Origin: Desulfobacteraceae bacterium
Lineage (GTDB): Bacteria; Desulfobacterota; DSM-4660; Desulfatiglandales; Desulfatiglandaceae
Direction of reading: 5' to 3'
DNA: 63,416 nucleotides
Assembly (NCBI GenBank): GCA_003599015.1
Contig: QZIK01000133.1
Coordinates: 1 to 63,416 of the forward strand
The notes beneath the pieces are model-generated. The model saw only the letters and a list, made by a program, of their open reading frames with translations. It did no database searches and was not told where the DNA came from. Positions 1 to 63,416 of this stretch are shown one piece after another; within the stretch, counting starts at the first letter, position 1, and every line of letters starts with the position of its first letter. The position numbers were made by a program, and so were the translations under genes.

Positions 1-813
1 ATTCACTTCAACAGCCCGAGGAAGGATGGTCCATTTATAACCGTCAACTGCGCTGCCATTACAGAGACACTGCTTGAATCGGAACTCTTCGGTCATGAAA
101 AAGGGTCTTTCACCGGGGCCTTCAGGCAGAGGGAGGGACGGTTCAAACAGGCGGATGGCGGAAGCCTTTTCCTGGATGAGGTAAGTGAGATGACCCCTTC
201 AATGCAGGTTAAACTTTTGAGGGTGCTCCAGGAAAAAGAAATAACACGGGTCGGAGGCGAGGAGCCAGTAAAGGTGGATGTCAGGATAATAGCGGCCACC
301 AACCGTGATCTTGCAAAGGATGCGGCCGAGGGGCGCTTCAGAGAGGATCTGTATTACAGACTCAATGTGGTGAGCCTTATGGTTCCTCCACTGCGGGAGA
401 GAATAGAGGATATTCCCCTCCTTGCCCAGCATTTCCTGGCCGGATTTGCAGAGAAAAACAGAAAGGAGGTAAAGGGCTTCACTCCACAGGCCATGGACAG
501 GATCTTAAAGTATGGCTGGCCGGGGAATGTACGGGAGTTGATGAATGCGGTTGAGAGGGCGGTGGTCCTTTCTGTTTCCAGTTATGTGGATGTTCAGGAC
601 CTTCCCCATGCCCTGTGGAGGGGCGAAGAAAAACAAATGGAATCAAGAGAAACGGAGCTCCTCCATGAAAATCTTTCCCTTGATGCGGTTGAGAGGACAA
701 CTATTCTGAAGACCCTTGAGATGGCGGGAGGCAACAAGAGCGAGGCTGCCAGAAGACTCGGCATAACACGCAGGACTCTGCATAAAAAACTCAGGGCATA
801 TGGGGTCATGTGA
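1..813 (+). CDS. sigma-54-dependent transcriptional activator (NtrC/Fis family), C-terminal part; 5' end lies outside the window
   Basis: Frame 1 is open from nt 1. AAA+ sigma54-interaction motifs: [15 protein letters not shown] (GAFTGA variant), GGSLFLDEV (Walker B), [19 protein letters not shown]-terminal Fis-type HTH: [21 protein letters not shown]. Confidence 0.9.
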
Positions 814-896
814 GAGCAATAGACATCAGAGGGTAAACTTGACAGTTTTTGAATGAAGGTTAGTTTAGCACATCAAATAAAGGAGGGAGCATTTTT

Positions 897-1100
897 ATGG
901 AAAAAATAACCTTTTCTATACCGAAGATTTCTTGTGGGCATTGCGTAATGACCATCAAAAGGGAACTCAGCGAGCTCGAAGGGGTTTTCAAGGTTGAAGG
1001 AGATCCAGCCCGCAAGGAGATAACAGTTGAGTGGAAGGACCCCGCTTCCCTAAATAAAATAAAGGAACTGCTAAAGGAGATTAATTATCCCCCAGCTTAG
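897..1100 (+). CDS. copZ: heavy-metal-associated (HMA) domain copper chaperone
   Basis: 67 aa with a CGHC metal-binding motif in an HMA fold context (KISCGHCVMTIKREL). AGGAGGG RBS 7-8 nt upstream. Directly precedes the P-type ATPase. Confidence 0.85.
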   Translation: MEKITFSIPKISCGHCVMTIKRELSELEGVFKVEGDPARKEITVEWKDPASLNKIKELLKEINYPPA

Positions 1101-1112
1101 CCGGACGATAAA

Positions 1113-3557
1113 ATGACCGAAACAGAGATAATAATTCCCGTTACGGGAATGACCTGCTCAAACTGCGCCATCGCAATCGAAAGAGCTCTGAGAAAGACGG
1201 AAGGCGTGTTGAGGGCGGATGTGAATTTTGCAGCCGAGAATGTGACGGTTGCCTTTGACACGGGAAGGGTCAACACGGAGAAGGTGATTGCCCAGATAAA
1301 GAAGGCGGGTTACGGAGTCGCAACAGCCTCTGCTGAGATTCCTGTTACGGGAATGACCTGCTCAAACTGCGCTATGACCATCGAAAGGACCCTGGCAAGG
1401 AAGGTGCCCGGGGTAATAAGGGCATCTGTTAATTTTGCGGCAGAAAGCGCCCATGTGGAATATCTGCCTGGAATAACGGGCCTTGAGGATATAGTGGCCG
1501 CCATTGAAAAGGCAGGTTACGGCGCTGTCATCCCTGACGATTCCCTTGATACTGAGGATCCTGAGCTTGCGGCACGAGAGGCAGAGATACGTATTCAATT
1601 AGTAAAATTTCTTATCGGCATTATCTTTGCCGTCCCTCTTTTTATCCTCAGCATGGGAAGGGACTTTGGCCTTATCGGGGAATGGAGCCATGCGCCATGG
1701 GTTAACTGGCTCTTTTTTCTTCTGGCTTCGCCTGTCCAGTTCTATACAGGCTGGGACTACTATCGAGGCGGCTGGAAGAGCGTCAGAAATGGGTCTGCCA
1801 ACATGGATGTTCTGGTGGCGCTGGGCTCATCGGTGGCATATTTTTATTCCTTTGCGCTGCTTGTCTTTCCCTCGATGGGACACCATGTTTATTTCGAGAC
1901 GTCGGCGGTCATCATAACCCTTATAAAACTTGGAAAGATCCTTGAATCCCGCACAAAGGCCCGGGCCGGCCGGGCAATAAAAGCTCTTATGGGGCTTCAG
2001 CCAAAGACTGCAACCATTATGAGAGACGGCAAGGAGGTAGAGGTTCCACTCGTGCGGGTGGGCCTGGGGGATGTGGCGCTGGTAAGGCCAGGAGAGAGGG
2101 TACCTGTGGATGGGTTGGTTGTTGAGGGGGTCTCTTCGGTGGATGAATCCATGCTCACGGGCGAGCCCATGCCGGTTGAAAAGGCTGCAGGGTCTCGGGT
2201 TACCGGCGGTACCATCAATGGGGAAGGCCTTCTTAAGGTTAGGGCCGAGAGAGTAGGAAAGGACACGGCCCTTGCCCAGATCATCCGTCTTGTTCATGAG
2301 GCCCAGGGGAGCAAGGCTCCGATTCAAGCCCTGGCTGATCGTGTGGCGGCTGTGTTTGTGCCCGGGGTGATTCTTGCTGCTGTTATAACGTTTATTGTCT
2401 GGTGGGCGCTGTCTGGCCAGCTTGTTGCGGCCATGATACGTCTTGTTGCTGTTCTTGTCATAGCCTGTCCTTGCGCCTTGGGATTAGCCACACCGACTGC
2501 CATCATGGCCGGTACCGGAAGAGGGGCAAAGGAGGGCATCCTTTTCAAGGGAGGAGATGCACTTGAGACTGCCTCCCGTCTGGACATCGTTGTGATGGAC
2601 AAAACAGGAACAATTACAGTTGGAAAACCTGCATTGGATAAGATTGTCCTTGCCGGCTCAGATGACCTGGGCTCAGAGGATCTTTTACTCCTTGCCGCAT
2701 CTGTGGAAAAAGGCTCAGAACATCCGCTCGGCAGGGCACTGGTAAGGGCTGCGCAGGAAAGGGGGGTAGCCCTTGAAGAGCCTTCAGAGTTCAGGGCATG
2801 GGGGGGTATGGGAGTGCAGGGGAAGGTAAGGGGAAAGCTGGTTCTGGCAGGAAAGCCTTCGTGGTTGAGGGAACTTTCAATTGATGTTGATGTCCTTGAA
2901 AGCAGCATTAAGATCTTACAGGATGAAAGAAAGACGGTTGTGGCAGTTGCCGTGGATGGGAAAATTGCCGGCCTTATGGCCCTTGCAGATGGAATCAAAC
3001 CCGAATCCCAGTCTGCCATATCGGCTCTCAAGTCCATGGGCATAGGGGTTGTGATGCTTACCGGGGATAACCTAAAGACCGCCCGTGCAATAGCAGAGGG
3101 ACTCGAGATTGATGAGGTCCTTGCAGAGGTGCTTCCTGAGGAGAAATCCAAAAAGATAAGGGCGCTAAAGGAGCAGGGAGCAAGGGTTTGTATGGTAGGA
3201 GACGGGATAAATGACGCCCCGGCCCTTGCCCAGGCAGATTTGGGCATTGCCATAGGCACAGGTACGGATGTGGCCATGGAAACCGGCGATGTTATCCTGG
3301 CGAGAGGAGAACTTACCGGGGTCCCCAAGGCTCTCGCCCTGGGCAGAGCAACCATGAGAACGGTTCGCCAAAACCTGTTCTGGGCATTTTTCTATAATGT
3401 AGCCCTTATTCCCCTGGCCGCAGGTGTCCTTTATCCTTTTGAACAGCTTCCATTGTTCCTGAGACAGCTCCATCCCATACTGGCAGCGCTGGCCATGGCC
3501 GCAAGCAGTATAACGGTTGTCTCAAACAGCCTTCGACTTCAAAAGGCAAGGCTTTGA
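1113..3557 (+). CDS. copA: copper-translocating P1B-type ATPase
   Basis: 814 aa. Two N-terminal HMA domains (GMTCSNC twice), transmembrane CPC motif ([11 protein letters not shown]), phosphorylation site DKTGTIT, TGES-like TGEP, hinge GDGINDAP. Confidence 0.95.
1140..1372 (+). repeat. 29-nt perfect direct repeat (1140-1168 and 1344-1372) inside copA
   Basis: gttacgggaatgacctgctcaaactgcgc occurs identically in both HMA-domain coding segments (reads [10 protein letters not shown]). Confidence 0.9.
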
Positions 3558-3650
3558 TTTGTTCAGCTTGACATCCTGCCCGGGAATTGTCTATCAATTG
3601 GGACCACAAGCAATGCTCAACAGATTTCATATATTATGGAAGGAGAATTT

Positions 3651-5306
3651 ATGGGTTTCCAGTACTCAGTCAGTCCCGATGGTGAGAGTTTCAAGCTCCC
3701 TGACGATAAAGACTACGCCGATGAATATACGAGGATAGAGAGGCTTGTAGCCCTGAAAAAAGAGGAAGGCCTTGAGATTGTTGTTGTCATGGGACTGGGT
3801 TTTGTGGGAGCGGTTATGGCTGCTGTGGTTGCCGACTCCGTTGATAAGAAGACAGGTAAACCCAAAAAATTTGTAATAGGAATGCAGAGGCCCAGTCCAA
3901 GGAGTTTCTGGAAGATTCCGCTTTTTAACAGAGGCATTTCGCCTGTCAAGGCGGAAGACCCTGAGGTGGCGCCGATGATCGCCCGCTGCGTCAATGACAA
4001 GAAGACCCTTATGGCGACATATTCCTACGACGCACTGAGATTTGCGGACGTGCTGGTGGTGGACGTGCAGTGCGACTTTTTAAAGCAGCATCTCGGCAAC
4101 CTCAGAAGCGGCTATGCGGATATCAGCGCACTTGAGGAGAGCTTCAAGATTATAGGAACTAAAATAAGACCTGATTGCCTTGTTCTAATTGAGACAACGG
4201 TTCCACCCGGAACTACCGAATATGTAGCCTATCCAATAATAAAAAAGGCCTTCAAGCTGAGAGGCCTGGACGATGAACCTCTTCTTTCCCACAGCTTTGA
4301 AAGGGTTATGCCCGGCAGAGACTATGTTAGATCAATAAGGGATTTCTGGAGGGTCTGCAGCGGAATAAACCATAAAGCAAGGGAAGAGGTAACAAGATTT
4401 CTCTCTGATGTAATAAACGTGGAACAGTATCCTCTAACGGTACTGGATCGTCCTATTGAGAGTGAGACCTGCAAGATAGTCGAAAACAGCTACAGGGCAA
4501 CGATCCTTGCCTTCATGGATGAATGGAGTATCTTCTCCGAGACAAACGGGGTTGATCTAATAAAGGTCATGAAGGCCATAAAGATGAGGCCTACCCATAA
4601 TAACATGATTTTTCCAGGGCCCGGCATAGGTGGATACTGCCTCCCCAAGGATGGCGGTCTTGGCCTATGGGCCTACAAACATCTTATGGGGTTTGAAAAT
4701 GACATATTTCGAATCACCCCTGAGGCTATCAACATAAACGACACGAGGGCCTTGAGGGCTGCCCAGCTTGTGCGCGACGCCCTAAGGAACATGGGACGGA
4801 TCGTTGCGGCATCCCAGGTTGCAGTGCTCGGTGCCAGCTATAGGGAAGACGTAGGCGACACCCGTTACAGCGGATCAGAGATAATAGTCAGGAAGCTCAC
4901 AGAAATGGGGGCTGAGGTCAAGGCCCACGACCCTTACGTGGATCATTGGTGGGAGCTTGAAAAACAGGACACCTATCCCGCGGTGGGACAAAGCTGGTCC
5001 CGGTTTTTCAGGAACCAGGAGCATCTGGGAGAATTCCGTATGACGAAGGACCTTGGGGACGCCCTTAAGGGATCCGATGCGGTTGTACTCGCTGTCAGGC
5101 ACCGTCCCTACCTCGGGATCTCTCCCGATGAGGTGGTAGATATGGTGGGAGGTCCCCATGCCGTTGTTGATTGCTTCGGTATTCTTGATGACACAAAGAT
5201 TGAGAGATACTTTGAGCTGGGTTGCGAGGTAAAGGGCCTGGGAAGAGGCCACATCAATAGAATAAAAGATAAGGTCCGAAGGAAAAAAATGGGAATGTCC
5301 TCGTGA
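3651..5306 (+). CDS. nucleotide-sugar dehydrogenase family protein (UDP-glucose/GDP-mannose dehydrogenase superfamily), unusually long
   Basis: Rossmann motif VVMGLGFVGAVMA and catalytic-Cys motif GIGGYCLPKD. Start chosen at the ATG at 3651 because GGAAGGAG lies 6 nt upstream; the ORF track starts 15 nt earlier at 3636. Confidence 0.8.
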   Translation: MGFQYSVSPDGESFKLPDDKDYADEYTRIERLVALKKEEGLEIVVVMGLGFVGAVMAAVVADSVDKKTGKPKKFVIGMQRPSPRSFWKIPLFNRGISPVKAEDPEVAPMIARCVNDKKTLMATYSYDALRFADVLVVDVQCDFLKQHLGNLRSGYADISALEESFKIIGTKIRPDCLVLIETTVPPGTTEYVAYPIIKKAFKLRGLDDEPLLSHSFERVMPGRDYVRSIRDFWRVCSGINHKAREEVTRFLSDVINVEQYPLTVLDRPIESETCKIVENSYRATILAFMDEWSIFSETNGVDLIKVMKAIKMRPTHNNMIFPGPGIGGYCLPKDGGLGLWAYKHLMGFENDIFRITPEAININDTRALRAAQLVRDALRNMGRIVAASQVAVLGASYREDVGDTRYSGSEIIVRKLTEMGAEVKAHDPYVDHWWELEKQDTYPAVGQSWSRFFRNQEHLGEFRMTKDLGDALKGSDAVVLAVRHRPYLGISPDEVVDMVGGPHAVVDCFGILDDTKIERYFELGCEVKGLGRGHINRIKDKVRRKKMGMSS

Positions 5307-5323
5307 TAAGCCATGAAAAGGGT

Positions 5324-5479
5324 TTAAGCAACAAAGGCGTTGGGGCCTGCTACTAATCTTATCCCATTATCAAGTGCTATAACATAGAGCTCGTATGGGG
5401 AATCGGTCTTCATCTCTATGATACCGGTTACGCCCCTGTAACCCTTTGTCATCTTAACACGGGTACCCTTGTCCAGCAT
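5324..5479 (-). CDS. small hypothetical protein, 51 aa (below the ORF-track cutoff)
   Basis: Hand translation: MLDKGTRVKMTKGYRGVTGIIEMKTDSPYELYVIALDNGIRLVAGPNAFVA. GGAGGAAGAC RBS immediately upstream of the ATG. Lies 23 nt downstream of the preceding small ORF. Confidence 0.4.
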   Translation of the reverse strand: MLDKGTRVKMTKGYRGVTGIIEMKTDSPYELYVIALDNGIRLVAGPNAFVA

Positions 5480-5502
5480 GGTCTTCCTCCATTTCTGTTG
5501 AA

Positions 5503-5676
5503 TTACGTCTGATAATCCCTGAGCTTCTCAGCCAGGGAATCCGGCCAAAGATCAGAAAAGAGAAATGCCTCCAGTTCTTCTTTGGTTAAGTTTGCGACAA
5601 GGTCCCCGGGAAGGCTTCTAAGTGCCTCCATGCGCTGGGAGTCTGGTTTCCTTTCATCCGATCCGGGATCGGTCAT
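5503..5676 (-). CDS. small hypothetical acidic protein, 57 aa (below the ORF-track cutoff)
   Basis: Hand translation: MTDPGSDERKPDSQRMEALRSLPGDLVANLTKEELEAFLFSDLWPDSLAEKLRDYQT. AAGGAGA RBS 6 nt upstream. Promoter-like element upstream. Confidence 0.4.
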   Translation of the reverse strand: MTDPGSDERKPDSQRMEALRSLPGDLVANLTKEELEAFLFSDLWPDSLAEKLRDYQT

Positions 5677-5756
5677 ACATTATCTCCTTTCCCTTTGACG
5701 GGACGGATTCAGCCAAGTTGAGCCGAGGGCTTAAGGAACTCTTGCGCCTTGTCTCC

Positions 5757-5785
5757 ATACTATGCTAAAGGGAGACTGGTTTCAA
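5757..5785 (-). promoter_or_regulatory. sigma-70-like promoter for the two small ORFs
   Basis: On the minus strand: TTGAAA (5785-5780), a 17-nt spacer, then TAGTAT (5762-5757). It lies about 80 nt upstream of the 5676 start. Confidence 0.4.
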
Positions 5786-5841
5786 GAGGCAATGTTTATT
5801 TCTGTTGAGCGGTAAACAGCTTTTTCCTGGAGATTAACCAA

Positions 5842-6825
5842 TTGAAGGCCAGGTTGCGAATCTGGGCTGGAATTGCTGTTGGGCTTTTATTCATGTATCT
5901 GGCCCTCCGAAAGATCAGCCTGCAAGATCTTCTTGTCGGCTTCGGCAATGCCAGCTACTGGCCTCTTTTTCCATGTGCTGCGCTGGTTCTTTTGGCGCAT
6001 CTGCTGAGGGCATTTCGCTGGCAGGTTATAATGAATGCCTTAAAAATGATAAGACTGGGGGTGCTTTTTTCAGCACTAATGATAGGCTATGTTGTCAATT
6101 CAGTTACGCCTGCCCATCTGGGGGAGCTTGTCAGGGCCTATCTGGTTGGAAAAGAAGAGAGAATTCCGGTCAGTGCGGTGCTGGCAACAGTTGTTATTGA
6201 AAGGATAATAGATATCTTTTCCCTCCTTGTCCTTATGTTCCTTGCCGTCTTTCTTTACCCTTTCCCTGACTGGGTAACGCAAAGCGGATATATGATGTTG
6301 GCCGGAACCCTGGGTCTGATTTTTTTCCTGGCGATAATTCGTTTCCATCCCGTCCCTTCGCTTCGCTATCTGACGTGGGCTTGTAAATTTTTGCCGGGGG
6401 GCTTTGGACAGAAAATAACCGAGGCAGGCGAAAGCTTTATCTCGGGGCTTGTTCCCCTGAGACGATGGTATGATTATGTCACAGTCTCGATTCTTTCAGC
6501 CGCTATATGGTTTTGTTATGGCATGGTCTTCCACCTGTCGCTGTATGCATTCAATTTCACTGAGACCTATGATGCCAACTGGCTTGCCAGTCTCCTTCTT
6601 CTGGTTATAACCACTATTGCGGTTGTTATCCCTTCGTCGCCCGGATACGTCGGAACTTACCATTACCTCTGCCAGCTTACACTGGCCATGTTCATGATAC
6701 CCCCCGGTCAGGCCCTTTCATTTGCGGCAGTCGTCCACCTTGTTAACTTTATTCCTGTAACCGTGGTTGGACTCCTGTGCGCAAAGAGGCAAGGAATGGC
6801 TATAATTGGGGAAAAAAAGCACTGA
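5842..6825 (+). CDS. integral membrane protein, flippase-like / lysylphosphatidylglycerol-synthase TM-region family (UPF0104)
   Basis: 327 aa, about 8 hydrophobic helices, N-terminal pattern typical of UPF0104 proteins. TTG start with a GGAGA RBS. Confidence 0.65.
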   Translation: MKARLRIWAGIAVGLLFMYLALRKISLQDLLVGFGNASYWPLFPCAALVLLAHLLRAFRWQVIMNALKMIRLGVLFSALMIGYVVNSVTPAHLGELVRAYLVGKEERIPVSAVLATVVIERIIDIFSLLVLMFLAVFLYPFPDWVTQSGYMMLAGTLGLIFFLAIIRFHPVPSLRYLTWACKFLPGGFGQKITEAGESFISGLVPLRRWYDYVTVSILSAAIWFCYGMVFHLSLYAFNFTETYDANWLASLLLLVITTIAVVIPSSPGYVGTYHYLCQLTLAMFMIPPGQALSFAAVVHLVNFIPVTVVGLLCAKRQGMAIIGEKKH

Positions 6826-6852
6826 ACCCGGAGGACCTCCCCCCTTCGACGC

Positions 6853-7725
6853 CTAGCCAATCTCCACCTTTTTTAATTGGTCCATGATAGCCTCCTTGGG
6901 CATAAAGCCTTGTCCGCGGAAGACCTCTTTTCCTGCTGCATCAAAAATGATTATGGTCGGAATTACCTGTATTTTATATTCCTGAGCCAGATCCTTGTAC
7001 CTGTAAACATCTATTACAAGCACGTCCATCCGCCCGGCCTTCTCACGGCTTATCTCCTGAAGGATAGGCCTCAGCTGCCTGCATGGTATGCAGGAATTGG
7101 AGCCAAAGTCCACAAGCAAAGGCTTACCGTTCTTGAGTGCCGCAGAGAACTCTTCTTTGGTGTTGAAATCGGGCGGTTTGGTGGAAACGGACTGTAAACC
7201 CTCCTGATTGATCTTTACGTCAGCCTTTTCGCGTATTCCGGCCAGATATCGGGCATATTCCTCTTCGAGTTTTCCCTGCCCAAGGACCTGCTGGATCATG
7301 GGAGCAATCTGTTCAAGTGTCTTTCCCTCCATCCTTTCCTTGTGGGTTTCATAGAATGCCTTGACCTCCTCCTCGCTTACAGCGGGAGGATCGGCAAATT
7401 TTTTCTCCAGAAACTCCTCTATGAGTTCATCTTCATCTTTTGTTCCTTTTTCCGATGTGAAATTCTGCGCTTTAAGTTCCTGCAGTACTAGGGACTTTAT
7501 GATCATAATATCGAGGAACTGAGCCGGATCCTCCTTAAACATTGTCCTCGCCGGTTCCTGGACTTTTTCAACGGCCTTAGCGAACTGATCGGCTGTTATT
7601 TTTTCTCCGTTGACCGTTGCCAGGGCATCTCCTTGACCTTTGCCTACGGCTAAAAGATACAAAAAAAGCCCTCCTGCCAGAACAAGCAAGGCTGCTCCTC
7701 CGAATAGAAATGTTTTGTATTTCAC
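6853..7725 (-). CDS. membrane-anchored thioredoxin-domain protein with a SurA-N/chaperone-like N-terminal domain
   Basis: C-terminal thioredoxin fold with a CIPC redox motif (LVDFGSNSCIPCRQL). N-terminal single TM helix. GTG start at 7725 preferred because AAAGGAGGA lies 4 nt upstream; the ORF track extends to 7779. Confidence 0.7.
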   Translation of the reverse strand: MKYKTFLFGGAALLVLAGGLFLYLLAVGKGQGDALATVNGEKITADQFAKAVEKVQEPARTMFKEDPAQFLDIMIIKSLVLQELKAQNFTSEKGTKDEDELIEEFLEKKFADPPAVSEEEVKAFYETHKERMEGKTLEQIAPMIQQVLGQGKLEEEYARYLAGIREKADVKINQEGLQSVSTKPPDFNTKEEFSAALKNGKPLLVDFGSNSCIPCRQLRPILQEISREKAGRMDVLVIDVYRYKDLAQEYKIQVIPTIIIFDAAGKEVFRGQGFMPKEAIMDQLKKVEIG

Positions 7726-7831
7726 ATGTCCTCCTTTAGCTGTTGACCATTCTAACTGGTCTATGACTCTGATATTCAACTTCCTGAATAAGCCAGGTGG
7801 CCTTTTATCATCAGGCTCTGAATGCAGTGTT

Positions 7832-8734
7832 CTAGTTGCTATGATATGGGTCTGGAAACGGTGGCTCTAAGCCCAATTCAACGGCCTCATCATTTATCAC
7901 GTCTTTTAGAAAGGATTCGTGCCGCGGCATTTTATATGCCTTACCGTTTACAAAGAGAGAGGGAGTTCCACTTACCCCGGCTAGGACGCCCTCAGATTTA
8001 TCTCTTTCTATGTCTTCCAATAGCCGGACTTCCTCCATATCTCGTTTGAAAAGCTGCATATCAAGTCCTAGCTTCCGGGCGTGGCTTTCAATGTCTTCTC
8101 GTTCCTGCCTCTTCATGTCGCTGTATAGGAGCGCCCCCATTTCCCAGAATCTTCCCTGCCGATGGGCGGCTTCCGCAGCAGTGGAGGAAAACAGGGAGCC
8201 TTTGTGGCTTTTTAGGGGAAAGTGCTTGAAGACCACCTTTACCCTGCCCTTGGACTCCTCAACCAGTTTGTTCAACGTGGGCACAAGATCCCAGCAGTAA
8301 GGACACTTGAACTCGGCAAAATCAACAACCACTATCCGGGCATTCGGATCGCCCTTGGCGGGCCTTCCATCAAGTGTGAAAATAAATTTGGTCGTTTCTT
8401 TGGCAAATTTTGCTCTTTCAGCAAGAATTCTTTTTACATCATCATTACGGGCGCCGTTTGAGATAAGAAATACAACGATGGTTGTATTTCGGACGGCAAC
8501 TCGATCGGGAGGCTGCCTGTTGAGACAGGAAAAAACAGTATCCTCACAGGTTCCGTAATTATTTATATCTTTGATAAGATTAAGAAAATCATCCTGTTGG
8601 GCTTTGTTCAATCGGGACACTGCGGGTAAAATCTCACCGGGTAAGGCAGAGATATCTCCCTCTGCGCATGCACTCCCGGGACACAGAAAAAGAAAATAAA
8701 GAAAAATATTAATTGTAACGACTATTAATTTCAA
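7832..8734 (-). CDS. DsbA-family thiol:disulfide oxidoreductase, secreted
   Basis: CPYC motif in DsbA context (VVDFAEFKCPYCW). Signal peptide KLIVVTINIFLYFLFLCPGSACA. TTG start at 8734 preceded by GGAGGG; the ORF track begins at GTG 8770. Confidence 0.7.
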   Translation of the reverse strand: MKLIVVTINIFLYFLFLCPGSACAEGDISALPGEILPAVSRLNKAQQDDFLNLIKDINNYGTCEDTVFSCLNRQPPDRVAVRNTTIVVFLISNGARNDDVKRILAERAKFAKETTKFIFTLDGRPAKGDPNARIVVVDFAEFKCPYCWDLVPTLNKLVEESKGRVKVVFKHFPLKSHKGSLFSSTAAEAAHRQGRFWEMGALLYSDMKRQEREDIESHARKLGLDMQLFKRDMEEVRLLEDIERDKSEGVLAGVSGTPSLFVNGKAYKMPRHESFLKDVINDEAVELGLEPPFPDPYHSN

Positions 8735-8772
8735 TTGGTAGCCCTCCGCTTTTATTAGAAAGAGAATCACCT

Positions 8773-9291
8773 TCAGGGTCTTTTGCTGTCGGTTTCAGGA
8801 GTAATTCCATCCTGCGGCGTACCTTCTCCTACATGGCTGCCGCCTGCTTCAATCCACGCAAGAAGACCTCCTTCCAGGTATACGGCACCCTTTACGCCTT
8901 CCGCTTTCATCTCACCTGCGGCTCGCCTGCCTATTGCACCGGCCCCTTTAAGGTCATAGACAATTACTGTGTTCATTTTCCTTAGCTGATCCAGAGCGTT
9001 TTCTGAAAATGGCTCCAGAAAAGAATAAGGAAGGTTGACGGCCCCCTGTATATGTGCTTGAGAGAAATCTTTATGAGGGCGCACATCAACAAAAATAACA
9101 CTGCCGCCTTTCTCCTGCTTCAAGGCCCGGGCGACCGAGACTGAAGGAGCAGTATTTGTCTCCGATTCGCACTCCGATTGTGTGTTAAATGGATCCACCA
9201 GAGGCAGGCGGTCTTTCCTGAAGCTGTTTGCTACAACTGCCAGTGAAGCCGAAAAAAAAACGATGCCCGTAATCTGGAGCATCAATCTCAT
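8773..9291 (-). CDS. membrane-anchored rhodanese-homology-domain protein lacking the catalytic Cys
   Basis: Rhodanese pattern (FVDVRPHKDFSQAHIQGAVNLPY ... VIVYDLKGAGAIGRRAAGEM ... LEGGLLAW). Asp occupies the position of the active-site Cys. One N-terminal TM helix. The start is uncertain; the ORF extends to 9435. Confidence 0.6.
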   Translation of the reverse strand: MRLMLQITGIVFFSASLAVVANSFRKDRLPLVDPFNTQSECESETNTAPSVSVARALKQEKGGSVIFVDVRPHKDFSQAHIQGAVNLPYSFLEPFSENALDQLRKMNTVIVYDLKGAGAIGRRAAGEMKAEGVKGAVYLEGGLLAWIEAGGSHVGEGTPQDGITPETDSKRP

Positions 9292-9439
9292 AAAGGATCT
9301 TCTGCTAAAGCCTGACAAATTATCCTGTCTTTCTTGCCTTGATTTCAGTTGCCATGATAGTCCATAGACAACTCTGCTGCAAGCAGTTTGACAGGAAGGC
9401 AAATCCAAAAAAAGATATTTGCTGAAGAGCAACACCGGC

Positions 9440-9958
9440 CTAGAAACATGCGGGGACCTTTATTCTTTGAAGGGCATCCTGCTTTGTTCTGATTAAAGGA
9501 TCATATTTCTCCTTTCTCTTGATCTTCTCAATCCTTATTTTATCTCCTTTCCACTCAACAAGGACGGTCTGGTATGGCGAGTTAAGGGCCGCGTTATCCA
9601 ATGGAAGACGGTGCAGGGTGAAATGAAAGATTTTTTTCCTGCTCCAATGGCTTGGGTAGTAAGCAAGGGGATCGAATTCAAAAAATCCATCCTTAAGAAG
9701 TCCCTCAACCACAATGTGCCTGGGCGGGGCTACAAGGGCTTTTTTAAGTCTTTTATCCAGCTTGCCCCTGTCTGATCTGCTTATGTCCTCAGCTACCACC
9801 TGCGTGGGGAATTCAGAGCCCGGAGGATCTTGCCCGAAATTTCTCCTCACAAAAGCCAGATCTTTTATAATTCTCCTGGCGTCCCAGAAATCGAGGTCGG
9901 TAAATATGTGATATGCGTATGTGGTCCTTCCAGGGTGACAGTGAATTATCCTGGCCAT
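9440..9958 (-). CDS. hypothetical protein, 172 aa, no family recognised
   Basis: Long ORF with a GGGGA RBS. Same strand as, and 4 nt upstream of, the rhodanese ORF. No signal peptide or TM helix; basic C-terminus. Confidence 0.5.
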   Translation of the reverse strand: MARIIHCHPGRTTYAYHIFTDLDFWDARRIIKDLAFVRRNFGQDPPGSEFPTQVVAEDISRSDRGKLDKRLKKALVAPPRHIVVEGLLKDGFFEFDPLAYYPSHWSRKKIFHFTLHRLPLDNAALNSPYQTVLVEWKGDKIRIEKIKRKEKYDPLIRTKQDALQRIKVPACF

Positions 9959-10140
9959 AGGTCATTCCCCTGTTAATATGCTTGTTAAAATCAGAAAATA
10001 TCTGAAACCATATAGTGAAAAATAGTGCTTTCTTTTGCCCTTGCAAGGGGCTGAAAATGCTTTGTGAACTTGGAGGGCACCTCAAATCTGTCACGGATCT
10101 GCACTGGAAGACGCATCCGTCCTTGCCCAAAACCGGTTCG

Positions 10141-10707
10141 CTATCTGCCCAAAAAACGGTCAAGCTCCCTGGGCAGGCTCCTGATTGCTTCGCGCATTCC
10201 CTTTAAGGTATTGGCAAGGCGTGTGAACATCATTGCCAATCCAATGGCCTCTCCCAAAATGATTAGAGATTCCACGTCACGCTCTGAAACCTTCCAGGGC
10301 ACCCTGTGATAAAGACGCAGAACCCCAATGACTTCTTTCATGAAAAATATAGGGATTGAAGCTATGGAAGCGATTCCTTCTTTTTTGGCTGCTTCAGGAT
10401 ATTGGAGTTTGCCTGTATCAGAGATGTCTTCGATTAAGACAGGTTCGCCCTTGAGTGTGCATCCGACGCTTTTTTCAGCCTTGATTGGTCCCTTGGACAG
10501 ATACCTTGTACTCAGGCCAAAGCTGGCAATGAACTCAAGCTCTTCCTTCTCAGGGTTAAGAACCATTACTGCGCACCCTTTTATTTGAAGAGTTGCTACG
10601 AGCAATTGAGTTAGATGATTTAGCATCATTGTGAAATTATCAGATTCAGCAACAGCTTTAGTTACAATTTTGAAAATATCAATAGTTATTTTATCATCTT
10701 TATCCAT
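10141..10707 (-). CDS. stand-alone GAF-domain protein
   Basis: 188 aa. GAF-like pattern (LTQLLVATLQIKGCAVMVLNPEKEELEFIASFGLS ... IASIPIFFMKEVIGVLRLY). GAGAGGA RBS. Confidence 0.65.
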   Translation of the reverse strand: MDKDDKITIDIFKIVTKAVAESDNFTMMLNHLTQLLVATLQIKGCAVMVLNPEKEELEFIASFGLSTRYLSKGPIKAEKSVGCTLKGEPVLIEDISDTGKLQYPEAAKKEGIASIASIPIFFMKEVIGVLRLYHRVPWKVSERDVESLIILGEAIGLAMMFTRLANTLKGMREAIRSLPRELDRFLGR

Positions 10708-10764
10708 AGCACAATCCTCTCACCATTATTTTATAATTGAGGTAGGCTCTGACATTGGTAATCT

Positions 10765-11229
10765 TTATATAATTATTACTATTTCCATATCCCTAAGGGC
10801 TGAAAGCAGCGCATCATGGATGTTGGCTGTGAAGATACGCGTTGCCTTTCCAGGCTCACGGGACATGACCACAGTTGTGTAATTGCCTTCCCGGACCGCA
10901 TCCACTATTTCTGCCGCTATGCTCTTTGTTCTTGGTCTGAAAACAGTTTTAATCTGATTCTCGTCAAACCCGTTTTCTATTAGATCATCCTTTACGGTTC
11001 TCAGATCCTGTGCCTTTTCTCTTATTTCTGTCCACATTCCGGCAAGGGTGCTCCGCAATGCGCCAAGCCTTGGGCTTGATCTGTCTATTGCAGGAAGAGG
11101 GGTGTACACGTGGAAAAGAGTAACCTCTATATTTTTTTGTCCCGCATAGGTCTTTATCACATAATGAAGCACTCTTTCGTCAAAGGCAGAAAAATTAAAA
11201 AGTACAAGTACTCTTTTGACTGTCATCAA
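10765..11229 (-). CDS. universal stress protein (UspA) family protein
   Basis: 154 aa. Usp-like beta-alpha pattern (RVLVLFNFSAFDERVLHYV ... VTLFHVY ... TTVVMSREPGK). AAGGAG RBS. Confidence 0.7.
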   Translation of the reverse strand: MMTVKRVLVLFNFSAFDERVLHYVIKTYAGQKNIEVTLFHVYTPLPAIDRSSPRLGALRSTLAGMWTEIREKAQDLRTVKDDLIENGFDENQIKTVFRPRTKSIAAEIVDAVREGNYTTVVMSREPGKATRIFTANIHDALLSALRDMEIVIII

Positions 11230-11389
11230 ACGCTCCTTTTCAGAAAAGACAGGAAATATTATGCAGCAAGGGGTTAACCGCCTTGGTTAATAGTATTAAC
11301 ATGGAAGCCGAAACCCATGTTGAGTATGCTCTTAAATTCAATGCACTTATAATATCATGATGAAGGTTTTATCAGGAAAGTCAAGAAGA

Positions 11390-11419
11390 GGGATCCGGAA
11401 AAAAAGATACCCGGATCCC
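11390..11419 (-). terminator. GC-rich hairpin downstream of the membrane-anchor gene
   Basis: GGGATCCGG pairs with CCGGATCCC (9-bp stem, 12-nt loop). It is followed on the minus strand by TCTTCTT. The U-tract is weak. Confidence 0.4.
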
Positions 11420-11433
11420 GCCGAGAAATAGGA

Positions 11434-11925
11434 TTAGTGCAGGCGAGGATTGAGCCATTTTCTTCCTGTCAGAAGAAATATTAGGGCGGTCACCATGTAA
11501 AAAATCATTAAGCCCAGATGGGCAAGGTCAATGAACATGGTGAAGGCGGGAGAAAATACCACGTCCGGAAGATTTTTAAGCACCCTGAAGATACCTGTTA
11601 TAACTATTCCTGATAAAAGGATTATCTGAACATAAGCGGCTATTGTCAGCCTTGAGGTCTTTCTTCCGCTTACCAGAAAGTCTGTTAAGGCATAGGTTAT
11701 GAGCGCCAGAAGGACAATTGCACCGATGTAATGGATGTAGTGGGTTGTGTAAAAATCAGCGCTCCAGCCCATGCCGGGTATGCTTGAGATTCCGTATCGT
11801 TTGAAAATCGGCATCTGACCGAATCCTGTGAAAGCAAGTACAATAAGAGTTGAGACATATAAACGCCTGAGAAATCTCTTTTGCTCTGGTAACTTTGTTT
11901 GGGACAATTTTTTTGCAGTGTTCAT
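11434..11925 (-). CDS. integral membrane protein, putative cytochrome b-like quinone-interacting anchor subunit
   Basis: 163 aa, 4 predicted TM helices, conserved His in helices (THYIHYIG, DLAHLG). The start overlaps the stop of the upstream FeS gene by 4 nt (ATGA). Confidence 0.55.
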   Translation of the reverse strand: MNTAKKLSQTKLPEQKRFLRRLYVSTLIVLAFTGFGQMPIFKRYGISSIPGMGWSADFYTTHYIHYIGAIVLLALITYALTDFLVSGRKTSRLTIAAYVQIILLSGIVITGIFRVLKNLPDVVFSPAFTMFIDLAHLGLMIFYMVTALIFLLTGRKWLNPRLH

Positions 11926-12893
11926 TTCATGTCCTCCTTGGTCCTTCGAGAGACATTTGCCAGCCGCAGGGCAGCTGCGGCCAACCCTGCAAAAGGTGCT
12001 ATCAACATGGCTTTGGCGAGGGTGTCTGCATGGGCCATGTAATCTTCAACCTTCTTAAGGTGGGGTTTCCCATCTCCCTTCTCGATGGCCCTGTTGAGTT
12101 CTTGAAAAGGCACGGGTGAGATATATATGGTATTAGTTCCAACATTCTCATCTGCACCGTAGATATACCCGCCTATTTTCCGTGAGATATCCATGGCCTC
12201 CTTGAGTATATCCTCTCTGGGACCGATTTTCTGGACCTTTTCAGGGCAGATCTCGATGCAGGCAGGAAGCTCACCGCGTGCGACCCTTTCATGACATCTG
12301 TCGCACTTGTACATGACACCGTTTCCGGCAAGAGAGGGCAGCAGCTTCAGGTAAAGCCCCACTCCCGTCTGGCGCTGGGGTATCTTCCAAGGGCAGACAT
12401 TTCTGCATTTGGATCCCCCGAGGCATATGTCGGGGTCAATAACACTTATGCCGTTTTCCAGCTTTCTTGCGGCTCCCCACGGGCAAAGGTCAGCACAAGG
12501 AGGGTTTTGACAATGCATGCAGCGGCGTGGAAAGGAAAATGTCTTTTTATTTCCGTCCACAGTTACTGTGGCATGTTGAATAAATAACCAATTGTAAGGG
12601 GTTAGCCTGTCTGTTACATCTCTTTTTCCGGACCAATCAGATATCTTGACGCTAGATGGATACATCCTTGGAAAGGGTTTCACGGGTTCGGGGTACTTTT
12701 TTTTGTTTACTTCCCTGCATGCCTCCACGCATGCCTCACAGCCTATGCATTTCCTTATGTCAATGAGGGTTGCAAGTTCATTTTTTCCTGCCCCCCTCAC
12801 AGTGGCCGGCAGGGCAACGGAGGCCGCTGCGGCAGCTCCCGCAGCAGCAAGTCCTGATTTAAGAAATGATCTTCTGGTCAAGCCTTTTTCCAT
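11922..12893 (-). CDS. Tat-exported 4x[4Fe-4S] ferredoxin-type subunit (HybA/DmsB/PsrB-like) with a C-terminal TM helix
   Basis: Twin-arginine signal TRRSFLKSGLAAAGAAAAASVALPA. Four Cys clusters: CIGCEACVEAC, CMHCQNPPCADLCP, CLGGSKCRNVCP, CDRCHERV..CIEICP. C-terminal hydrophobic helix. Start at 12893 with a GGGAGA RBS. Confidence 0.85.
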   Translation of the reverse strand: MEKGLTRRSFLKSGLAAAGAAAAASVALPATVRGAGKNELATLIDIRKCIGCEACVEACREVNKKKYPEPVKPFPRMYPSSVKISDWSGKRDVTDRLTPYNWLFIQHATVTVDGNKKTFSFPRRCMHCQNPPCADLCPWGAARKLENGISVIDPDICLGGSKCRNVCPWKIPQRQTGVGLYLKLLPSLAGNGVMYKCDRCHERVARGELPACIEICPEKVQKIGPREDILKEAMDISRKIGGYIYGADENVGTNTIYISPVPFQELNRAIEKGDGKPHLKKVEDYMAHADTLAKAMLIAPFAGLAAAALRLANVSRRTKEDMK

Positions 12894-13103
12894 GGTATTA
12901 TTCTCCCTGTTTTTAAGATAAAAGATTCGGTTGCCGGAAAAAGGTTTCAACCAGCTCAATCGCCTGCCCTTGAAGGAGCTGATCCCAGGGGAAGCTTTTT
13001 AAACCGTCCTCCATGCATGATGGGATCTCCTTTATAACCAAGGGCCTTAAAATCAATGTAGTCTGTTTTGTCTATCTAATCTCGTTGCCGGCTCCAATCT
13101 TGT

Positions 13104-13709
13104 TCAAGCAAAATCCGGATAAAGTTTTTTCATGCAGTCGGGGCAAATGCCATGGCTGAAATCCGCTTCTGAGTGGTTTCCTATAAAGACTTCAACCTGG
13201 GTCCAGTAGCCCCTGTCGTCACGGATCTTTTTGCAGCTGGCGCATATAGGTAGGAGACCTCTAAGGGTCTTGACGTTAGCAAGGGCATCCTTGAGTTCTT
13301 TTATAAGACGATCGCGCTCCCGTTCCGCATTGATGATTCGAACCATTGCCTGAATCCTGGCCAGGAGTTCGCGATTAGCGATGGGCCTGGTAAAATAACC
13401 GTCAGCTCCTGTCTCGAGGCCTTCTGACTGATCGTCTGATGATGTCTTCATGCCAGAAGCCATGAGTACATATGTTCCGCGCATTTCTTCGCTGTTTTTG
13501 ATTTTGCGGCATACTTCATGTCCGCTCATATCCGGCAGAACCACATCAAGCAGAACCAGGTCAAAGGTCTTTTCTGAAAGGTTGAGGAGGCACTGTTCAC
13601 CTGTTTCAGCTTTTTTAACCTCATAGCCGGCAGACTGTAAAACCCTGGCAGTTGCGAATAGGATCTCCGGATCATCGTCCACTACAAGGATGCTAATACC
13701 CTTTTCCAT
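13104..13709 (-). CDS. response regulator: receiver domain, coiled-coil linker and a C-terminal CxxC...CxxC domain
   Basis: REC motifs (ILVVDDDPE, LVLLDVVLPDMSG, MASG...K). C-terminus: LPICASCKKIRDDRGYWTQVEVFIGNHSEADFSHGICPDCMKKLYP. Confidence 0.85.
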   Translation of the reverse strand: MEKGISILVVDDDPEILFATARVLQSAGYEVKKAETGEQCLLNLSEKTFDLVLLDVVLPDMSGHEVCRKIKNSEEMRGTYVLMASGMKTSSDDQSEGLETGADGYFTRPIANRELLARIQAMVRIINAERERDRLIKELKDALANVKTLRGLLPICASCKKIRDDRGYWTQVEVFIGNHSEADFSHGICPDCMKKLYPDFA

Positions 13710-13723
13710 ATCGCTTTCCTTTT

Positions 13724-14206
13724 TTAATGTGGTTCTATGGGTACAGTCTGGCCTGTTCCTGCCCTGACTTCATCCGTCAGCTTAACAAAAATCGGGATAT
13801 GGGTGATCAGCCAGGCATAAAAAGGTTTGATCTGTATAAATGCTTCCATTGAGAGCCGTTGTTTTAGTGCCTCCATCCATGTGTCAAGGTTAGCGGGCCA
13901 GTAAATGGTATTGAATCCATGGGATCTGTATGCCCTGAAGACCCACAGGGCTGTATCCACCAGAACTTCCGGTTGAAAATGGGTCAAAAGTGATTCCATG
14001 AATAGAGAAAAATTGCGGTTGTTGTCCTCGCTCATGCGTTTTCCGTCAGATCCCACTAATTTTTCAAGATCAGGCCTTGCGTTCATCGCCTGGTTAACCT
14101 GGCTGGCCAACTCCTCCCTCTTTTGGGAAAACTCCTCCAGGCTTTGGAGCGCAGGCGGGGTCAATAGTTGTGCAGACAAAATCAGTTCTTCCCTGGTCAT
14201 TTCCAA
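13724..14206 (-). CDS. hypothetical all-helical protein, 160 aa
   Basis: Long ORF between the kinase and the regulator. Its start overlaps the kinase stop by 10 nt. No TM helix or known motif recognised. Confidence 0.55.
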   Translation of the reverse strand: MEMTREELILSAQLLTPPALQSLEEFSQKREELASQVNQAMNARPDLEKLVGSDGKRMSEDNNRNFSLFMESLLTHFQPEVLVDTALWVFRAYRSHGFNTIYWPANLDTWMEALKQRLSMEAFIQIKPFYAWLITHIPIFVKLTDEVRAGTGQTVPIEPH

Positions 14207-15333
14207 CCTCCTTTTTGAAGGTGCTTAATCGGGAGGGAAAAAGCAAAAACAGCTCCCTTTTCATTATCTTCCTCTATCCAGATCCTTCCTCCATGTGCTT
14301 CCACTATCTTTTTGGAAATGGCAAGTCCCAGTCCGGTACTTTTTACGCCCGGAGACTTTCGGGCGGTTCCCTTGGTGAAGGGCGCAAAAAGTCTATCCCT
14401 TTCAGCCGGGGCAATTCCAGGCCCGGTATCAGCCACAGATACGACAGCACATTCCTGTTTTATTGAAAGGCGTATCTCCACCCCGGAATCAGGGGGCGAA
14501 TGTTCAATGGCATTGGAAATGAGGTTGTTAAGTACCTGCTCGATCTTGACGCTGTCCATCATCAGAGCGGGAATTTTATCGTCACTAATCACGATGAGGG
14601 CTATCCCTTTTTTTTGTGCGGAGAGGCGATTCAGGTCAACGCATTTTTCCACGGGTTCCATTATGTCTGCAAAGGAAAGTCCGATTTCGAAACAACCTGA
14701 TTCTATCATTGAGATATCAAGAAAATCATCAATTACGTCTCGCATAAGGGCCGTGGAGTCGTGGATTGTCTTTAAAAAACCGAAATGTTCTTTGTTGAGC
14801 AAAGACCTGGCCTCATCCATTAGAAACTCAGCATAGTTAAGAATGGCGCTGACCGGTTTACGCAGGTCATGTGCGGCCATCCCTAGAAACTGGTTTTTGA
14901 GCCTGTTGAGATCTTCAAGCTCGTGGTTTTTTTTCTGCAGCTCTCGCGTAAGGACGCTGAGTTGATTGTTAAGCTCTATCATTTCCCTCCGCAGATGAGC
15001 TGTTTCATCAGCGTCCAAACTGCCGAATATCAGAGTATCATCCTCCAGGGGGAAAAACATGACTCTGAATGTTTCTGGAAGATTTGATTTTGTTGCTACA
15101 TGCATCAAGTGAATACTATCAGGCTTGCCTCTCAACTTTTCCAAATCAAGAGCACCTGAAAAGGACAGAATGATTTCATTCAACTCTCTCTTTTTCCAGT
15201 CTCCAGATATTCGTTCCTCTGTGAACCGGTTGACTGCAATCACCTTACCGCGAGAATCAATATGGAGAAAAAGCAGCGGCGCATTTTCGTAAATATAACT
15301 CCATGCGGTAGCTTGAAGTCCTCTGTCGGTCAT
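14197..15333 (-). CDS. PAS-domain sensor histidine kinase (cytoplasmic)
   Basis: H-box FLGMAAHDLRKPVSAI, N-box LNNLISNAIEHS, G-boxes DTGPGI and GLGLAISKKIVEAHGG. N-terminal PAS-like region. No TM helices. Confidence 0.9.
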   Translation of the reverse strand: MTDRGLQATAWSYIYENAPLLFLHIDSRGKVIAVNRFTEERISGDWKKRELNEIILSFSGALDLEKLRGKPDSIHLMHVATKSNLPETFRVMFFPLEDDTLIFGSLDADETAHLRREMIELNNQLSVLTRELQKKNHELEDLNRLKNQFLGMAAHDLRKPVSAILNYAEFLMDEARSLLNKEHFGFLKTIHDSTALMRDVIDDFLDISMIESGCFEIGLSFADIMEPVEKCVDLNRLSAQKKGIALIVISDDKIPALMMDSVKIEQVLNNLISNAIEHSPPDSGVEIRLSIKQECAVVSVADTGPGIAPAERDRLFAPFTKGTARKSPGVKSTGLGLAISKKIVEAHGGRIWIEEDNEKGAVFAFSLPIKHLQKGGWK

Positions 15334-15334
15334 A

Positions 15335-15976
15335 TTAGCCCTTCAGTCTTATCTCCTGTATAAGTTTTTCCAACGAGGGGAAATAGGTTACATTTCCAAA
15401 GGGTTTTATAACGTCTGCTTCGCCCCAGCGAAATGCCTGGCCGCCTACGATAATAGACAGGCCAGGATAGTTAGATCTTACGATTTGGATCAGCTTTCCA
15501 AGGGAGGCCATGTTGAAGTATATGCTTATAGAAAGTGCCAGCATGTCAGGTTTCTTTTCCTGGATCAATAGAAGCAGATCCTCGGCTGGTGTATTTGCAC
15601 CAAGAAACCATGCGTCCCATCCATGGCTTTCCATTATATCGGCCACCATCCTGGCGCCAACCTGGTGGTATTCGTTTACCGAACATGATACTATAACTTT
15701 TTTGTCAATTTTCGACCGACCTGAAAGGATAATGGGATATACGGCAGCCAGAAGAGTCTCTGTTATGGCGGTTGCGAGGTGCTCGACTGCTACTGATATC
15801 CTGTTCTGCTCCCACAGTTCCCCTATGCTGTATAGTGCGCGCTGAAAAACCGTGTACAGGTGCTCAGGTTTTGTCCCTTTTTCAAGGAGAAGAGAGACCG
15901 TCTCCATGCATCTGGTACGATCTCCTGCCAGAAGTCCGGAAAGATACTGCAGATAAACAGCCTCATCCACCATCAC
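15335..15976 (-). CDS. stand-alone cobalamin-binding protein (B12-binding_2 helical cap plus B12-binding Rossmann domain), CarH/AerR-like
   Basis: WEQNRISVAVEH matches the Wx9EH motif. NEYHQVG matches the ExHxxG lower-ligand motif. A downstream GG (IIVGGQ) is present. No DNA-binding domain. The stop is 1 nt from the kinase ATG. Confidence 0.8.
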   Translation of the reverse strand: MMVDEAVYLQYLSGLLAGDRTRCMETVSLLLEKGTKPEHLYTVFQRALYSIGELWEQNRISVAVEHLATAITETLLAAVYPIILSGRSKIDKKVIVSCSVNEYHQVGARMVADIMESHGWDAWFLGANTPAEDLLLLIQEKKPDMLALSISIYFNMASLGKLIQIVRSNYPGLSIIVGGQAFRWGEADVIKPFGNVTYFPSLEKLIQEIRLKG

Positions 15977-16125
15977 TCACCCCTTAAGTTGAAACTTGGC
16001 CTTAAATTGGTGCGAGAGGTCTGATCCATGATTTCAACGGATTAACAGCCTTCGCGCCCTTCAAAAATAATGGATGAAAAGCACCCCATATTGAGATGAA
16101 CGTTTTCAATAAGACAGGGCGTGCA

Positions 16126-16884
16126 TCAGAAGGCAACTCCTATTTCGAAAAAGGGTCCTCCAGCCCGTCTGTTAAGGCGCAGGCTTTTTCTGTCCATCTT
16201 CACGTCTTCATGGCGGTATCCAGCGCAGAGAAAGGCCGGACCTATAACCATATACTTTAATCTTCCCAGAAGGTCATAATAATGGTCTGCGGAGCCAAGC
16301 GATATTGCCCGTAACTCGGCTTCAATGGCAAGACGCTTGACGGGCGTAAATTGTACAGCCAAAAATACCATGGGGACAGGGGTTGTGTATTCTTTGGACT
16401 CGGACACATTGTTCTGGGTCAGGACTACATCAAGATCGACCAGCTTTATATTCAGCCCAGCATCCACGTTAAGCTTTCCCAATGTTGCTGTCTTTAGAAA
16501 GGGTATTCCATAATAAAGAGCCAGATCGTATGTATTGAGCTCCAGTTTTGAAGAAAAAGGTGCATTTTTGGAAAAGGTTCTGTCTCCGAAAACAAAGTCT
16601 TCTGCCTTGGTACCTGTTCCTTCGTTTTTTTCCCTCGTAAACATAAAGTAGATGTTGGGTATCAGCAGCGGCATATCAGCCTTGATCCTGCCGAATACCG
16701 CCGTATCGTAACCCAGTTGAAGGTCTTCTTCCAGATTGAGATCAGGACCGTTATAAGACATGTCCCCCTGCTGTTTCATGTTCCAGATTCCCAAGGCTCC
16801 TTCAATGCCTATAGCCGAGGCCTCAAGGGGCAGAAAAACTGTAAGGACCACCGTAATCATCCACAACGCTCTATAGAATTTCAT
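16126..16884 (-). CDS. outer-membrane beta-barrel protein
   Basis: Signal peptide MKFYRALWMITVVLTVFLPLEASA. Alternating amphipathic strands. C-terminal aromatic beta-signal (EIGVAF). Confidence 0.6.
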   Translation of the reverse strand: MKFYRALWMITVVLTVFLPLEASAIGIEGALGIWNMKQQGDMSYNGPDLNLEEDLQLGYDTAVFGRIKADMPLLIPNIYFMFTREKNEGTGTKAEDFVFGDRTFSKNAPFSSKLELNTYDLALYYGIPFLKTATLGKLNVDAGLNIKLVDLDVVLTQNNVSESKEYTTPVPMVFLAVQFTPVKRLAIEAELRAISLGSADHYYDLLGRLKYMVIGPAFLCAGYRHEDVKMDRKSLRLNRRAGGPFFEIGVAF

Positions 16885-17034
16885 GGATATAACCTCCTTT
16901 CATATCTCAAATCTGTAAAGGCACGCTTTCAAAGAATATCTGGGTCTGGTTTAGTCTGGGTCTTAAAAATTTAGCAAACAGGGTAGACGATGATCCATTG
17001 GAATAAGAATTTTAACCTCATTCATATAAAATAT

Positions 17035-17158
17035 TATCCTTGCCTTGAAGCGTTTTCAAGGAATAATAAGAGGATAGAGAAAGTTTTGTCCAAGACCTTA
17101 TAGAAAACCATTTTATCCTCAGAAAATCATTCGTTTTGTATAGTTAAAATAGAGGATA
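17035..17158. repeat. four copies of a TATCCT/AGGATA core in alternating orientation, plus a nested 7-bp palindrome
   Basis: TATCCT at 17035-17040, GAGGATA at 17070-17076, TATCCTC at 17114-17120, GAGGATA at 17152-17158. CCTTGAA (17043-17049) pairs with TTCAAGG (17055-17061). Located in an AT-rich intergenic region. Confidence 0.6.
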
Positions 17159-17200
17159 TTTTTGCCATGGCAAGTTCAAAAGGTCCAGGCTAAAAATGCA

Positions 17201-17230
17201 TTGACAGCAGATAAGGCCCTGGAATACTTT
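17201..17230 (+). promoter_or_regulatory. candidate sigma-70 promoter of the BASS-SDR-xsc-ackA cluster
   Basis: TTGACA (17201-17206), an 18-nt spacer, then TACTTT (17225-17230). This would give a leader of about 265 nt. Confidence 0.3.
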
Positions 17231-17500
17231 GGCGAGCGGCCGGTCATTCTTGCTTTTGATGGGTCGTGTCTGAAGGTGCATTCCTTAAGAAATCAGGTTC
17301 CGTATTCAAATATCTCTTCAGCTTGTGTGGAGAGGGCTTTCCAATGTCTACAATGTAAAACCGTTTCACGATCCGACTAAGGGGAATCTTAATGATTGGC
17401 GTGATTCAAGACGGGAGGTGATTGAGGCTGGCATTTGAAGGTGTGTGAATTCCGGCAAATGCAAGGTAGCAAAAAACTAGCCCGGATAAGGAGGGGATTC

Positions 17501-18412
17501 ATGGATGCGACGGCTATAGATCAGATAAGTCTTAATTTCAATAAAGGCGGACTCCTGGCCCTGAATGCTGTAATAGGTCTGATGATGTATGGCATGGCCC
17601 TTGATATGAAATTGGAGGATTTCAAACGGGTCATTCTATCTCCAAAAGGACCGGCCATAGGCCTGGGCGCTCAATTCGTGCTTCTTCCTCTTTTTACATT
17701 TTTTTTGACCCTTGTTCTTCCTGTTACTCCGTCAATGGCTCTGGGCATGATCCTGGTTGCTGCATGTCCCGGCGGAAACCTTTCAAATGTGCTGACATAT
17801 CTTGCAAACGGCAATACCGCCCTTTCCGTAAGCATGACCGCTGTTTCAACTGCGGTCGCCATTATCATGACCCCGCTTAATCTTTCAATATGGGGGGCCA
17901 TGAATCCGGCAACCCATGATATTCTGAGAAAGGTATCGCTTGATCCGCTGGATGTTTTTCAGACAATCGTGCTTATACTGGGTATCCCCCTTGCGCTGGG
18001 AATATCAACGTCGAGGTTTTATCCCAGACTGGCCGACAGGATCAGGAAACCTTTCAAGACGATATCCGTTGTCATCTTCTGTCTTTTTGTGGCCGCAGCG
18101 CTTGGAGCCAACTGGCAAAACTTTCTCAGGGCAATAGGACTGGTAGCCTTCGGTGTTTTCATTCATAATGCCCTGGCTCTTTTCCTGGGATACAGCTCAG
18201 CCCGTCTTTTTTCCCTTGAGGAAAGAGACCGAAGGGCGGTTTCAATTGAGGTGGGCATACAGAACTCGGCCCTTGCCCTGGTATTGATATTTCAATTCTT
18301 CGGAGGTCTCGGCGGTATGGCAATAATCGCGGGGTGGTGGGGTATCTGGCATATTATATCAGGGCTCAGTGTTTCTCTTTTCTGGTCTCGAAGGCCGTCA
18401 GCTGTCAGGTAG
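17501..18412 (+). CDS. bile acid:sodium symporter (BASS/SBF) family transporter
   Basis: About 9-10 TM helices. BASS-like motifs (ACPGGNLSNV, IEVGIQNSALAL). Start at ATG 17501 with an AAGGAGGGG RBS; the ORF track starts at 17435. Confidence 0.8.
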   Translation: MDATAIDQISLNFNKGGLLALNAVIGLMMYGMALDMKLEDFKRVILSPKGPAIGLGAQFVLLPLFTFFLTLVLPVTPSMALGMILVAACPGGNLSNVLTYLANGNTALSVSMTAVSTAVAIIMTPLNLSIWGAMNPATHDILRKVSLDPLDVFQTIVLILGIPLALGISTSRFYPRLADRIRKPFKTISVVIFCLFVAAALGANWQNFLRAIGLVAFGVFIHNALALFLGYSSARLFSLEERDRRAVSIEVGIQNSALALVLIFQFFGGLGGMAIIAGWWGIWHIISGLSVSLFWSRRPSAVR

Positions 18413-18414
18413 GT

Positions 18415-19230
18415 ATGGCACATAGAAGAGACTTTAGAGGAAAGGCAGTGGTCGTAACAGGGGCTGCTTCTGGAATAGGGCTTGCCCTGGCAAGACGTTT
18501 TGGTCAGGCAGGGTCAACTATGGCTATGTTAGATATAAACAAGGATGCCTTGACTGAAGCTTCATCAAGGCTGGCAAATATGGGTATCAGAACCATGCAT
18601 GTTGAATGCGACGTATCAGATCCTCACTGCGTGGCAGGTGCCATGGAGGAGGTAATCAAAGATCTGGGCGGAGTGGATGTCCTCATCAATAACGCAGGTA
18701 TCAGTGCAAGGGCAGCCTTTGCTGCGACCAGGCTGGAGGTCTTCCACAGGGTCATGGGAGTGAATTTCTTCGGTGCCCTTTATTGCACCAAGGCATGCCT
18801 TGAAAGCCTTCTGGAAAGAAAGGGCCTGGTCATAACCATAAGCTCTCTTGCAGGTTTTTCTCCTCTTCTTGGCCGTTCTGCTTATTCGGCCAGCAAACAC
18901 GCTCTTCACGGTCTTTTTGACACTCTTCGAAGCGAGTTTAGGAGGACCGGATTAGACTTTCTGATCGTTTGTCCGGGTTTTACCGCCACCGCCATAGGCA
19001 TTTCAGCCCTTGACGGAGACGGAGCCATAACAAGACATCCTCAGTCAACTGCGGGAAGGCCTTCAAAACCTGAACATGTGGCAGATCAGATCTTCCGGGC
19101 AGCAGAGAAAAATCGCAAACTTCTTATACTTAGCAGAATAGGGCATCTTGGACGTTTCATAAATAAGATTTCTCCCAGCCTTTATGAATACCTGATGATC
19201 AAATCCATGCGTTCGGAACTGGAAAGATAG
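18415..19230 (+). CDS. short-chain dehydrogenase/reductase (classical SDR)
   Basis: TGAASGIGLA cofactor motif, NNAG, and catalytic S...YSASK. The ATG at 18415 lies 2 nt after the transporter stop. Confidence 0.85.
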   Translation: MAHRRDFRGKAVVVTGAASGIGLALARRFGQAGSTMAMLDINKDALTEASSRLANMGIRTMHVECDVSDPHCVAGAMEEVIKDLGGVDVLINNAGISARAAFAATRLEVFHRVMGVNFFGALYCTKACLESLLERKGLVITISSLAGFSPLLGRSAYSASKHALHGLFDTLRSEFRRTGLDFLIVCPGFTATAIGISALDGDGAITRHPQSTAGRPSKPEHVADQIFRAAEKNRKLLILSRIGHLGRFINKISPSLYEYLMIKSMRSELER

Positions 19231-19291
19231 AATCTTTAATGATAGTTTGCTCAAAAATATAATTATTGAACATAGTTAAAGGAGATATGCT

Positions 19292-21013
19292 ATGCCGAAA
19301 ATGACACCGTCAGAGGCACTGGTGGAAACCCTCGTTGCAGAAAAGGTGAACACTGTCTTCGGTATTGTGGGCAGTGCATACATGGATGCACTTGATCTTT
19401 TTCCCGCAGCGGGTATAAGGTTCATCCCCGTTGCCCATGAACAGGCCGCCTGCCATGCAGCGGACGGTCTAGCCAGGGTGACAGGGCGAGCGCAGGTATG
19501 TATCGCACAGAATGGGCCTGGAGCGGCTAATTTTGTATCAGCCATGGCTGCAGCCTTTTGGGCCCATTCTCCCGTTGTCGCCATAACGCCTGAAACAGGG
19601 AGCATGGGAATGGGGACAGGAGGCTTCCAGGAACTGGACCAGATGCCTATGTTTGAAAGACAGACCGTTTATCAGGTTCGGGTCAGCCGGCCCGAGCGCA
19701 TGGCCGAACTTGCAAGAAGGGCCTTTTTTATGGCCAACAATTTCAATGGACCGGCACAACTTAATATTCCAAGGGACTATTTCTACGGAACCTGCGATGA
19801 TGAGATTTATGCAACGACCATTATTCACCGAGGTCCCGGCGATGAAGAAGCTCTGATTCGTTCTGCTCAACTTCTTTCCGAAGCTTCCTATCCTGTCATA
19901 CTAGCGGGAGGAGGTGTCTGCCAGTGCGATGCGGTCTCAGAACTGGGGACGCTCGCCGATTACCTTACTGCCCCTGTTGTAAACTCCTATCTTCATAACG
20001 ACACATTCCCGTCAGATCATCCTCTTTCAGTGGGTCCTATAGGCTATTGCGGATCCAAGGCCGCCATGAGGATCATTTCGAAAGCAGATGTGGTGCTCGC
20101 TCTGGGATGCAGGCTGGGACCATTCGGAACCCTTCCCCAGTACGACATGGATTACTGGCCAAAAAACGCCAGGATAATTCAGGTTGACATCAATCCGGCA
20201 GTATTGGGATTGAGCAGGAGAGTGGAGGTAGCCTCCTGCGGAGATGCCAAGGCCTTTGCCAAGTCCCTGCTTGCTTTGCTCAAACAACTGAAGCCTGACC
20301 TCGCATGCCAAAGGGAGCGTTTATCGGAGATTGCCTTTGAAAAGAAGAGGTGGGCGGATGAAATGGTTGGATGGTCAAGTTCTACAGTTTCCCCAATGCA
20401 TCCAAGGCGCTTCCTTGCTGAACTTGCTAAGGCTGTTCCTTCCGGTTCAATCATAACAACCGATATAGGCAACAACTCCTCCATGTGTAATGCCTACTTC
20501 AAATTCAACGGCCCGCGCCAACATATCTCCGCCTTGAGCTGGGGCAACTGCGGATTTGCATACGGTGCGGCCATGGGAGCCAAGATCGGTTCACCCGAAA
20601 AGGCAGTTTTCGCCTTTCAGGGAGACGGGGCCTACGGCATAAGCGGCATTCAGGAGGTTATGACTGCGGTTCGCGAAAATATACCGGTTATCGCCATTGT
20701 GGCCAATAACTTTGAATGGGGAGCCGAGAAAAAAAATCAGATTGATTATTACAAAAGCCGTTTTGTAGGCTCCAACCTGGGGGAAAACCCTGATTATGCA
20801 AAACTGGCAGAGGATATGGGAGCCAGAGGATATCTTCTTACTGATCACAGAGAAGTGGCGGATGTGGTGCGCGATGCTGTGGCATCCCAAAGACCCAGCG
20901 TCATAAACGCAGTGATCCAGGGTGGAGAGGAGGTGCTGGCAGAGCCTTTTAGAAGGGATGCCCTTAAGATGCCTTTGCGATTACTCGAAAAATACCGACA
21001 CCTGTCAGCCTGA
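19292..21013 (+). CDS. xsc: thiamine-diphosphate enzyme, best match by eye to sulfoacetaldehyde acetyltransferase (Xsc)
   Basis: 573 aa. The N-terminus KMTPSEALVETL..FGIVGSAYMDALDLFPAAGIRF..VAHEQ, plus NGPGAANF, GTGGFQELDQMPMFE and AQLNIPRDYF, follow the Xsc pattern as I recall it rather than acetolactate synthase. ThDP motif GDGAY...NN. Acetate kinase follows directly. Confidence 0.65.
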   Translation: MPKMTPSEALVETLVAEKVNTVFGIVGSAYMDALDLFPAAGIRFIPVAHEQAACHAADGLARVTGRAQVCIAQNGPGAANFVSAMAAAFWAHSPVVAITPETGSMGMGTGGFQELDQMPMFERQTVYQVRVSRPERMAELARRAFFMANNFNGPAQLNIPRDYFYGTCDDEIYATTIIHRGPGDEEALIRSAQLLSEASYPVILAGGGVCQCDAVSELGTLADYLTAPVVNSYLHNDTFPSDHPLSVGPIGYCGSKAAMRIISKADVVLALGCRLGPFGTLPQYDMDYWPKNARIIQVDINPAVLGLSRRVEVASCGDAKAFAKSLLALLKQLKPDLACQRERLSEIAFEKKRWADEMVGWSSSTVSPMHPRRFLAELAKAVPSGSIITTDIGNNSSMCNAYFKFNGPRQHISALSWGNCGFAYGAAMGAKIGSPEKAVFAFQGDGAYGISGIQEVMTAVRENIPVIAIVANNFEWGAEKKNQIDYYKSRFVGSNLGENPDYAKLAEDMGARGYLLTDHREVADVVRDAVASQRPSVINAVIQGGEEVLAEPFRRDALKMPLRLLEKYRHLSA

Positions 21014-21054
21014 AAACTGGAACCTGGGCAGAAGAAAGGGTTTTATACCACAGC

Positions 21055-22269
21055 ATGCGGGTCCTTATATTTAACAGCGGAAGCTCGTCTCTGAAATTCA
21101 AACTGATGGATATGCCGTCGGAAATAGAGGTCTTCGGCGGCATAGTTGAGAACATAGGAGAGCCCGAGGAATGCAGGTTGGTCATGAGGCCTTCATCGAG
21201 CAGCCCGGAAGGCAAGTCCGTTGATTGCATGGATCACGGCCAGGCCCTGGATATTATTTTGAAAGAGATTGACGTGCAGGGGGCCTGCTCTGTCAGGGGT
21301 AGGGAAAAGATTGATCTTTTGGGGCATCGTCTCGTACACGGAAAAGACATTTTCAAAACCCCTGCCCTGGTTAATGAAAGAGTTCTTAAAGACATAGATG
21401 CCCTCAAGGAACTGGCGCCCCTTCACATGCCTCCTGCAATATCCGTCCTTAAGAAATGCCGGGAGAGACTGCCTGATACTCCCCAGGTGGTCTGTTTTGA
21501 TACTACCTTTTTCCAGAGCATGCCTGAAAGATCATATCGTTATGCCGTGCCCCGCCGGTGGCAGCAGGATCACGGCGTGAGGAGATACGGATTCCATGGG
21601 CTTTCCCACCAGTATGTCTCCCAAAGGGTATCGGAGCAAATGGGGATTAATCTTTCCAGTCTTAAGCTCATAAGCGCCCATCTGGGAAATGGTGCAAGCA
21701 TCACCGCTTTTGACAGGGGAGGGGTACTTGATACCTCCATGGGCTTTACTCCCCTTGAAGGTCTTATCATGGGAACGCGGAGCGGCGACATAGATCCTGC
21801 GGTCTTGCCCTACCTTAAGGATCGCACTGGAATGGATTGCCGTGCAATACTCGATATATTGAACACAGGCAGCGGTCTTATGGCCGTGGGCGGATGCGGA
21901 AGGGATCTGCGTTCAATAATGAACGAAAGAAAAAAAGGCAATTCCGATGCCGCCCTTGCCGTTGATATGTACGTTCACAGGCTTAGAAAATATATAGGAG
22001 CATACTTCTTCGCACTTTCAGGAGCGCAAGCCTTTGTTTTCACAGGGGGTGTCGGAGAGAACTCCTGGGAACTCAGAGAGATGATAATAAGCGGATGGGA
22101 TAGCCTGGGATTTGTTCTGGATAAGGAGGCAAACCGCATTGCCGTAAATGGAAGAAGCGGAATGATCTCCACTGAAACGAGCAAGGTTAAAATCTTTGTG
22201 GTCAGGACCGACGAGGAGCGTATGATTGCCCGGCTGGCATTCGGACTGACAGGCCATGATTTGAAATAA
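21055..22269 (+). CDS. ackA: acetate kinase
   Basis: MRVLIFNSGSSSLKFKL N-terminus, HRLVHGK, RYGFHGLSHQY, AHLGNGASI, TGGVGENS. Confidence 0.9.
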   Translation: MRVLIFNSGSSSLKFKLMDMPSEIEVFGGIVENIGEPEECRLVMRPSSSSPEGKSVDCMDHGQALDIILKEIDVQGACSVRGREKIDLLGHRLVHGKDIFKTPALVNERVLKDIDALKELAPLHMPPAISVLKKCRERLPDTPQVVCFDTTFFQSMPERSYRYAVPRRWQQDHGVRRYGFHGLSHQYVSQRVSEQMGINLSSLKLISAHLGNGASITAFDRGGVLDTSMGFTPLEGLIMGTRSGDIDPAVLPYLKDRTGMDCRAILDILNTGSGLMAVGGCGRDLRSIMNERKKGNSDAALAVDMYVHRLRKYIGAYFFALSGAQAFVFTGGVGENSWELREMIISGWDSLGFVLDKEANRIAVNGRSGMISTETSKVKIFVVRTDEERMIARLAFGLTGHDLK

Positions 22270-22320
22270 TCTCCGCAGTAAGGACTGTCATAATCCGGAT
22301 CCAGCTCGGGTGTACCTTCC

Positions 22321-22584
22321 CTATTTTCCCCCTTTTTCAGGGAGAATCTTAAACAGATAGCCGACAATGTCTTTAACATACCTGAATCCCTGAATGGCTT
22401 CATCAGGTATTTGAATGCCATATTGTTCTTCGAACTCAAAAACCATCTCAACGGCATCAAGGGAATCCATCCCTAGATCATCCACAAGGGAGGAGTCAAG
22501 ACTGATCTGGTCCTGCGGCACAGTCCCCTTATCCGCCAGTACGGCGATAACCTTTTCGGTAATCTCTTTCTCTGTGTAGGCCAT
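22321..22584 (-). CDS. acyl carrier protein
   Basis: 87 aa. Phosphopantetheine attachment motif LGMDSLDAVE. Start at 22584; the longer ORF-track version overlaps fabF and is unlikely. Confidence 0.85.
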   Translation of the reverse strand: MAYTEKEITEKVIAVLADKGTVPQDQISLDSSLVDDLGMDSLDAVEMVFEFEEQYGIQIPDEAIQGFRYVKDIVGYLFKILPEKGGK

Positions 22585-22604
22585 GTTGTATTGTATCCCC
22601 TTTC

Positions 22605-23861
22605 TTATATGATCTTCTTGAAAACTAGACAAGCGTTTACGCTTCCAAAGCCAAAGGCATTGGACAGAACATTCCTCAGCCTGGCATCCCTCGGCTGGTT
22701 GGGGACATAATCCAGATCGCACTCAGGATCCCTTTGATGATAGTTGACCGTGGGCGGAATGATCTGATGAAGTATTGCACAACAGCAGACTACGGCCTCT
22801 ATGGCCCCAGCTGCCCCGATGGAGTGCCCTATCATGGATTTGGTGGATGATACGGGAACCCTGTAGGCATCGCTGCCGAACAGCTTCTTTATTCCCTTTG
22901 TCTCCGCCGCATCGTTTGCCGCGGTACTCGTGCCGTGTGCGTTGATATAATCTATGTCCTTGGGGGTTATGCCCGCATCACTCAATGCAAGGGCCATCGC
23001 CTCCGCCGCATCTTCTCCGTCAGGCTGAGGCATTGCGATATGATAGGCGCCGCTGGTGAGACCGTAACCCCCTATCTCTGCGTAGATTCTAGCCCCCCGT
23101 TGAATGGCGTGGCCGAGTTCTTCGAGCAAAAGCATTGCTCCGCCCTCTCCCATGACAAAGCCGTCCCTGTCCCTGTCAAAGGGCCTGCTGGCCTCCCTTG
23201 GGGAATCGTTTCTCTTGGACAGGACATTCCTCATGGCACAGTACGCCCCGTATGTGAACTGGGTAAGCGGTGCCTCAACTCCGCCCGCCAGCATCAAATC
23301 TGCCTCTCCATGCTGTATTTTCCTTAGCGCCTCGCCGATACCGTGATTGCCCGAGGCGCATGCAGTGGAAACAACCATATTGGGCCCTCTGAGTCCTTTT
23401 TCAATGGCTATATGCGCTGCCACTGCATTAGGGGTGACCCTGGGAACACAGAGAGGATTGAAGCGGTAAGTTTCCTTCTGATAGGCCATGGCGATTTGCT
23501 CCTCATGAAAGAGCGCGCCGCCAAGTCCGGAACCCACAAGAACACCTATTCTGCTTTTATCCTCTTTTTCAAGGTCAATCCCGCTGTCTTTGAGGGCCAT
23601 CTCAGCAGAGGCGATCCCGAAATGCACAAACCGGTCAACTCGTTTTGCCTTTTTCTCCGGCATGTACAGATCCGGATTGAATCCTTTTACCTCGGCCGCG
23701 ATTCTGGAATCATAGTGGGAAGCGTCAAAGCAGGTTATTGGTCCTGCACCTGATTCTCCCTTTAGATTGGCCTTCCAGAAGGCATCCACTCCGATGCCGT
23801 TTGCTGCAACTACTCCTAATCCGGTCACAGCGACCCGTCTCCGATTAACCCCGCAAACCAT
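22605..23861 (-). CDS. fabF: beta-ketoacyl-ACP synthase II
   Basis: Active-site Cys context VSTACASG. HGTSTAANDAAE and MIGHSIGAAGAIE supply the His-His pair. C-terminal NAFGFGSVNACLVF. Confidence 0.9.
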   Translation of the reverse strand: MVCGVNRRRVAVTGLGVVAANGIGVDAFWKANLKGESGAGPITCFDASHYDSRIAAEVKGFNPDLYMPEKKAKRVDRFVHFGIASAEMALKDSGIDLEKEDKSRIGVLVGSGLGGALFHEEQIAMAYQKETYRFNPLCVPRVTPNAVAAHIAIEKGLRGPNMVVSTACASGNHGIGEALRKIQHGEADLMLAGGVEAPLTQFTYGAYCAMRNVLSKRNDSPREASRPFDRDRDGFVMGEGGAMLLLEELGHAIQRGARIYAEIGGYGLTSGAYHIAMPQPDGEDAAEAMALALSDAGITPKDIDYINAHGTSTAANDAAETKGIKKLFGSDAYRVPVSSTKSMIGHSIGAAGAIEAVVCCCAILHQIIPPTVNYHQRDPECDLDYVPNQPRDARLRNVLSNAFGFGSVNACLVFKKII

Positions 23862-24087
23862 AGATAGTCTCCTGTAATTAAAAAAGCCGTGGAAAATATA
23901 AAAAATTCGAGTTAGGCATGCCCTTTATTACTCGAAGACCTGGTTTGGGTCAAGAGATCAGTAGCCCTTGAATTTTTCCAAGAACTTTAATAAGTTGTTG
24001 TGAATGAAAAGATAATGGCTCAATTTCCGGATCTCTCATTCAGCTTTACGAAATAATTATAAATTTAAAATTCAGGAGGTTTCATCG

Positions 24088-24843
24088 TTGAAGAAGTCAG
24101 CGGAGTTCAGGGTGGAAGGCCTTTCGCGCATTCTGTCTTATGTGCTTGGCATCAGACCTGATGAGTTCGGTCTGGTTCCGGACGAGGAAGGATTTGTTTC
24201 CATCAAGGAGCTTCTTCAGGCCCTGCATGAAGAGCCTGAGCTGGGGTATGTAAGGGAGTCTCATGTAAAAGAAATACTTTACGGAAAGCACAGGGAAGAG
24301 TTCGAGGTGGACGCGAACCGGATCAGGTCTCTTAAGAGGAACTGGGGATTCGATCCTGGAACTGACGTTGATAATGTGCCAAAGATCCTCTATACGCCTG
24401 TTAGAAGGAGGGCACATTCCGTCGTAATGCAGGAAGGACTTAAGCCGGCTAAGGGTAGATTCAATATTCTCTCCCCGTCAACAGAGATGGCCCTTAGAAT
24501 TGGACGGCGACGCGATCCTGACCCGGTAATCCTTGAGATAAAGGCGGAGGCAGGACATAAGGCCGGTGTAAATTTTAGTTCATTTGGGGGCTTGATCCTT
24601 TCAGGCTGGATTCCATCAGGATTTATTGCCGGGCCTCCTCTCCCAAAAGAACTTCTCGAGGAGAAAAATACCCCTGTCAGACCCGAAAAGATGCGGGAAC
24701 CCCAAAGGAGTTTCCACGCGCCTGCAGGGTCTTTTTTCCTGGATTTATCAAGGGATCCCGGCCAGGAGAGGAGACCCAAAGGAAAGAAACAGAAAGGGTG
24801 GAAAGAGGAGGCAAGGAGGCTCAGGAGGGGAAAAGGTCGCTGA
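24088..24843 (+). CDS. Tpt1/KptA (RNA 2'-phosphotransferase) family homolog with substituted catalytic residues and a basic C-terminal tail
   Basis: LSRILSYVLGIRPDEFGLVPDEEGFVSIKELL aligns with KptA [24 protein letters not shown]. The LRH, QGHS and YHGT positions read LGI, RNWG and YTPV. The tail is RRPKGKKQKGWKEEARRLRRGKGR. TTG start with an AGGAGG RBS. Confidence 0.5.
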   Translation: MKKSAEFRVEGLSRILSYVLGIRPDEFGLVPDEEGFVSIKELLQALHEEPELGYVRESHVKEILYGKHREEFEVDANRIRSLKRNWGFDPGTDVDNVPKILYTPVRRRAHSVVMQEGLKPAKGRFNILSPSTEMALRIGRRRDPDPVILEIKAEAGHKAGVNFSSFGGLILSGWIPSGFIAGPPLPKELLEEKNTPVRPEKMREPQRSFHAPAGSFFLDLSRDPGQERRPKGKKQKGWKEEARRLRRGKGR

Positions 24844-26158
24844 CAGGTCTTCCCAGGATCTTTGTGCCCTTCAGTCTTTGTGACAGGACCGTTATGAAAT
24901 CATGTTTCTTGACGGATGGGTGCGGGAATAAAAACTGGATGTAATTATCGCTGGTTCCTGTAATCAGTCCGGACTCTTCCCTGAGGCTCTCCTCAGGAAG
25001 CACCTGAAATGCCTTGCCGAGACAAAGACGATGAAATGCCAGCCTTTTTTCACGGCTCAATTGCCTCAGCTCGGCTGCCCTTGCCTTTATCAGGGCCGGT
25101 TCAACCCGGCCTGCAAAGGTTGCAGCACGGGTTCCTTGTCTGGGTGAAAAGGGAAAGACATGCAGGTATGATATGGGGAGGTCCTCCAAAAGCGATACCG
25201 TGTTGGCATGTCCTCTTTCGGATTCCCCGGGGAAACCGGACATGACATCAACCCCTATGCAGCCGAAAGGTATTGCATCGTGTATTGCCTCGACCAGCCC
25301 GGCAAATTGTTCCGGCGAGTAATGACGGTTCATTGCTTTTAAGGTTCTCATGTCTCCGCTTTGAAGAGGAATATGGAAGTGGCTGCATATCCATGGCTCT
25401 TTTGCGGCAAGAGAGATGAGTTCATTATCTATTTCATTAGGCTCTATGGAGCTCAATCTGATTCGAAGAGGCAATTGCCTTTCCCCGATCAGGCGCAGAA
25501 GGCGGCCAAGAGAAACTGAAGGTGTCAGATCAATGCCGTATCTGCCGAGGTGGATACCTGTAAGGACGACCTCGCGATATCCCCTACCGGACAATTCTTC
25601 AAGTATCTCTATTACCGAAAGAGGATCAAGGCTTCTGGACGGGCCCCTTGCCTGGGGTACTATGCAGTAGCTGCAGAAGGACTCACAACCGTCCTGTACC
25701 TTGAGGAATGCCCTTGCCCTGTCAGGATACGTCTTTACCGGCATTGGTTCAAAAAGTTCTTGCTTTGAAAAGGCCTTGATAACCTTTTTAGATATCCCTT
25801 GCTGAAGGGCTTCAATTAGAAGAGCCGGCGCATCTTTCTTATACTTGTTTCCTATGACAAGCCCGACTCCGCCAATGGAAGATACCTCCTCCGGGTAAGC
25901 CTGAACGTAACATCCCGTGACGGCGATCAATGCCTTTGGGTTTTCCCTTATGGCCCTTCTGATTGATTGGCGGCTCTGATGGGATGCAGGGCCTGTCACG
26001 GTACAGGTGTTGATAATGACAGCGTCGGCTCTGTCCCGTTCAGATGCCTGAGCAAACCCGGAGTTCAGGAGGGATTCCTTTATAAACGCGGATTCATACT
26101 GATTGACCTTGCATCCCAGGGTTATTATTTTGAAAAATCGGGCAGAGAGGTCTTTCAT
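24821..26158 (-). CDS. mtaB: radical-SAM methylthiotransferase, MtaB-like (tRNA ms2t6A)
   Basis: N-terminal UPF0004 domain (ITLGCKVNQYES), radical-SAM CESFCSYC, and a TRAM-like C-terminus. The start at 26158 overlaps the mnmA stop by 4 nt. Confidence 0.8.
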   Translation of the reverse strand: MKDLSARFFKIITLGCKVNQYESAFIKESLLNSGFAQASERDRADAVIINTCTVTGPASHQSRQSIRRAIRENPKALIAVTGCYVQAYPEEVSSIGGVGLVIGNKYKKDAPALLIEALQQGISKKVIKAFSKQELFEPMPVKTYPDRARAFLKVQDGCESFCSYCIVPQARGPSRSLDPLSVIEILEELSGRGYREVVLTGIHLGRYGIDLTPSVSLGRLLRLIGERQLPLRIRLSSIEPNEIDNELISLAAKEPWICSHFHIPLQSGDMRTLKAMNRHYSPEQFAGLVEAIHDAIPFGCIGVDVMSGFPGESERGHANTVSLLEDLPISYLHVFPFSPRQGTRAATFAGRVEPALIKARAAELRQLSREKRLAFHRLCLGKAFQVLPEESLREESGLITGTSDNYIQFLFPHPSVKKHDFITVLSQRLKGTKILGRPVSDLFPS

Positions 26159-27270
26159 GATGCCGGCCTTTCTATCCATCCCCCACCTATCACGCGCCCA
26201 TCCAGATAACATACGAGTGCCTGGCCGGGGGTTACAGCCCGCTGGGGATCATCAAAGGTAAAGACCATCCTTTTTTTCGACAAGGCCTTCAGCACTCCCG
26301 AAGCCTCCCTGTGTCTGTATCGGATCTGGGCCTTGCAACGAAGCTCTTCCATATGTTTATCATCATCAATCCAGGACCAGTCACGGATTGAGACCTCACG
26401 CCTCAAAAGCTCTTCTCTTAAACCAACCATCACCTGGTTTTTTTCCGGCAGAAGTTCAATGACATACAGGGGCGAATGGTGCGCTATTCCTAGACCGTGC
26501 CTTTGGCCGATGGTGTATCTGTGAATCCCTTTATGGATCCCAAGGGTCTTTCCACTGGTGTCTACAATCTCTCCAGGGTATCCTCCCGTATGGTTGTTTC
26601 TTTCAACCAGGAGGCGGTAGTCTCCATCGCCCAAAAAACATACATCCCTGCTTTCTCCCTTTGGAATTTGCAATATGCCCGCCGCATCAGCAATCTCTCT
26701 TACATGGTGTTTTGTCAGTCTGCCCAGTGGGAAGAGAACTCTTTTGAGCATATTGCCGGTAAGTCTGTGCAGGAAATAAGACTGATCTTTTGACGGGTCC
26801 GCCCCTCTGAAAAGCTCAGCGCCTCCTCTCAAGTGGTTCATGGAAGATATCGCATAATGTCCTGTGGCTATGAAACGGATACCCTGCTCCAGGGCAAACT
26901 CGGAAAGGCGCTTAAACTTGATCTCAGCATTGCAGACAACGCATGGATTGGGCGTTTCTCCAAGTCTGTAGGACAAGATAAAAGGCACAATTACCTTTCT
27001 GTGAAATGAATCCTTCAGGTCAACGGTTTCAAGCGGAAGACCCAGTAAGTCGGCAATCCTGGTTGCCTGCCTTTGTCTTTCCTCGGCCAGGGAAGGAGGG
27101 GCAGGCATTAAAAAATGGATACCCTTGACTGTCCAGCCGGCCGATGAGAGGAGGAGCGCGGCCACCGCGCTGTCTATTCCTCCGCTCATGGCAACCGCAA
27201 CAGTTGATGGTTCCGGGTGCTGGTTGATGTTAGGGGGCGTGAAGCTTAACCCTGATAATCTCTGAGTCAA
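26155..27270 (-). CDS. mnmA: tRNA 2-thiouridine(34) synthase
   Basis: PP-loop AMSGGIDSAVAA. PNPCVVCNAEIKF carries CxxC rather than DxxC. Also KDQSYFL and a second catalytic Cys in SRDVCFLG. Confidence 0.9.
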   Translation of the reverse strand: MTQRLSGLSFTPPNINQHPEPSTVAVAMSGGIDSAVAALLLSSAGWTVKGIHFLMPAPPSLAEERQRQATRIADLLGLPLETVDLKDSFHRKVIVPFILSYRLGETPNPCVVCNAEIKFKRLSEFALEQGIRFIATGHYAISSMNHLRGGAELFRGADPSKDQSYFLHRLTGNMLKRVLFPLGRLTKHHVREIADAAGILQIPKGESRDVCFLGDGDYRLLVERNNHTGGYPGEIVDTSGKTLGIHKGIHRYTIGQRHGLGIAHHSPLYVIELLPEKNQVMVGLREELLRREVSIRDWSWIDDDKHMEELRCKAQIRYRHREASGVLKALSKKRMVFTFDDPQRAVTPGQALVCYLDGRVIGGGWIERPAS

Positions 27271-27692
27271 TACAGGAGAGCCTTGTTAAATTTGACTTCC
27301 ATTGCCCTTGCCGGGCATGCTGAAACGCATAATTCGCAGGCGCTGCATTTATCTCTTTCAAAGACAACTTCCATCCTCGGTCTCTTGACATGGAGGGCGC
27401 CTGTCGGGCATACTGCTGTGCAGGCTCCGCATTGGAAGCATTTCAAATCGTCCCTCCTAATATCCTGGCCGATGCTGTCAACCTGTACCCCAAGGCTTTT
27501 CAGGTAACGGATTCCCCTCTGAAAATTGCTTCTGTGGCCGCTTAGCTCAAGTACCATGAAGCCCTCTTCCCTGGGGTATATTGTTGCCTTGAGTATGTTG
27601 AAGGTAAGATCGAACTTTTTTACAAGGTTCACTACCACAGGTTTGTTGGCCGTCTTCTTGGGGAAGCGCAGCGCCAGCATCTTGGAGTACAT
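27267..27692 (-). CDS. NIL-domain plus 2x[4Fe-4S] ferredoxin-domain protein
   Basis: N-terminal NIL-like domain (VVVNLVKKFDLTFNILKATI...VLELSG). CFQCGACTAVCP and CSACELCVSACP. The stop overlaps the mnmA start by 4 nt. Confidence 0.75.
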   Translation of the reverse strand: MYSKMLALRFPKKTANKPVVVNLVKKFDLTFNILKATIYPREEGFMVLELSGHRSNFQRGIRYLKSLGVQVDSIGQDIRRDDLKCFQCGACTAVCPTGALHVKRPRMEVVFERDKCSACELCVSACPARAMEVKFNKALLY

Positions 27693-27698
27693 ACCAGC

Positions 27699-28883
27699 CT
27701 ACCCCCTGTACCTTTTAATTACCCTTTCAAATCCTGGAAGGGCCTTTTGTATTACGGCATCGGATACGCAATATGCTATTCTGAAGTGGCCAGGGCCTCC
27801 GAAACCGCTTCCGGGAACGGTTAAAATGTTTTCTTCCTGAAGTCTTGTTACAAATTCCACATCGTCTTTGTCGGGGGTTCTGGGAAAGAGATAAAACGCC
27901 CCCCGGGGCTTGATAAAGTCGTATCCGAAGGATGCCAGGCCATTGCAAAGCATATCCCTTTTCTTTTGGTAAATACTGACGTCAACCGCTTCGTCCAGGA
28001 GTTCGGCGACTACCCGCTGCATAATGGCCGGGGCATTTACATATCCAAGTATACGGTTGCAGAGAACCATTCCCTGCACCAGCATCGATTTATCAGGGGT
28101 TTCAGGGTGCACCGCAGCATAACCTATACGTTCGCCCGGCAGGGAAAGATCCTTGGAAAAGGAGGTCACCACAAAGCTTTCACGGTAGATATTAAATATG
28201 CTGGGGACCTTGACGCCGTCATAGATTATCTTTCTATATGGTTCGTCTGAGATGAGGTAGATGGGGCGTCCAAGTTTCCCGCTTCGGTATAAGAGCAATT
28301 CGGCTAGACTTTTGAGCTCCGGATCGCTGTAAACCTTTCCGGTGGGGTTGTTGGGGGAATCAATCAAAACAGCCCTGGTCTTTTCTGATATGGCTTCGTT
28401 GATTTTATCAAGATCAAAAGAAAAGTCATCCCTTGTCGGTACTATCCTGGGGACTCCCTGGTGATTGTCCAGATAGAAGTTATATTCAACAAAATAAGGA
28501 CTGGGAATTACCACCTCATCCCCTGGATCAAGGATGGTCTTAAGGACTACGTTGAGTGCCCCTCCGGCGCCTACTGTCATGACAATGTCGTCGGCAGAAA
28601 AGACCGCATTGTTAAAGGAACTAAGATGCCTTGCCACAGCACTCCTCGTCGCTTCCAGACCGGCGTTTGACATGTATGCATGACGCCCTGGCGTAGTGTC
28701 CTCCGCAACCTTCTTGAGAATCTCCCTGAACCTCGTCGGGGGTTCCAGGTTCGGATTTCCCAGGCTGAAGTCAAATACGTTTTCCGCGCCGAACTGTGCT
28801 TTTCTCCTGGTTCCTTCCTCAAACATCTTTCTTATCCATGATGATCTTGCGATGGCGCTTTCCACTTTTTTAGACGCGGGCAT
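27699..28883 (-). CDS. PLP-dependent aminotransferase, class I (aspartate/alanine aminotransferase-like)
   Basis: 394 aa. NPNNPTG motif (SPNNPTGKVY), PLP-lysine context SFSKDLSLPGERIGY, and the terminal R in FRIAY. Confidence 0.85.
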   Translation of the reverse strand: MPASKKVESAIARSSWIRKMFEEGTRRKAQFGAENVFDFSLGNPNLEPPTRFREILKKVAEDTTPGRHAYMSNAGLEATRSAVARHLSSFNNAVFSADDIVMTVGAGGALNVVLKTILDPGDEVVIPSPYFVEYNFYLDNHQGVPRIVPTRDDFSFDLDKINEAISEKTRAVLIDSPNNPTGKVYSDPELKSLAELLLYRSGKLGRPIYLISDEPYRKIIYDGVKVPSIFNIYRESFVVTSFSKDLSLPGERIGYAAVHPETPDKSMLVQGMVLCNRILGYVNAPAIMQRVVAELLDEAVDVSIYQKKRDMLCNGLASFGYDFIKPRGAFYLFPRTPDKDDVEFVTRLQEENILTVPGSGFGGPGHFRIAYCVSDAVIQKALPGFERVIKRYRG

Positions 28884-28968
28884 TTGACTTCCTCCTTTTC
28901 ATGCTTTCCTGGCTCCAGGATAAGGTTTTAACGGCCCTTGTCAACAAAAAACCCTTTGGTAATTGATC

Positions 28969-28997
28969 TTGACACCTTATGAGGGTTCTTTTAGGCT
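28969..28997 (+). promoter_or_regulatory. candidate sigma-70 promoter upstream of pfk
   Basis: TTGACA (28969-28974), a 17-nt spacer, then TAGGCT (28992-28997). It lies about 200 nt upstream of the pfk ATG. Confidence 0.35.
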
Positions 28998-29011
28998 TCT
29001 TTTGCGACGCT

Positions 29012-29148
29012 GGAGCGCTGCTGGCTCAATAGAGTTCCCTATTCGGCATATCGGAAAATGATATGCTAAGGCTGTTATGGGGCACAGGTTGCTCCCTGAC
29101 TGCATTGCTATCGGGGAATCTGCCGTGTAAATTTGTTTGCTGCGCTCC
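29012..29148 (+). other. candidate structured 5' leader RNA (closing stem, second stem, two hairpins)
   Basis: Hand-folded. 29012-29021 pairs with 29139-29148 (9 bp, one U-U mismatch). 29031-29039 pairs with 29114-29121 (8 bp, one bulge). Hairpin GCATATC/GATATGC at 29046-29066. Hairpin GGGGCA/TGCTCCC at 29079-29096. Confidence 0.3.
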
Positions 29149-29203
29149 TTAGTGTGGATGCCTTGTCTTAAATGGCGGAAGCGATATAAGGAGGGATTCC
29201 TTT

Positions 29204-30379
29204 ATGAAGAAACCAAAAGGGCCTAAAAGGACTCTGGCCATATTGACAGGCGGGGGAGATGTCCCTGGGCTCAACCCCTGCATAAAGACCCTTGTCTACA
29301 GAGGGGTCAGTGAAGGTATCAGGGTGCTCGGCATCAGGAGAGGATGGAGAGGAATACTGGCCTATAATCCTGACGACCGCTCTTCCCGTAAGGCCTGCAT
29401 TGAGGAACTTCAGCCCCTTAGTGTAAGGACCATAGACCGCTACGGGGGAACATATCTGCATACCTCCCGAACGAACCCAAGTGCCGCAAAGATCAAGGAT
29501 GTACCCGAGCATCTGAAGATCAGCTTTGCCGGGGGAGAGAAGACAAAGGATTTTACAGCCGATGTTATAAAAAACCTGGAATCTCTGGGTGTGGAAGCAG
29601 TAATACCCATAGGCGGAGACGACACCTTAAGCTTTGCCGTTAGGCTCCACAAGGAAGGTTTCCCAGTAATAGGGATACCAAAAACAATGGATAACGACGT
29701 TTTCGGAACGGATTACTGCATAGGTTTTTCGACCGCCGTCACCAGAGGTGTTGGTTTTATTCATGCCCTCAGGACATGTGCAGGCTCCCACGAGCGTATA
29801 GCAGTGGTGGAACTCTTTGGGAGGTATTGCGGAGAAACTTCCTTAATATCAGCTTATCTTGCCGGTGTTGACCGTGCAATAATATCAGAGGTGCCGTTTG
29901 ATCCGGGGAGACTGGCTGAACTTGTGATGAAAGACAAGAAGGCCAATCCCAAAAACTACGCTATGATAACCATATCAGAAGGGGCCACAATGGTTGGGGG
30001 AGATATGGTTATGGGAGGCGACCCTGATGCATTCGGGCATAAAAGGCTTGGAGGAATCGGAGAGGAGACCGGAGCGGTGCTCAAAAAATTGACCGGAGAG
30101 GATGTGCTCAACCAACGTCTGTCCTATCTCATGAGAAGTGGAGCCCCGGATTCACTGGATCTTATGGTTGCAGTAAATTATGCCAATATGGCGATAGATC
30201 TTTTTCTCAAGGGAATATACGGCCGTCTTGTGGCCCTGAGCAGAGGAATATACACCGACATACCGCTCAGCACGGTGATAAGCGGACAGAAAAGAGTTGA
30301 TGTAAGGGAGCTTTATGACATAAAGGAGTATCGTCCTAAGGTAATGCATGTAAGCGGCAAGCCCATGTTTCTCTATTAG
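29204..30379 (+). CDS. pfp: 6-phosphofructokinase, probably pyrophosphate-dependent
   Basis: GGDDTL and PKTMDND carry Asp and Lys at the two positions that are Gly in ATP-dependent PfkA (GGDGS, PGTIDND). Confidence 0.8.
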
Positions 30380-30538
30380 CTTTTTTCTCATTATTATCAT
30401 CAGATGGTCAGACAGGAGGCAGTAATCGTAATAACTTGTCTTATTTTGTGGTTTTCTTCATGATGCTTTCCTTGCGACCTGGAGAGGTTTCCCTCCCCTT
30501 AGGCCGACAGACTGACGCAGACGGGGCCTTAGCGATAA

Positions 30539-31624
30539 ATGGGTGAAGAGATAAAAAGGAGATTGACCCGCCGGATTTATGTGGGCGGAATCCCTATAGG
30601 AGGGGGTGCTCCCATAGCGGTTCAGTCCATGACCAATACAGATACGCGAGATGTGGAGTCAACAATATGTCAGATCAGGGAATTAGTTGAGGCAGGATGC
30701 CAGCTGGTGAGGCTGGCAGTACCGGATATGGAGGCTGCTGAGGCCTTTGGCAGAATAAGACGCAGGGTAAAAACACCTCTCATTGCGGATATTCATTTTG
30801 ATCACCGTCTTGCCCTGGCATCCATTGAAGAAGGGGCAGACGGCCTCAGGATCAACCCAGGTACCATGGCCGGGGAATCCGCTGTGGCCAAAGTGGCAAA
30901 AGCGGCTATTAGCCGGAAGATCCCCATAAGAGTCGGCGTCAATTCCGGATCTCTGCCCAGGGATATCTTAAAAAAGCATGGCGGTCCATCTCCATCGGCC
31001 CTTGTGGAAGGGGCCCTGAAGCAGCTGGAGTTTCTGGAATCCCTGGGCGTCGAGCAGATAAAGGTGTCCCTTAAGTCCTCCCATGTTATTACGACCATTA
31101 GATCCTATGAGATGCTGAGTGAGCGAGTGGACTACCCGTTGCATCTGGGGGTAACGGAGGCAGGTACCCTGATTTCCGGAACTGTTAAAAGCGCCATAGG
31201 AATCGGCCAACTTCTTTACAAAGGCATCGGGGACACTTTCAGGGTGTCTTTGACACGACCTCCTGTTGAGGAAGTCAAGGTGGCTTTTGAGATTTTGAGG
31301 GCGCTTGATATCAGGCACAGAGGCCCTGAAATAATCTCCTGCCCCACATGCGGACGCTGCGAAATAGATCTTTTTTCCCTGGTGGCAGAGGTTGAAAAGG
31401 CTCTTGCGGGTATTGAGCACTCTCCACGGATTGCCATCATGGGGTGCGTAGTAAATGGCCCAGGAGAGGCAAAGGAGGCTGATGTGGGAATAGCAGGCGG
31501 CCGAGGGCATGGGCTTCTTTTTAAGAAGGGTCATGTTGTGAGGAAGATACCTGAGGCTGAACTGGCAAGGGCGCTTGTGGATGAGGTGATGAGTCTTGCC
31601 GGAGAATATTCCGGAGATCTTTAA
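30539..31624 (+). CDS. ispG: 4-hydroxy-3-methylbut-2-en-1-yl diphosphate synthase
   Basis: VQSMTNTDT, ADIHFDHRLAL, LRINPG. C-terminal cluster Cys: CPTCGRC...GCVVNGPGE. Confidence 0.9.
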   Translation: MGEEIKRRLTRRIYVGGIPIGGGAPIAVQSMTNTDTRDVESTICQIRELVEAGCQLVRLAVPDMEAAEAFGRIRRRVKTPLIADIHFDHRLALASIEEGADGLRINPGTMAGESAVAKVAKAAISRKIPIRVGVNSGSLPRDILKKHGGPSPSALVEGALKQLEFLESLGVEQIKVSLKSSHVITTIRSYEMLSERVDYPLHLGVTEAGTLISGTVKSAIGIGQLLYKGIGDTFRVSLTRPPVEEVKVAFEILRALDIRHRGPEIISCPTCGRCEIDLFSLVAEVEKALAGIEHSPRIAIMGCVVNGPGEAKEADVGIAGGRGHGLLFKKGHVVRKIPEAELARALVDEVMSLAGEYSGDL

Positions 31625-31643
31625 AGGAGGTTGGAGTTAGCTC

Positions 31644-33365
31644 ATGAGATATTCGAAGTATTTCATACCTACCCAGAAGGAGGTGCCGTCGGATGCTGAG
31701 GTTGTAAGTCACCAGTTGATGCTCAGGGCCGGTATGATTCGCAAGCTTACATCCGGCATCTATACCTATCTTCCTCTAGGTCTTCGCTCCCTTAAAAAGG
31801 TGGAGCGTATAATAAGAGAGGAAATGGACATGGCAGGGGCCATAGAGCTTGTCATGCCTGCGGTTCAGCCTGCAGAGCTTTGGCAGGAGAGCGGAAGGTG
31901 GGACTACTACGGAAAGGAGCTTTTAAGATTAAAGGACAGACACGGCAGAGACGCCTGCTTTGGGCCCACTCATGAAGAGGTCATAACCGATCTTGTAAGA
32001 AGAGAGGTCAAGTCCTACAAGCAACTGCCCGTCAATTTTTATCAGATCCAGACAAAGTTCAGGGATGAGATAAGACCCCGCTTCGGCCTTATGCGGGGAA
32101 GAGAATTTATAATGAAGGATGCATACAGCTTTGACGCCGGCGAAGAGGGTGTTGCTAGGAGCTACATGAGAATGCATGAGGCCTATTGCCGAATATTTGA
32201 GCGATGCGGCCTTGCTTTTCGTGCTGTGGAGGCTGATACAGGGACAATAGGGGGAAGCTTCTCGCATGAATTTATGGTTCTGGCTGACACTGGTGAAGAC
32301 GAGGTGGTGAGTTGCACCTCATGTGCATACGCAGCCAACCTTGAAAAGGCCGAGGTGAAAGATCAGGTTGCTCCTTCCGGGACCCGGGAGCTTTTGCCTC
32401 TTAAAGAAGTTGCCACTCCAGGCGCAAAAACTGTAGAGGAGGTCACATCCTTTCTTTCTATCGGACCTGAAAAACTGGTCAAGACCATTATTCTGGAGGC
32501 GGATGGAACCCCTGTGGCGGTGCTTGTGCGGGGAGACCACGAGATCAATCTTGCCAAGCTTAAGGTCTTTCTGGGGGCACAGGTGGTTGAGATGGCCTCC
32601 ACAAAGATAATTGAAGATGTGACAGGGGCGCCGACGGGCTTTGCAGGACCGAAAGGAATAAGAGTGAAGGTTGTGGCTGATAACTCCGTACGGAACATGA
32701 GCAATTATGTGACAGGAGGCAATAAAAAAGATCTGCATCTTGCTAACGTAACTCACGGCAGAGATTATGCTATAAGCGCCTTCGGCGATCTGCGGATCAT
32801 AACCTCTCTTGACATGTGCCCCAGATGCGGAGCCTCCATAGAGTTCAGAAGAGGCATTGAGGTCGGTCACATATTCAAGCTGGGCACAAAATACAGCAAG
32901 GCCATGAAGGCCTTTTTTCTGGACGAACGGGGTGAGGAGAGGCCTTTTGTTATGGGGTGCTACGGAATAGGAGTTGGGAGAACCCTTGCTGCTGCAATAG
33001 AACAGAACCATGATGAAAAAGGAATAACTTTTCCTCTGCCGCTTGCCCCGTTTCAGGTTGCGCTTCTGCCTTTGCAGATGCATGAATCCAGGGTTGTCGA
33101 GGCTGCGGAGTATCTTTACAGAGAACTCATTTCCAAAGGAGTAGAGGTTCTTATGGACGACAGGGACGAGAGACCCGGCGTCAAATTTAACGACGCTGAT
33201 TTAATAGGGATACCTCTTCGTGTAACTGTGGGGACAAAAAGCCTTAAGGAAGGAGGCGTGGAGATTAAACTGCGGACTGAGGAAAGAGGATCCATTGCGG
33301 CCCTGCATGAGGCTGCTTCCTGTGTAACGAATAAACTGGCAGCGCTTAATGATTCGCTTAAATGA
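31644..33365 (+). CDS. proS: proline--tRNA ligase (bacterial type with editing insertion)
   Basis: [14 protein letters not shown]-terminus, class II motifs ([25 protein letters not shown]; GCYGIGVGR), and an INS editing domain. Confidence 0.95.
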
Positions 33366-35490
33366 CATCACGGCTCTGGTCCTGAGTTATCATCCCCGGG
33401 CAGATATCCAAATTATTGAGAAGGCTTACGTGTATTCTGCAAAGGTGCATCAAGGGCAGGTTCGCCTCAGCGGCGAACCCTATCTGTCCCATGTTATGGA
33501 AACTGCACATATTCTGGCCCAGATGAAGATGGACGTTGTCTGTATAGCAGCAGGGCTTCTCCATGATACCATTGAAGATACAAATGCCACTCCAGATGAG
33601 ATAGAGAGGCTGTTTGGGGCCGAAGCACTGAGGATTGTTGACGGGGTTACAAAGCTCAGCAAGCTCAAATTCAACAGCGCAAAGGAACGACAGGCTGAAA
33701 ATGTCAGAAAGATGATCCTTGCCATGTCTACAGACATAAGGGTCATTCTGGTAAAGCTGGCTGACAGGCTTCACAACATGAGAACTCTGGGTTTTCAGCC
33801 ACCTGAAAAACAGAGGAGAATCGCGGAGGAAACCCTGGATATCTATGCGCCGATAGCGGGGAGGATGGGTATCCACTGGATCAAGTCAAGTCTGGAAGAC
33901 CTTTGCCTCTACTATCTGGAGCCGGACATCTATGAAAACATACAATCCACAATCGCCCAGAGGAGGGATGAAAGAGACCGATTCATCAGTGATGTCATTG
34001 AGATACTGTCTGCAAAACTTAAGGAACACGACATAAAGCCGATAATTAAGGGAAGGCATAAGCACTTTTACAGCATATTCAGGAAAATGAAAGACCAGAA
34101 CCTTGATGTCAGTCAGGTCTATGACGTCCTGGCCTTCAGGATCATTGTGGATACGGTAAGGGATTGCTATGCGGTCCTCGGGCATGTCCATTCGATGTGG
34201 AAACCGGTTCAGGGTAGAATCAAGGACTATATCTCTGTACCCAAGCAGAATATGTATCAGTCGCTTCACACAACCGTTATCGGCCCCTACGGTCAAAGAA
34301 TGGAACTTCAGATAAGAACCTGGGATATGGACAAGGTTGCTGAAGAGGGTATTGCCGCCCACTGGAGATACAAGGAGGGAGGAGTATCCGGAACTGTTGA
34401 TGAAAAGCAGTTGGGATGGGTCCGGCAGCTCATGGAATGGCAGCAGAACCTCAAAGACCCCGGGCAGTTTCTGGAATCTGTGCGGATGGATCTATTTCCC
34501 AATGATGTCTATGTGTTTACGCCGAAAGGTGAGGTAAAGGAGTTCCCGATGGGCGCCACCCCGGTGGACTTTGCATACAGCATACATTCTGAGGTGGGGG
34601 AAAGATGCTCGGGTGCAAAGGTTAACGGCAGAATGGTTCCTTTGAGATACAAACTTAAAAACGGGGATATAGTTGAGATAATAACCAGCCCCAAGGGACA
34701 TCCAAGCAAGGACTGGCTGGGATTAGTCAAAACCTCAAGGGCCAAAACCAAGATAAGACAATGGGTTCAGAGTCAGGAGAGGGAGGAGAGTATAAGGCTG
34801 GGAAAGGAGATCCTCGAGAAGTATGTGCAGCAGGAACATCTTTCCATCCCAAATATTCTTAAAAGTGATGTTCTGGTTGCAGCGGCAAAGGAGTTGTCTT
34901 TCCGATCCGTCGAGGACCTTCTGGCTCAGATAGGGCTTGGAAGGGCGTCGGCCAGGCAGGTGCTGAGCCGCATCAGGCCAAAGATAGAGACAAAGGAGGA
35001 AAAGGGCTCCGGCTTTGTAAGCAAGGTTGTGGATCTGTGGCGGCGCCGCAGAGACCCTGCCGGTATTGAGGTGACAGGGGTAAGCGATATGCTGGTGCGC
35101 TACGCCCAATGCTGCCACCCTGTTCCCGGCGACCGAGTAGTAGGTTTCATTACCAGGGGCAGGGGCGTATCAGTGCATCGGGAGAACTGCCCGGCGATCA
35201 TAGATTCGGTCCCGGAAAGACTTGTTCCAGTGAACTGGGTTCCTCCCAGAGATGAGGTCTTTCCCGTCATTCTCAGGGTTACAAGCGTTGAAAGGAAGGG
35301 AGTGCTTGCGGATGTAAGCGCAGTGATAACCCAGAAAGATGCCAATATCGCAAGGGCGGAAATCCAGACCACTATGGACAGAAAGGGAATCTCCTTCTTT
35401 ACCATTGAGGTAAAAAACACCACTCAACTCCAGGAGATAACCGCTGCCATTAAGAAGGTGAAGGATGTACTTATAGTTGAAAGACTCTAA
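33349..35490 (+). CDS. relA: bifunctional (p)ppGpp synthetase/hydrolase (RelA/SpoT homolog)
   Basis: HD domain (HDTIEDT), synthetase domain ([14 protein letters not shown]), TGS and ACT C-terminal domains. Overlaps the proS end by 17 nt. Confidence 0.95.
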
Positions 35491-35508
35491 GGCGTTGTAT
35501 TTTTTTGG

Positions 35509-35697
35509 TTAAATCTTGACAATTCTTCCTGATTTTATGCAGTTGGTGCATACTCTCATGGTTTTAGGCTGTCCATCACTAATGCAATGCACTTTTTTGA
35601 GATTTGGAAGCCATCTGGTTCGTGTTTTGTTGTTGGCATGGCTTACCTTATTACCAAGCTGGGGTTTTTTTCCACATATCTCGCAGGCTCTCGCCAT
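35509..35697 (-). CDS. rpmB: 50S ribosomal protein L28
   Basis: 62 aa: [35 protein letters not shown]. The longer ORF-track version adds an unlikely N-terminal extension. Confidence 0.9.
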
Positions 35698-35841
35698 TGG
35701 TTTGTCTCCTTTATATAATGGTATAATGCTAATTGTGAGTTTATCTTCGTGAGAAGATCCCGCACATGAAAATGAAGCATATAAAAAAATATTTATAATT
35801 TTTCTTTTGAATCTTGGCAAGGATTTTTTTTGGAGAATGAT

Positions 35842-37320
35842 ATGACAGCGCCGCGCGAAATATTCACTGGCGAGGAAATCCCTTTACCATCGCCGATTCT
35901 TAACCGCATTCCGGAAAAAATTAATCACATTCATCTCATGGGCATATGCGGTACAGGAATGGCATCGTTGGCCGGAATCCTGCAGAACATTGGTTATCAT
36001 GTAACAGGCTCCGATCAGGATGTTTATCCTCCCATGAGCCATCTTTTGGAATCGCTGAATATAAAGGTCATGAAAGGTTATGGCTCAGACAACCTTAATC
36101 CGTCTCCTGATCTGGTGGTTGTTGGAAATGTGATTACCAGGGCTAATCCAGAAGCCATGGCTATGGTTGCGAAAAACCTGCCCTATGTTTCATTCCCTCA
36201 GGCTATCAGGAACTTCGCACTCAAAGGAAAGAAAAGTGTCGTCATAAGCGGTACACATGGAAAGACCACAACCTCGTCCCTTGCTGCCTGGATGCTGAAT
36301 TGTGCAGGGATGGATCCCGGATTTATGATTGGAGGGATCCCTGCTAACTTTCAGGTCAACTTCAGACTTGGAACAGGGACCTTTTTTGTTATAGAGGGTG
36401 ACGAATATGATACGGCCTTTTTTGACAAGGGGCCAAAGTTCCTTCACTACGATCCGTGGGGATGCATTATTACCAGTATAGAGTATGACCATGCGGATAT
36501 TTACCGCGATATTGATCATGTCTGTGACAGTTTTGCCAAACTGATCTCTTTGATTCCCGGAGACGGTTTTCTCATCGCCAATTTCGATTATGCCAGGCTA
36601 AAAAAAGAGGCAGTGCTCGCCCTATGCCCTGTTCACACCTATGGCTTGAATGGTCATTCTACCTGGGGAGCAGACGGCATAGTAACAGAAAACGGCATCA
36701 CCAGCTTAAGGATATTAAGAAATGGAAGGATTTTTACTGATCTTTCGACGCATATTTACGGACTCCATAATATATCCAATCTCATTTCCGTAGTGGCGTT
36801 AAGTCAATGCCTTGATGTCCCCGTCAGAGCCGTTAAAGAGGCGGCTATGGAATTTAAGGGAGTAAAGAGAAGACAGGAATTAATTGGAGAGGCAAAGGGC
36901 GTTACCGTACTGGATGATTTCGCACATCATCCGACCGCTGTTAAGGAGACGGTTGCCGCGGTAAGGGGACGCTATCCTCTCAGAAGGATTATTGCCGTAT
37001 TTGAGCCGCGCTCCAATTCAAGCAGGAGAAATGTCTTCCAGGAACAATACTCCCGGTCATTCTCAGGTGCGGATCTGGTGATGATACCCAGACCTTCTCT
37101 TTTGGAAAAGATTCCTCCTGCCGACAGGTTTTCATCAGAGAGGCTGGTTGAAGACCTCAGAAAGAAAGGCCTGAGTGCCTATTATTTTGAGAATACAAAC
37201 GGGCTGTTGAAGACCCTTACAGGAGAGGCAAGGAGCGGGGATGTAGTTCTCTTTATGTCCAACGGAGCCTTTGACCATTTACCTAAGAGATTTTTTGAGA
37301 TAATGGCTGTCTCAAATTAG
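35842..37320 (+). CDS. mpl: UDP-N-acetylmuramate:L-alanyl-gamma-D-glutamyl-meso-DAP ligase
   Basis: [18 protein letters not shown]-terminus, Mur ligase P-loop [19 protein letters not shown]. The start could instead be TTG at 35830. Confidence 0.85.
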
Positions 37321-37350
37321 ATGAGAAGGCCTGGTAACGAGGTATTTTAT

Positions 37351-37379
37351 TTGAATTGATTTCCTTATCAAATTAAACT
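37351..37379 (+). promoter_or_regulatory. candidate sigma-70 promoter of the GAF-ANTAR gene
   Basis: TTGAAT (37351-37356), a 17-nt spacer, then TAAACT (37374-37379). Confidence 0.4.
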
Positions 37380-37431
37380 TACATAACACAGGAATTTTCC
37401 ATACCCGGGATAAGGATGATTTGCAGGATCA

Positions 37432-38142
37432 ATGGAGAAGATTAGCCCCGACACCTACGAGAAATATATTAAAGCCCTTATGGATATAAGCGGCGCCATC
37501 ACATCAGAGCGCTATCTTGAAGATATCCTGAAGCTCATTGTTATGGTTACGGCCAAGGTTACAGGTGTTGAGATATGCTCTTTATGGCTGATAGATGAAA
37601 GCGAAGACCCTGTCAGGATAAGGCTTAAGGCAACCCAGGCAATAGATCCGGAATATGTAAAGGATAGGTCTTTGACCCTCAAGGAAGGCGTGGTGGGATA
37701 CGTCGCAACCCACAATGAACCCCTTATGATTGAAGATGTACTTCAGGAGCCTCGCTTTAAAGAAAAAGAGATGGCTAGAAAGCTGGGGCTGGTTTCAATG
37801 CTGGGGGTTCCGCTTCAGGTAAGAGAGCAGAAGGTCATAGGTGTATTAAACTGCTTTACTTCTGAAAAATACATCTTCTCTGAAACTGAAATCAATCTGA
37901 TAAAGGCCGTGGCAAACCAGGCGGCAGTGGCCATCCTGAATACGGAACTCATGGTCAAGACAAGGGTTATTCAGGAGGAGCTTGAAACCAGAAAACTTGT
38001 GGAGCGGGCCAAGGAGATATTAATGAGAAGGCGCAACATGGACGGCGCCGCGGCCCACAGATGGATTCAGAAAAGGAGTATGGATTCAAGGAAATCAATA
38101 AGGCAGGTGGCTGAAGCGGTAATCCTGTCGGACGAGCTCTAA
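37432..38142 (+). CDS. GAF-domain / ANTAR-domain RNA-binding antiterminator
   Basis: GAF region (ICSLWLIDE...VGYVATHNEPLMIEDV...MLGVPL). C-terminal ANTAR pattern LVERAKEILMRRRNMDGAAAHRWIQKRSMDSRKSIRQVAEAVI. Confidence 0.85.
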   Translation: MEKISPDTYEKYIKALMDISGAITSERYLEDILKLIVMVTAKVTGVEICSLWLIDESEDPVRIRLKATQAIDPEYVKDRSLTLKEGVVGYVATHNEPLMIEDVLQEPRFKEKEMARKLGLVSMLGVPLQVREQKVIGVLNCFTSEKYIFSETEINLIKAVANQAAVAILNTELMVKTRVIQEELETRKLVERAKEILMRRRNMDGAAAHRWIQKRSMDSRKSIRQVAEAVILSDEL

Positions 38143-38172
38143 TCATCTCTGAAAATTTTCAAAAGAAACCAC

Positions 38173-38202
38173 TTGACAAACCCCTTAAGTTAAGCTTAAA
38201 AA
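38173..38202 (+). promoter_or_regulatory. candidate sigma-70 promoter of the ANTAR-controlled leader
   Basis: TTGACA (38173-38178), an 18-nt spacer, then TAAAAA (38197-38202). Confidence 0.35.
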
Positions 38203-38230
38203 TATCAAAAATATGAAGCAGCAATAATAT

Positions 38231-38276
38231 CCGCACAAAGGCGTGCGGCCGATATGGTGAGAGGGACAAAGGCGTC
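38231..38276 (+). promoter_or_regulatory. ANTAR-type dual hexaloop RNA element
   Basis: P1: CCGCAC-AAAGGC-GTGCGG (38231-38248). P2: GAC-AAAGGC-GTC (38265-38276, extendable by G-U pairs). Both loops are 6 nt with A at position 1 and G at position 4. The 3' half of P2 is the 5' arm of the terminator. Confidence 0.6.
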
Positions 38277-38312
38277 TTGCTCCGTGAAGGAGAAGACGCC
38301 TTTTTTATTTTT
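38271..38312 (+). terminator. intrinsic terminator in the leader of the glutamate-synthase-like gene
   Basis: GGCGTCTTgCTCC (38271-38283) pairs with GGAGAAGACGCC (38289-38300): 12 bp with one bulge. It is followed by TTTTTTATTTTT. Confidence 0.75.
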
Positions 38313-38356
38313 GTTAACTATTTATGCGGATACACAAAACAAGGAGGAAACGAGTT

Positions 38357-39940
38357 ATGAACCTGCATCGCCCCAATTCCAATGAGGCACTTCAAACCAA
38401 GAACCGGTCACGTGACGTGGCTCCTCAGTCAGGCATCTGCAGCCGGTGCGTAGATGGATGTAAAGGCAACTGCGACCTTTTCAACGCCACCTTCCGTGGC
38501 AGGGAACTTCTTTATCCTCAACCCTTCGGTGAGATTACTGCTGGGGCGGATAAGGACTATCCAGTCGACTATTCCCACCTGAATATTATGGGCTATGCCA
38601 TGGGCGCTGAGGGATCCATGGCCGATCCGGATCACGCCACCTTTCCGGCGGTCTCCACAGAAACATCATATGGAGCATCCCAAAAGGTCAAGATGAAGGT
38701 TCCAATGTTCACAGGGGCGCTCGGGAGCACAGAGATAGCCAGGAAGAACTGGGAACATTTTGCCGTGGGTGCTGCCATATCAGGGATAACCCTTGTATGC
38801 GGCGAGAATGTCTGTGGCATAGATCCAAGGCTTGAGCTTAACAAGAATGGAAAGATCGTGGAAGCCCCGGACATGAGAAGGAGGGTGGATGAATACCGCA
38901 GGTATCACGGTGGATATGGTGATATAATAGTTCAGATGAATGTTGAAGACACAAGGCTCGGAGTCGCAGAATATGTCGTCGAGAAACTTGGTGTTGAGAC
39001 AATCGAGCTAAAATGGGGACAGGGAGCAAAGTGTATTGGCGGTGAGATAAAGGTTAGTTCCCTTGATAGGGCCCTCGAACTTAAGCGCCGGGGATATATA
39101 GTTACGCCTGATCCGGAGATTAAATCTAATCAGGATGCATTCAAACACGGAGCAATAAAGGAGTTTGAGAGACATTCAAGGCTTGGGTTCATAGACCAGG
39201 AAGGGTTTATGAAGGAGGTGGAAAGGATAAGAAAAATGGGCGCAAAGAGGGTTACCCTCAAAACAGGCGCCTATCCAATGAGGGAACTTGCCATGGCCAT
39301 CAGGTGGTCGTCGGATGCAGGTTTAGACCTCCTCACCATTGATGGTGCTCCTGGTGGGACAGGCATGAGTCCGTGGCGGATGATGTCCGAGTGGGGTATC
39401 CCGTCAATTTATCTGCACTCCATGGCATACGGGCTCTGTGACAGATTGGCGAAGAAGGGCGCCCGAGTGCCTGACATTGCATTTGCCGGCGGCTTTTCCT
39501 CTGAAGATCATATTTTTAAGGCGCTGGCACTCGGTGCTCCTTATTGCAAGGCAGTATGCATGGGAAGAGCTTTGATGATCCCCGGCATGGTAGGGAAGAA
39601 CATCGGCAGGTGGCTGAAGGGTGAAGACGGTGGATTGCCTTCAACCGTCAAGCAGTATGGTTCAACCAAGGAAGAGATATTTGTTTGCTATGAAGAGCTG
39701 CGCTCAAAATATGGAGAAGAGGTTGATAAGTTCCCTCTTGGAGCTGTAGGTATTTACAGCGCATCACAAAAGCTCCAGGTGGGGTTGCAGCAACTTATGG
39801 CCGGGGCCAGGAAATGGCGTGTTGATCTTATATCCAGGAAGGATCTGGCATCTCTTACTGAAGAGGCTTCCAAGGTAACGGGCATTCCATATATCATGGA
39901 TGCTTACAGGGACGAGGCCCTTGCTGTCATAGACGCATGA
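38357..39940 (+). CDS. FMN-binding glutamate synthase family protein (GltB domain-2-like) with an N-terminal Cys cluster
   Basis: CSRCVDGCKGNC Cys motif. TIM-barrel FMN region with IDGAPGGTGMSPW and AFAGGF. ATG at 38357 preceded by AAGGAGGA; the ORF track starts at 38324. Confidence 0.8.
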   Translation: MNLHRPNSNEALQTKNRSRDVAPQSGICSRCVDGCKGNCDLFNATFRGRELLYPQPFGEITAGADKDYPVDYSHLNIMGYAMGAEGSMADPDHATFPAVSTETSYGASQKVKMKVPMFTGALGSTEIARKNWEHFAVGAAISGITLVCGENVCGIDPRLELNKNGKIVEAPDMRRRVDEYRRYHGGYGDIIVQMNVEDTRLGVAEYVVEKLGVETIELKWGQGAKCIGGEIKVSSLDRALELKRRGYIVTPDPEIKSNQDAFKHGAIKEFERHSRLGFIDQEGFMKEVERIRKMGAKRVTLKTGAYPMRELAMAIRWSSDAGLDLLTIDGAPGGTGMSPWRMMSEWGIPSIYLHSMAYGLCDRLAKKGARVPDIAFAGGFSSEDHIFKALALGAPYCKAVCMGRALMIPGMVGKNIGRWLKGEDGGLPSTVKQYGSTKEEIFVCYEELRSKYGEEVDKFPLGAVGIYSASQKLQVGLQQLMAGARKWRVDLISRKDLASLTEEASKVTGIPYIMDAYRDEALAVIDA

Positions 39941-40041
39941 TATTTCTTGATCCTGCAGTATTCGGTTTGAAGGATTGAAGAGATAACAACCGCGACCGGC
40001 CCCTGTTTTGAGGGGCCGGAGTGTTATCATGCTTTGATCCG

Positions 40042-41340
40042 TTATTTCAATTTGATCCAAATCAACCTTGCCGTAGCGCTGCCTTCATTAATCCATTCGG
40101 ACGGTATCTCTGCAGAAAGATAAATAAGATCTCCCTGCTTAAGACGATGGGAAGCCTTTCCAAGTGTTACGCTCAGTGTTCCAGAAAGCATATAACCCAA
40201 CTCTTCTCCCTTGTGTATGAAAAAATGGGAAGGAAGGTTTTTGTTTGGAGGGATCTCAATTAAATATGGCTCTGCTCTGGTTTCAAGGTCAACCGGTATC
40301 AGCAGCTTTCCGATTATTGAGTCTTCGTGCATATGCTGAAACTTTATCTCCGTTGCCTCCTTTGCCGGGAAGATGAATCGGCTTCTGGTTCCACCTTTTT
40401 CCTGAAAAAATGCGTTTACCTCCACCGACAATATCTCTGCCATTTTTAGAAGGGCCGGGAGGGAAGGGTATATGAGATTGCCCTCCACCTGTGAGATGGT
40501 ACTGGGGGTGACTCCCACCAGTCTGGCAAGCTCTGTCTGAGAAATCCCTCTTTTGGTTCTGAGCTCCTTTAGCCTTGCTCCCAGATCTCCTCTCGCAGTT
40601 CCCCGCCCTTCATCCTCGAAAGCTATTGAAAGGCCCTTGGCCCAATAACTAAAAGCTCTGTTAAACGTGTCGAGGTCTCTTTTTTCTGCCTTAACGAGGG
40701 TAAGGGCTGTACTTCCTCTCTTTACAGAAAGATCAATTACAACCTGGGCTATCTGGTTTATCTGTGCCTTGAGTCTGGGGCTGTGAGCCCCTTTTTCCAG
40801 TATCCAGTAGGCTATTGTATTGAGTTCATATAAGCGGGGGCAAGAATGGGCATAAAAGCTTGCCATTTTTTCTTCGCCGCCCCAGAGTTCCTGCATCCCC
40901 GTTATACTTTCAAAGACAAAACGCACGTCCCCTTTCATAGTGGCGTGGAGTTCATAGAAGGCCTTGGTGAAGCTGTAGACGTCCCTTGGGTCCTCCATGC
41001 GGATGATGCGGCAGGCCGAAGCTGACTGGTCTTCATCATAAAACTTAAGGAATATATCTGAGCCTTCTCCTTTTCCGAATGTGAAGCAGTCTAGGATTGT
41101 AAGCAGGTTATTGTCGGCAAGATCGCCGAGCTTATCAATAAGGTTGCGGGGAGAACGATCAAAACTAACATAGATAATAGGTCGCCCTTGTTCCTGGGAT
41201 GCCTTTATAAAATTAAGGCAGAAGACTGATGCAAGGCTCCCTGCATCGTCGTGCCATACTACGTTATCTCCTATAAAAAGACCTCCCAGAATCTTATCAA
41301 GATATCTAACGCCTGTTGCTATTTTTACTTTTGTTCCCAT
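40042..41340 (-). CDS. three-domain regulator: KaiC/RecA-like domain without a Walker A motif, XRE-type HTH, and a cupin domain
   Basis: N-terminal TGVRYLDKILGGLFIGDNVVWHDDAGS resembles KaiC TG.PGLD..LGGG but lacks GxxGxGKT/S. HTH: LKELRTKRGISQTELARLVGVTPSTISQVE. C-terminal cupin: HKGEELGYMLSGTLSVTL...GDLIYL. Confidence 0.75.
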   Translation of the reverse strand: MGTKVKIATGVRYLDKILGGLFIGDNVVWHDDAGSLASVFCLNFIKASQEQGRPIIYVSFDRSPRNLIDKLGDLADNNLLTILDCFTFGKGEGSDIFLKFYDEDQSASACRIIRMEDPRDVYSFTKAFYELHATMKGDVRFVFESITGMQELWGGEEKMASFYAHSCPRLYELNTIAYWILEKGAHSPRLKAQINQIAQVVIDLSVKRGSTALTLVKAEKRDLDTFNRAFSYWAKGLSIAFEDEGRGTARGDLGARLKELRTKRGISQTELARLVGVTPSTISQVEGNLIYPSLPALLKMAEILSVEVNAFFQEKGGTRSRFIFPAKEATEIKFQHMHEDSIIGKLLIPVDLETRAEPYLIEIPPNKNLPSHFFIHKGEELGYMLSGTLSVTLGKASHRLKQGDLIYLSAEIPSEWINEGSATARLIWIKLK

Positions 41341-41607
41341 ATAAAGACCCTCCGAAGGTAAATTGGGGAAAGGTGCTTCTTAGTCTTGTATCTCACATTT
41401 AATTATTAGATGAGACGGACCTTGCGGTCAACATGATAGGGAACTGCGTGGTATTAAGTCAGGAAATCCCGGCCGGCTGTTTCCTGAACGGATGCATTAG
41501 CGGCACTTAATCCAGGAAAGATCTTTTAGAGAAACTTGCTAGATCAACATCACAAAGTCAAGATAAGATGATAATGATTGCGGCTTAGGGAGGTATGGTT
41601 TTGCCGC

Positions 41608-41636
41608 TTGACTTAGGCCCGACCAGCAATGATAAT
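41608..41636 (+). promoter_or_regulatory. near-consensus sigma-70 promoter upstream of the small secreted-peptide ORF
   Basis: TTGACT (41608-41613), a 17-nt spacer, then GATAAT (41631-41636). It lies about 45 nt upstream of the ATG at 41683. Confidence 0.45.
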
Positions 41637-41682
41637 TGAGTAACTTCACTCAAACACTCACGGAAGCTAAGGAGAATATTTT

Positions 41683-41838
41683 ATGAAAAAGCTAATAACA
41701 GGCCTTTTGATTGTAGTGCTGAGTTCAGGAATTGCTTTCGCCGGAGGCGATAAGAATCAGGGGACCACAGGCAGCGGAACGACATCTACAGGATCTACAG
41801 CCCAGGGTGCTGGTTCTCAGTCTCGTACTGGGAGATGA
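41683..41838 (+). CDS. small secreted Gly/Thr/Ser-rich peptide, 51 aa (below the ORF-track cutoff)
   Basis: Hand translation: MKKLITGLLIVVLSSGIAFAGGDKNQGTTGSGTTSTGSTAQGAGSQSRTGR. Sec signal peptide with AFA-G cleavage context. AAGGAGA RBS 8 nt upstream. Confidence 0.4.
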   Translation: MKKLITGLLIVVLSSGIAFAGGDKNQGTTGSGTTSTGSTAQGAGSQSRTGR

Positions 41839-42085
41839 TCAATCCCTCATTAAATAACTGAAGTGGAGTTTTAACAAGGCAGTTTTACTGAGAAAGTTCC
41901 TTTCAACTGAACGTGCCTCTATTCAGGGACATGTGAAGAACCATGAAATGAAGTTTTTTTCAATTAAATTATGTCGTTAAAAGGTAACGCTAAGGAGTCG
42001 TTGCAAATTTTCAGACATGGAGCATATTGGGAATGACTATGCATTTGAATCAGTTACTTATAGGCGGTAGCCCGGGAGGCTGGCA

Positions 42086-43045
42086 ATGAAACCGGTGATT
42101 TTGGTTACCCGCAAATTGCCGGAAGCTGTCGAAGAACGGCTTCTAAGGGATTACATGCCCAGGCTTAACCCTGATGATCACCTGTATTCAAGTGATGAAC
42201 TGATTGAGAGTGCCTCCGGTGCCGATGCGATCCTTCCATGTCACACTGAACGCTTTACTGCCCAGGTAATCCAAAGGCTGCCCGTCAGTGTTCGAATTAT
42301 TGCAAACTACTCGGTCGGATTCGATCACGTGGATGTTGAGGCCGCGAGGAGTCGTGGCCTTGTTGTGACTAATACTCCAGATGTCCTTTCCGATGCCACG
42401 GCTGAAGTGACCATAATGCTCATGCTTGGGGCGGCCCGTCGGGCCGGAGAAGGGGAACGAATGGTTAGGACCGGGACCTGGAGGGATTGGAGTCCAAGTT
42501 TTATGGTGGGGACCCAGATGACCGGCAAACGGCTTGGCATTGTCGGGCTGGGGCGCGTGGGCCGGGTTACTGCCCGAAGAGCAAGAGGATTTGACATGAT
42601 CATCCACTATCATAACCGCCGTCGTCTCCCGCCCGATCTGGAAGAAGGAGCTGTTTTTCATCCGACACCGGAAGATCTTATGCCGCACTGTGACTTTCTG
42701 GCCTTGCATTGCATATCGTCACCTGAGACCTATCGCATGCTCAATGCCGACAGGATCGCACTTCTGCCGGATGGCGCCATTGTGGTAAACGCAAGCCGTG
42801 GGACCGTTGTTGACGACGATGCGCTGACAGCTGCCTTGAAATCAGGCAAAATAGCTGCCGCAGGACTTGACGTATACAATGGGGAGCCTGTCATTCACCC
42901 GGAATACAGGGCGTTGCAGAATACATTCTTGATGCCCCATATCGGAAGTGCCACAAAAGAGACACGTGATGCCATGGGATTCCGCGCCCTGGAAAACCTG
43001 GACGCATTCTTCGCAGGCAGGGAACCCCCCGATCGGGTGGCATAA
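42086..43045 (+). CDS. D-isomer-specific 2-hydroxyacid dehydrogenase (glyoxylate/hydroxypyruvate reductase-like)
   Basis: NAD motif GIVGLGRVGRVTA. Catalytic R...E...H context (NASRG, PHIGSAT). Confidence 0.85.
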   Translation: MKPVILVTRKLPEAVEERLLRDYMPRLNPDDHLYSSDELIESASGADAILPCHTERFTAQVIQRLPVSVRIIANYSVGFDHVDVEAARSRGLVVTNTPDVLSDATAEVTIMLMLGAARRAGEGERMVRTGTWRDWSPSFMVGTQMTGKRLGIVGLGRVGRVTARRARGFDMIIHYHNRRRLPPDLEEGAVFHPTPEDLMPHCDFLALHCISSPETYRMLNADRIALLPDGAIVVNASRGTVVDDDALTAALKSGKIAAAGLDVYNGEPVIHPEYRALQNTFLMPHIGSATKETRDAMGFRALENLDAFFAGREPPDRVA

Positions 43046-43166
43046 AGGCATTTACCCAAGATCTTTAACTGGTTGCCATGAACCAGGAGCATCAGCAGGC
43101 TGTGGATTCACTAAAAGAGATGATACATAGCCGTAAATATGTACCCGGCGAACCAGAGGAGGTGTC

Positions 43167-43652
43167 ATGGACGCAAAAGAGGAAAGGTTAAAGGGAAGGA
43201 AGATACTCATAGTAGATGATGATCCGGATGTGCTGGATACGCTGGAGGATTTACTTTCCATGTGCGAGGTAGTCAAAGCCAGGACCTTTGAAGACGCCAG
43301 CAGAAAACTGGGGACACAATCTTTTGATATGGCACTCCTGGACATAATGGGAGTCAATGGTTACAAGCTTCTGGAACTGGCGGTAGGCAAAAAGGTTATC
43401 GCTGTTATGCTTACGGCGCATGCCTTCAGTCCTGAGGATACCATGAAGTCCTTTAAAGGAGGGGCTGCTTTCTATGTGCCCAAAGATAAGATGGTCGAAC
43501 TGCCGGCCCTCCTTGCCGATATCTTTGATGCAAAGGAAAAGGGAAAAAGCACCTGGATGCCTTTCATGGGTTGGGCTGAGGCATATTACAGCGCCAAATT
43601 TGGTCCCAAGTGGGAAAAGCACAAAAAAGAATTCCAGGAGAAGCTGAAATAA
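43167..43652 (+). CDS. orphan single-domain response regulator (receiver plus a short C-terminal extension)
   Basis: ILIVDDDPD, phospho-acceptor context MALLDIMGVNG, and VMLTAH...K. Confidence 0.8.
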   Translation: MDAKEERLKGRKILIVDDDPDVLDTLEDLLSMCEVVKARTFEDASRKLGTQSFDMALLDIMGVNGYKLLELAVGKKVIAVMLTAHAFSPEDTMKSFKGGAAFYVPKDKMVELPALLADIFDAKEKGKSTWMPFMGWAEAYYSAKFGPKWEKHKKEFQEKLK

Positions 43653-43724
43653 GCGCCCCCCTTTGATCCATTCAATTAGGGGGTGCGGAGGGGATTTATG
43701 TTTGATTGATCTGCGATTGCGCCG

Positions 43725-45614
43725 TCAGTTGCTGTATACCAAAGAGGGCAGCCATAACCCTATCCCGGGGAACATGTAGAGCAGAAAAATAGCAAACACT
43801 TGTATAACCATGTAAGGCATCATCCCCAGAAAGATCTGGTTCAGAGTAACGTGTGGAGGTGAGACACCTTTCAGATAAAAGGCTGCCATAGCCACGGGCG
43901 GCGAAAGAAAGGCGGTCTGAAGGTTGAGCGCCACAAGGAGGCCGAAGAAGAGCGGATTGATGTCGAAGTGAGACAGCAGCGGGATAAAGATCGGCATGAA
44001 TATGACGATTATCTCGGTCCACTCCAGTGGCCATCCGAGCAGAAAAATAATGACCTGGGCCAGGATCATGAATTGAACCGGGGTCATATCAAGGGATTTT
44101 ACCCAATCGTTTACTATTTCCTGGCCGCCCAGCAACGCAAAGGCTGCTGCAAAAATGCTCGATCCCACAAAGAGCCAGCATACCATGGCACTTGTTTTTG
44201 CGCAGAGAAAGACCGCCTCCTTTAATACGCGCCAGTTAAGCTGCTTGTATGCCGCTGCGAGCACGAATCCGCCGAAGGCCCCCATGGCCGCCGCCTCGGC
44301 CGGTGTAGCCAGCCCGACGATTATGGTTCCAAGCACCCCAAGGATTATCAGCGCAAGGGGAAAGAAGGATCCAAGCAGCATCTTGAAGATTTCTAGACGG
44401 ACAAAGGTGAAAACCGCGTAGATAATTGCAAGTATGGCAATAAAAACACACAAAGTGATCCACCACCATCTGGGTACGGGTTTCCTTTCGCCAGCCTGGG
44501 AGGTTTCTTCACTTACAGCTGTTTCCTGCGAATTGGTTGCTGGGGAAAAATTTGCTTCCCGCTTTTCAGAGCCTTCTGGTTCCTGTAACCCTTCTTCAGA
44601 CTGGGGTTCCTCTGCCATTGCAGCCAACCCCATTGCCTGCACTCCCTCGGGCAGTTCTTCTTCGGGTGCAGTGGCAACCAGATAGAGCGAGCCCATGAGC
44701 ATTGCGGTTGCAAGGGCCGGCAAAAGCGCAATGAAAAGGTTGGTGAGTAGGGTGCGCATCGGCACGTCAGCGTTGCGCTTACCTTTGATGGCAAGGATAA
44801 TACCAGCCAGAACGTTTTTGCTTTTAGTCCTTGAGATTATCTCTGCAAATCTGGGAAGATGCACTCGCCGGTCTTCTTCGGAAAGCTGCGGGGCAGCGCT
44901 TGGCCAGAGCTTTGCGCATACAATGACGTAGACTACATATAGACCGGCCAGCATTATTCCGGGGAAAAAAGCGCCTGCGTAAAGCTGCACAACTGATACC
45001 CCGGCTGTGGCGCCATAAAGTATAAGGAGGACCGACGGAGGGATAAGTATACCCAAGGTACCTCCTGCAGTCACTGATCCGGCCGCAAGTTTGACTCCGT
45101 ACCCGGCCTTGAGCATGGCTGGAAATGCAAGAAGACCCATGACAGTCACAACTGCACCGATGATTCCTGATGCCGTGGAAAATATCGCACAGGTAACAAT
45201 CGTTGCAACGGCCAGTGAGCCGGGTATGCTTGCCGTGGCAAGGTGAAGTCCCTTGAAAAGCTTCTCGATCAGGTTGGAACGTTCCACCAGGTACCCCATA
45301 AAGACGAACAGGGGAACCGAGATGAGTACATCGTTGTTCATCACCGCATAGGCTCGCAGTGCCATAAGGTCAAGGGTCTGAGCCACTGCTGTATCGGGAT
45401 TCTGGCTGCGATAGGCAAACCATGCGAACATCGTACCCAAACCCATAAGCGTGAATGCTGTAGGAAAACCCAGCATGATCGCGACAACTATCATTGCCAG
45501 CATGAGCAGGCCCAGGTGTCCGTTGGTCATCTGTGAGGGCGCCGGCAGGATCCAGAAGATAAGTCCCACCACAATGGCCATCATGGAGAGTCCGAACCAG
45601 GCTTCTTTTCTCAA
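43725..45614 (-). CDS. TRAP transporter large permease (DctM, FcbT3-like) with a large internal insertion
   Basis: 629 aa and many TM helices. DctM-like segments at both ends. The central part carries extra helices and an acidic, low-complexity loop. Confidence 0.85.
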   Translation of the reverse strand: MRKEAWFGLSMMAIVVGLIFWILPAPSQMTNGHLGLLMLAMIVVAIMLGFPTAFTLMGLGTMFAWFAYRSQNPDTAVAQTLDLMALRAYAVMNNDVLISVPLFVFMGYLVERSNLIEKLFKGLHLATASIPGSLAVATIVTCAIFSTASGIIGAVVTVMGLLAFPAMLKAGYGVKLAAGSVTAGGTLGILIPPSVLLILYGATAGVSVVQLYAGAFFPGIMLAGLYVVYVIVCAKLWPSAAPQLSEEDRRVHLPRFAEIISRTKSKNVLAGIILAIKGKRNADVPMRTLLTNLFIALLPALATAMLMGSLYLVATAPEEELPEGVQAMGLAAMAEEPQSEEGLQEPEGSEKREANFSPATNSQETAVSEETSQAGERKPVPRWWWITLCVFIAILAIIYAVFTFVRLEIFKMLLGSFFPLALIILGVLGTIIVGLATPAEAAAMGAFGGFVLAAAYKQLNWRVLKEAVFLCAKTSAMVCWLFVGSSIFAAAFALLGGQEIVNDWVKSLDMTPVQFMILAQVIIFLLGWPLEWTEIIVIFMPIFIPLLSHFDINPLFFGLLVALNLQTAFLSPPVAMAAFYLKGVSPPHVTLNQIFLGMMPYMVIQVFAIFLLYMFPGIGLWLPSLVYSN

Positions 45615-46237
45615 CGTGCCCCCCTTTCCTTGGCCGCCACCATCTCATCAAGTTTTGCAATATCCTCGTCCTTGACATGCAGGACTTCCTTCAGCTTGTC
45701 CACGTCCACTTCCTCCACGTCCTCCTGGCGCGAGGGCCACTGCCCGTCCTTAAGGCATCTGATGCAGCGGATGATCTCTACAATGCCCTGTAAAAGGAGA
45801 AAAAAGCCTGCAACGGGAATGACGGCCTTGAAGGGATAAATAGGCGGGCCATCAACAGTGATATTAGAGTGCTCTCTGATAGCCCATGACTCTCCGGCAT
45901 ATATAAAGCCGGCATAGCACAGGGCGGTAACGCCCGGAAGAAAGAACACGATAAATAAGGTCAAGTCAATCGCAGCCTGCAGCCTTGGAGGGAAGAAGCC
46001 GTAAAGTACGTCTCCACGGACATGACCGTTCTTTGATAGCGTGTAGGCTCCGGCCATCATGAAAAGGCTTCCGTACATCATTATCATGGCATCAAATGCC
46101 CAGGCATGGGGAGCGCTGAGAGCGTAACGCGAAAACACCTCATAAGTAACGAGAAAGGTAAGCGTGAGTATCAGCCATGAAAATGTCTTTCCCACAAAGG
46201 TGCTTATCTTGTCGATAGTAAGCAGTAACTTCTGCAT
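45611..46237 (-). CDS. TRAP transporter small permease (DctQ, FcbT2-like) with an acidic C-terminal tail
   Basis: 4 TM helices. The stop overlaps the DctM start by 4 nt. C-terminal tail: RQEDVEEVDVDKLKEVLHVKDEDIAKLDEMV. Confidence 0.8.
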   Translation of the reverse strand: MQKLLLTIDKISTFVGKTFSWLILTLTFLVTYEVFSRYALSAPHAWAFDAMIMMYGSLFMMAGAYTLSKNGHVRGDVLYGFFPPRLQAAIDLTLFIVFFLPGVTALCYAGFIYAGESWAIREHSNITVDGPPIYPFKAVIPVAGFFLLLQGIVEIIRCIRCLKDGQWPSRQEDVEEVDVDKLKEVLHVKDEDIAKLDEMVAAKERGAR

Positions 46238-46316
46238 ACTCGATCCTTTTTAGGCAATCAGCCACCCGGAAACCATGGGGAAACCGGATGGCTGAAGAAT
46301 GTTGCGTTTGGAGATC

Positions 46317-47498
46317 TTACTTCTTTTTTGCCGGGGCTTTCTTGGCCCCGAAGTAGTGGTTATATGCCATGCGCCGATTCACATTGGTATCCATATCCCA
46401 GGCTACGGCGCGTTTGGCGAATGCATATTGCGAGTCAAGGACCTCCTTGAAAAGAGGGTTCTTTTCGGAATATTTCTTTATAACCTCGTCGAAGATTTCA
46501 AGCTGCTTCTGGAGCACGGAATCAGGTGTCTTGTATACCTTGACCTTATCTTTGGTCTGCAGCTCGATGTAGTCTTTGGAGTAACGGTCAATAGCTTTCC
46601 ATGACATATCCGCGGAAGCTGCCTCCACGGCGTTTTCGATGATGGCTTTTACCTTGTCGGGGAGTGCATTGAACTTATCCTTGTTGAACATGACCTCGAA
46701 CTGTTCTGCACTCTGATGGAAACTTTGCAGCATGTAAACCTTGGAGACATCCGGGAAGCCTAGCAGGCGGTCGGATGAGGCGTTGTTGAACTCCGCCCCG
46801 TCAAGCAGCCCTCTATCCAGAGCCGGCACAATTTCACCTCCGGGCAATGCATTGACCGCTGCACCCAGTCCCGTGAAGAGGTCAATAGAGATTCCAACCG
46901 TTCGGAATTTCAGGCCCTTGAAATCATCCGGTTTGCTGATCGGTTTTTTGAACCATCCCAGGGGCTGGGTCGGCATTGGGCCATAGGGGAAGGAAACCAC
47001 GTTTGCGCCGATGGAGTCATAGATCTTTTGCAGAAGCGCCTTGCCGCCGCCGTATTTATGCCAGGAGAGCAGCATGTTGGCATCCATGCCGAAGGCAGGG
47101 CTTGATCCCCAAAGAGCAAGGGCGTTTTGCTTGCCGTAATGGTATACAAGCACTCCGTGGCCGCCGTCCAGCGTTCCCTTGCTTACCGCGTCAAGCAGGT
47201 TAAACGCCGGCACCACCGCTCCGGCAGGAAGGACCTCAATTTTGAGATCTCCACCGGTCATGTCATTGACCTTTTTTGCAAAGTCAAGGGCGTATTCGTG
47301 GAAAATGTCCTTTGTTGGCCACGTGCTCTGCCAGCGCATTGAAATAGGCCCCTGAGCCTTAACAATGGCCGGGAACCCCATGGTTGCTGCTGCTCCGCCC
47401 GCTGCAAGTGCTGAAGCCAGAAACTTGCGCCGGGACATCCCCTTCTGGGCCTTGACCTGATCCGAGTTCTTCTGACTGCCTGAATTACTCTTACTCAT
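46317..47498 (-). CDS. TRAP transporter substrate-binding protein (DctP family, FcbT1-like), Tat signal
   Basis: MSRRKFLASALAAGGAAATMGFPAIVKAQG twin-arginine leader. DctP-like core. ATG at 47498 preceded by AAGGAGGAAGG. Confidence 0.85.
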   Translation of the reverse strand: MSKSNSGSQKNSDQVKAQKGMSRRKFLASALAAGGAAATMGFPAIVKAQGPISMRWQSTWPTKDIFHEYALDFAKKVNDMTGGDLKIEVLPAGAVVPAFNLLDAVSKGTLDGGHGVLVYHYGKQNALALWGSSPAFGMDANMLLSWHKYGGGKALLQKIYDSIGANVVSFPYGPMPTQPLGWFKKPISKPDDFKGLKFRTVGISIDLFTGLGAAVNALPGGEIVPALDRGLLDGAEFNNASSDRLLGFPDVSKVYMLQSFHQSAEQFEVMFNKDKFNALPDKVKAIIENAVEAASADMSWKAIDRYSKDYIELQTKDKVKVYKTPDSVLQKQLEIFDEVIKKYSEKNPLFKEVLDSQYAFAKRAVAWDMDTNVNRRMAYNHYFGAKKAPAKKK

Positions 47499-47579
47499 GC
47501 CTTCCTCCTTAAGAAATTTTTGGGTTGTAAGAAAAAAGACGAGAAACGGGAAAAAGGGACCTACCCTACAGTTTAGCAA

Positions 47580-47607
47580 AGTTAAGAAAAAAGTTTCTTT
47601 GTGTCAA
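47580..47607 (-). promoter_or_regulatory. candidate sigma-70 promoter of the TRAP operon
   Basis: Minus strand: TTGACA (47607-47602), a 16-nt spacer, then TTAACT (47585-47580). Confidence 0.35.
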
Positions 47608-47623
47608 CAGATAAAAAGGATAC

Positions 47624-47658
47624 TAAAAAGAGGTCTCCCTCTAAGTCGGGAGGCCTCT
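47624..47658 (-). terminator. intrinsic terminator closing the Liv-type ABC / CoA-ligase operon
   Basis: Minus strand: AGAGGCCTCCC, an 8-nt loop, GGGAGACCTCT (one mismatch), followed by TTTTT. It lies 22 nt after the lipoprotein stop. Confidence 0.6.
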
Positions 47659-47679
47659 TATGCAGTTTCAACCGAATGA

Positions 47680-48237
47680 TTATTTCTTAACTATCTTGCC
47701 CGTAAGTCCGCCGAGCCAGTCTTTTATTCCATCCCCCACAGAGGGTCCCTTTACGGTGAATGTTGTATCAGCCTTTATGTCGCTTTCCATGCTCACTGCC
47801 CTGGCAGTGTATGTGCCCTCTGGAATTGGCGGTTTGCTTATAATTACTATGTTTTCATTCTTGGCGTTTGAACCCATATCGGCCCTTAGAATCTCTGTTA
47901 CCTTGGAGAGGGTGGCAACCTTGGCCACAAAGCTCCCGTCTTTGTCTACCGCTGCGTCAGCAAGGGGAACGTCGACTTTCTTGCCGCCCTTTTCAACACC
48001 CAAAAGGCTTATGAACACGGAGTCTCCAGGTTTAAATCCCTTGCCTTTAAAAGAAATGGGTGTCCCCAGGACTCTTGCAACACCAAGGCTTATGCACTCA
48101 GGATCCACTATCAACTGGGCTCCTTTTAAATTAGGGTCGAAGTCCCTTGGAGCAGATGCACAACTGAAAACAAAGGCCAGCGAAGTTACCGCTAAAGCCA
48201 AAAAAATCGTTTTGATATGATTCGTTTTTCTAATCAT
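47680..48237 (-). CDS. hypothetical lipoprotein
   Basis: Signal peptide with lipobox (LAFVFSC). Beta-rich sequence. GAGGAGGA RBS before the ATG at 48237. Confidence 0.55.
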   Translation of the reverse strand: MIRKTNHIKTIFLALAVTSLAFVFSCASAPRDFDPNLKGAQLIVDPECISLGVARVLGTPISFKGKGFKPGDSVFISLLGVEKGGKKVDVPLADAAVDKDGSFVAKVATLSKVTEILRADMGSNAKNENIVIISKPPIPEGTYTARAVSMESDIKADTTFTVKGPSVGDGIKDWLGGLTGKIVKK

Positions 48238-48282
48238 TTTAATCCTCCTCAAAATATTCCATCTAATGCTCAGCATGAAAAC

Positions 48283-49488
48283 CTAGATGCGTCCCAGTTT
48301 TTTAAGGACGACATCCAGGTCCACATCGGAGCTCATCCAGTCTGATATTTGAACGGCCTTTCCTCCCTCTTCAACCTTTGCAAGGAATGAGGATCGGGCT
48401 CCTTGTCTCTGGGTTGGTCCATAAGTCAATTTGGGCCCGATTCCCTGGAAATCTTTCAAGGATTCCATGGCCTTTACGAAACTGTCCGCAGTGAGATCCC
48501 TGCCTGCCCTCTGGAGGGCCTCAACCATTGGTTCAACAAAGAGAAATCCGGCATAAAAGAAGATGCCCCACCGGTCCTGTGCCGCGAATTTCTCCTGGGC
48601 TTTCTTATACTTAATCATAAGAGGGCTCTTTGAATCAATAAGTTCACCGAACGAAACATATATTACATCTTTGAAAAGGCCCTTGGTAATTTTATACATG
48701 ATATCTGTATCGCTCAACGTACTTGTGGTCATCCACTGTGGTGAAAAACCCAGTTTTGCCGCCGTTCCGAGGATTATGGCCCCGTGTTTTGGTAAGAGCC
48801 ACATGAGAACGCAGTCAGGTTCGGCCGCCTTGAGTTTCATGCAGTGGGAACTAAGATCTGTGTCAAGCGGTTCAACGGATACCGAGGCGACAAGTTTCAT
48901 GCCCATCTTTTCAAGCGCGTATTCAGCGCCTGCAAGACCTTCCTTACCGTAATCGTCGTTTTGATAAAAGAAGGCGATCCTTTTTTTGCCCATCTTCTTT
49001 ACAGCATAGTTGACAAGTATGGCAGCTTCATCAATGTACAGGGGATAATTTGCAAAAAGATACTTGCTGGGTGGAAAAGCCCAGTGTGTTGAACCTGTAG
49101 CGGGGCCAACCCATGGGACCTTGTTGCTGTCGAGATATTTTTTGACCGCCATACCGGGCGCGGTGCCGACACCGCTTGCAAATGCGAATACCTGCTTGTC
49201 TTCGATCAATTCCTTTGCAATGGCCTTGGTGCGGGGCGGCATGTAACCGTCATCCCTCAGGAAGTAGTTTATTTTGCGGCCGTGTATGCCGCCTTCGTCG
49301 TTGATCATATCAAAGTAGCATCCTGTTCCTCTTGCCACAGCGCCCCAAAGAGCGGCCGGGCCGGTCTGGGGCCCCCATTGACCTATTCGAATCTCAGTAT
49401 CGGTTACGCCTCTTTCAGCAGACACTATCGGAACTGTACCCAGCAATAAAACCAGTAAACACAAACCCATCAACGCATACTTTTTCAT
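48283..49488 (-). CDS. ABC transporter substrate-binding protein, LivJ/LivK (type I periplasmic binding protein) family
   Basis: Signal peptide MKKYALMGLCLLVLLLGTVPIVSA. A typical IRIGQWGPQTGPAALWG start to the mature protein. GAGGAGGA RBS. Confidence 0.85.
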   Translation of the reverse strand: MKKYALMGLCLLVLLLGTVPIVSAERGVTDTEIRIGQWGPQTGPAALWGAVARGTGCYFDMINDEGGIHGRKINYFLRDDGYMPPRTKAIAKELIEDKQVFAFASGVGTAPGMAVKKYLDSNKVPWVGPATGSTHWAFPPSKYLFANYPLYIDEAAILVNYAVKKMGKKRIAFFYQNDDYGKEGLAGAEYALEKMGMKLVASVSVEPLDTDLSSHCMKLKAAEPDCVLMWLLPKHGAIILGTAAKLGFSPQWMTTSTLSDTDIMYKITKGLFKDVIYVSFGELIDSKSPLMIKYKKAQEKFAAQDRWGIFFYAGFLFVEPMVEALQRAGRDLTADSFVKAMESLKDFQGIGPKLTYGPTQRQGARSSFLAKVEEGGKAVQISDWMSSDVDLDVVLKKLGRI

Positions 49489-49562
49489 ACTTTTCCTCCT
49501 CTGTTCCTTTTGAATGAAGGTTTCAATAAACACCTGCTCCGGCCGGACCATTAATTTGGTCC

Positions 49563-51371
49563 CTATTTCTTGTACATGGCCTCAATGAGATCCCTGAAGG
49601 CCTCATTTACGTACTTTCTCTTTACCTTCATGGTGGGGGTCACCTCTCCATCTTCCTCATAGAGTTTCTTGGGAATAATCTTAAATTTTTTGACCTGTTC
49701 CACTCTAGACAGGGTTTCGTTGACCTTATCCACTTCTACCTGGATCAGACTTATAATCTCAGGACTCTGGGTAAGATCCTTATAGGTTGAAAACTGGATT
49801 TTGTTATCCTGAGCATACTTAACGACATTGTCCTCATCAATGGCGATTAGGGCGCTTATAAATTTCCTCTTGTCTCCTATAACTATTGCATCGTTTATAT
49901 AGGGACTGAATTTAAGCTTGTTTTCAATATATTGAGGAGTGATATTCTTCCCGCCGGCTGTTACTATAATATCCTTTTTCCTGTCGGTTATCTTGAGATA
50001 GCCGTCATTGTCAAGCTCTCCGACATCTCCGGAACAGAGCCATCCGTCCTTCAGTGTCTCTTCTGTGGCTTCAGGGTTTTTATAATAGCCCTTGAAAACG
50101 CTTGGTGCCTTCACGAGAATCTCGCCGTCATCTGCTATCTTTACATCCGTTCCGGTCAAGGGGGGCCCCACCGTGCCGAGTTTAACTTTTCCTATTCTTG
50201 AAACGCAGGTTACGCCTGTTCCTTCTGTTTGACCGTATCCTTCTATGAGATTTACGCCTATGGATTGAAAAAAAAGAAGCACATCAGGGCTTATGGGTGC
50301 CGCCCCTGAATAAGCGACCCTGAGCCTGTCAAAGCCGAGCCGCTCTTTTAATTTTCTAAATACAGACAGGTAGGCAAGCTTGTAAAGCCCCTCCAGGTAT
50401 AAAGGTACAGGCTTGAAGCTCATCATCAATGAGGCCCTCTGCTTGCCTATCTTGAGGGCAAGGCCAAATACCATCTTTTTAAACCAGGTTGCATCCGACA
50501 TCTTGATATATACTGTTGAAAGATACTTCTCCCAGATCCTGGGCACAGCATAACCGACGGTAGGGGATATCTCGCGCATGTTGTCGGTAACAGTATCCAG
50601 GTTTTCAATAAAATTAACTGTATATCCATGAGTTATATGGGCAAAAACCGAGAAAAGTCTCTCGAATATATGACATAGAGGCAAAAAACTCATCACCTCG
50701 TCGGTATCATAAATGCGATTATCAGAGGTAATGGCATGGGACATCCAGGTTACATTCCTGTGGGTAAGCATGGCCCCCTTTGGTGGGCCGGTTGTTCCGG
50801 AGGTATAGATAAGCACAGAAAGATCCTCCGGCGTAATCTCCCCGGCTTTTTCTTCAACAAGGGCCGGATTCTTTTCTAAGGCGCTTTTTCCCGAATCCAA
50901 AAGCTCATCGAAGGTGATAACCATGGGATCCTTGAAATGCCTCAGACCTTCCAGGTCCCAGACTATGACTTTTTTAAGAAAGGGAACGTTGTCTCTGAAT
51001 TGAAACCACTTATCAAGCTGTTCTTCGTTTTCCACAAAAAAGAACTTGGATTCGGAGTTCTGTATCACATACTCCACCTGAGGCCATGCATTGGTGGAAT
51101 AGACCCCCACTGCAACTCCCCCGGCACACTGAATTCCCATGTCGGCAATAACCCATTCAGGGCAGTTGTCTCCTATTATTGAGACGCAATCACCTTTTTC
51201 AAGACCCATTGAAATGAGGGCTGCCCCTACCTGTGATGCGAGTCTGTAGTAGTCCTTCCAGGTGATGTCATGCCAAAGTCCGAATTCCTTCTTTCGCATT
51301 GCGGCACGGTCTCCATACTTTTCGACCGTGCTTTTGAATATAGCTGGTACCGCACCGATATTGTTGTTCAT
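49563..51371 (-). CDS. AMP-dependent acyl-CoA synthetase (long-chain-fatty-acid--CoA ligase-like)
   Basis: AMP-binding motif IYTSGTTGPPKGAMLTHRN, plus GYGQTEG, GDVGELDNDGYLKITDRKKD and GGKNI. Start at ATG 51371. Confidence 0.85.
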   Translation of the reverse strand: MNNNIGAVPAIFKSTVEKYGDRAAMRKKEFGLWHDITWKDYYRLASQVGAALISMGLEKGDCVSIIGDNCPEWVIADMGIQCAGGVAVGVYSTNAWPQVEYVIQNSESKFFFVENEEQLDKWFQFRDNVPFLKKVIVWDLEGLRHFKDPMVITFDELLDSGKSALEKNPALVEEKAGEITPEDLSVLIYTSGTTGPPKGAMLTHRNVTWMSHAITSDNRIYDTDEVMSFLPLCHIFERLFSVFAHITHGYTVNFIENLDTVTDNMREISPTVGYAVPRIWEKYLSTVYIKMSDATWFKKMVFGLALKIGKQRASLMMSFKPVPLYLEGLYKLAYLSVFRKLKERLGFDRLRVAYSGAAPISPDVLLFFQSIGVNLIEGYGQTEGTGVTCVSRIGKVKLGTVGPPLTGTDVKIADDGEILVKAPSVFKGYYKNPEATEETLKDGWLCSGDVGELDNDGYLKITDRKKDIIVTAGGKNITPQYIENKLKFSPYINDAIVIGDKRKFISALIAIDEDNVVKYAQDNKIQFSTYKDLTQSPEIISLIQVEVDKVNETLSRVEQVKKFKIIPKKLYEEDGEVTPTMKVKRKYVNEAFRDLIEAMYKK

Positions 51372-51417
51372 AATCTGAAAAACTCCGATTTGAAACTGAT
51401 CATGTGCGCATGGTCCT

Positions 51418-52212
51418 CTAACGCCACCGCTTTTTTCTCTTCCATCGCTGAAACCCTTTGGCGGATTCCTCCGAGCGCACACCCATGTAAAATTCCTGAA
51501 CGTCCTTATCCTGCATAAGCTCGTTCGATTTACCCTTCATAACGAACCTGCCGTTTTCAAGTATAAGGCCCACATGAGAGATACTGAGGGCCATGCGGGC
51601 ATTTTGTTCCACCAGTAGAATGGAAACTCCCTGCCTTGATATCTCAACTATGATCCTAAATATCTCTTTGACCAGGAGAGGGGAGAGCCCCAGGGAAGGT
51701 TCATCTAGAAACAATAGCTTTGGCCTGTTCATCAGGGCCCTGCCTATGGCAAGCATCTGCTGTTCTCCGCCTGAAAGCGTGCCGGCCCACTGGTTCTCCC
51801 TTTGTTTAAGAATGGGGAAATAACCATATATCCTGTCGAAATCACTTTTTATTCCTCCCCGGTCCCGTCTGATGTAGGCCCCCATCAGGAGGTTTTCCTT
51901 AACCGTCAATTCATCGAAGACCTCTCTACCTTCGGGGACATAGGAAAGCCCCATGCGAACTATTACCTCCGGGTCTTTACCATCTATTCTTCTTCCCAGG
52001 AACTCAATTGTCCCCTTGTCTGGCTGATCGTCCAGAAGTCCCATAACCGTCTTGAGTATGGTTGATTTTCCCGCTCCGTTGTTTCCAAGCACGGCCGTTA
52101 TGGTGTTATCTTCTACAGTGAGAGAAACACCTCTCAGGGCATAGATAAGACCATAGAATGTTTCTATGTTTTTAATTTCAAGCAGCGTTCCCAATGATTT
52201 CTTCCTCTCCAA
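51418..52212 (-). CDS. ABC transporter ATP-binding protein, LivF-like
   Basis: Walker A GNNGAGKST, signature LSGGEQQML, Walker B LLFLDEPS. Short basic C-terminal extension. Confidence 0.85.
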   Translation of the reverse strand: MERKKSLGTLLEIKNIETFYGLIYALRGVSLTVEDNTITAVLGNNGAGKSTILKTVMGLLDDQPDKGTIEFLGRRIDGKDPEVIVRMGLSYVPEGREVFDELTVKENLLMGAYIRRDRGGIKSDFDRIYGYFPILKQRENQWAGTLSGGEQQMLAIGRALMNRPKLLFLDEPSLGLSPLLVKEIFRIIVEISRQGVSILLVEQNARMALSISHVGLILENGRFVMKGKSNELMQDKDVQEFYMGVRSEESAKGFQRWKRKKRWR

Positions 52213-52975
52213 GGTAGGCCTTCAGTACATCCGGATGCCTTTGTACCTCATCAGGCATGCCTTCCACGATGGGCCTGCCAAAGTTTATGGCCAGGACCCT
52301 GTCGGATATATCCATGACCATTTTCATATCGTGCTCTATAAGGAGTATGGTGACCCCCAGTTCGTCCTGTATGTCCTTTATCCAGAAAATCAGATCCTGT
52401 TTTTCCTCTGAGTTCATTCCCGCCGAAGGCTCGTCCAGCAGGAGCATTTTGGGCTCAAGGGCAAGGGCTCTTCCAAGCTCAACAAGCTTCTGAGTTCCAT
52501 ACGGAAGATTGCCTACGAAGTGATTACGAGCAGACTGAAGATCCAGGAGATCGATTATTTTTTCCACTCTCTCACGGTGGAGTATCTCTTCCCTGGCCGC
52601 CCTGGAACCTCTCCTGAAAAATGTTGCACCGCTTAAAACTCCGGTTTTCATGTGGACATGGCGGCCAAGCATAAGGTTTTCCATGGTCGTCATGCGGGAG
52701 AAAAGTTCTATGTTCTGGAAGGTTCTGGCAATCCCCTTTTGGGCTATCTTGTGGGGTTTGAGTCCTGTTATTTCTTCTCCCTGGAATACGATACTTCCGC
52801 TGCTGGGTTTGTAAAGTCCGCTTATGCAATTAAAGATGGTCGTTTTTCCCGCCCCGTTAGGTCCTATAATGGAGAAGATGGTTCCCTTGGCCACAGTAAA
52901 GCTTACCCCGTCAACCGCCATTAGACCGCCAAAGCTTATACACAGTTTATCCACTGAAAAGAAGACGTCGCTCAT
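52178..52975 (-). CDS. ABC transporter ATP-binding protein, LivG-like
   Basis: Walker A GPNGAGKTT, signature LPYGTQKLVEL, Walker B MLLLDEPSAGM. Confidence 0.9.
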   Translation of the reverse strand: MSDVFFSVDKLCISFGGLMAVDGVSFTVAKGTIFSIIGPNGAGKTTIFNCISGLYKPSSGSIVFQGEEITGLKPHKIAQKGIARTFQNIELFSRMTTMENLMLGRHVHMKTGVLSGATFFRRGSRAAREEILHRERVEKIIDLLDLQSARNHFVGNLPYGTQKLVELGRALALEPKMLLLDEPSAGMNSEEKQDLIFWIKDIQDELGVTILLIEHDMKMVMDISDRVLAINFGRPIVEGMPDEVQRHPDVLKAYLGEEEIIGNAA

Positions 52976-53008
52976 TGTCCGGTTATAAACCGCCTCTCTT
53001 TTATGCTT

Positions 53009-53881
53009 TTATACTTTCTTTATGTAATGTTTGGCAAAAAGTCCGCTTGGCTTAAAGCACAACACAAGCACAATAATGCCGAAGGCTACTATGGATTTAA
53101 ACTCAAGTGATACATAACCCCCGAACAGGTTTTCTATAATTCCGAGTATGTAACCGCCAAGAGCTGAACCCACCAGGGTGGTCATTCCACCCAGCACCGC
53201 GGATGCAAATCCTTTCAAAAGCGGTTCAAGCATCAGATTGGGGTCCAGCGTAGCTACGGGGGCAAGCATAATGCCGGCCACAGCTCCAATGGTTGAGCTC
53301 ATAGCCCATGTAACCGATAATATGCGATTAACACGAATACCGTTTACCCTTGCAGCCATTGGATTTTGTTGTGTGGCCTTCATGGCAATCCCTACTTTGG
53401 TATAGCGGAAGAAAAGAAAGAGCAATAACATCAGTGCCAGCGTTACCAGGAGAGTCGCCAGGTTCAGATAGCTTATGACAGCAGGTCCAAGGTTTACAAG
53501 GTCGAAGTCTGAGACAGGAAAAGGCAGGTCTCTCTGATCCGCACCCCATTTCCAGCTGGCCACTCCGTAAAGAACCATTTCAAAGCCGAGGGTAATCAGT
53601 ATGAGACTCAGGATGTTGGGGTCCTTCGCCCTCCTAAGGAAAACAAACTCCAGAAATGCCCCCAGCAGGGCGGCGAACAAAAGGGCGCCTATAAATGATA
53701 TTGCAAATGAATGTCCGTAGGTCACAAGCAGGGTAAATGCCACAAAGGTAGACAGCATGGCCATTTCGCCCTGGCCGAAGTTCGGGACCTCTGAAGTCTT
53801 GTAGATAATGACCATTGCCAGCGCTATTAGAGCATAAAGGCTTCCGAACGACAGACCGCTTAACAGCAGTTGAAGAAACAT
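53009..53881 (-). CDS. branched-chain-amino-acid-type ABC permease, LivH-like
   Basis: 290 aa, 8 TM helices, N-terminus MFLQLLLSGLSFGSLYALIALAMVIIY typical of LivH. Confidence 0.85.
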   Translation of the reverse strand: MFLQLLLSGLSFGSLYALIALAMVIIYKTSEVPNFGQGEMAMLSTFVAFTLLVTYGHSFAISFIGALLFAALLGAFLEFVFLRRAKDPNILSLILITLGFEMVLYGVASWKWGADQRDLPFPVSDFDLVNLGPAVISYLNLATLLVTLALMLLLFLFFRYTKVGIAMKATQQNPMAARVNGIRVNRILSVTWAMSSTIGAVAGIMLAPVATLDPNLMLEPLLKGFASAVLGGMTTLVGSALGGYILGIIENLFGGYVSLEFKSIVAFGIIVLVLCFKPSGLFAKHYIKKV

Positions 53882-53952
53882 AAGGTTGTCCGCTCCTTAC
53901 CATAAAATACAACCTGTGCCTGCCTGTGGACACGCACCGGTTAAAGTAATCG

Positions 53953-55002
53953 CTAAAAAGGCCATGTCTTCCAGTAGATCTTTGTTCTTATCCAAAAGCC
54001 GTAAAGCCCCAGAGGCTCAAAGACCACAAGGAGGATTATTATGAGCCCGAAAATAATACTTGCTATATTGGGAAGGCCTGCAACGGTCATGAACTTTTCT
54101 GAAAATCCTATGAGCAACCCGCCCAGATAGGGAAGCTCCTGGATTTTGTCCAGTTCCAGCATCAGCCAGGTCATTACGATGCCTCCCATGATGGAGCCGA
54201 AGATGGAGCCAAGACCTCCTACTATTACAAAGGCCAGGAAATAGATGGAAAGTATGAAGTTGAACGTACTCGGGCTTATGAATCCAAGGAGAAATGCAAA
54301 AAGTCCCCCTGCAACACCCGTGTAGAACGCGCTTACGGCAAAGGCGAGGGTTTTGTAGTAAACTAGGTTTACTCCCATGGTTTCAGCTGCTATATCGCTA
54401 TCCCTTATTGCGATAAAGGCCCTTCCGACTCTGGTTTTCATGAGGTTGCGTGCTCCCAGAACCATAAGAAAGGCTATGGTCACTGTAATGAAGTAGCGCC
54501 CCAGGTCAGTTGTTATTGATATTCCAAATAACGACAAGGCAGGCGCCTCTACACCCATCCTTCCCCCGAATACTTCCCATCTTCCGATGACCTGGGTGAT
54601 GGCCATTCCGAATCCCAACGTGGCTATTGCAAGGTAAGGCCCCTCAAGCCTCAATGCAGGCAAGCCAAGTACGAATCCGAAAAAAGCGGCAATGAAGGCA
54701 GCAGCTACAAGGGCGAATAGAAATGGAAAATGGAATGCCTTCATCAAAAGTACGGTTCCGTATGCGCCTATGGCAAAAAAGCCTGCGTGACCGAGGGATA
54801 TCTGTCCGGTGTAGCCCACTAGAATGTTAAGGCCAATGGTGACTATGATGTTGATGGCCATGTAATTGGCCATGTAAATGTAATAACTGGGCGCAAGGAA
54901 AGGAAATGTAACAAGGGCGGCGATCAACATCAAGAACCAAAACCAGAGGACCTTGCTGTCCAGTAGCTGAATGTCCTCATAATAGTCCCTCTTCATGTCC
55001 AT
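53953..55002 (-). CDS. branched-chain-amino-acid-type ABC permease, LivM-like
   Basis: 349 aa polytopic protein with GQISLGHAGFFAIGAY, characteristic of LivM. Confidence 0.85.
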   Translation of the reverse strand: MDMKRDYYEDIQLLDSKVLWFWFLMLIAALVTFPFLAPSYYIYMANYMAINIIVTIGLNILVGYTGQISLGHAGFFAIGAYGTVLLMKAFHFPFLFALVAAAFIAAFFGFVLGLPALRLEGPYLAIATLGFGMAITQVIGRWEVFGGRMGVEAPALSLFGISITTDLGRYFITVTIAFLMVLGARNLMKTRVGRAFIAIRDSDIAAETMGVNLVYYKTLAFAVSAFYTGVAGGLFAFLLGFISPSTFNFILSIYFLAFVIVGGLGSIFGSIMGGIVMTWLMLELDKIQELPYLGGLLIGFSEKFMTVAGLPNIASIIFGLIIILLVVFEPLGLYGFWIRTKIYWKTWPF

Positions 55003-55026
55003 GGCAGTTTGCTTATTCTCCTGTTC

Positions 55027-55434
55027 TTAAATGAATCCTTGGCTGCTGGAACCGGAGCCTTCTTCACCGTTCCACATCCTTTCAAGGACCTTGGTATAGT
55101 AAATCTCGGTTTCCTCCAAAAGAGGCGATTTCTTTCCTGTCATGTTGAGCTTGAGTATCCGGAAGTTAATCCTCTTTATCAAGCGGTATCTATCTCTTTC
55201 ATCCTGCATGGCTGAAAGTAGATCCTCCATCTGTCTGATTTCTCTTCTGAGCTGAAGCTCCGGCGGCAGACAATCTGCATTCCTAAGTATCTTGTAAGCA
55301 ATTCTTAGATCTTCAGGGACGTTACTGTCGTCTTCCAAAACAAGAGGTTCGCCGGCACCGGGGAGATTATCGAATTCTCCCTTTTCAATGGCTTCGCTTA
55401 TCTTTTTTTCAGCTATTTTTTCGAAACCTAACAA
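55027..55434 (-). CDS. DnaJC28-like DUF1992 domain protein
   Basis: IAEKKISEAIEKGEFDNLPGAGEPL matches the DUF1992 N-terminal signature. TTG start. Lies 24 nt upstream of livM. Confidence 0.65.
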   Translation of the reverse strand: MLGFEKIAEKKISEAIEKGEFDNLPGAGEPLVLEDDSNVPEDLRIAYKILRNADCLPPELQLRREIRQMEDLLSAMQDERDRYRLIKRINFRILKLNMTGKKSPLLEETEIYYTKVLERMWNGEEGSGSSSQGFI

Positions 55435-55628
55435 GTTGAGCTCCGGTCAAAAATCAATTTTTCACTAATATTAAATCTGTTAGATCCTTGCAAGCTTTTT
55501 TTGGGGACGCCTGATTTCATATCTAGTCCGAGGGGTTCGTCTCAAGAAGGACTAATGGCGCTTGACAATAACATGATCATCCGATATTCCCAAGAAGCTT
55601 AACTGGATAATAAGCTTGTAATATCAGG

Positions 55629-56117
55629 GTGGCCGGAGGCATGGCTTTATCTATGGTTGATGAAACGGACAGGAAGGTTATAAGCCTTATTCAGGGAGAC
55701 ATTCCCTTGGTTGAGAGACCTTTCTCGGTCCTGGCCAGGAAGGCTGGTATAAGCGAAGATGTCTTCATAAGTCGCATCCTCACTCTCAAGGAAAAGGGCG
55801 TAATAAGAAGGTTCGGAGCAACCCTGCGGCACCAGGAGGCGGGTTTCAGCGCTAACGCCATGGCGGCATGGCAGGTTGAGGAGGATAGGATTGAGGAGGT
55901 GGGAAGCACCCTTGCAGGGTTCAGAGAGGTAACCCACTGCTATCAGCGAAGGCCCCACCCTCAATGGCCTTTCAGCCTTTATACCATGCTTCATGGAAAG
56001 AGCGAAGACCAGTGCAGGGAACTTGCGGAAGAAATGTCGGAGAAGGTGGGCGTTAAAAAATATGTCCTTCTTTTCAGTGTTGAGGAATTCAAGAAAACGA
56101 GCATGGAGTATTTTTGA
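55629..56117 (+). CDS. siroheme decarboxylase subunit (AhbA/AhbB, NirDLGH family; Lrp/AsnC-like fold)
   Basis: [23 protein letters not shown]...GVIRRFGA...VTHCYQR follows the Ahb/NirD pattern. The stop is 1 nt before hemL. The start is ambiguous (GTG 55629, ATG 55641 or ATG 55653). Confidence 0.75.
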
Positions 56118-56118
56118 G

Positions 56119-57414
56119 ATGGTCAATAGATCGAAAGAGCTTTTTGAAAGAGCCCTCAGATGTATCCCTGGCGGCGTGAACAGCCCTGTCAGGGCTGCGA
56201 AGGCAGTGGGGACGGTGCCGGTTTTTATTTCAGATGCAGAAGGCGCGATGCTGCGTGACGCAGACGGAAGGGAGTATATAGACTATGTTTGCTCATGGGG
56301 ACCGATGATTCTGGGACACGCCCATGGTGAGGTGATCGAAGCCGTAAGACGTTGGGCAGAAAGGGGAACGAGCTACGGAGCTCCCACGGAAATAGAGGTG
56401 GAGATGGCAGAAACCATTTGCGCGATGGTCCCATCCATGGAAATGGTTCGCATGGTCAATTCCGGCACGGAGGCCACCATGAGCGCCATAAGGCTTGCAA
56501 GAGGATTTACAGGCAGAGACAAGATAATCAAATTCGACGGGTGTTACCACGGCCACGCAGACAGCCTTCTTGTATCCGCCGGCTCGGGGGTGGCTACCCT
56601 CGGCATCCCTGGAAGTCCGGGGGTTCCGGCAGATCTGGCGCGTCATACCGTCTCGCTTCCCTTTAACGATTTGGAGGCAGTCGGCCTGGCTTTTAGAAGA
56701 TTCGGCTCCGAAGTGGCTGCTGTAATAGTCGAGCCTGTGGCGGGAAACATGGGAGTGGTCCTTCCAGAGGAGGGGTTCCTCCAGGGGCTTCGTGATATGA
56801 CCAGCCGATACGGAGCACTTTTGATATTTGATGAGGTCATAACAGGTTTCAGGCTTTCAGCCGGAGGCGCTCAGGAGGTCTTTTCAATCAGACCGGACCT
56901 TACATGTCTTGGAAAGATCATAGGAGGAGGGCTTCCTGTCGGGGCTTACGGTGGAAGGCGCGATATAATGGAAAGAGTGGCACCCCAGGGGGATATTTAT
57001 CAGGCGGGGACCCTTTCAGGAAACCCCGTTGCCATGGCAGCCGGCCTTGCCACCCTTAAGATTTTGAGAGATGGCAGTTTGTACAACGATTTGAAAGAAA
57101 AAGGAAAAATGCTTTTTTCCGGACTCAAGGAGGCCGCAGAGTCATCCGGAGTAAGCGTCACGGTAAACAGTATCGGTTCTATGGGGTCTGTGTTTTTCAC
57201 CAAAGGACCGGTCAAGGATTTTGAATCTGCCGCACGGGCCAGCACAAGGATTTTCAGGGAATATTACGGGCAAATGCTCAGAGGCGGAATTTACCTGGCT
57301 CCATCGGCCTTTGAGGCCAGTTTTGTGTCTCTTGCTCATAGTCAACAACTCATTGAAAAAACAATTAATTCAGCCAAAGAGGCTTTTCGCTTCCTGGCGG
57401 CAGAAATCTGTTGA
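56119..57414 (+). CDS. hemL: glutamate-1-semialdehyde 2,1-aminomutase
   Basis: [23 protein letters not shown]-terminus, DEVITGFR, and PLP-Lys context [15 protein letters not shown]. Confidence 0.95.
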
Positions 57415-57490
57415 CTTGCCTGGAAGTGCTGTGATAGAGACACAATCTGGTTTTAAAGCCTAGGGGCCGCTGACAGTGCCCGGTGGGTGC

Positions 57491-57709
57491 ATGGACGAAG
57501 ACCTGAAAAAAACCATAAAGGCTTTAGGTTACTTGAGTACGGTGGGCATGTCCATGGCCCTGTCCGTGGCCATTGGTGCCGCTATAGGGTATTATCTGGA
57601 CAACTATTTCGGGACAGGCCCGTGGCTGACCTATGGTTTTTTAGGGCTGGGGATAGCTGCGGCCTTCAGGAATCTGTATATACTTTACAAAAAGGCAAAG
57701 GACCTGTGA
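57491..57709 (+). CDS. AtpZ/AtpI-family small membrane protein (ATP synthase operon leader gene)
   Basis: 72 aa, two TM helices (LSTVGMSMALSVAIGAAIGYYLD; YGFLGLGIAAAFRNLY). Directly precedes atpI/atpB. Confidence 0.6.
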   Translation: MDEDLKKTIKALGYLSTVGMSMALSVAIGAAIGYYLDNYFGTGPWLTYGFLGLGIAAAFRNLYILYKKAKDL

Positions 57710-58098
57710 GCGACTGGCAACAGCTTTCAAGGAAATTGAGAATATTCAACTGGATTTCCCTGCTTATCCTTGCGGTTGCAAGCTGCCTCAGCATGGCTCC
57801 TTCTTTCACACTCGGCTTGGTCCTAGGCGGAATAATCAGTATAGCCAACTTTGCAGTCCTCAGCCGCAGTGTGATTTCCGCCTTTGGTGCGTTCGGAGTG
57901 AGCAAGGCGAGCAAGGTCGCCATAGTATTCAAATACTATCTAAGACTTGCGGCAATGGGAATTCTCATTTGCGTCTTGATTGGCAGCTCATGGGTGAGCC
58001 CTGTGGGACTCGCCTTTGGGCTTTCGATAGTAGTCCTAAACATCATTGTGTTAGGAATTAGTAAAGCGTGTAATTTATCGTCACGGGAGGCTACTTAA
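57706..58098 (+). CDS. atpI: ATP synthase subunit I-like membrane protein
   Basis: The GTG start overlaps the AtpZ stop (GTGA). 130 aa with 4 hydrophobic helices. The upstream half of the 203-aa track ORF is an out-of-frame overlap with AtpZ. Confidence 0.55.
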   Translation: MSDWQQLSRKLRIFNWISLLILAVASCLSMAPSFTLGLVLGGIISIANFAVLSRSVISAFGAFGVSKASKVAIVFKYYLRLAAMGILICVLIGSSWVSPVGLAFGLSIVVLNIIVLGISKACNLSSREAT

Positions 58099-58101
58099 CA
58101 C

Positions 58102-58788
58102 ATGCATCATCCTATTTTTTTCATAGATTCCTTTCTTGAGGCCATAGGATTTCATAACGCTTCATTCTTTTCCCATGTGACCCATTCCTGGCTGGTAATG
58201 CTTATTTTGGTTGTCAGCGCCCTTCTTTTTGTAAGAGGGATACAGCTTATTCCAACCAAGGGACAAAATTTCTTCGAGGTCCTTGTTGAAGGACTGGAGA
58301 AGTTCATGGTTGAGATTACGGGACCAGAGGGAAGATTCTTTTTTCCATTCATCGGAACAGTATTTCTGTACATACTTGTGTCCAATCTGATTGGACTTGT
58401 TCCCGGGTTCAACTCGCCCACCGCCAACCTTAATACGACCCTGTCAATGGCTCTTTGCACTTTTATTTACACCCATATAATAGGGATCAAGTTTCACGGG
58501 GTAAAATACGTGAAGCATTTTCTGGGGCCTGTGTGGTGGCTGGCTCCCCTCATGCTTCCCATTGAGTTGATAGGGCACTTTGCCCGTATAATGTCTCTAA
58601 GTGTGAGGCTTTTCGGAAATATATTCGGAAAGGAAATGGTTCTTTCCATACTTTTCGCACTTGCCGGGCTTTACCTGGCTCCGCTTCCGATTCTTTTCCT
58701 GGGTATTCTCGTGAGCTTCATTCAGGCGCTTGTCTTCATGCTGCTTTCAATAATGTATTTTGTGGGTTCCATGGAGCACGCACATTAA
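58102..58788 (+). CDS. atpB: F0F1 ATP synthase subunit a
   Basis: 228 aa. Essential Arg context LSVRLFGNIFGKE. 5-6 TM helices. Confidence 0.9.
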   Translation: MHHPIFFIDSFLEAIGFHNASFFSHVTHSWLVMLILVVSALLFVRGIQLIPTKGQNFFEVLVEGLEKFMVEITGPEGRFFFPFIGTVFLYILVSNLIGLVPGFNSPTANLNTTLSMALCTFIYTHIIGIKFHGVKYVKHFLGPVWWLAPLMLPIELIGHFARIMSLSVRLFGNIFGKEMVLSILFALAGLYLAPLPILFLGILVSFIQALVFMLLSIMYFVGSMEHAH

Positions 58789-58866
58789 GGAAGTTGGCAG
58801 GAATGTTTTTTTGTAATGAGTTTATGGAGGAAGGCCATAAAAATCAATAAAGAGAAGGAGGTTTGT

Positions 58867-59238
58867 ATGTCTAGGAAGAGTTTGGTTAGTATCATGTCGG
58901 CAGGTCTTTTGTTGGGATCGGCATCCATGTCATTTGCCGCAGGAGACCCCCAGGTTCATGCAGCAGGACTCTGGGTGTTCTTCGGTATCGCTATTGCCTG
59001 CGGTTTCGGCATAGGCGTGGCGGCTCTCGGTACCGGCCTGGGCATGGGTAACGCCATTAACGGCGCCCTTCAGGGTACGGCAAGAAACCCTGAGGCGGGC
59101 GGAAAGATCATGACCACTATGATCATTGGTCTGGCCCTGATCGAGTCACTTTGTATCTACGCCCTTGTTATCTGCTTTATTCTTGTCTTTAAGATTCCGG
59201 ACATGGGTGCACTGTTTAATCTTATAGTCGGAAAATAA
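58867..59238 (+). CDS. atpE: F0F1 ATP synthase subunit c with an N-terminal signal-peptide-like extension
   Basis: Hairpin core GLGMGNAINGALQGTARNPEA...IGLALIESLCIYALV. Preceded by MSRKSLVSIMSAGLLLGSASMSFAAG. GAAGGAGG RBS before the ATG at 58867. Confidence 0.85.
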   Translation: MSRKSLVSIMSAGLLLGSASMSFAAGDPQVHAAGLWVFFGIAIACGFGIGVAALGTGLGMGNAINGALQGTARNPEAGGKIMTTMIIGLALIESLCIYALVICFILVFKIPDMGALFNLIVGK

Positions 59239-59253
59239 AAGGCTGAATCAAAA

Positions 59254-59285
59254 AATAGGGGCTCCCAAAGGGCCCCTATTTTTTA
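59254..59285 (+). terminator. intrinsic terminator after atpE
   Basis: AATAGGGGC pairs with GCCCCTATT (9-bp stem), followed by TTTTT. It lies 16 nt after the atpE stop. Confidence 0.7.
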
Positions 59286-59292
59286 CCAGTGA

Positions 59293-59310
59293 ATGTGCAT
59301 TTTTTCACAA
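59293..59310 (+). promoter_or_regulatory. candidate Rex operator
   Basis: ATGTGCATTTTTTCACAA compared with the Rex consensus TTGTGAA-N4-TTCACAA: 12 of 14 specified positions match and the 8-nt TGTG-CACA spacing is correct. It lies 38 nt upstream of rex. Confidence 0.5.
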
Positions 59311-59347
59311 TCTGAAAGGCTTTTTAAACGGAGTCAAATCGGTACTT

Positions 59348-60004
59348 ATGATGAGTGAATCAGGCAAGGTTCCTGCTCCAACCATTGAAAGGCTTGCGAT
59401 CTATTCAAGACCGCTTGAGGACCTTCTTGAATCCGGAACCCCGGTTGTCTCCTCTGAAAGGCTTGCAATTCTTTGTGGCGTTAATCCTGCCCAGGTGAGA
59501 AAGGATCTGGCCTATTTCGGGGAGTTCGGAGTGAGGGGGCTGGGATATGAGGTTAGAGAACTTCTGAGGGCCATAAGGACCATCCTGGCCACCGACCGCG
59601 TATGGCACCTCTGCATAGTAGGAATGGGTAATCTGGGAAGGGCATTGGTTGAGAACGAAAACTTCAAGAAACGAGGATATCTTTTTGCTGCAGCATTTGA
59701 TGTGGACAACAGAAAGGTGGGCGAAAGGCTTCGATGCGGACTTGCTATTGAGCCTATCGCGAAAATAAAAGAACTGGTTGGACGGCTTAACGTTGACATA
59801 GGTGTCATAACGACTCCGCAGGAGGATGCACAGAGGGTGGCCGATCTTCTCACTGATGCAGGTGTAAAGTCATTGCTTAATTTTGCTCCCTTGCAGGTGC
59901 GGGCGCCGGCCTCATGCTTTGTTGAACACGTGGATCTGGGCGTTAAGCTGGAGAATCTCGCATATCATCTGACAAGGTTGCGTGGCGCCAAACCTCATAA
60001 GTAG
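59348..60004 (+). CDS. rex: redox-sensing transcriptional repressor Rex
   Basis: Winged-helix N-terminus (RLAIYSRPLEDL...VSSERLA...NPAQVRKDLAYFGEFGVRGLGY) and Rossmann motif IVGMGNLGRAL. Confidence 0.9.
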   Translation: MMSESGKVPAPTIERLAIYSRPLEDLLESGTPVVSSERLAILCGVNPAQVRKDLAYFGEFGVRGLGYEVRELLRAIRTILATDRVWHLCIVGMGNLGRALVENENFKKRGYLFAAAFDVDNRKVGERLRCGLAIEPIAKIKELVGRLNVDIGVITTPQEDAQRVADLLTDAGVKSLLNFAPLQVRAPASCFVEHVDLGVKLENLAYHLTRLRGAKPHK

Positions 60005-60048
60005 TTCGAGGCACGGCATCTGTTGTTCCAGGGTGACGCACGGTATGC

Positions 60049-62883
60049 CTATTGCCCTGTTACCCTGCTCAAAAGCTTATCCTGCAGGTAACTCCCGGTA
60101 TATGATGCCTTGCAGGATGCTAGCTGCTCCGGAGTTCCGGCAGCAACCACGTAACCGCCATCTTCTCCCCCCTCAGGCCCCAGATCTATAACGTAGTCTG
60201 CTGTCTTGATTACGTCAAGGTTATGTTCAATAACCAAGACAGTATTTTTTAGGGCGACAAGATGATCCAGCACCTCCAGAAGCTTCTTAATGTCTTCAAA
60301 ATGAAGCCCTGTTGTGGGTTCATCCAGCAAATAAACGGCCCCTCCGCTTGTCTTTTTGCTGAGTTCCCTGGCGAGCTTTATCCTCTGTGCCTCTCCGCCT
60401 GAAAGAGTGGTTGCCTGCTGGCCCAATCTTACATAACCAAGACCGACATCCATCAGTGTTGTTAGCTTTGAGCGAAGGGCAGGGATCTTTTCGAAGAAAC
60501 TGGATGCCTCCCTCACCGTCATATTCAGCAGATCCGCAATTGTATACCCCCTGTATCGTACCTCCAGCGTATCTCTGTTGTACCTAAGTCCGCCGCATGC
60601 CTCGCATGTAACGTAGACATCAGGCAGAAAATGCATCTCTATCTTTATTATTCCATCTCCTTTGCATCTCTCGCATCTTCCCCCTGCCACGTTGAAGCTG
60701 AACCTCCCTGCCCTGTATCCTCTTGACCTGGATTCAGGAAGCATGGCAAAGAGCTCCCTTATGTGGAAAAAGATCCCAGTATATGTGGCCGGGTTGGACC
60801 TTGGTGTCCTTCCAATAGGGCTTTGGTCAACATTTATAACCCTTGTGATGCCTTCAATCCCGCTTATACTGTCAACTTCTCCGACCTTATGGTGTGATCC
60901 GTTAAGGGTGTTGCAGAGGGCAGGGTAGAGGATGCCGTTTATAAGGCTGCTCTTTCCTGAACCGGATACCCCCGTGATACAGGTTAAGGTTCCCAGAGGT
61001 ATCTCGACGGTTATGTTTTTGAGGTTATTCTCTCTTGCACCATGTATGACCATTCTGTTTCCTGTTCCCTTTCTTCTAGAAGCGGGAACAGGGATAATCA
61101 TTTTTCCTGAAAGGTATTTGCCGGTAACGGAGAATGGATCAGCCAGTAGATCTCTGGGGGTTCCCTGGAAAACTATTTCCCCTCCCAATTCGCCCGCGCC
61201 AGGTCCCATGTCAATTACCTGGTCGGCTGCGGTTATTGTCTCATGATCGTGTTCGACTACAATGACTGTGTTTCCGAGTTCCCTTAGTCTTATTAGATTT
61301 TCAAGCAGCCTGAGATTGTCCCGCTGGTGAAGTCCTATGCTTGGCTCATCCAGAACGTAAAGAACGCCGGCAAGGCCTGAGCTAATTTGAGTTGCAAGCC
61401 TTATCCTCTGAGATTCACCTCCTGAAAGGGTCGCTGAAGATCTTTCAAGCGTAAGATACCCCAATCCGACATTTATAAGGAAATAAAGACGTTCCTCTAT
61501 TTCCTTGAGTATCCTGGAGCCAATAGCTCTTTCTTTGGCCGAAAGGTCAAGGGACCTGAAAAAGACGTGGAATCCGGTTATAGGAAGAGCGGTCATCTCC
61601 TTTATGTTTTTTCCTCCTATACGTACAGAAAGGCTTGCCCTGTTTAGCCTCGCGCCAAGGCAAGAAGGGCAGTCACTAACGGTCATGAATTTTTCCAGCT
61701 CAGATCTCGGTAGCTCCGATTCTGTTTCATCGTATTGTCTTTGAAGGGTTGCCAGGACGCCATCAAAGGATCTTGTGAATTTCTCTTTTTCCCTGCCGGT
61801 GTTGAAGGAGAATTTTATCCTTTCTGCTCCTGTTCCAAACAGGATTGCATCCCGGACAATCGAAGGAAGGTCCCTGAAGGGTGTGTCCATATCGGCGCCG
61901 AAGTGCTTGCAGACGGCTGCCAGTACGGTCTGTCCGGCTCCTGATGTACTATAAAGGCGTGGTGCTAGGGCGCCTTGCCTTAATGAAAGATCAGGCCTTG
62001 ATACAATTTTGTCCGGATCAAGATAACTTCTGGTTCCGAGACCACCACAGTCCCGGCAGGCGCCTGCGGGATTGTTAAAGGAAAACATCTGAGGGGTAAG
62101 GCGGGGAAGACTCTTTCCGCATAAGCGGCAGGCTGTCTTCGTACTAAAGAAAACCTCCTTTTGATCCTCTCCCTCCAGTATGAGAGATCCGTCCGACAGC
62201 GAAAGAGCCAGGTCAACCGAATCGGAGATCCTCTTTACAAGGTCTTTCCTTACGGAAATTCGGTCTACAACAACGCTTATTGAGTGACGCTTCGTTTTTT
62301 CAATGCTTATCTCTTCCTCAAGTATAAAGCTCTTCCCGTCCACTTTGACCCTGGTGAAGCCGTCCCTTTGAAGTTTTTCAAAAAGATGGGCATACTCGCC
62401 CCTGCGATCTATTACCAGGGGAGAAAGGATCTGGAATCTGGTTCCTTCCTGTGAGCCCAAAATCTGATCCACTATCTCCTGTGCGGTCTGTGAGCTTATC
62501 TCAACGCCGCAGTCAGGACAGTATGGTCTCCCTATCCTTGCGAAAAGTAACCTCAGATAATCGTATATCTCCGTAACCGTACCTACAGTGGAGCGTGGAT
62601 TGCGCGTTGCGGTTCTCTGTTCAATGGCTATTGCGGGTGATAGACCGTCTATTGAGTCTACATCCGGTTTTTCCATCTGTTCGAGAAATTGTCTGGCATA
62701 GGCTGACAGGGATTCAACGTAGCGCCTCTGTCCCTCTGCGTAGATGGTGTCAAATGCAAGAGATGATTTACCTGAACCGGAAATCCCCGTCACGACTACG
62801 AGCTTATTTCTCGGTATCTCGAGGGAGATGTTCTTGAGGTTGTGCTGTCTTGCTCCCTTTATTTTAATGAAACCCTCTGACAT
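60049..62883 (-). CDS. uvrA: excinuclease ABC subunit A
   Basis: [51 protein letters not shown]-terminus. Two ABC modules, zinc-finger Cys motifs, LSGGE signatures. Start at ATG 62883; the track ORF adds 46 unlikely residues. Confidence 0.95.
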
Positions 62884-62917
62884 ATTATTCCGTCTAGATT
62901 TTGAAAGAAGCATCGTT

Positions 62918-63416
62918 TCATGGTCTGGTAAGTTCACCAGCAGGATAAGAGTCCTTTTGCCTGGCGGAAGCCATTTGAGATGCCATTTTAATTGCAGAAA
63001 TGAGGCTGGATGGGTCCGCAACTCCCATTCCTGCTATGTCGTAAGCTGTGCCGTGATCCACAGAAGTCCTAATGATCGGAAGGCCAAGGGTTACATTGAC
63101 GGCGTCCCCAAAATGAATCAATTTAATAGGGATAAGACCCTGGTCGTGGTACATGGCAATCACAGCATCGAATTCGCCCTTGTAAGCCCTGTAAAAAAGT
63201 GTATCAGCAGGGAATGGACCCGAAACCGGGACTCCCATTTTCCTGCATTCTTCGACTGCCGGGGCGATTATTTCTGTCTCCTCTGAGCCGAACATCCCCC
63301 CTTCTCCCCCATGGGGGTTAAGAGCGGCAACTGCGATACGGGGGTTCTCTATTGCAAAATACTTAACAAGGGCTTTCCAGGTTATTATAATTACAGAAAT
63401 AATTGTCTCCGCGCAG
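62918..63416 (-). CDS. pdxA: 4-hydroxythreonine-4-phosphate dehydrogenase, C-terminal part; 5' end lies outside the window
   Basis: [40 protein letters not shown]. The reading frame remains open to the window edge. Confidence 0.85.

Follow-up and report, generated by a model that had tools for sequence, protein, structure and literature searches.

A stretch of DNA of 63,416 nt from a Desulfobacteraceae bacterium (assembly GCA_003599015.1, contig QZIK01000133.1), analysed over its full length and called here the window, carries at positions 13104-15976 four open reading frames, all on the minus strand, that encode a B12 protein, a histidine kinase, a globin-like protein and a response regulator. 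The locus looks like a split relative of the photocobilin light sensors, a group whose experimental study has so far included no kinase-coupled or split version. We favour its reading as a self-contained four-gene signalling cassette, where a photocobilin-type input is divided between two proteins and light is the likeliest signal, and regard this as reasonably probable.

To our knowledge, B12-based photoreception is understood mechanistically only in one-protein systems, i.e. CarH and the fused photocobilins. The cassette is compact, widespread and tractable. Its B12 module, globin and transducer are separate and feed a phosphorelay, and it would allow one to test directly how other proteins read a cobalamin switch in trans. 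What is the ligand of a phycobiliprotein-like globin where biliverdin cannot be made aerobically? The locus raises this question and also draws attention to two unstudied signalling parts, a Cys4 output domain of ~50 aa and a subfamily of receivers that have Arg where Lys is canonical.

The B12 protein and its probable globin partner

The B12 protein (15335-15976, minus strand; 213 aa from a GTG, 212 aa from the ATG at 15973) stands alone. Pfam assigns it a B12-binding_2 cap (residues 11-79, PF02607, E 5e-12) and a B12-binding Rossmann domain (residues 93-188, PF02310, E 3e-17) and gives no further domain, MerR-type or otherwise DNA-binding, as the earlier note on this DNA had proposed. Two motifs that the note had picked out are present, W55-x9-E65-H66 (WEQNRISVAVEH; 15779-15814, minus strand) in the helical cap and E102-x-H104-x-x-G107 (within NEYHQVG; 15656-15673, minus strand) in the Rossmann domain. 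They are not chance matches, since 28 family members of 50-67% identity all keep W55, E65, H66, E102, H104 and G107. In an alignment with SasPcob (numbered as chain index + 6), W55, E65 and H66 fall residue for residue on Trp61, Glu71 and His72 of the upper-face adenosyl pocket, and H104 on His108, the lower axial ligand. The AdoCbl contacts of these four SasPcob residues are visible in crystal structure 8J2W (PMC10979010). A W-x9-EH pocket sets photoreceptor B12 domains apart from those of enzymes and corrinoid carriers (PMC11796333). Of the SignatureFinder light-responsive signature (GxxW, EH, GxxH and GxxxP; PMC11796333), three of the four elements are found, as G52xxW55, E65H66 and G126xxxP130. 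The GxxH element reads N101-E-Y-H104, and most relatives have N or Q at the Gly position; the substitution may be tolerated, because the Gly contributes a main-chain carbonyl. These residues support the prediction of an AdoCbl-binding protein with a CarH-type adenosyl pocket and a lower-ligand His.

The label 'CarH-type', given in the earlier note, thus holds for the pocket and the lower ligand, but among solved structures the photocobilins come closest (8J2W/8J2X, E 2.6e-22; 8J2Y, E 6e-15), followed by CtMerR (8JBS) and then CarH (E 2.4e-7). Against the NCBIfam CarH model the score is 54.8 bits (cut-off 400), and the match is confined to the B12 part of that model. Since E56, and not a His, follows W55, a bis-His light state like that of CarH is unlikely. 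The best 120 of 1515 homologues are all stand-alone proteins of ~210 aa.

The third gene (13724-14200, minus strand; 158 aa) encodes what had been described as an all-helical protein of 160 aa and of unknown family. It is indeed helical and has no family in Pfam or NCBIfam, but its AF2 model (pLDDT 92, all-helical) has as top Foldseek matches allophycocyanin, phycocyanin, smURFP and globins (TM 0.58-0.63). Judged by this model, the protein is a phycobiliprotein-like globin. [quoted passage not shown] Such fusions point to the globin as a physical partner of the B12 protein, and together with the globin fold they suggest that the sensor is a two-protein module and not the B12 protein alone.

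The globin is probably a divergent, Cys-free photoglobin. A broadened profile of the family has as its best PDB match the biliverdin-binding domain of SasPcob, weakly (E 0.096), and hhalign gives the pair a probability of 71%; a narrow family profile finds no match. Both alignments place the invariant W88 on Trp296 of SasPcob. The position of Asp270, which binds the bilin, falls on N62 or N63, next to D61, the register differing between the two; one alignment sets D61-N62 on Asp269-Asp270, and the ungapped register puts an invariant Asn at Asp270. The globin has no cysteine anywhere and hence lacks the CXQD-type ligand motif that photoglobins are reported to have (PMC10151467), the equivalent stretch being S59-E60-D61-N62 in a conserved EDNNRNF motif. 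On the B12 side, D133 stands where SasPcob has His137, a residue that salt-bridges a biliverdin propionate (PMC10979010).

Kinase, receiver and Cys4 output

The soluble kinase (14197-15333, minus strand; 378 aa) comprises a PAS-like region (~12-105), a conserved signalling helix with the motif NxLxxLTRELQKK, and HisKA (146-213, H-box AAHDLRKP) and HATPase_c (260-370) domains, the last two by Pfam. The earlier call of a soluble PAS histidine kinase is borne out for the kinase domains; the PAS label has weaker support. Residues 1 to ~135 have no Pfam match. In the PDB the N-terminal family profile matches PAS domains only, at E 0.03-0.6 (4MN5, E 0.027; RpfR; ThkA), and one homologue matches PAS_8 (E 2.4e-4). 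In a set of 80 loci from genomes of other species, the PAS-like domain is fused straight to Cys4 in 7 and to GGDEF in 13, which suggests that it is the dedicated transducer of the module.

The regulator (13104-13709, minus strand; 201 aa) has a REC domain (residues 7-120, Pfam) with D55 as phospho-acceptor by alignment to YycF, a coiled-coil linker and a C-terminal Cys4/His domain. Arg108 occupies the conserved receiver Lys position (CheY K109). This Arg is found in 53 of 54 cognate RECs, whereas 49 of 54 other RECs from the same loci have Lys; normal phospho-activation is therefore not guaranteed. The Cys4 domain (13113-13268, minus strand; ~50 aa) carries C156-x2-C159...H186-x2-C189-x2-C192, in the context LPIC156xxC159KKIRDDxGYW...SH186GIC189PxC192. 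This agrees with the CxxC...CxxC output noted earlier, with C156/C159 and C189/C192 present and an HTH absent. The four cysteines and H186 are invariant in 37 sequences. AF2 models the domain as beta-alpha-alpha-beta-alpha (pLDDT 84); it matches no Pfam or NCBIfam model, and Foldseek finds nothing like it in the PDB (best E 3.9). It is always C-terminal, preceded by a REC, a PAS-like or a VUPS membrane domain.

The genes are closely packed. The B12/kinase junction, TAAtATG, leaves a gap of 1 nt, and 14 nt separate the globin and regulator genes, both as first noted. The 10-nt overlap proposed for the kinase and globin genes presupposes a TTG start at 14206, and a 4-nt ATGA overlap is likelier. 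An AAGGAGG ribosome-binding site lies 7 nt upstream of the ATG at 14200 and all globin homologues start MT(R/K)EEL, so the globin almost certainly starts at 14200. The three junctions would be consistent with translational coupling. The downstream genes for the FeS, cytochrome-b-like, Usp and GAF proteins, once suggested as candidate targets, lie ~210 nt from the regulator and do not accompany the cassette in any of the 80 related loci; nothing therefore marks them as targets.

How might the parts work together? The 212-aa protein would bind AdoCbl base-off/His-on through H104, with W55, E65 and H66 holding the adenosyl group as in CarH and the photocobilins. The 158-aa globin would dock on it non-covalently, on the model of the fused globin domain of photocobilins, which lies over the edge of the corrin and may hold another ligand of tetrapyrrole type. 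A change of the upper cobalamin ligand, most likely Co-C photolysis by light, would shift the B12/globin pair to another oligomeric state or conformation. The PAS-like domain would read this change by protein-protein contact, and the conserved signalling helix would switch autophosphorylation, in one direction or the other. Phosphotransfer to D55 would then control the putative metal-binding Cys4 domain via the coiled-coil linker.

The cassette in other genomes and the nature of the signal

A survey of four-gene synteny, set as a check by the earlier note, finds that the coupling recurs. Globin and B12 protein are paired in 72 of the 80 loci, and in 52 a kinase with the same divergent PAS-like domain is present beyond this pair. 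Independent gene calls uphold the gene order of the cassette, and roughly half of the loci have the order globin > B12 > kinase. The adjacency of globin, B12 protein, kinase and cognate regulator is kept across phyla, and most carriers are anaerobic Desulfobacterota. The output is interchangeable: REC-Cys4, as in the window, occurs in 27 loci, and in a further 27 that REC subfamily is joined to other outputs. Alternatives among the loci are a sigma-54 activator, a GGDEF domain, a kinase, or the PAS-like domain fused to Cys4 or GGDEF. The earlier idea of a trans-acting B12 sensor that gates a phosphorelay is thus sustained as to the coupling of the B12 gene to kinase and regulator across species, but the sensor would be the B12/globin pair.

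The same parts and wiring could also serve a dark sensor that responds to cobalamin availability or form (apo against holo, adenosyl against hydroxo/methyl), to the redox state of the cobalt, or to O2/redox via the globin ligand. This is possible, if rather unlikely. It would suit sediment anaerobes, and the carriers are mostly strict anaerobes. AerR/PpaA-type short cobalamin-binding proteins tell cobalamin forms apart, which also counts in its favour. Several carrier MAGs come from dark, anoxic settings by their record titles (Black Sea at 150 m, Zodletone spring), which weakens light as a universal signal. Compared with the biliverdin pocket of SasPcob, that of the globin has Asn in the Asp270 register and no Cys, with D133 for His137 on the B12 side. 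Neither a heme oxygenase nor a bilin reductase is among the conserved neighbours of the 80 loci. One Comamonadaceae MAG locus has a heme-oxygenase protein in the place of the globin, beside a B12 protein of 53% identity and the same kinase and REC types. By its position it connects this family of cassettes with bilin synthesis; it is the only heme-oxygenase gene in the cassette among the relatives looked up. The apo, AdoCbl-dark and light forms of a photocobilin each affect the partner enzyme differently (PMC10979010), a further point in favour of a dark sensor. Against a dark sensor are the invariance of the W-x9-EH adenosyl pocket, a mark of photoreceptor B12 domains (PMC11796333), and the fact that the nearest characterised relatives of the B12 protein are all photoreceptors. 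The locus has no riboswitch, a finding neutral for a dark sensor. Cobalamin availability is usually sensed by riboswitches.

The heme-oxygenase route to biliverdin requires O2 and is unavailable to strict anaerobes. Tentatively, the Cys-free EDNNRNF clade in such organisms may instead carry heme, an anaerobically made linear tetrapyrrole or no ligand; the split pair would then be a new sensor of O2, redox or cobalamin state and not a two-colour photoreceptor, ending in an undescribed metal-binding Cys4 domain shared by REC, PAS-like and VUPS sensors. If so, Cys4 would be a general output, as GGDEF or HisKA domains are.

Could the globin stand outside the sensor? As an accessory of the phosphorelay, it might act as kinase inhibitor, phosphatase adaptor or scaffold, with the B12 protein alone gating the kinase. 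In the window its gene lies between those of the kinase and the regulator and not beside the B12 gene, and its similarity to ligand-binding photoglobins is weak. The fused ~370-aa relatives and the order globin > B12 > kinase in roughly half of the loci nevertheless argue for a place within the sensor, as does the packing of the globin against both B12 subdomains in photocobilin crystals (PMC10979010), and the accessory role is improbable.

Least credible is an ordinary methyltransferase corrinoid carrier (MtaC/MtbC/MtgC-like) whose place beside an unrelated two-component system is accidental: JGI calls many of the homologues 'methanogenic corrinoid protein MtbC1' and there are weak NCBIfam matches to MtgC (E 1.9e-12) and pyl_corrinoid, but the scores are far under cut-off (47 bits against 370) and below that of CarH, a methyltransferase gene is not a recurring neighbour in the 80 loci, and the globin/kinase/regulator adjacency across phyla, with globin-B12 fusions in relatives, effectively refutes this identity.

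Comparison with known systems

The split, probably light-responsive cassette shares with the MerR-family repressors CarH and LitR (5C8A and others) the cap and Rossmann module, the W-x9-EH pocket and His-on ligation. It differs in having no MerR DNA-binding domain and in its output by phosphorelay. It also lacks the His after Trp of CarH; SasPcob is without it too and forms aquo/hydroxo-cobalamin instead. The short antirepressors AerR and PpaA likewise bind B12 as stand-alone proteins and work in trans, but on the CrtJ/PpsR repressor and not on a kinase, and they have no globin partner.

In the BBAG-2 clusters, a separate globin gene is clustered with a separate B12-binding gene, as here; the BBAG-2 globin binds biliverdin and is sister to the photoglobins (Rockwell et al., 2023; PMC10151467). 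These clusters carry pre-PcyA/heme-oxygenase bilin-synthesis genes and no kinase/regulator pair, and their RGMC Cys motif is absent from the window's globin. Closer in its described themes is the account by Schneider et al. (2022; PMC8717448) of photoglobin hubs, with stand-alone photoglobins beside B12-binding_2/B12-binding genes in two-component operons and with globin-B12 fusions in both orders. That account is a prediction, with no locus studied, and describes no dedicated PAS-like transducer, Arg-for-Lys REC subfamily or Cys4 output.

The earlier note regarded the arrangement as uncharacterised. The architecture had in fact been recognized (PMC8717448) and fused relatives studied, with enzyme regulation in trans shown (Zhang et al., 2024; PMC10979010); what stands is that experiments have not yet extended to a kinase-coupled or split version. 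The photocobilins SasPcob and AbDPcob (8J2W/8J2X/8J2Y) remain the nearest solved relatives of the B12 protein. They share its W-x9-EH and ExH residues, have a phycobiliprotein-like globin partner and, when stand-alone, act in trans on a partner enzyme. Photocobilins hold B12 domain and globin in one polypeptide, whereas here they come from two genes separated by that of the kinase, and the globin clade is marginally similar in sequence, Cys-free and different in its biliverdin-site residues. The partner here is a histidine kinase and not a diguanylate cyclase, and the host is an anaerobe.

Operon layout and the B12 protein

The cassette consists of four minus-strand open reading frames in head-to-tail orientation, and the ORF listing confirms the coordinates at which they had been read. 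The first (15335-15976) encodes the B12 protein, of 213 aa from a GTG or 212 aa from an ATG one codon on; a single nucleotide, in the junction TAAtATG, separates it from the gene for a 378-aa histidine kinase (14197-15333). The third gene, a globin gene as set out below, is listed at 13724-14206 (160 aa) with a TTG start, and the earlier note gave it a 10-nt overlap with the kinase gene. As the TTG lies right next to the ribosome-binding site and all homologues start with MT(R/K)EEL, the true start is almost certainly the ATG at 14200 (158 aa), which has AAGGAGG 7 nt 5' of it, and the overlap is then the 4 nt of an ATGA stop/start. The rest of that sequence observation stands, including the 14-nt spacer, with AAGGAAAG, ahead of the 201-aa response regulator gene (13104-13709). 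No cobalamin riboswitch or other RNA element was found around the operon, and promoter and terminator scans around the cassette gave nothing informative above chance. A terminator-like hairpin (16098-16082) lies between the B12 gene and the gene directly upstream of the cassette, which encodes a TIGR04219-family outer-membrane beta-barrel protein (16126-16884, minus strand; 143 bits, with the cut-off at 105).

In Pfam searches the B12 protein consists of B12-binding_2 (residues 11-79) and B12-binding (residues 93-188) and nothing else, so the absence of a MerR domain is borne out. Is it of the CarH type, as had been proposed? Among all PDB sequences the photocobilin SasPcob (8J2W/8J2X) is the best match (E 2.6e-22), followed by the photocobilin AbPcob (8J2Y; E 6e-15), CtMerR (8JBS; E 1.9e-10) and CarH (E 2.4e-7), which in turn scores better than methionine synthase and the corrinoid proteins of methyltransferases. 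The label holds for the adenosyl-pocket residues, but the photocobilins are closer. W55, E65-H66 and H104 align with 8J2W chain positions 55, 65-66 and 102, which are Trp61, Glu71-His72 and His108 of SasPcob when six is added to the chain index to give the published numbering. In the crystal structure Glu71 and His72 make up a polar network, Trp61 is stacked against the ribose of the adenosyl group, and the lower axial ligand is His108 (PMC10979010). W55, E65-H66 and H104, like E102 and G107, do not vary among 28 relatives of 50-67% identity, and the Wx9EH and ExHxxG motifs read from the sequence are therefore real. Of the light-responsive elements of SignatureFinder (PMC11796333), GxxW, EH and GxxxP are present (three of four) and GxxH is replaced by NxxH. 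Since W55 is followed by Glu rather than His, a CarH-style bis-His light state is unlikely, as it is for SasPcob (PMC10979010). D133 (15578-15580) aligns with His137 of SasPcob, a residue that forms a salt bridge to a biliverdin propionate across the dimer (PMC10979010); this charge reversal hints at a different second-chromophore site. The best 120 of 1515 homologues are all stand-alone proteins of about 210 aa, for which neither of the pipeline names, 'MerR family light-induced regulator' and 'MtbC1', is fitting.

The globin partner and conservation of the cassette

The helical protein encoded by gene 3 had been left without a family. It has 231 close homologues, all of 145-175 aa and all unnamed, with invariant residues that include N62, R64, N65, F66, W88, R91, Y93, R94 and H96. 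Pfam and NCBIfam gave no match at E up to 10, and PDB sequences only noise with either the single sequence or a narrow family profile. AlphaFold2 with the family alignment returned a confident all-helical globin model (pLDDT 92), and a Foldseek search of the PDB with this model found allophycocyanin and phycocyanin subunits, the biliverdin-binding smURFP and classical globins, at TM about 0.6 and probabilities of 1.00, but E about 0.02-0.1. The protein is thus a globin by its modelled fold. When 1.84 billion representative proteins were searched with a family profile, 529 relatives were found, and all nine of the scanned ones of about 370 aa carry this domain at the N-terminus, followed by B12-binding_2 and B12-binding. 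From this gene fusion we infer that the globin and the B12 module cooperate physically.

When the family profile was broadened with distant members, its best match in the whole PDB was the biliverdin-binding domain of SasPcob (chain residues 213-319), at a marginal E of 0.096; hhalign of the profile against this fragment gave a probability of 71% and a pairwise E of 3.8e-5. Both alignments place the invariant W88 on Trp296, which in SasPcob touches the bilin D ring and the corrin (PMC10979010), and D61-N62 on or beside Asp269-Asp270, with the register off by one between the two methods. The globin is cysteine-free and so does not have the CXQD motif noted for photoglobins (PMC10151467). It probably represents a divergent clade of the photoglobin family, which was defined computationally by Schneider et al. 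(PMC8717448).

How widely is the cassette conserved? In a scan of one genome per species 211 encode the globin, and the best 80 loci were analysed by BLAST of the window proteins against all their ORFs, with genes counted on the same strand and within a few kb. The 80 are mostly from Desulfobacterota, and Desulfatibacillum alkenivorans (L030) and Desulfofustis glycolicus (L012) are among the carriers; other carriers are Pirellulaceae, Spirochaetota, Leptospirales, Victivallales, Acidobacteriota, Aminicenantes, SAR324, Magnetococcales, Opitutaceae and Geobacter. A stand-alone B12 protein is present in 71 loci and a globin-B12 fusion in one, so that 72 pair the two; a kinase with the same N-terminal domain is found in 52, a REC-Cys4 regulator in 27 and the same REC subfamily with another output in 27. 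The synteny survey called for in the earlier note thus supports the operon as a unit. The dominant orders are B12, kinase, globin, regulator, as in the window, and globin, B12, kinase, regulator. Independent gene calls on metagenome contigs show the same cassette, as confirmed by HMM searches. In one locus (L087) a stand-alone B12 homologue is followed by an ORF of 58 aa (4669-4845) that still matches the N-terminus of the PAS-like kinase (E 4.6e-14) and lies near ALAD and radical-SAM genes; it is apparently a decayed cassette.

Clustering of all neighbouring ORFs in the 80 loci showed that only the kinase/regulator, globin and B12 families recur, with no recurrent methyltransferase, bilin-synthesis gene or candidate target operon. 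The FeS/HmcB-like, cytochrome-b-like membrane, Usp, GAF and upstream outer-membrane protein genes of the window have no counterpart there, and the FeS gene lies about 210 nt downstream of the regulator gene; the proposal that the FeS/cytochrome-b, Usp and GAF genes are targets is therefore unsupported. The region 11434-12959 (minus strand) encodes an HmcB/HybA-like TAT-exported 4Fe-4S protein, whose start is likely near 12893 rather than 12959 as the TAT signal runs from M23, and then a multi-helix membrane protein of 163 aa that matches no family. Elsewhere in the window, 17435-22269 (plus strand) carries in a row a bile-acid:sodium-symporter-family transporter, an SDR oxidoreductase, Xsc (sulfoacetaldehyde acetyltransferase; TIGR03457, 743.7 bits for a cut-off of 676.4) and acetate kinase, and looks like a cluster for degradation of an organosulfonate (taurine, isethionate or sulfoacetate). 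Two neighbouring genes at 6853-8770 (minus strand) encode a protein with a C-terminal thioredoxin domain and one that weakly matches the Rcas_1661 family thioredoxin-like (seleno)lipoprotein, scoring 69.9 bits where the cut-off is 190.

Transducer, receiver and Cys4 output

Residues 1 to roughly 135 of the kinase have no Pfam match. A profile of this region from 24 homologues matched PAS domains in the PDB as its top three hits and in six of seven overall, at borderline E (WalK 4MN5, E 0.027; RpfR; ThkA), and one homologue reaches PAS_8 (E 2.4e-4). 'PAS' is thus a borderline assignment, and the domain is called PAS-like here. It always ends in a strongly conserved helix, N-x-L-x-N-L-T-R-E-L-x-K-K, with N122, R130 and L132 invariant. 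It is joined to HisKA/HATPase in 52 loci, together with its signalling helix to GGDEF in 13 (Pfam GGDEF E about 1e-45), and directly to Cys4 in seven, as one-component proteins of roughly 200-225 aa. With outputs so varied, we take the PAS-like domain to be the dedicated reader of the B12/globin module. Loci with the GGDEF fusion include L029 (9127-10116), L033, L025, L026, L062 and L076, and some also have the kinase version. The outputs of the cognate receivers vary as well, these being followed by Cys4, by PAS, a sigma-54 activator and HTH_8, by HisKA/HATPase, by HisKA_2, by PAS only or by PAS and GGDEF; the cassette has a conserved sensory end and an interchangeable output end. Receivers near-universally carry a Lys at the position of CheY K109. 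The window receiver (13350-13691) has Arg108 there, in the motif GADGYxxRP, and 53 of 54 cognate receivers have Arg; Lys is found in 49 of 54 other receivers of the same loci.

One of the outputs is the Cys4 domain, the C-terminal roughly 50 residues of gene 4 (LPIC-x2-C-KKIRDD-x-GYW ... SH-x2-C-P-x-C-x2-LYP). In 36 sequences of 58-75% identity to that of the window, C156, C159, H186, C189, C192, R163, D165, G167 and W169 are invariant. AlphaFold2 predicts the order helix, beta, alpha, alpha, beta, alpha (pLDDT 84), with each CxxC at a strand-to-helix knuckle, a modelled pattern of the kind usual for Cys4 metal sites. Neither Pfam nor NCBIfam has a model for the domain, Foldseek found no structural neighbour in the PDB (best E 3.9), the motif strings were not found in the literature searched, and nothing relevant was found in that on zinc-ribbon output domains and VUPS. 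A DUF3039 match (E 0.026 over 11 residues only) was dismissed. The CxxC-x29-CxxC spacing presumably fits rubredoxin; no tool supported rubredoxin, a DksA/TraR zinc finger or a ZAS anti-sigma motif. The homologue search returned short proteins and fragments only and says little on architectures. In the related loci the domain is always C-terminal after a coiled coil, and follows REC, the PAS-like domain or, once, a VUPS membrane sensor domain; with this range of hosts it behaves as a general signalling output domain. Examples of proteins that end in it are a membrane protein with VUPS (vitamin-uptake-like sensor), one-component proteins of the PAS-like type and a REC protein that is unrelated (L074 8490-9512, L017 9100-9777, L046 3813-4418, L027 8522-9235). 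In paralogous proteins its place is taken by HisKA or GGDEF, which suggests that dimer or register changes control the output.

Signal, mechanism and known systems

With moderate confidence we regard the system as a split photocobilin-type sensor that drives a phosphorelay. The gene 1 product would bind AdoCbl and the globin would dock on it; a change at the upper cobalt ligand would remodel this complex, the PAS-like domain would read the change, and the kinase would phosphorylate D55 of the regulator. Photocobilins offer parallels: photolysis dissolves the B12-domain dimer in SasPcob, illumination of the photocobilin module raises the activity of a diguanylate cyclase more than 10-fold, and stand-alone photocobilins regulate that cyclase in trans (PMC10979010).

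Is light the signal? Within the overall model the chances are about even, as most carriers are anaerobes, the neighbourhood has no bilin gene, ligand-site residues are altered and the record titles of several source MAGs point to dark anoxic sites. Heme oxygenase requires O2. The main rival, that the module senses the state of cobalamin or redox, has the same components and connections as the split photocobilin-type reading, and we hold it to be unlikely. For the window system a simple 'two-colour photoreceptor' is argued against by the same four points. The sole link to bilins found is contextual. In a Comamonadaceae MAG (L084) a 430-aa heme-oxygenase-domain protein (3698-4990) takes the globin's position, beside a B12 protein 53% identical to that of the window, a kinase with the PAS-like domain (E 2e-37) and a REC-PAS regulator with the same Arg. 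The C-terminal half of the heme-oxygenase protein was not detected by the globin HMMs, and hhalign gave a probability of 0.9%; pairwise BLAST with the SasPcob globin fragment gave a weak local match of 43 residues (E 2e-4), which is only suggestive.

How does the locus compare with known systems? CarH has a MerR domain and the window locus does not, so it is not a CarH. Nor is it strictly a photocobilin, which is a fused protein, whereas here B12 protein and globin are encoded by separate genes and bilin binding is putative. It does match a class predicted by Schneider et al., a stand-alone photoglobin beside B12-binding genes in two-component operons, of which, by their own statement, no locus had been studied (PMC8717448). 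The claim that such a system is uncharacterized holds for experiments, as no experimental work on a B12-sensor/histidine-kinase system was found in the literature searched, but the class had been predicted and the main concept has been published. The finding itself is real, is conserved and can be tested. Beyond Schneider et al., it adds a recurrent four-gene cassette across many phyla, a dedicated PAS-like transducer, an Arg-for-Lys receiver subfamily, a Cys-free EDNNRNF globin clade in anaerobes and an uncharacterized Cys4 output domain.

Follow-up and report, generated by a model that had tools for sequence, protein, structure and literature searches.

Whether a sulfate reducer might respire a C2 sulfonate through sulfoacetaldehyde acetyltransferase (Xsc), and which sulfonate that would be, is the question raised by four co-directional genes on the plus strand, at positions 17501-22269 of a 63,416-nucleotide stretch of DNA from a Desulfobacteraceae bacterium (GCA_003599015.1, QZIK01000133.1; the whole stretch is referred to here as the window). 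In order, the genes encode a BASS permease, a short-chain dehydrogenase (SDR1), Xsc and an acetate kinase (Ack) (Table 1), and profile scores agree with these four identities, which an earlier note on this DNA had proposed as parts of an anaerobic C2-sulfonate pathway. All four reading frames are intact and have ribosome-binding sites. The permease stop codon and SDR1 are separated by a 2-nt gap, as had been noted and as the sequence confirms. The permease ATG at 17501 has AAGGAGG ahead of it and the frame itself is open from 17435, with 17501 rather than 17435 being the credible start; AAGGAG lies 8 nt upstream of the Xsc start. Neither flank is related to the operon: upstream lies a divergent gene for an outer-membrane beta-barrel protein, and downstream an ACP-fabF pair in convergent orientation. 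Within the leader, the best sigma-70-like match (TTGACA-16-AATACT, 17201-17228; 10/12 with a TG) is a putative promoter, and the segment also holds two inverted repeats and repeated short cores of ATATTATCCT/ATTTTATCCT; the whole window gave no Rfam match at gathering thresholds, and hence no riboswitch was found in this segment. Since Logan contigs from one bioreactor metagenome run tile positions 15500-24000 at near identity, including the BASS/SDR1 junction, and fragments of the stretch from a second study, of activated sludge, match it (most at ≥99% identity), misassembly of the operon is unlikely. No RNA run is among the listed public runs that contain the stretch.

Table 1. The operon and its leader, with positions counted from the first nucleotide of the window
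Feature	Position	Strand	Assignment
BASS/SBF-family permease, 303 aa	17501-18412	+	PF01758; predicted sulfonate (isethionate) transporter
SDR1, classical NAD-type short-chain dehydrogenase, 271 aa	18415-19230	+	NF004825, PF00106; predicted isethionate/sulfoacetaldehyde oxidoreductase
Xsc, ThDP-dependent sulfoacetaldehyde acetyltransferase, 573 aa	19292-21013	+	TIGR03457, NF005713
Acetate kinase, 404 aa	21055-22269	+	TIGR00016, PF00871; would turn Xsc-made acetyl phosphate into acetate + ATP
AT-rich intergenic leader/putative promoter region of the operon, 616 bp	16885-17500	.	no regulator gene adjoining

The ThDP-dependent enzyme is an Xsc. It scores 743.7 bits against TIGR03457 (cut-off 676.4) and 834.6 bits against NF005713 (cut-off 620), whereas the best acetolactate synthase model gives 353.9 bits against a cut-off of 866, which bears out the original preference for Xsc over acetolactate synthase. 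The protein carries the GDG...NN ThDP motif at residues 444-473 and the HE motif, with the cofactor-activating glutamate, at residue 49; its gene is single copy in the genome, and the PDB sequence matches listed include no Xsc structure. The protein shares 71-77% identity with Xsc proteins encoded beside a class-III aminotransferase (L012, L033, L045 and L078) or a glutamate dehydrogenase (L041), and 68% with that of L069; some taurine-type Xsc operons with a class-III aminotransferase also carry glutamate dehydrogenase. In a quick tree of Xsc, taurine-type rows are scattered among module-linked ones, and this interspersion, together with the identity to taurine-operon enzymes, argues that the substrate of the window Xsc should be sulfoacetaldehyde. 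Conversion of sulfoacetaldehyde and phosphate to acetyl phosphate and sulfite is established for the family and would be expected here. The acetate kinase scores 443 bits against TIGR00016 (cut-off 293.4) and 443.2 bits against PF00871, covering profile positions 2-392 of 392.

The host is a sulfate reducer of the Desulfobacterales from bioreactor or sludge samples, and its metagenome-assembled genome carries dsrA and aprA, in keeping with the sulfite-reducing anaerobe envisaged earlier; Xsc, AckA and dissimilatory sulfite reductase are thus encoded together in one genome. In this assembly, which is 66% complete, such that a gene negative means 'not found' rather than 'absent', we found no pta, no ack other than the operon copy, no taurine-type aminotransferase (the sole class-III aminotransferase is hemL), no ComD sulfopyruvate decarboxylase and no second ThDP enzyme. 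Given that no pta was found, acetyl phosphate has no visible outlet other than the operon ack, consistent with the proposal that acetate kinase stands in place of Pta. ComD was also not found in two congeners that are 95-97% complete, where the top-scoring matches to the Xsc-linked aminotransferase reach just 35-40% identity. The sole glycyl-radical enzyme of the host genome lies on another contig, has acyl-CoA genes as neighbors and scores below every curated cut-off.

SDR1 scores 282.7 bits against NF004825 (cut-off 215) and 175.8 bits against PF00106, and its TGAASGIG and NNAG motifs and catalytic S144/Y157/K161 are invariant among orthologues, as is Asp40 at the end of beta-2. By an established SDR rule, an aspartate at this position is an NAD-type signature, and we therefore predict that SDR1 prefers NAD. 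R99 and R154 (Tyr-3), two positions that commonly line the active site in SDRs, are invariant in orthologue sets of 27 and 32 and could bind the sulfonate; in the AlphaFold model (pLDDT 84), the substrate loops 146-150 and 193-213 are of low confidence. The suggestion that SDR1 is an IsfD-type enzyme did not hold. Its aspartate is of the NAD type whereas IsfD is NADPH-dependent, and Klebsiella oxytoca IsfD (6IXJ) is neither among the best 60 PDB sequence matches of SDR1 (lowest listed score 82.7 bits) nor among its best 50 Foldseek matches in the PDB; orthology to IsfD or HpsO was rejected, neither being close among the sequence or fold matches. Also rejected were the folds of IseJ, a membrane flavoenzyme, and IseD, a metal-dependent alcohol dehydrogenase, the operon's sole dehydrogenase matching adh_short and related SDR families only. 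Database names for members of the SDR1 and BASS clades are all generic, and it is from gene context that we predict SDR1 to interconvert isethionate and sulfoacetaldehyde.

The permease is a member of the BASS/SBF family (PF01758, 134.4 bits; cut-off 24.3) with about eight hydrophobic segments, as befits a polytopic membrane protein. It falls outside the characterised subfamilies, scoring 206.9 bits against TIGR00841 (bile acid:sodium symporter subfamily), under the cut-off of 326.3, and 159.1 bits against the PanS equivalog NF047939, under the cut-off of 400. Its orthologues are single-copy, 63-87% identical and present in 45 of the 209 genomes of the order.

Within these 209 genomes, Xsc occurs in 16, every one of which also has SDR1; in those with checked coordinates, only a few kb of a shared contig separate the two, and the SDR1 gene is directly upstream of Xsc in the window, in the diverged relative L100 and in type A and type B clusters. 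SDR1 itself is present in 41 genomes, and because 25 of these are without Xsc, it is not tied exclusively to that enzyme. A BASS orthologue is found in 36 of the 41, and at every locus inspected the BASS gene adjoins SDR1 or SDR1's partner enzymes, and SDR1 and the permease are seldom seen apart; some clusters have an MFS anion transporter in the BASS position instead. These patterns support the proposal that the SDR and the permease feed Xsc. Most relatives carry a larger module with a second dehydrogenase and an extra BAL/HACL/OXC-like ThDP enzyme, these enzymes being nearest to benzaldehyde lyase/HACL and to OXC/HACS. The variants seen comprise the full cluster, clusters without SDR1, without Xsc or without both, and the form found in the window: the L058 cluster keeps Xsc without SDR1, and the window and L100 keep Xsc without the ThDP-plus-dehydrogenase pair. 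The closest relatives of all four window proteins belong to full Desulfatitalea-type clusters (identities of 86% for BASS, 67% for SDR1, 80-81% for Xsc and 59% for Ack), and the window is the simplest natural variant, a stripped-down form of a larger, widespread modular system. Among cultured carriers of the module are Desulfatitalea alkaliphila M08but, Desulfatibacillum alkenivorans DSM 16219 and Desulfosarcina widdelii PP31. The taurine-type Xsc operons of relatives have an aminotransferase and neither SDR1 nor BASS. Many module carriers without Xsc have no PF02901 match at E ≤ 1e-60, and IslA was for this reason rejected as a general substitute for Xsc in these genomes; the PF02901 glycyl-radical family is too abundant in the order for one-by-one classification.

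L100 has the identical four-gene layout at the same chromosomal site, without a ThDP partner, on a 47.5-kb contig. Amino-acid identity between the two loci is 87% for BASS, 65% for SDR1, 81% for Xsc, 55% for Ack and 80% for the neighboring fabF, and synonymous sites are saturated, which leaves no dN/dS value. That the same four genes persist at the same site despite saturated synonymous divergence indicates that the unit is maintained by purifying selection.

Taken together, we consider it probable, though by no means certain, that the operon serves the use of isethionate. The permease would bring in isethionate (2-hydroxyethanesulfonate), SDR1 would oxidize it with NAD+ to sulfoacetaldehyde, Xsc would cleave sulfoacetaldehyde with phosphate to acetyl phosphate and sulfite, and acetate kinase would convert acetyl phosphate to acetate and ATP; the sulfite would pass to the DsrAB system, the genes for which are present elsewhere in the genome. 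SDR1 is the only operon enzyme that could make sulfoacetaldehyde, and isethionate is the only known sulfonate turned into sulfoacetaldehyde by a single alcohol dehydrogenase (PMC11423573), which together favor isethionate as the substrate. Several observations count against this assignment. SDR1 is not near the characterised sulfonate SDRs IsfD or HpsO, and of the 25 SDR1-positive genomes without Xsc, many are also without any glycyl-radical enzyme. In a 2019 table of cultured sulfate and sulfite reducers, it was IseG rather than Xsc that went with isethionate use (PMC6453916 supplement), and a genome that is 66% complete has room for a missed feeder gene. Oxidizing a primary alcohol with NAD+ also runs uphill, and Xsc must pull the SDR1 step.

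The larger module suggests other ways of reading these genes. Every variant seen obeys one rule, combining a transporter with one or more dehydrogenases and one or more ThDP enzymes, and it is conceivable, if rather doubtful, that the module offers two parallel two-step routes for one imported sulfonate, with SDR1 and BASS as a new system by which sulfate reducers take up and oxidize isethionate. One route would be SDR1, Xsc and Ack, yielding ATP; in the other, found in relatives, the second dehydrogenase would be paired with a BAL/HACL/OXC-like ThDP enzyme able by itself, with no need of Xsc, to turn sulfoacetaldehyde or sulfopyruvate into another product, perhaps acetyl-CoA. Were this true, ThDP2 and ThDP3 would be undescribed desulfonating enzymes. 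It is unlikely that the imported compound is instead another hydroxy-sulfonate, such as 3-sulfolactate or DHPS, from which SDR1 makes something other than sulfoacetaldehyde while the Xsc substrate comes from a decarboxylase or lyase encoded in the third of the genome that is missing from the assembly. The ThDP enzyme and second dehydrogenase that share the operon in most relatives would fit such C3-to-C2 trimming, as would the kinship of these ThDP enzymes to benzaldehyde lyase/HACL and OXC/HACS, and the incomplete genome would accommodate the missing step. However, neither a second ThDP enzyme nor ComD was found in the 66% complete assembly, L100 retains, at the matching site, the four genes with no ThDP partner, and variants that drop SDR1 (L058) or the ThDP-plus-dehydrogenase pair yet keep Xsc fit alternative feeders better than one linear path. 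A linear model running from dehydrogenase through ThDP decarboxylase to sulfoacetaldehyde and then SDR1/Xsc, including a malolactic-like conversion of sulfolactate to isethionate, was downgraded because three-gene variants without SDR1 and Xsc would end in a dead-end aldehyde.

The direction of SDR1 also bears weighing, since IsfD, the SDR known to act on isethionate and sulfoacetaldehyde, works as a reductase alongside an exporter (PMC6616044). By analogy, sulfoacetaldehyde from an unlinked source, for instance taurine, might be partly reduced by SDR1 to isethionate and excreted through BASS, the rest going to Xsc and Ack, and in the 25 genomes of the order that have the larger module without Xsc, SDR1 could close a redox-neutral conversion to isethionate. 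We regard this as improbable: the SDR1 signature is NAD-type, unlike the NADPH type of IsfD, the taurine-type operons of relatives pair Xsc with an aminotransferase and not with SDR1 or BASS, no taurine aminotransferase was found in the 66% complete assembly, and a sulfite reducer would presumably need electron donors rather than an extra electron sink. Very improbable is a function without any sulfonate, in which the Xsc homologue handles another 2-substituted aldehyde and the substrate of BASS and SDR1 is a hydroxy acid that has no sulfonate group. BASS relatives do carry carboxylates such as pantoate (the sub-threshold PanS score is 159 bits), and the SDR1/BASS module often occurs in genomes that have neither Xsc nor a glycyl-radical enzyme, but Xsc exceeds its curated equivalog cut-off, shares 71-77% identity with taurine-operon enzymes whose rows are interspersed with module-linked ones, and was never found without SDR1 in the 209 genomes of the order. 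Finally, we give scant credence to the idea that the four genes are a decaying remnant that has lost the ThDP enzyme, the second dehydrogenase and a TetR regulator and makes no working pathway; although the closest relatives of all four proteins sit in full Desulfatitalea-type clusters and no regulator gene adjoins the operon, the frames and ribosome-binding sites are intact and the same layout and site recur in L100 despite saturated synonymous divergence.

How new the predicted isethionate pathway is can be judged against known systems. Taurine fermentation by Desulfonispora thiosulfatigenes uses Xsc, and taurine respiration by Taurinivorans muris LT0009 runs through Tpa-Ald-Xsc-AckA, feeding DsrAB-DsrC (PMC10507020). 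The likeness to these strict anaerobes is close: an oxygen-insensitive Xsc frees sulfite, acetate kinase makes ATP from acetyl phosphate and Dsr respires the sulfite, with Xsc, Ack, dsrA and aprA present as genes in our host. The feeder differs from that of T. muris, being a BASS permease and an NAD-type SDR with no taurine:pyruvate aminotransferase (Tpa) found in the 66% complete genome. T. muris cannot use isethionate, the substrate predicted here, and the host is a Desulfobacterales sulfate reducer of bioreactors and sludge rather than a gut member of the Desulfovibrionaceae. Isethionate dehydrogenases do precede Xsc elsewhere: Proteobacteria use the membrane flavoenzyme IseJ with IseKLM or IseU transport, and Bacillus krulwichiae uses the metal-dependent alcohol dehydrogenase IseD (PMC11423573, PMC6453916). 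The logic, from isethionate through sulfoacetaldehyde to acetyl phosphate and sulfite, is the same as that predicted here, but our dehydrogenase is a classical SDR (adh_short) rather than IseJ or an iron/zinc alcohol dehydrogenase, the transporter is BASS rather than TRAP or the MFS protein IseU, Ack takes the place of Pta, and the host is a strict anaerobe able to respire sulfite; no homologue of IseJ turned up in a 2019 survey of sulfate and sulfite reducers (PMC6453916).

IsfD and IsfE are known from Chromohalobacter salexigens, and 6IXJ is the structure of the K. oxytoca IsfD. They constitute an NADPH-dependent (not NADH-dependent) SDR sulfoacetaldehyde reductase and an isethionate exporter (PMC6616044), and they resemble the window in that an SDR for the isethionate/sulfoacetaldehyde pair, predicted in our case, is encoded beside a membrane transporter. 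They differ in that SDR1 has the NAD-type aspartate, a predicted oxidative direction and no near kinship to IsfD, and in that IsfD clusters contain neither Xsc nor Ack. The glycyl-radical route (IslAB or IseGH with SarD/TauF, in Bilophila and Desulfovibrio) likewise turns C2 sulfonates anaerobically into sulfite for Dsr. There, however, C-S cleavage is by a radical and gives acetaldehyde, whereas cleavage by ThDP and phosphate would give acetyl phosphate here, and the window's system has no microcompartment and no activase. The earlier note had cast the operon as an alternative to this route. As a claim of novelty this was overstated: with taurine as the substrate, respiration through Xsc, AckA and Dsr has been published (PMC10507020), and the operon is therefore not a new strategy. 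The core chemistry is known, and what would be new is the use of these types of transporter and dehydrogenase for it.

Algae, animals and detergents all contain abundant isethionate, taurine and related sulfonates, and hydrogen sulfide is what anaerobes make when they breathe such compounds. Isethionate-based surfactants probably reach the bioreactor and activated-sludge systems in whose metagenomes the stretch occurs. To our knowledge, sulfate and sulfite reducers have been shown to use isethionate only through the oxygen-sensitive glycyl-radical lyase, and the Xsc-based isethionate routes that we know of use IseJ or IseD, in non-sulfate-reducers. As the minimal variant, the window's form helps to assign roles within the larger, uncharacterised ThDP-containing module, and suggests that SDR1, not the extra ThDP enzyme, suffices as the companion of Xsc. 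The operon thus predicts an oxygen-tolerant, ATP-yielding isethionate route in the Desulfobacterales, a candidate new isethionate dehydrogenase family that is now annotated only as "SDR family oxidoreductase", and what would be the first sulfonate role for a BASS transporter.

We found a permease gene (BASS), a classical short-chain dehydrogenase gene (SDR1), a ThDP enzyme gene and an acetate kinase gene (Ack) arranged head to tail on the forward strand between positions 17501 and 22269, where the earlier note had placed them, including the narrow gap that it described between the first two. Its identification of the ThDP enzyme as sulfoacetaldehyde acetyltransferase (Xsc) and not acetolactate synthase was also borne out: the protein passes the Xsc equivalog model TIGR03457 (743.7 bits, cut-off 676.4) as well as NF005713 (834.6, cut-off 620), it carries both the ThDP motif GDG...NN and the activating Glu, and the acetolactate synthase models scored far below their own cut-offs. 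BASS lies above the Pfam SBF threshold and below the curated BASS and PanS subfamily cut-offs, and SDR1 exceeds the cut-off of NF004825, an uncharacterised NCBIfam model, while database names of its orthologues are generic throughout. All four family assignments are secure. The flanking genes have no relation to the operon: upstream is a divergent gene for an outer-membrane beta-barrel protein, and downstream a convergent ACP-fabF pair. The leader is unusually long and AT-rich; cores resembling ATATTATCCT recur in it, and it also has two inverted repeats and a good predicted match to a sigma-70-like promoter; no regulator gene adjoins the operon, and relatives have a TetR gene.

Positions of the operon genes, the leader and genes discussed at other loci
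Feature	Locus	Position	Strand	Remarks
Leader	window	16885-17500		616 bp
Sigma-70-like promoter match (predicted)	window	17201-17228		
BASS/SBF permease	window	17501-18412	+	ORF open from 17435; credible start at 17501, ATG preceded by AAGGAGG
SDR1, classical short-chain dehydrogenase	window	18415-19230	+	start 2 nt past BASS stop
Xsc, ThDP enzyme	window	19292-21013	+	573 aa; AAGGAG 8 nt upstream
Acetate kinase	window	21055-22269	+	TIGR00016 443 bits (cut-off 293.4)
Acetyl-CoA hydrolase/transferase + GNAT acetyltransferase fusion	L055 (Desulfosarcina widdelii)	8455-10359		~630 aa
Acetyl-CoA hydrolase/transferase + GNAT acetyltransferase fusion	L099 (metagenome contig)	1-574		
PIG3/quinone-oxidoreductase-type medium-chain dehydrogenase	L004 (Desulfatitalea)	9042-10031		329 aa
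Partner ThDP enzyme	L004 (Desulfatitalea)	1314-3071		
Partner ThDP enzyme	L015 (Desulfatibacillum alkenivorans)	1682-3388		
Glycyl-radical enzyme	L084 (host genome, contig C110)	7914-9809		837 aa

Clustering of the genes neighbouring 80 Xsc loci (66-81% identity, mostly Desulfobacterales) revealed two recurrent operon types. Type A, whose carriers include Desulfobacula, Desulfatibacillum alkenivorans and Desulfosarcina widdelii, has the order TetR-SDR2-ThDP2-BASS-SDR1-Xsc with or without Ack, SDR2 being a second dehydrogenase and ThDP2 an additional ThDP enzyme; type B, found in carriers including Desulfatitalea, reads TetR-ThDP3-BASS-extended SDR-SDR1-Xsc-Ack. Cultured strains with the larger module include Desulfatitalea alkaliphila M08but (L009), Desulfatibacillum alkenivorans DSM 16219 (L015) and Desulfosarcina widdelii PP31 (L055). 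The extra enzymes passed no curated cut-off, with ThDP2 closest to benzaldehyde lyase and 2-hydroxyacyl-CoA lyases and ThDP3 to oxalyl-CoA decarboxylase and HACS enzymes, and a small number of clusters have an MFS anion transporter where BASS would otherwise be. Within the same clade, further Xsc loci lack SDR1 and BASS and instead have a class-III aminotransferase, several together with glutamate dehydrogenase, an association that is a taurine-type feeder. Because the window Xsc passes its curated model and is 71-77% identical to the Xsc of these taurine-type operons, which are scattered through the tree, it very probably acts on sulfoacetaldehyde as a genuine Xsc. Two further genes accompany some clusters: a fusion protein encoded near the D. 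widdelii Xsc cluster and on a metagenome contig, possibly linked to acetyl-phosphate or acetyl-CoA handling, and a medium-chain dehydrogenase of the PIG3/quinone-oxidoreductase type that follows ack in Desulfatitalea-type clusters (L004, with equivalents in L006, L013 and L022) and is absent from the window.

The host MAG (3.0 Mb, 66% complete) encodes dsrA and aprA, both above cut-offs, and its bearer is therefore a sulfate reducer, which answers the check for dsr genes proposed in the earlier note. Within the assembled 66% of the genome, there is one copy of Xsc, the sole ack is that of the operon, the single class-III aminotransferase is hemL, and searches for pta, for ComD sulfopyruvate decarboxylase and for a second ThDP enzyme of the partner type returned nothing. 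The suggestion that acetate kinase serves in place of pta thus agrees with the assembled part of the genome. The only glycyl-radical enzyme assembled is encoded on another contig among acyl-CoA genes, flanked on one side by a methylmalonyl-CoA decarboxylase alpha-like gene and on the other by a gene for an acyl-CoA dehydrogenase; it passes no curated cut-off, and its best scores are to PFL2-3 (567 bits, cut-off 678), HypD and HpsG-like models.

SDR1 is the only enzyme of the operon, both in the window and on a metagenome contig with the same four genes (L100), that could supply the aldehyde, and among known sulfonates only isethionate is turned into sulfoacetaldehyde by a single alcohol dehydrogenase. 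We consider it probable that the operon serves isethionate oxidation: SDR1 would convert isethionate to sulfoacetaldehyde in an NAD-linked step, Xsc would follow, acetyl phosphate would have no visible outlet other than the operon's own Ack, since no pta was found in the assembled genome, and sulfite could pass to Dsr. Isethionate oxidation supplies two of the six reducing equivalents that it takes to reduce sulfite; by stoichiometry, the remainder would have to be drawn from another donor or from the oxidation of acetate. Another hydroxy-sulfonate as substrate, with a trimming enzyme that is missing from the assembly, is unlikely. Somewhat less likely still is a reductive, exporting role like that of IsfDE. 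In 27 cluster-linked and 32 database orthologues of SDR1, the catalytic Ser144, Tyr157 and Lys161 are invariant, as is Asp40 at the end of beta-2, where Asp in SDRs marks a preference for NAD rather than NADP. This signature fits a catabolic, oxidative role, whereas IsfD is an NADPH-dependent reductase (PMC6616044). The proposal that SDR1 is of the IsfD type did not hold in this respect, and neither IsfD (6IXJ) nor HpsO (8WWF) was among its best sequence or fold matches. Two arginines are also invariant: R99 directly follows the NNAG motif, and R154 precedes the catalytic Tyr by three residues; by an ungapped alignment offset, R154 corresponds to position 152 of R-hydroxypropyl-CoM dehydrogenase (2CFC), which we take to be one of two arginines binding the CoM sulfonate. 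In the AlphaFold model of SDR1 (pLDDT 84), the substrate loops are poorly modelled. We see little chance that the operon functions on something other than sulfonates.

That it is a dead remnant is the least credible option. The window form comprises BASS-SDR1-Xsc-Ack only, and L100 (47.5 kb) matches it in gene content, gene order and chromosomal site, with ACP-fabF, a Tpt1-like gene, MtaB, MnmA and a NIL ferredoxin coming next. Amino-acid identities to the window are 87% for BASS, 65% for SDR1, 81% for Xsc, 55% for Ack and 80% for fabF, and synonymous sites are saturated; the four-gene unit has therefore stayed intact across a long divergence and is not a recent deletion product. L100 has only ~120 bp where the window has its leader. 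The nearest counterparts of the four operon proteins belong to the type B set of Desulfatitalea (BASS 86%, SDR1 67%, Xsc 80-81%, Ack 59%), and in a quick Xsc tree the window sequence falls, fully supported, within the Desulfatitalea-type clade. The type A clusters of two congeneric genomes resemble that of the window far less (Xsc 69-70%, BASS 63%, SDR1 39-42%), and this pattern suggests that the window cluster was acquired laterally or replaced. A bioreactor metagenome run has contigs that cover 15500-24000 almost completely, including the BASS/SDR1 junction, and fragments covering about half of this interval, mostly at no less than 99% identity, occur in an activated-sludge run from another study; small shares also appear in rock, subsurface and groundwater runs.

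Among 209 genomes of the host's order, single-copy SDR1 orthologues were detected in 41 and Xsc in 16, all 16 of which also have SDR1, on one contig and a few kb apart wherever coordinates were comparable. Forty-five genomes have a single-copy BASS orthologue of 63-85% identity, among them 36 of the 41 with SDR1. The 25 SDR1-positive genomes that lack Xsc, many of them >90% complete, carry a stand-alone module, either ThDP3-BASS-extended SDR-SDR1 or SDR2-ThDP2-BASS-SDR1-TetR (L104-L115, L146-L153); many of the 25 yielded no glycyl-radical family match at E <= 1e-60. Further variants are ThDP3-BASS-extended SDR-Xsc-Ack without SDR1 (L058), TetR-ThDP3-BASS-extended SDR with neither SDR1 nor Xsc in three near-complete genomes, and SDR2-ThDP2-BASS alone in one. 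All variants seen share just one rule: besides a transporter, each has one or more dehydrogenases and one or more ThDP enzymes, whether Xsc, ThDP2 or ThDP3. Together, the minimal form, the frequent Xsc-less module and the series of variants argue for SDR1 as a sufficient partner of Xsc and against a strictly linear pathway as the explanation of every form. Conversion of sulfoacetaldehyde or sulfopyruvate by ThDP2 or ThDP3 without Xsc would fit all variants, a speculative idea to which we give a low probability.

Taurine fermentation via Xsc is known from Desulfonispora. Respiration through Xsc, AckA and Dsr has been published for taurine in Taurinivorans muris (PMC10507020), and Xsc-dependent breakdown of isethionate, with IseJ or IseD as the dehydrogenase, has been described in organisms that do not reduce sulfate (PMC11423573, PMC6453916). 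Among the cultured sulfate and sulfite reducers surveyed in 2019, the ability to use isethionate went with IseG rather than with Xsc, and no IseJ homologue was reported (PMC6453916). The core Xsc chemistry is thus already known. Because our literature search found no paper on a BASS transporter or an SDR of the SDR1 family in sulfonate catabolism, these two would be new components of that metabolism.

Follow-up and report, generated by a model that had tools for sequence, protein, structure and literature searches.

The window, the whole 63,416-nt stretch of Desulfobacteraceae DNA that was analysed, carries on its forward strand a gene for a GAF-ANTAR protein, followed by a leader with its own promoter, two hexaloop hairpins (P1 and P2) and an intrinsic terminator, and then by an FMN glutamate-synthase-family gene. 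The features are as follows.

37432..38142, forward strand: GAF-ANTAR regulator gene, 236 aa, with Pfam GAF and ANTAR matches
Within the 236-aa regulator (AF2 model): GAF at about residues 26-170, linker helix 151-201, ANTAR helices 205-218 and 223-235
38173..38201, forward strand: sigma-70-type promoter of the leader, read in the sequence and kept in homologous leaders
38231..38248, forward strand: P1 hairpin, CCGCAC[AAAGGC]GTGCGG, read in the sequence and found again by script and by folding
38265..38276 (core; 38263..38278 with extension), forward strand: P2 hairpin, GAC[AAAGGC]GTC, candidate antiterminator, read in the sequence and found by script
38268..38312, forward strand: intrinsic terminator, from the MFE fold, −23.7 kcal/mol
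38343..39940, forward strand: FMN glutamate-synthase-family gene, 527 aa, including the RBS AGGAGG at 38343-38348 and the start codon ATG at 38357

The original prediction had placed a TTGACA-type promoter 3′ of the GAF-ANTAR gene, and one is present there, its −35 box (TTGACA) at 38173-38178 separated by a 17-nt spacer from a weak −10 box (TTAAAA) at 38196-38201, so placed that transcription of the leader would start at about 38208-38210. A consensus promoter and terminator scan of the window missed this promoter, because its −10 box is weak, and missed the bulged terminator as well. Both hairpins stand in the sequence just as they had been given, at 38231-38248 and 38265-38276, each with A at position 1 (A1) and G at position 4 (G4) of the hexaloop AAAGGC. 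P1 is a 6-bp stem of −10.0 kcal/mol. P2 taken alone is weak (−1.7 to −3.3 kcal/mol), with a 3-bp core that grows to 5 bp when two G·U pairs are included (38263-38278) and, in an extended form with one A/G mismatch (38259-38282), to 8 bp and −7.6 kcal/mol. The MFE fold of 38200-38320 consists of P1 and the terminator, with a z-score of −3.9, and none of 200 shuffles folds as well. The terminator itself lies where it had been predicted, with a core of GGCGTCTT(G)CTCC / GGAGAAGACGCC at 38271-38300 followed by T6AT5 at 38301-38312, but its stem is not the plain 12-bp helix then described: it contains one bulged G (G38279), closes on a GUGAA loop and reaches 15 bp (38268-38303) when the A-U pairs extending into the U-tract are counted. 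The overlap of hairpin 2 with the terminator's 5′ arm was borne out by folding. This arm is made up of the P2 loop and the P2 3′ arm, positions 38268-38278 belong to both structures, and the two are mutually exclusive (−3.3 vs −23.7 kcal/mol), an arrangement that is kept in all 38 of the homologous leaders considered below.

The controlled gene begins at ATG 38357 and not at the in-frame ATG 38324; homologues begin MNLHRPN. Since the next gene is convergent, the controlled unit is monocistronic. The product had been described as a stand-alone FMN glutamate-synthase domain with an N-terminal Cys cluster, and this is what the searches recover: the 527-aa protein matches Pfam Glu_synthase (PF01645) at 58.3 bits against a cut-off of 20.4, over profile positions 186-309 of 369 only, and has a CxxCxxxCxxxC at residues 28-39. 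The GltS FMN-domain motifs QGAK..GG, DG..GGTG.SP and GG align with those of a canonical FMN-domain protein at 24% identity, and the protein is named “FMN-binding glutamate synthase family protein” in its sources. An NCBIfam search with this protein gave no match, and a PDB sequence search returned no GltS, only de novo TIM barrels. Its AF2 model was set aside as evidence (pLDDT 55; Foldseek finds FMN TIM barrels of a generic kind and places GltS 31st and 38th). A complete GOGAT would comprise amidotransferase, central and GXGXG domains plus an electron-donor subunit, with glutamate synthase activity; of these parts, only the FMN-type barrel is found here, together with the N-terminal Cys cluster, and we file the protein as a glutamate-synthase-family FMN protein of putative activity.

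The regulator matches Pfam GAF at 1e-21 (78 bits) and Pfam ANTAR (PF03861) at 5e-19 (68.3 bits against a cut-off of 27.3), and it is very strongly conserved, with 73-89% identity to its counterparts in 80 species-level genomes. In the AF2 model (pLDDT 82), the GAF domain leads into a long, unbroken helix (151-201) and from there into a three-helix ANTAR domain, and the PDB matches of the ANTAR part are Rv1626, EutV, NasR and AmiR. An exhaustive search of representatives with the regulator was dominated by multi-GAF giant proteins and is uninformative about family size. GAF-ANTAR proteins had been called little studied, in agreement with the literature searched, where no characterised one was found (PMC3369931, PMC7496416).

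ANTAR antitermination is a published mechanism, and the eutP leader of Enterococcus faecalis, the target of EutV, likewise has two hairpins with A1/G4 hexaloops and a P2 shared with the 5′ arm of a terminator (PMC3369931, PMC8934654). EutV binds the loops as a dimeric ANTAR protein with a coiled-coil, and most of its RNA-contact residues (R142, K143, K149, Y164, M172 and R175) are conserved here: at the corresponding positions R187, K188, K194, M217 and R220 are invariant in the regulator family, and an aromatic residue occupies position 209 (Y, H or F in the family, H in the window). Other contact residues are swapped (R168 to Q213, N173 to D218, R177 to S222), and Rv1626 also has Q and D where the regulator has Q213 and D218. 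Some features speak against a switch of this kind at our locus. In EutV, Glu160 contacts G4 and its mutation brings a 60-fold loss of binding (PMC3369931, PMC8934654), whereas the equivalent residue of the regulator, G205, is Gly across the family. The linker between P1 and P2 is 14-16 nt in the window leader (family median 16) versus 5-12 nt in the eut leaders, and in eut a linker of 14 nt impaired EutV control. Finally, a few leaders have G at position 1 of a loop. The two systems also differ in input and output, EutV being a REC-ANTAR protein with a phosphorylated receiver (EutW/EutV) and ethanolamine utilisation as its target, while the sensor here is a GAF domain.

Among the nitrogen-related systems, NasR of Klebsiella oxytoca, which acts on the nasF leader, resembles the switch proposed here in being a one-component, ligand-sensing ANTAR protein with nitrogen assimilation targets. 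The P2 of the NasR/nasF and the Pseudomonas NasT/NalA leaders, GACAAAGGCGU, is essentially identical to P2 of the window, and as a search pattern it retrieved leaders before nitrate ABC-transporter genes that adjoin NIT-ANTAR or REC-ANTAR genes. These systems differ from ours in their sensor, a NIT domain responding to nitrate or nitrite or else a NasS-NasT complex, and in their control of nitrate reduction or import genes, not of glutamate formation. A further case comes from Geobacter, a deltaproteobacterium. GnfK/GnfR of Geobacter sulfurreducens also controls nitrogen-metabolism genes by ANTAR antitermination, but as a two-component REC-ANTAR system with nif, glnK and amtB as its targets, and under the RpoN-dependent GnfL/GnfM (PMC2995071). 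For the target class found here, Ramesh et al. 2012 (Fig. 9 and supplementary table) had predicted ANTAR regulons that precede glutamate synthase genes in Desulfotomaculum reducens and Carboxydothermus hydrogenoformans. These share with our locus both the RNA motif and the target class (glutamate synthase or glutamate-synthase-like), but they are from Firmicutes, and the neighbouring regulator listed is an ANTAR response regulator; the pairing with a GAF-ANTAR protein in Desulfobacterota is not described in the text or the supplements of that paper examined here.

Evidence on the RNA side comes from 38 homologous leaders, the window leader among them, taken from species-level genomes of related Desulfobacterota. 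Conservation of the two hexaloops in orthologous leaders had been set as a check by the original prediction, and it came out in favour of the ANTAR reading: G4 is present in both loops of all 38, and A1 in 37 of the 38 for P1 and in 34 for P2, the exceptions being G. Conservation is far higher in the loops than in the stems, whose lengths vary across the family from 3 to 13 bp (P1) and from 2 to 8 bp (P2), and the loop-to-loop spacing is 25-40 nt in 37/38. P1 shows compensatory changes at 4 of its 6 pairs, with 93% of cells paired; the outer 11 pairs of the terminator are 95.5% paired, with compensatory changes at 5. The GAC of the P2 5′ arm lies outside the terminator, yet it is invariant or nearly so. 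A TTGAC[A/T] stands at a fixed distance in all 38, with a −10 consensus of cTAAAA. These comparisons support the view that the leader has the sequence-testable features of a published ANTAR target.

The pairing of this leader with the GAF-ANTAR gene, which the original prediction had offered as a cis/trans pair, is supported by synteny read in both directions. Starting from the protein, a leader occurs within 4 kb downstream in 37 of the 73 testable GAF-ANTAR loci, and within 600 nt in 31. At about half of the orthologous GAF-ANTAR genes (34-36/73) there is no leader within 4 kb, and adjacency is therefore frequent, not obligatory. Starting from the RNA, a metagenome scan finds the GAF-ANTAR gene directly upstream and on the same strand in 49 of the 73 testable glt-like leaders, at a short distance (median 142 nt). 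The targets of the same leader in metagenomes are mostly glutamate-forming, namely the glt-like FMN proteins, GDH and an mvhD-metVF-GltS operon. A second GAF-ANTAR clade (43% identity) divergently adjoins the GDH leaders in 4/4 cases. The class of sensor also tracks the class of target: before nitrate-transporter genes it is a NIT-ANTAR or REC-ANTAR gene, not a GAF-ANTAR gene, that adjoins the leader in 8/10. A sigma-54 reading of the “TTGACTTGACTGG...” promoters in the mvhD-class leaders was considered and rejected, the GG-GC spacing being unfit.

The alternative that survives these data best is that the leader is a genuine ANTAR target controlled in trans by an ANTAR protein encoded elsewhere, for example a GnfR-like REC-ANTAR, the adjacent GAF-ANTAR gene being simply a neighbour that acts elsewhere. 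The hexaloops recognised by different ANTAR domains are very much alike, and the sharing of one P2 sequence with leaders that adjoin NIT-ANTAR and REC-ANTAR genes points the same way, as do the 24 glt-like leaders that lack an upstream GAF-ANTAR gene and the GAF-ANTAR genes, about half, that lack an adjacent leader; the window, moreover, offers a view of only 63 kb of the genome. We nevertheless regard control from elsewhere as unlikely in the face of the close same-strand adjacency at two-thirds of the RNA-anchored loci and of the second clade beside the GDH leaders, and the regulator is the sole ANTAR ORF in the window.

A quite different concern is whether the hexaloops mean anything at all. 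The published signature in its loose form (two hairpins with ANNGNN loops and stems of 3 bp or more, no more than 30 nt apart) occurs 56 times in the window versus 44 ± 8 in shuffles, which is not significant alone, and when a following T5 run is added it occurs 11 times versus 4.6 ± 2.1. This generic dual-hexaloop scan, no better than chance, was dropped as evidence. More specific patterns are significant. The 10-mer ACAAAGGCGT occurs three times in the window against 0.04 expected (for the third hexaloop, at 5329, a look-up of orthologues gave only contigs of the same organism), and the family pattern occurs once, as against none in 100 shuffles. A covariance model built from the orthologous leaders scores the window leader at 68.7 bits (E 9e-15); the next-best sense-strand match in the window has an E value of 0.9, so that there is one site only. 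A search with this model of the window and 80 loci under default filters, and of the window with filters off, found nothing beyond the training set. The ANTAR reading stands on a conserved, covarying leader, even though the loose signature is common by chance. That chance frequency speaks for a second alternative, in which hairpins and terminator would simply close the GAF-ANTAR unit at its 3′ end or form a constitutive attenuator, the hexaloops being like ANTAR sites by coincidence; after the stop codon of the GAF-ANTAR gene the consensus scan found no further terminator ahead of the leader, as such a reading would have it. We think this very improbable, given that a promoter kept in 38/38 leaders lies between that stop codon and P1, that the leader also precedes glt-like, GDH and mvhD genes with no GAF-ANTAR gene upstream, that it is the loops more than the stems that are held constant, and that the invariant GAC arm would be superfluous for a plain terminator. 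A search for RNA-seq runs that contain the window found none, and a single metatranscriptome contig spans an orthologous locus (L008) but offers flat mean depth only, which does not resolve termination.

Least probable of all is a metabolite-binding riboswitch, or a target of some other kind of RNA-binding protein: nitrogen-related riboswitches exist and no Rfam family is found in the window at gathering thresholds, but so small and simple a structure has no room for a ligand pocket and agrees with the ANTAR motif point by point, an ANTAR-domain protein is encoded on 74 of the 120 metagenome stretches that bear the motif, and the sub-threshold Rfam matches of the leader are P11 (the Pseudomonas P11 sRNA; 24.5 vs 70 bits) and narK (12.6 vs 43.2 bits), families that presumably both lie in nitrate-assimilation leaders.

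The reading that we prefer, and hold to be quite likely, is a one-component ANTAR antitermination switch, with the GAF-ANTAR protein acting on the adjacent leader. Transcription would start at about 38209 from the TTGACA promoter, and by default the leader would fold into P1 and the terminator, so that RNA polymerase would halt in the U-tract (38301-38312) and release an RNA of about 100 nt. In the activating ligand state of the GAF domain the regulator, presumably dimerised through the long helix 151-201, would bind both AAAGGC hexaloops and keep the weak P2 closed. Since the terminator's 5′ arm begins with 11 nt that lie within P2, the terminator would be blocked whenever P2 is closed, and transcription would read through into the FMN glutamate-synthase-family gene. 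The signal would most likely be a metabolite reporting nitrogen or carbon status, glutamine and/or 2-oxoglutarate; the genes predicted to be under this protein family are for enzymes that form glutamate.

That suggestion comes from the kinship of the sensor. The closest relatives of the regulator's GAF domain, and its best matches in both sequence and fold, are the GAF domains of PtsP (EI-Ntr), whose structures 3ci6 and 3trc head the stand-alone GAF matches in the PDB, and of NifA; the NCBIfam matches to both are partial (PtsP 8e-17, NifA 9e-16) and far below the full-length cut-offs. In output the three part ways, PtsP being a phosphotransferase and NifA a sigma-54 activator, while the regulator ends in an ANTAR domain of RNA-binding type. 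The NifA GAF domain binds 2-oxoglutarate. [quoted passage not shown] The identity between the regulator and PtsP GAF domains is only 24-27%, and for that reason the ligand is not transferable with confidence. GDH and GltS-type enzymes are classically used at opposite ammonium levels and both are among the targets, so that the direction of the response is not derivable from them.

The mechanism is not new: ANTAR antitermination, its link to nitrogen and a predicted control of glutamate synthase are already established. What the locus adds is a clean cis/trans pair for the GAF-ANTAR architecture, validated by sequence comparison, and with a protein of 236 aa and a short RNA the question of the ligand becomes directly testable. 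More tentatively, and with the odds in our view against it, the regulator could sense glutamine and/or 2-oxoglutarate directly, as a one-component system, and act after initiation as the master regulator of a lineage-specific regulon of “glutamate-forming” enzymes in Desulfobacterota. Such a regulon would take in at least three paralogue groups of stand-alone, GltS-like FMN enzymes that carry an N-terminal Fe-S cluster, together with GDH and an mvhD-metV-metF-like operon that has two GltS FMN-domain genes and is possibly a ferredoxin-linked or electron-bifurcating glutamate synthase. If this were true, the GAF-ANTAR class would gain its first ligand and regulon, and there would be a hint of an undescribed type of GOGAT. 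In any case, the locus flags the FMN glutamate-synthase-family enzymes of sulfate reducers, a poorly understood group, as putatively nitrogen-regulated.

The original prediction had placed a complete ANTAR antitermination unit at 37432-38356, and every feature it listed was found again in the sequence of window region 37200-38700. The following were read from the sequence, except where Pfam or an open reading frame (ORF) is named.

Features of the GAF-ANTAR locus
37432-38142, + strand: GAF-ANTAR ORF, 236 aa (Pfam GAF at residues 29-168, E 1e-21; ANTAR at 180-231, E 5e-19)
38173-38178, + strand: -35 box of the leader promoter, TTGACA
38196-38201, + strand: -10 box of the leader promoter, TTAAAA, weak, with a 17-nt spacer
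38231-38248, + strand: P1 hairpin, CCGCAC[AAAGGC]GTGCGG
38265-38276, + strand: P2 hairpin, GAC[AAAGGC]GTC
38271-38300, + strand: terminator, G+C core GGCGTCTT(G)CTCC/GGAGAAGACGCC
38301-38312, + strand: T6AT5 tract after the terminator stem
38357 (ATG), + strand: target gene, 527 aa, with RBS AGGAGG (sequence and Pfam)
40042-41340, - strand: convergent gene 3′ of the target (ORF)

Since the gene after the target is convergent, the controlled unit is monocistronic. That convergent gene encodes 432 aa with a KaiC-like ATPase N-terminal region, a Cro/C1-type HTH and a C-terminal cupin (PuuR-like), a fusion that is unusual for a transcription regulator. The genes 5′ of the regulator (33349-37320) appear to be housekeeping: from their translations, 33349-35490 was taken as a RelA/SpoT-family (p)ppGpp enzyme and 35509-35752 (-) as ribosomal protein L28, and 35830-37320 encodes a Mur-ligase family protein, Mpl-like, with Pfam support. 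No leader-like element precedes the GAF-ANTAR gene in the window, and thus there is no sign that it is autoregulated.

The unit is best explained as a one-component ANTAR antiterminator. When 38200-38320 is folded, the minimum-free-energy structure consists of P1 and the terminator (z-score -3.9; 0/200 shuffles equal it). P1 by itself contributes -10.0 kcal/mol, and P2 contributes -1.7 kcal/mol as 3 bp, -3.3 as 5 bp (38263-38278, with two added G.U pairs) and -7.6 in its extended form (38259-38282, with one mismatch). Nucleotides 38268-38278 are common to P2 and the terminator 5′ arm, so the predicted competition between these mutually exclusive structures is borne out, and since the terminator, at -23.7 kcal/mol, far outweighs P2, unassisted leader RNA terminates. 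Read-through therefore needs something that keeps P2 closed, which is exactly the ANTAR logic. By default, transcription would terminate at 38301-38312; we infer that the GAF-ANTAR protein, activated by a ligand (presumably glutamine and/or 2-oxoglutarate), would bind both hexaloops as a dimer and lock P2 closed, and that the terminator would then be blocked and read-through into the target gene would follow. This mechanism is the same as that of EutV, NasR, AmiR and NasT (PMC3369931, PMC8934654, PMC10783516).

The A1/G4 hexaloop signature of the original prediction is present, but in its loose published form (a pair of ANNGNN-loop hairpins, each with 3 bp or more, at most 30 nt apart) it is by itself no better than chance, with 56 occurrences in the window versus 44 ± 8 in dinucleotide shuffles, and 11 versus 4.6 ± 2.1 with a nearby T5 run; it is the specific element that is significant. 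The 10-mer ACAAAGGCGT (loop plus closing pairs) occurs 3 times versus 0.04 expected, and the family pattern CACAANGGCGTG-N8-38-GACAAAGGCGT once versus 0 across 100 shuffles. A covariance model was trained on orthologous leaders and run on the window, also with filters off; it scored the leader at 68.7 bits (E 9e-15) and gave no second one in the window, where its other sense-strand matches all have E >= 0.9 (filters off). The third ACAAAGGCGT copy, at 5329-5342 (+), folds into one hexaloop hairpin, CAAC[AAAGGC]GTTG, 23 nt past the stop of a UDP-glucose/GDP-mannose dehydrogenase-family gene (3636-5306); at this site there is no second hairpin, terminator or covariance-model match. The minimal ANTAR-binding unit is one hexaloop (PMC8934654), and this hairpin may be either an isolated binding site or a product of chance.

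Homologues of the regulator number in the thousands; the best 120 of them are 79-100% identical, and the taxon-named sources among these are Desulfobacteraceae, Deltaproteobacteria, Thermodesulfobacteriota or Pseudomonadota MAGs. When each species was represented by one genome, a scan gave 80 regulator loci at about 73-88% identity, with labels such as Desulfobacteraceae, Desulfobacterales, Desulfatiglandales and Thermodesulfobacteriota. Among the 73 with enough 3′ sequence, a homologous leader lies within 4 kb downstream in 37 and within 600 nt of the stop in 31, counts of non-independent events, drawn as they are from MAGs and related lineages. Both hexaloops were expected to be conserved in orthologous leaders, and they are: across 38 homologous leaders, loop position 4 is G in 38/38 for both P1 and P2, position 1 is A in 37/38 (P1) and 34/38 (P2), with G in the exceptions, and position 2 is A in 37/38 (P1) and 38/38 (P2), while P1 position 3 is free to vary. 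Because a few canonical leaders carry G at position 1, A1 is less strict than G4 across the window-leader family. These otherwise canonical leaders (locus and local position) have the G in P2 of L001 5111, L020 4910, L035 7608 and L036 1583 and in P1 of L047 4832, in loops such as GAAGGC, GATGGC and GACGAC.

Pairing is conserved as well. In P1, 93% of cells are paired and 4 of the 6 pairs have compensatory changes; for the outer 11 pairs of the terminator the paired share is 95.5%, and 5 of them have compensatory changes. Both structures beat all 500 column shuffles and every slid control; the P2 core GAC/GTC cannot covary because it is never or almost never variable. The loops lie 25-40 nt apart in 37/38 leaders. 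A plain terminator does not account for the GAC arm of P2, which is outside the terminator yet conserved. A promoter of its own in 38/38 leaders (cTTGAC[A/T] 89-128 nt 5′ of P2, with a cTAAAA -10 box 17 nt further on) makes the element a 5′ leader and not the mere 3′ end of the regulator gene. An inverted repeat, TTAG-N5-CTAA, overlaps the leader -10 box (window 38185-38199 (+), TTAAG ttaag CTTAA) and recurs in 21/38 homologous promoters, with an A-rich tract 5′ of the -35 (L009, L010, L031, L036, L044, L070, L077 and others); a DNA-binding regulator may use it as an operator, and initiation control would then come on top of antitermination. A search of RNA runs gave none that covers the window; one metatranscriptome contig spans regulator, leader and target of the L008 orthologue and carries flat mean depth only.

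For the regulator, AlphaFold2 (pLDDT 82) gives a GAF fold, a continuous helix at 151-201 and two more helices, so that the model reproduces the ANTAR layout of a coiled coil and three helices. When the RNA contacts of Enterococcus faecalis EutV (PMC8934654) were transferred via PDB alignment onto 22 family members, R142, K143, K149, M172 and R175 corresponded to invariant R187, K188, K194, M217 and R220. Tyr164, which stacks on G4, aligns with position 209, where family members have Y, H or F and the window protein, like AmiR, has His; Glu160, another G4 contact, is Gly205 throughout the GAF-ANTAR family, a real deviation from EutV. The GAF domain best matches that of PtsP/EI-Ntr (NCBIfam 8e-17; PDB 3ci6, 3trc; Foldseek TM about 0.8 on target) and that of NifA (NCBIfam 9e-16). 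The NifA GAF domain binds 2-oxoglutarate. Glutamine is bound by the EI-Ntr GAF domain (PMC4848567). At 24-27% sequence identity, the PtsP/NifA likeness is a lead to the ligand, not a test.

The description of the target as a stand-alone FMN glutamate-synthase domain with an N-terminal Cys cluster stands: its Pfam Glu_synthase match is partial but significant (58 bits), its N-terminus reads CxxCxxxCxxxC, and the amidotransferase, central and GXGXG domains are absent. Its name in the sources is 'FMN-binding glutamate synthase family protein', and it aligns with a canonical GltS FMN-domain protein at 24% identity through the QGAK..GG, DG..GGTG.SP and GG motifs. NCBIfam gave no match to the target, a PDB sequence search with it did not match GltS, and its structure model is poor (pLDDT 55). 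What can be claimed for the protein goes as far as 'glutamate-synthase-like'.

A metagenome scan by motif pattern alone, with the pattern taken from the window-leader family, returned at least 120 stretches. Downstream lies a glt-like FMN protein in at least 79 (38-94% identical, in three or more paralogue groups), an MvhD/FlpD protein opening an operon in at least 15, a nitrate ABC-transporter binding protein (NMT1_2) in at least 10, glutamate dehydrogenase (GDH) in at least 4, a GATase+GXGXG protein and an AspRS-GatC fusion in at least 1 each, another or unclassified ORF in at least 7 and no ORF in at least 3. Among the matches listed, a GAF-ANTAR gene lies directly upstream on the same strand in 49 of the 73 glt-like leaders with enough 5′ sequence (median 142 nt from regulator stop codon to P1 in glt-like leaders); a second GAF-ANTAR clade (about 43% identity to the window protein, both Pfam domains confirmed) divergently adjoins the leader in 4/4 GDH cases (L084, L112, L123, L144); NIT-ANTAR (NasR-like) or REC-ANTAR (NasT-like) genes adjoin 8 of the 10 nitrate-transporter leaders (L092, L109, L113, L117, L120, L128, L151, L159, L182, L192); and 74/120 stretches encode an ANTAR-domain ORF. 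The last two observations act as an internal positive control for the motif as an ANTAR target, and the strongest available argument for the adjacent GAF-ANTAR protein as cognate regulator is that sensor class follows target class. No Rfam family captures the window leader; its weak P11 and narK matches arise because its P2 sequence, GACAAAGGCGU, also occurs in nitrate-transporter leaders, and from these comparisons that sequence is common to distant ANTAR systems.

Within the genome set, locus L019 has the order orthologous regulator, leader, gdhA (leader/gdhA region 4387-5907). Because targets of the GAF-ANTAR family include both GDH and GltS-type enzymes, the response to the ligand could have either sign; what these enzymes have in common is that they form glutamate from 2-oxoglutarate. 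Leaders of MvhD(FlpD) clusters were seen at L035 7559-8708, L045 4768-5388, L059 5617-8708, L079 1841-4987 and L176 2401-7545 (-). The order is complete in L176 alone (mvhD, metV-like (DUF5981), metF (MTHFR), a ferredoxin/GltS-FMN gene and a canonical GltS FMN-domain gene, this last with a PF01645 match of 7e-92); the reading of L059 reached a truncated 4Fe-4S ferredoxin-domain ORF, and that of L035, L045 and L079 covered the MvhD gene alone, plus the metV start in L035. The operon joins an MvhD/MetVF-type electron module to glutamate-synthase domains, and could encode an undescribed ferredoxin-linked or bifurcating GOGAT.

Ramesh et al. 2012 had predicted that ANTAR substrates precede glutamate synthase genes of Desulfotomaculum and Carboxydothermus, pointed out the general link between ANTAR proteins and nitrogen metabolism, and noted that none of the PAS-ANTAR and GAF-ANTAR proteins had then been characterised (PMC3369931); in a 2020 paper the characterised one-component ANTARs were only PAL and NasR (PMC7496416). 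A full-text literature search on GAF-ANTAR, or on ANTAR with sulfate reducers, found nothing relevant, and with these two papers it agrees with the earlier remark that GAF-ANTAR proteins are little studied. The mechanism itself is known; the interest lies in an uncharacterised sensor class with a well-defined regulon.
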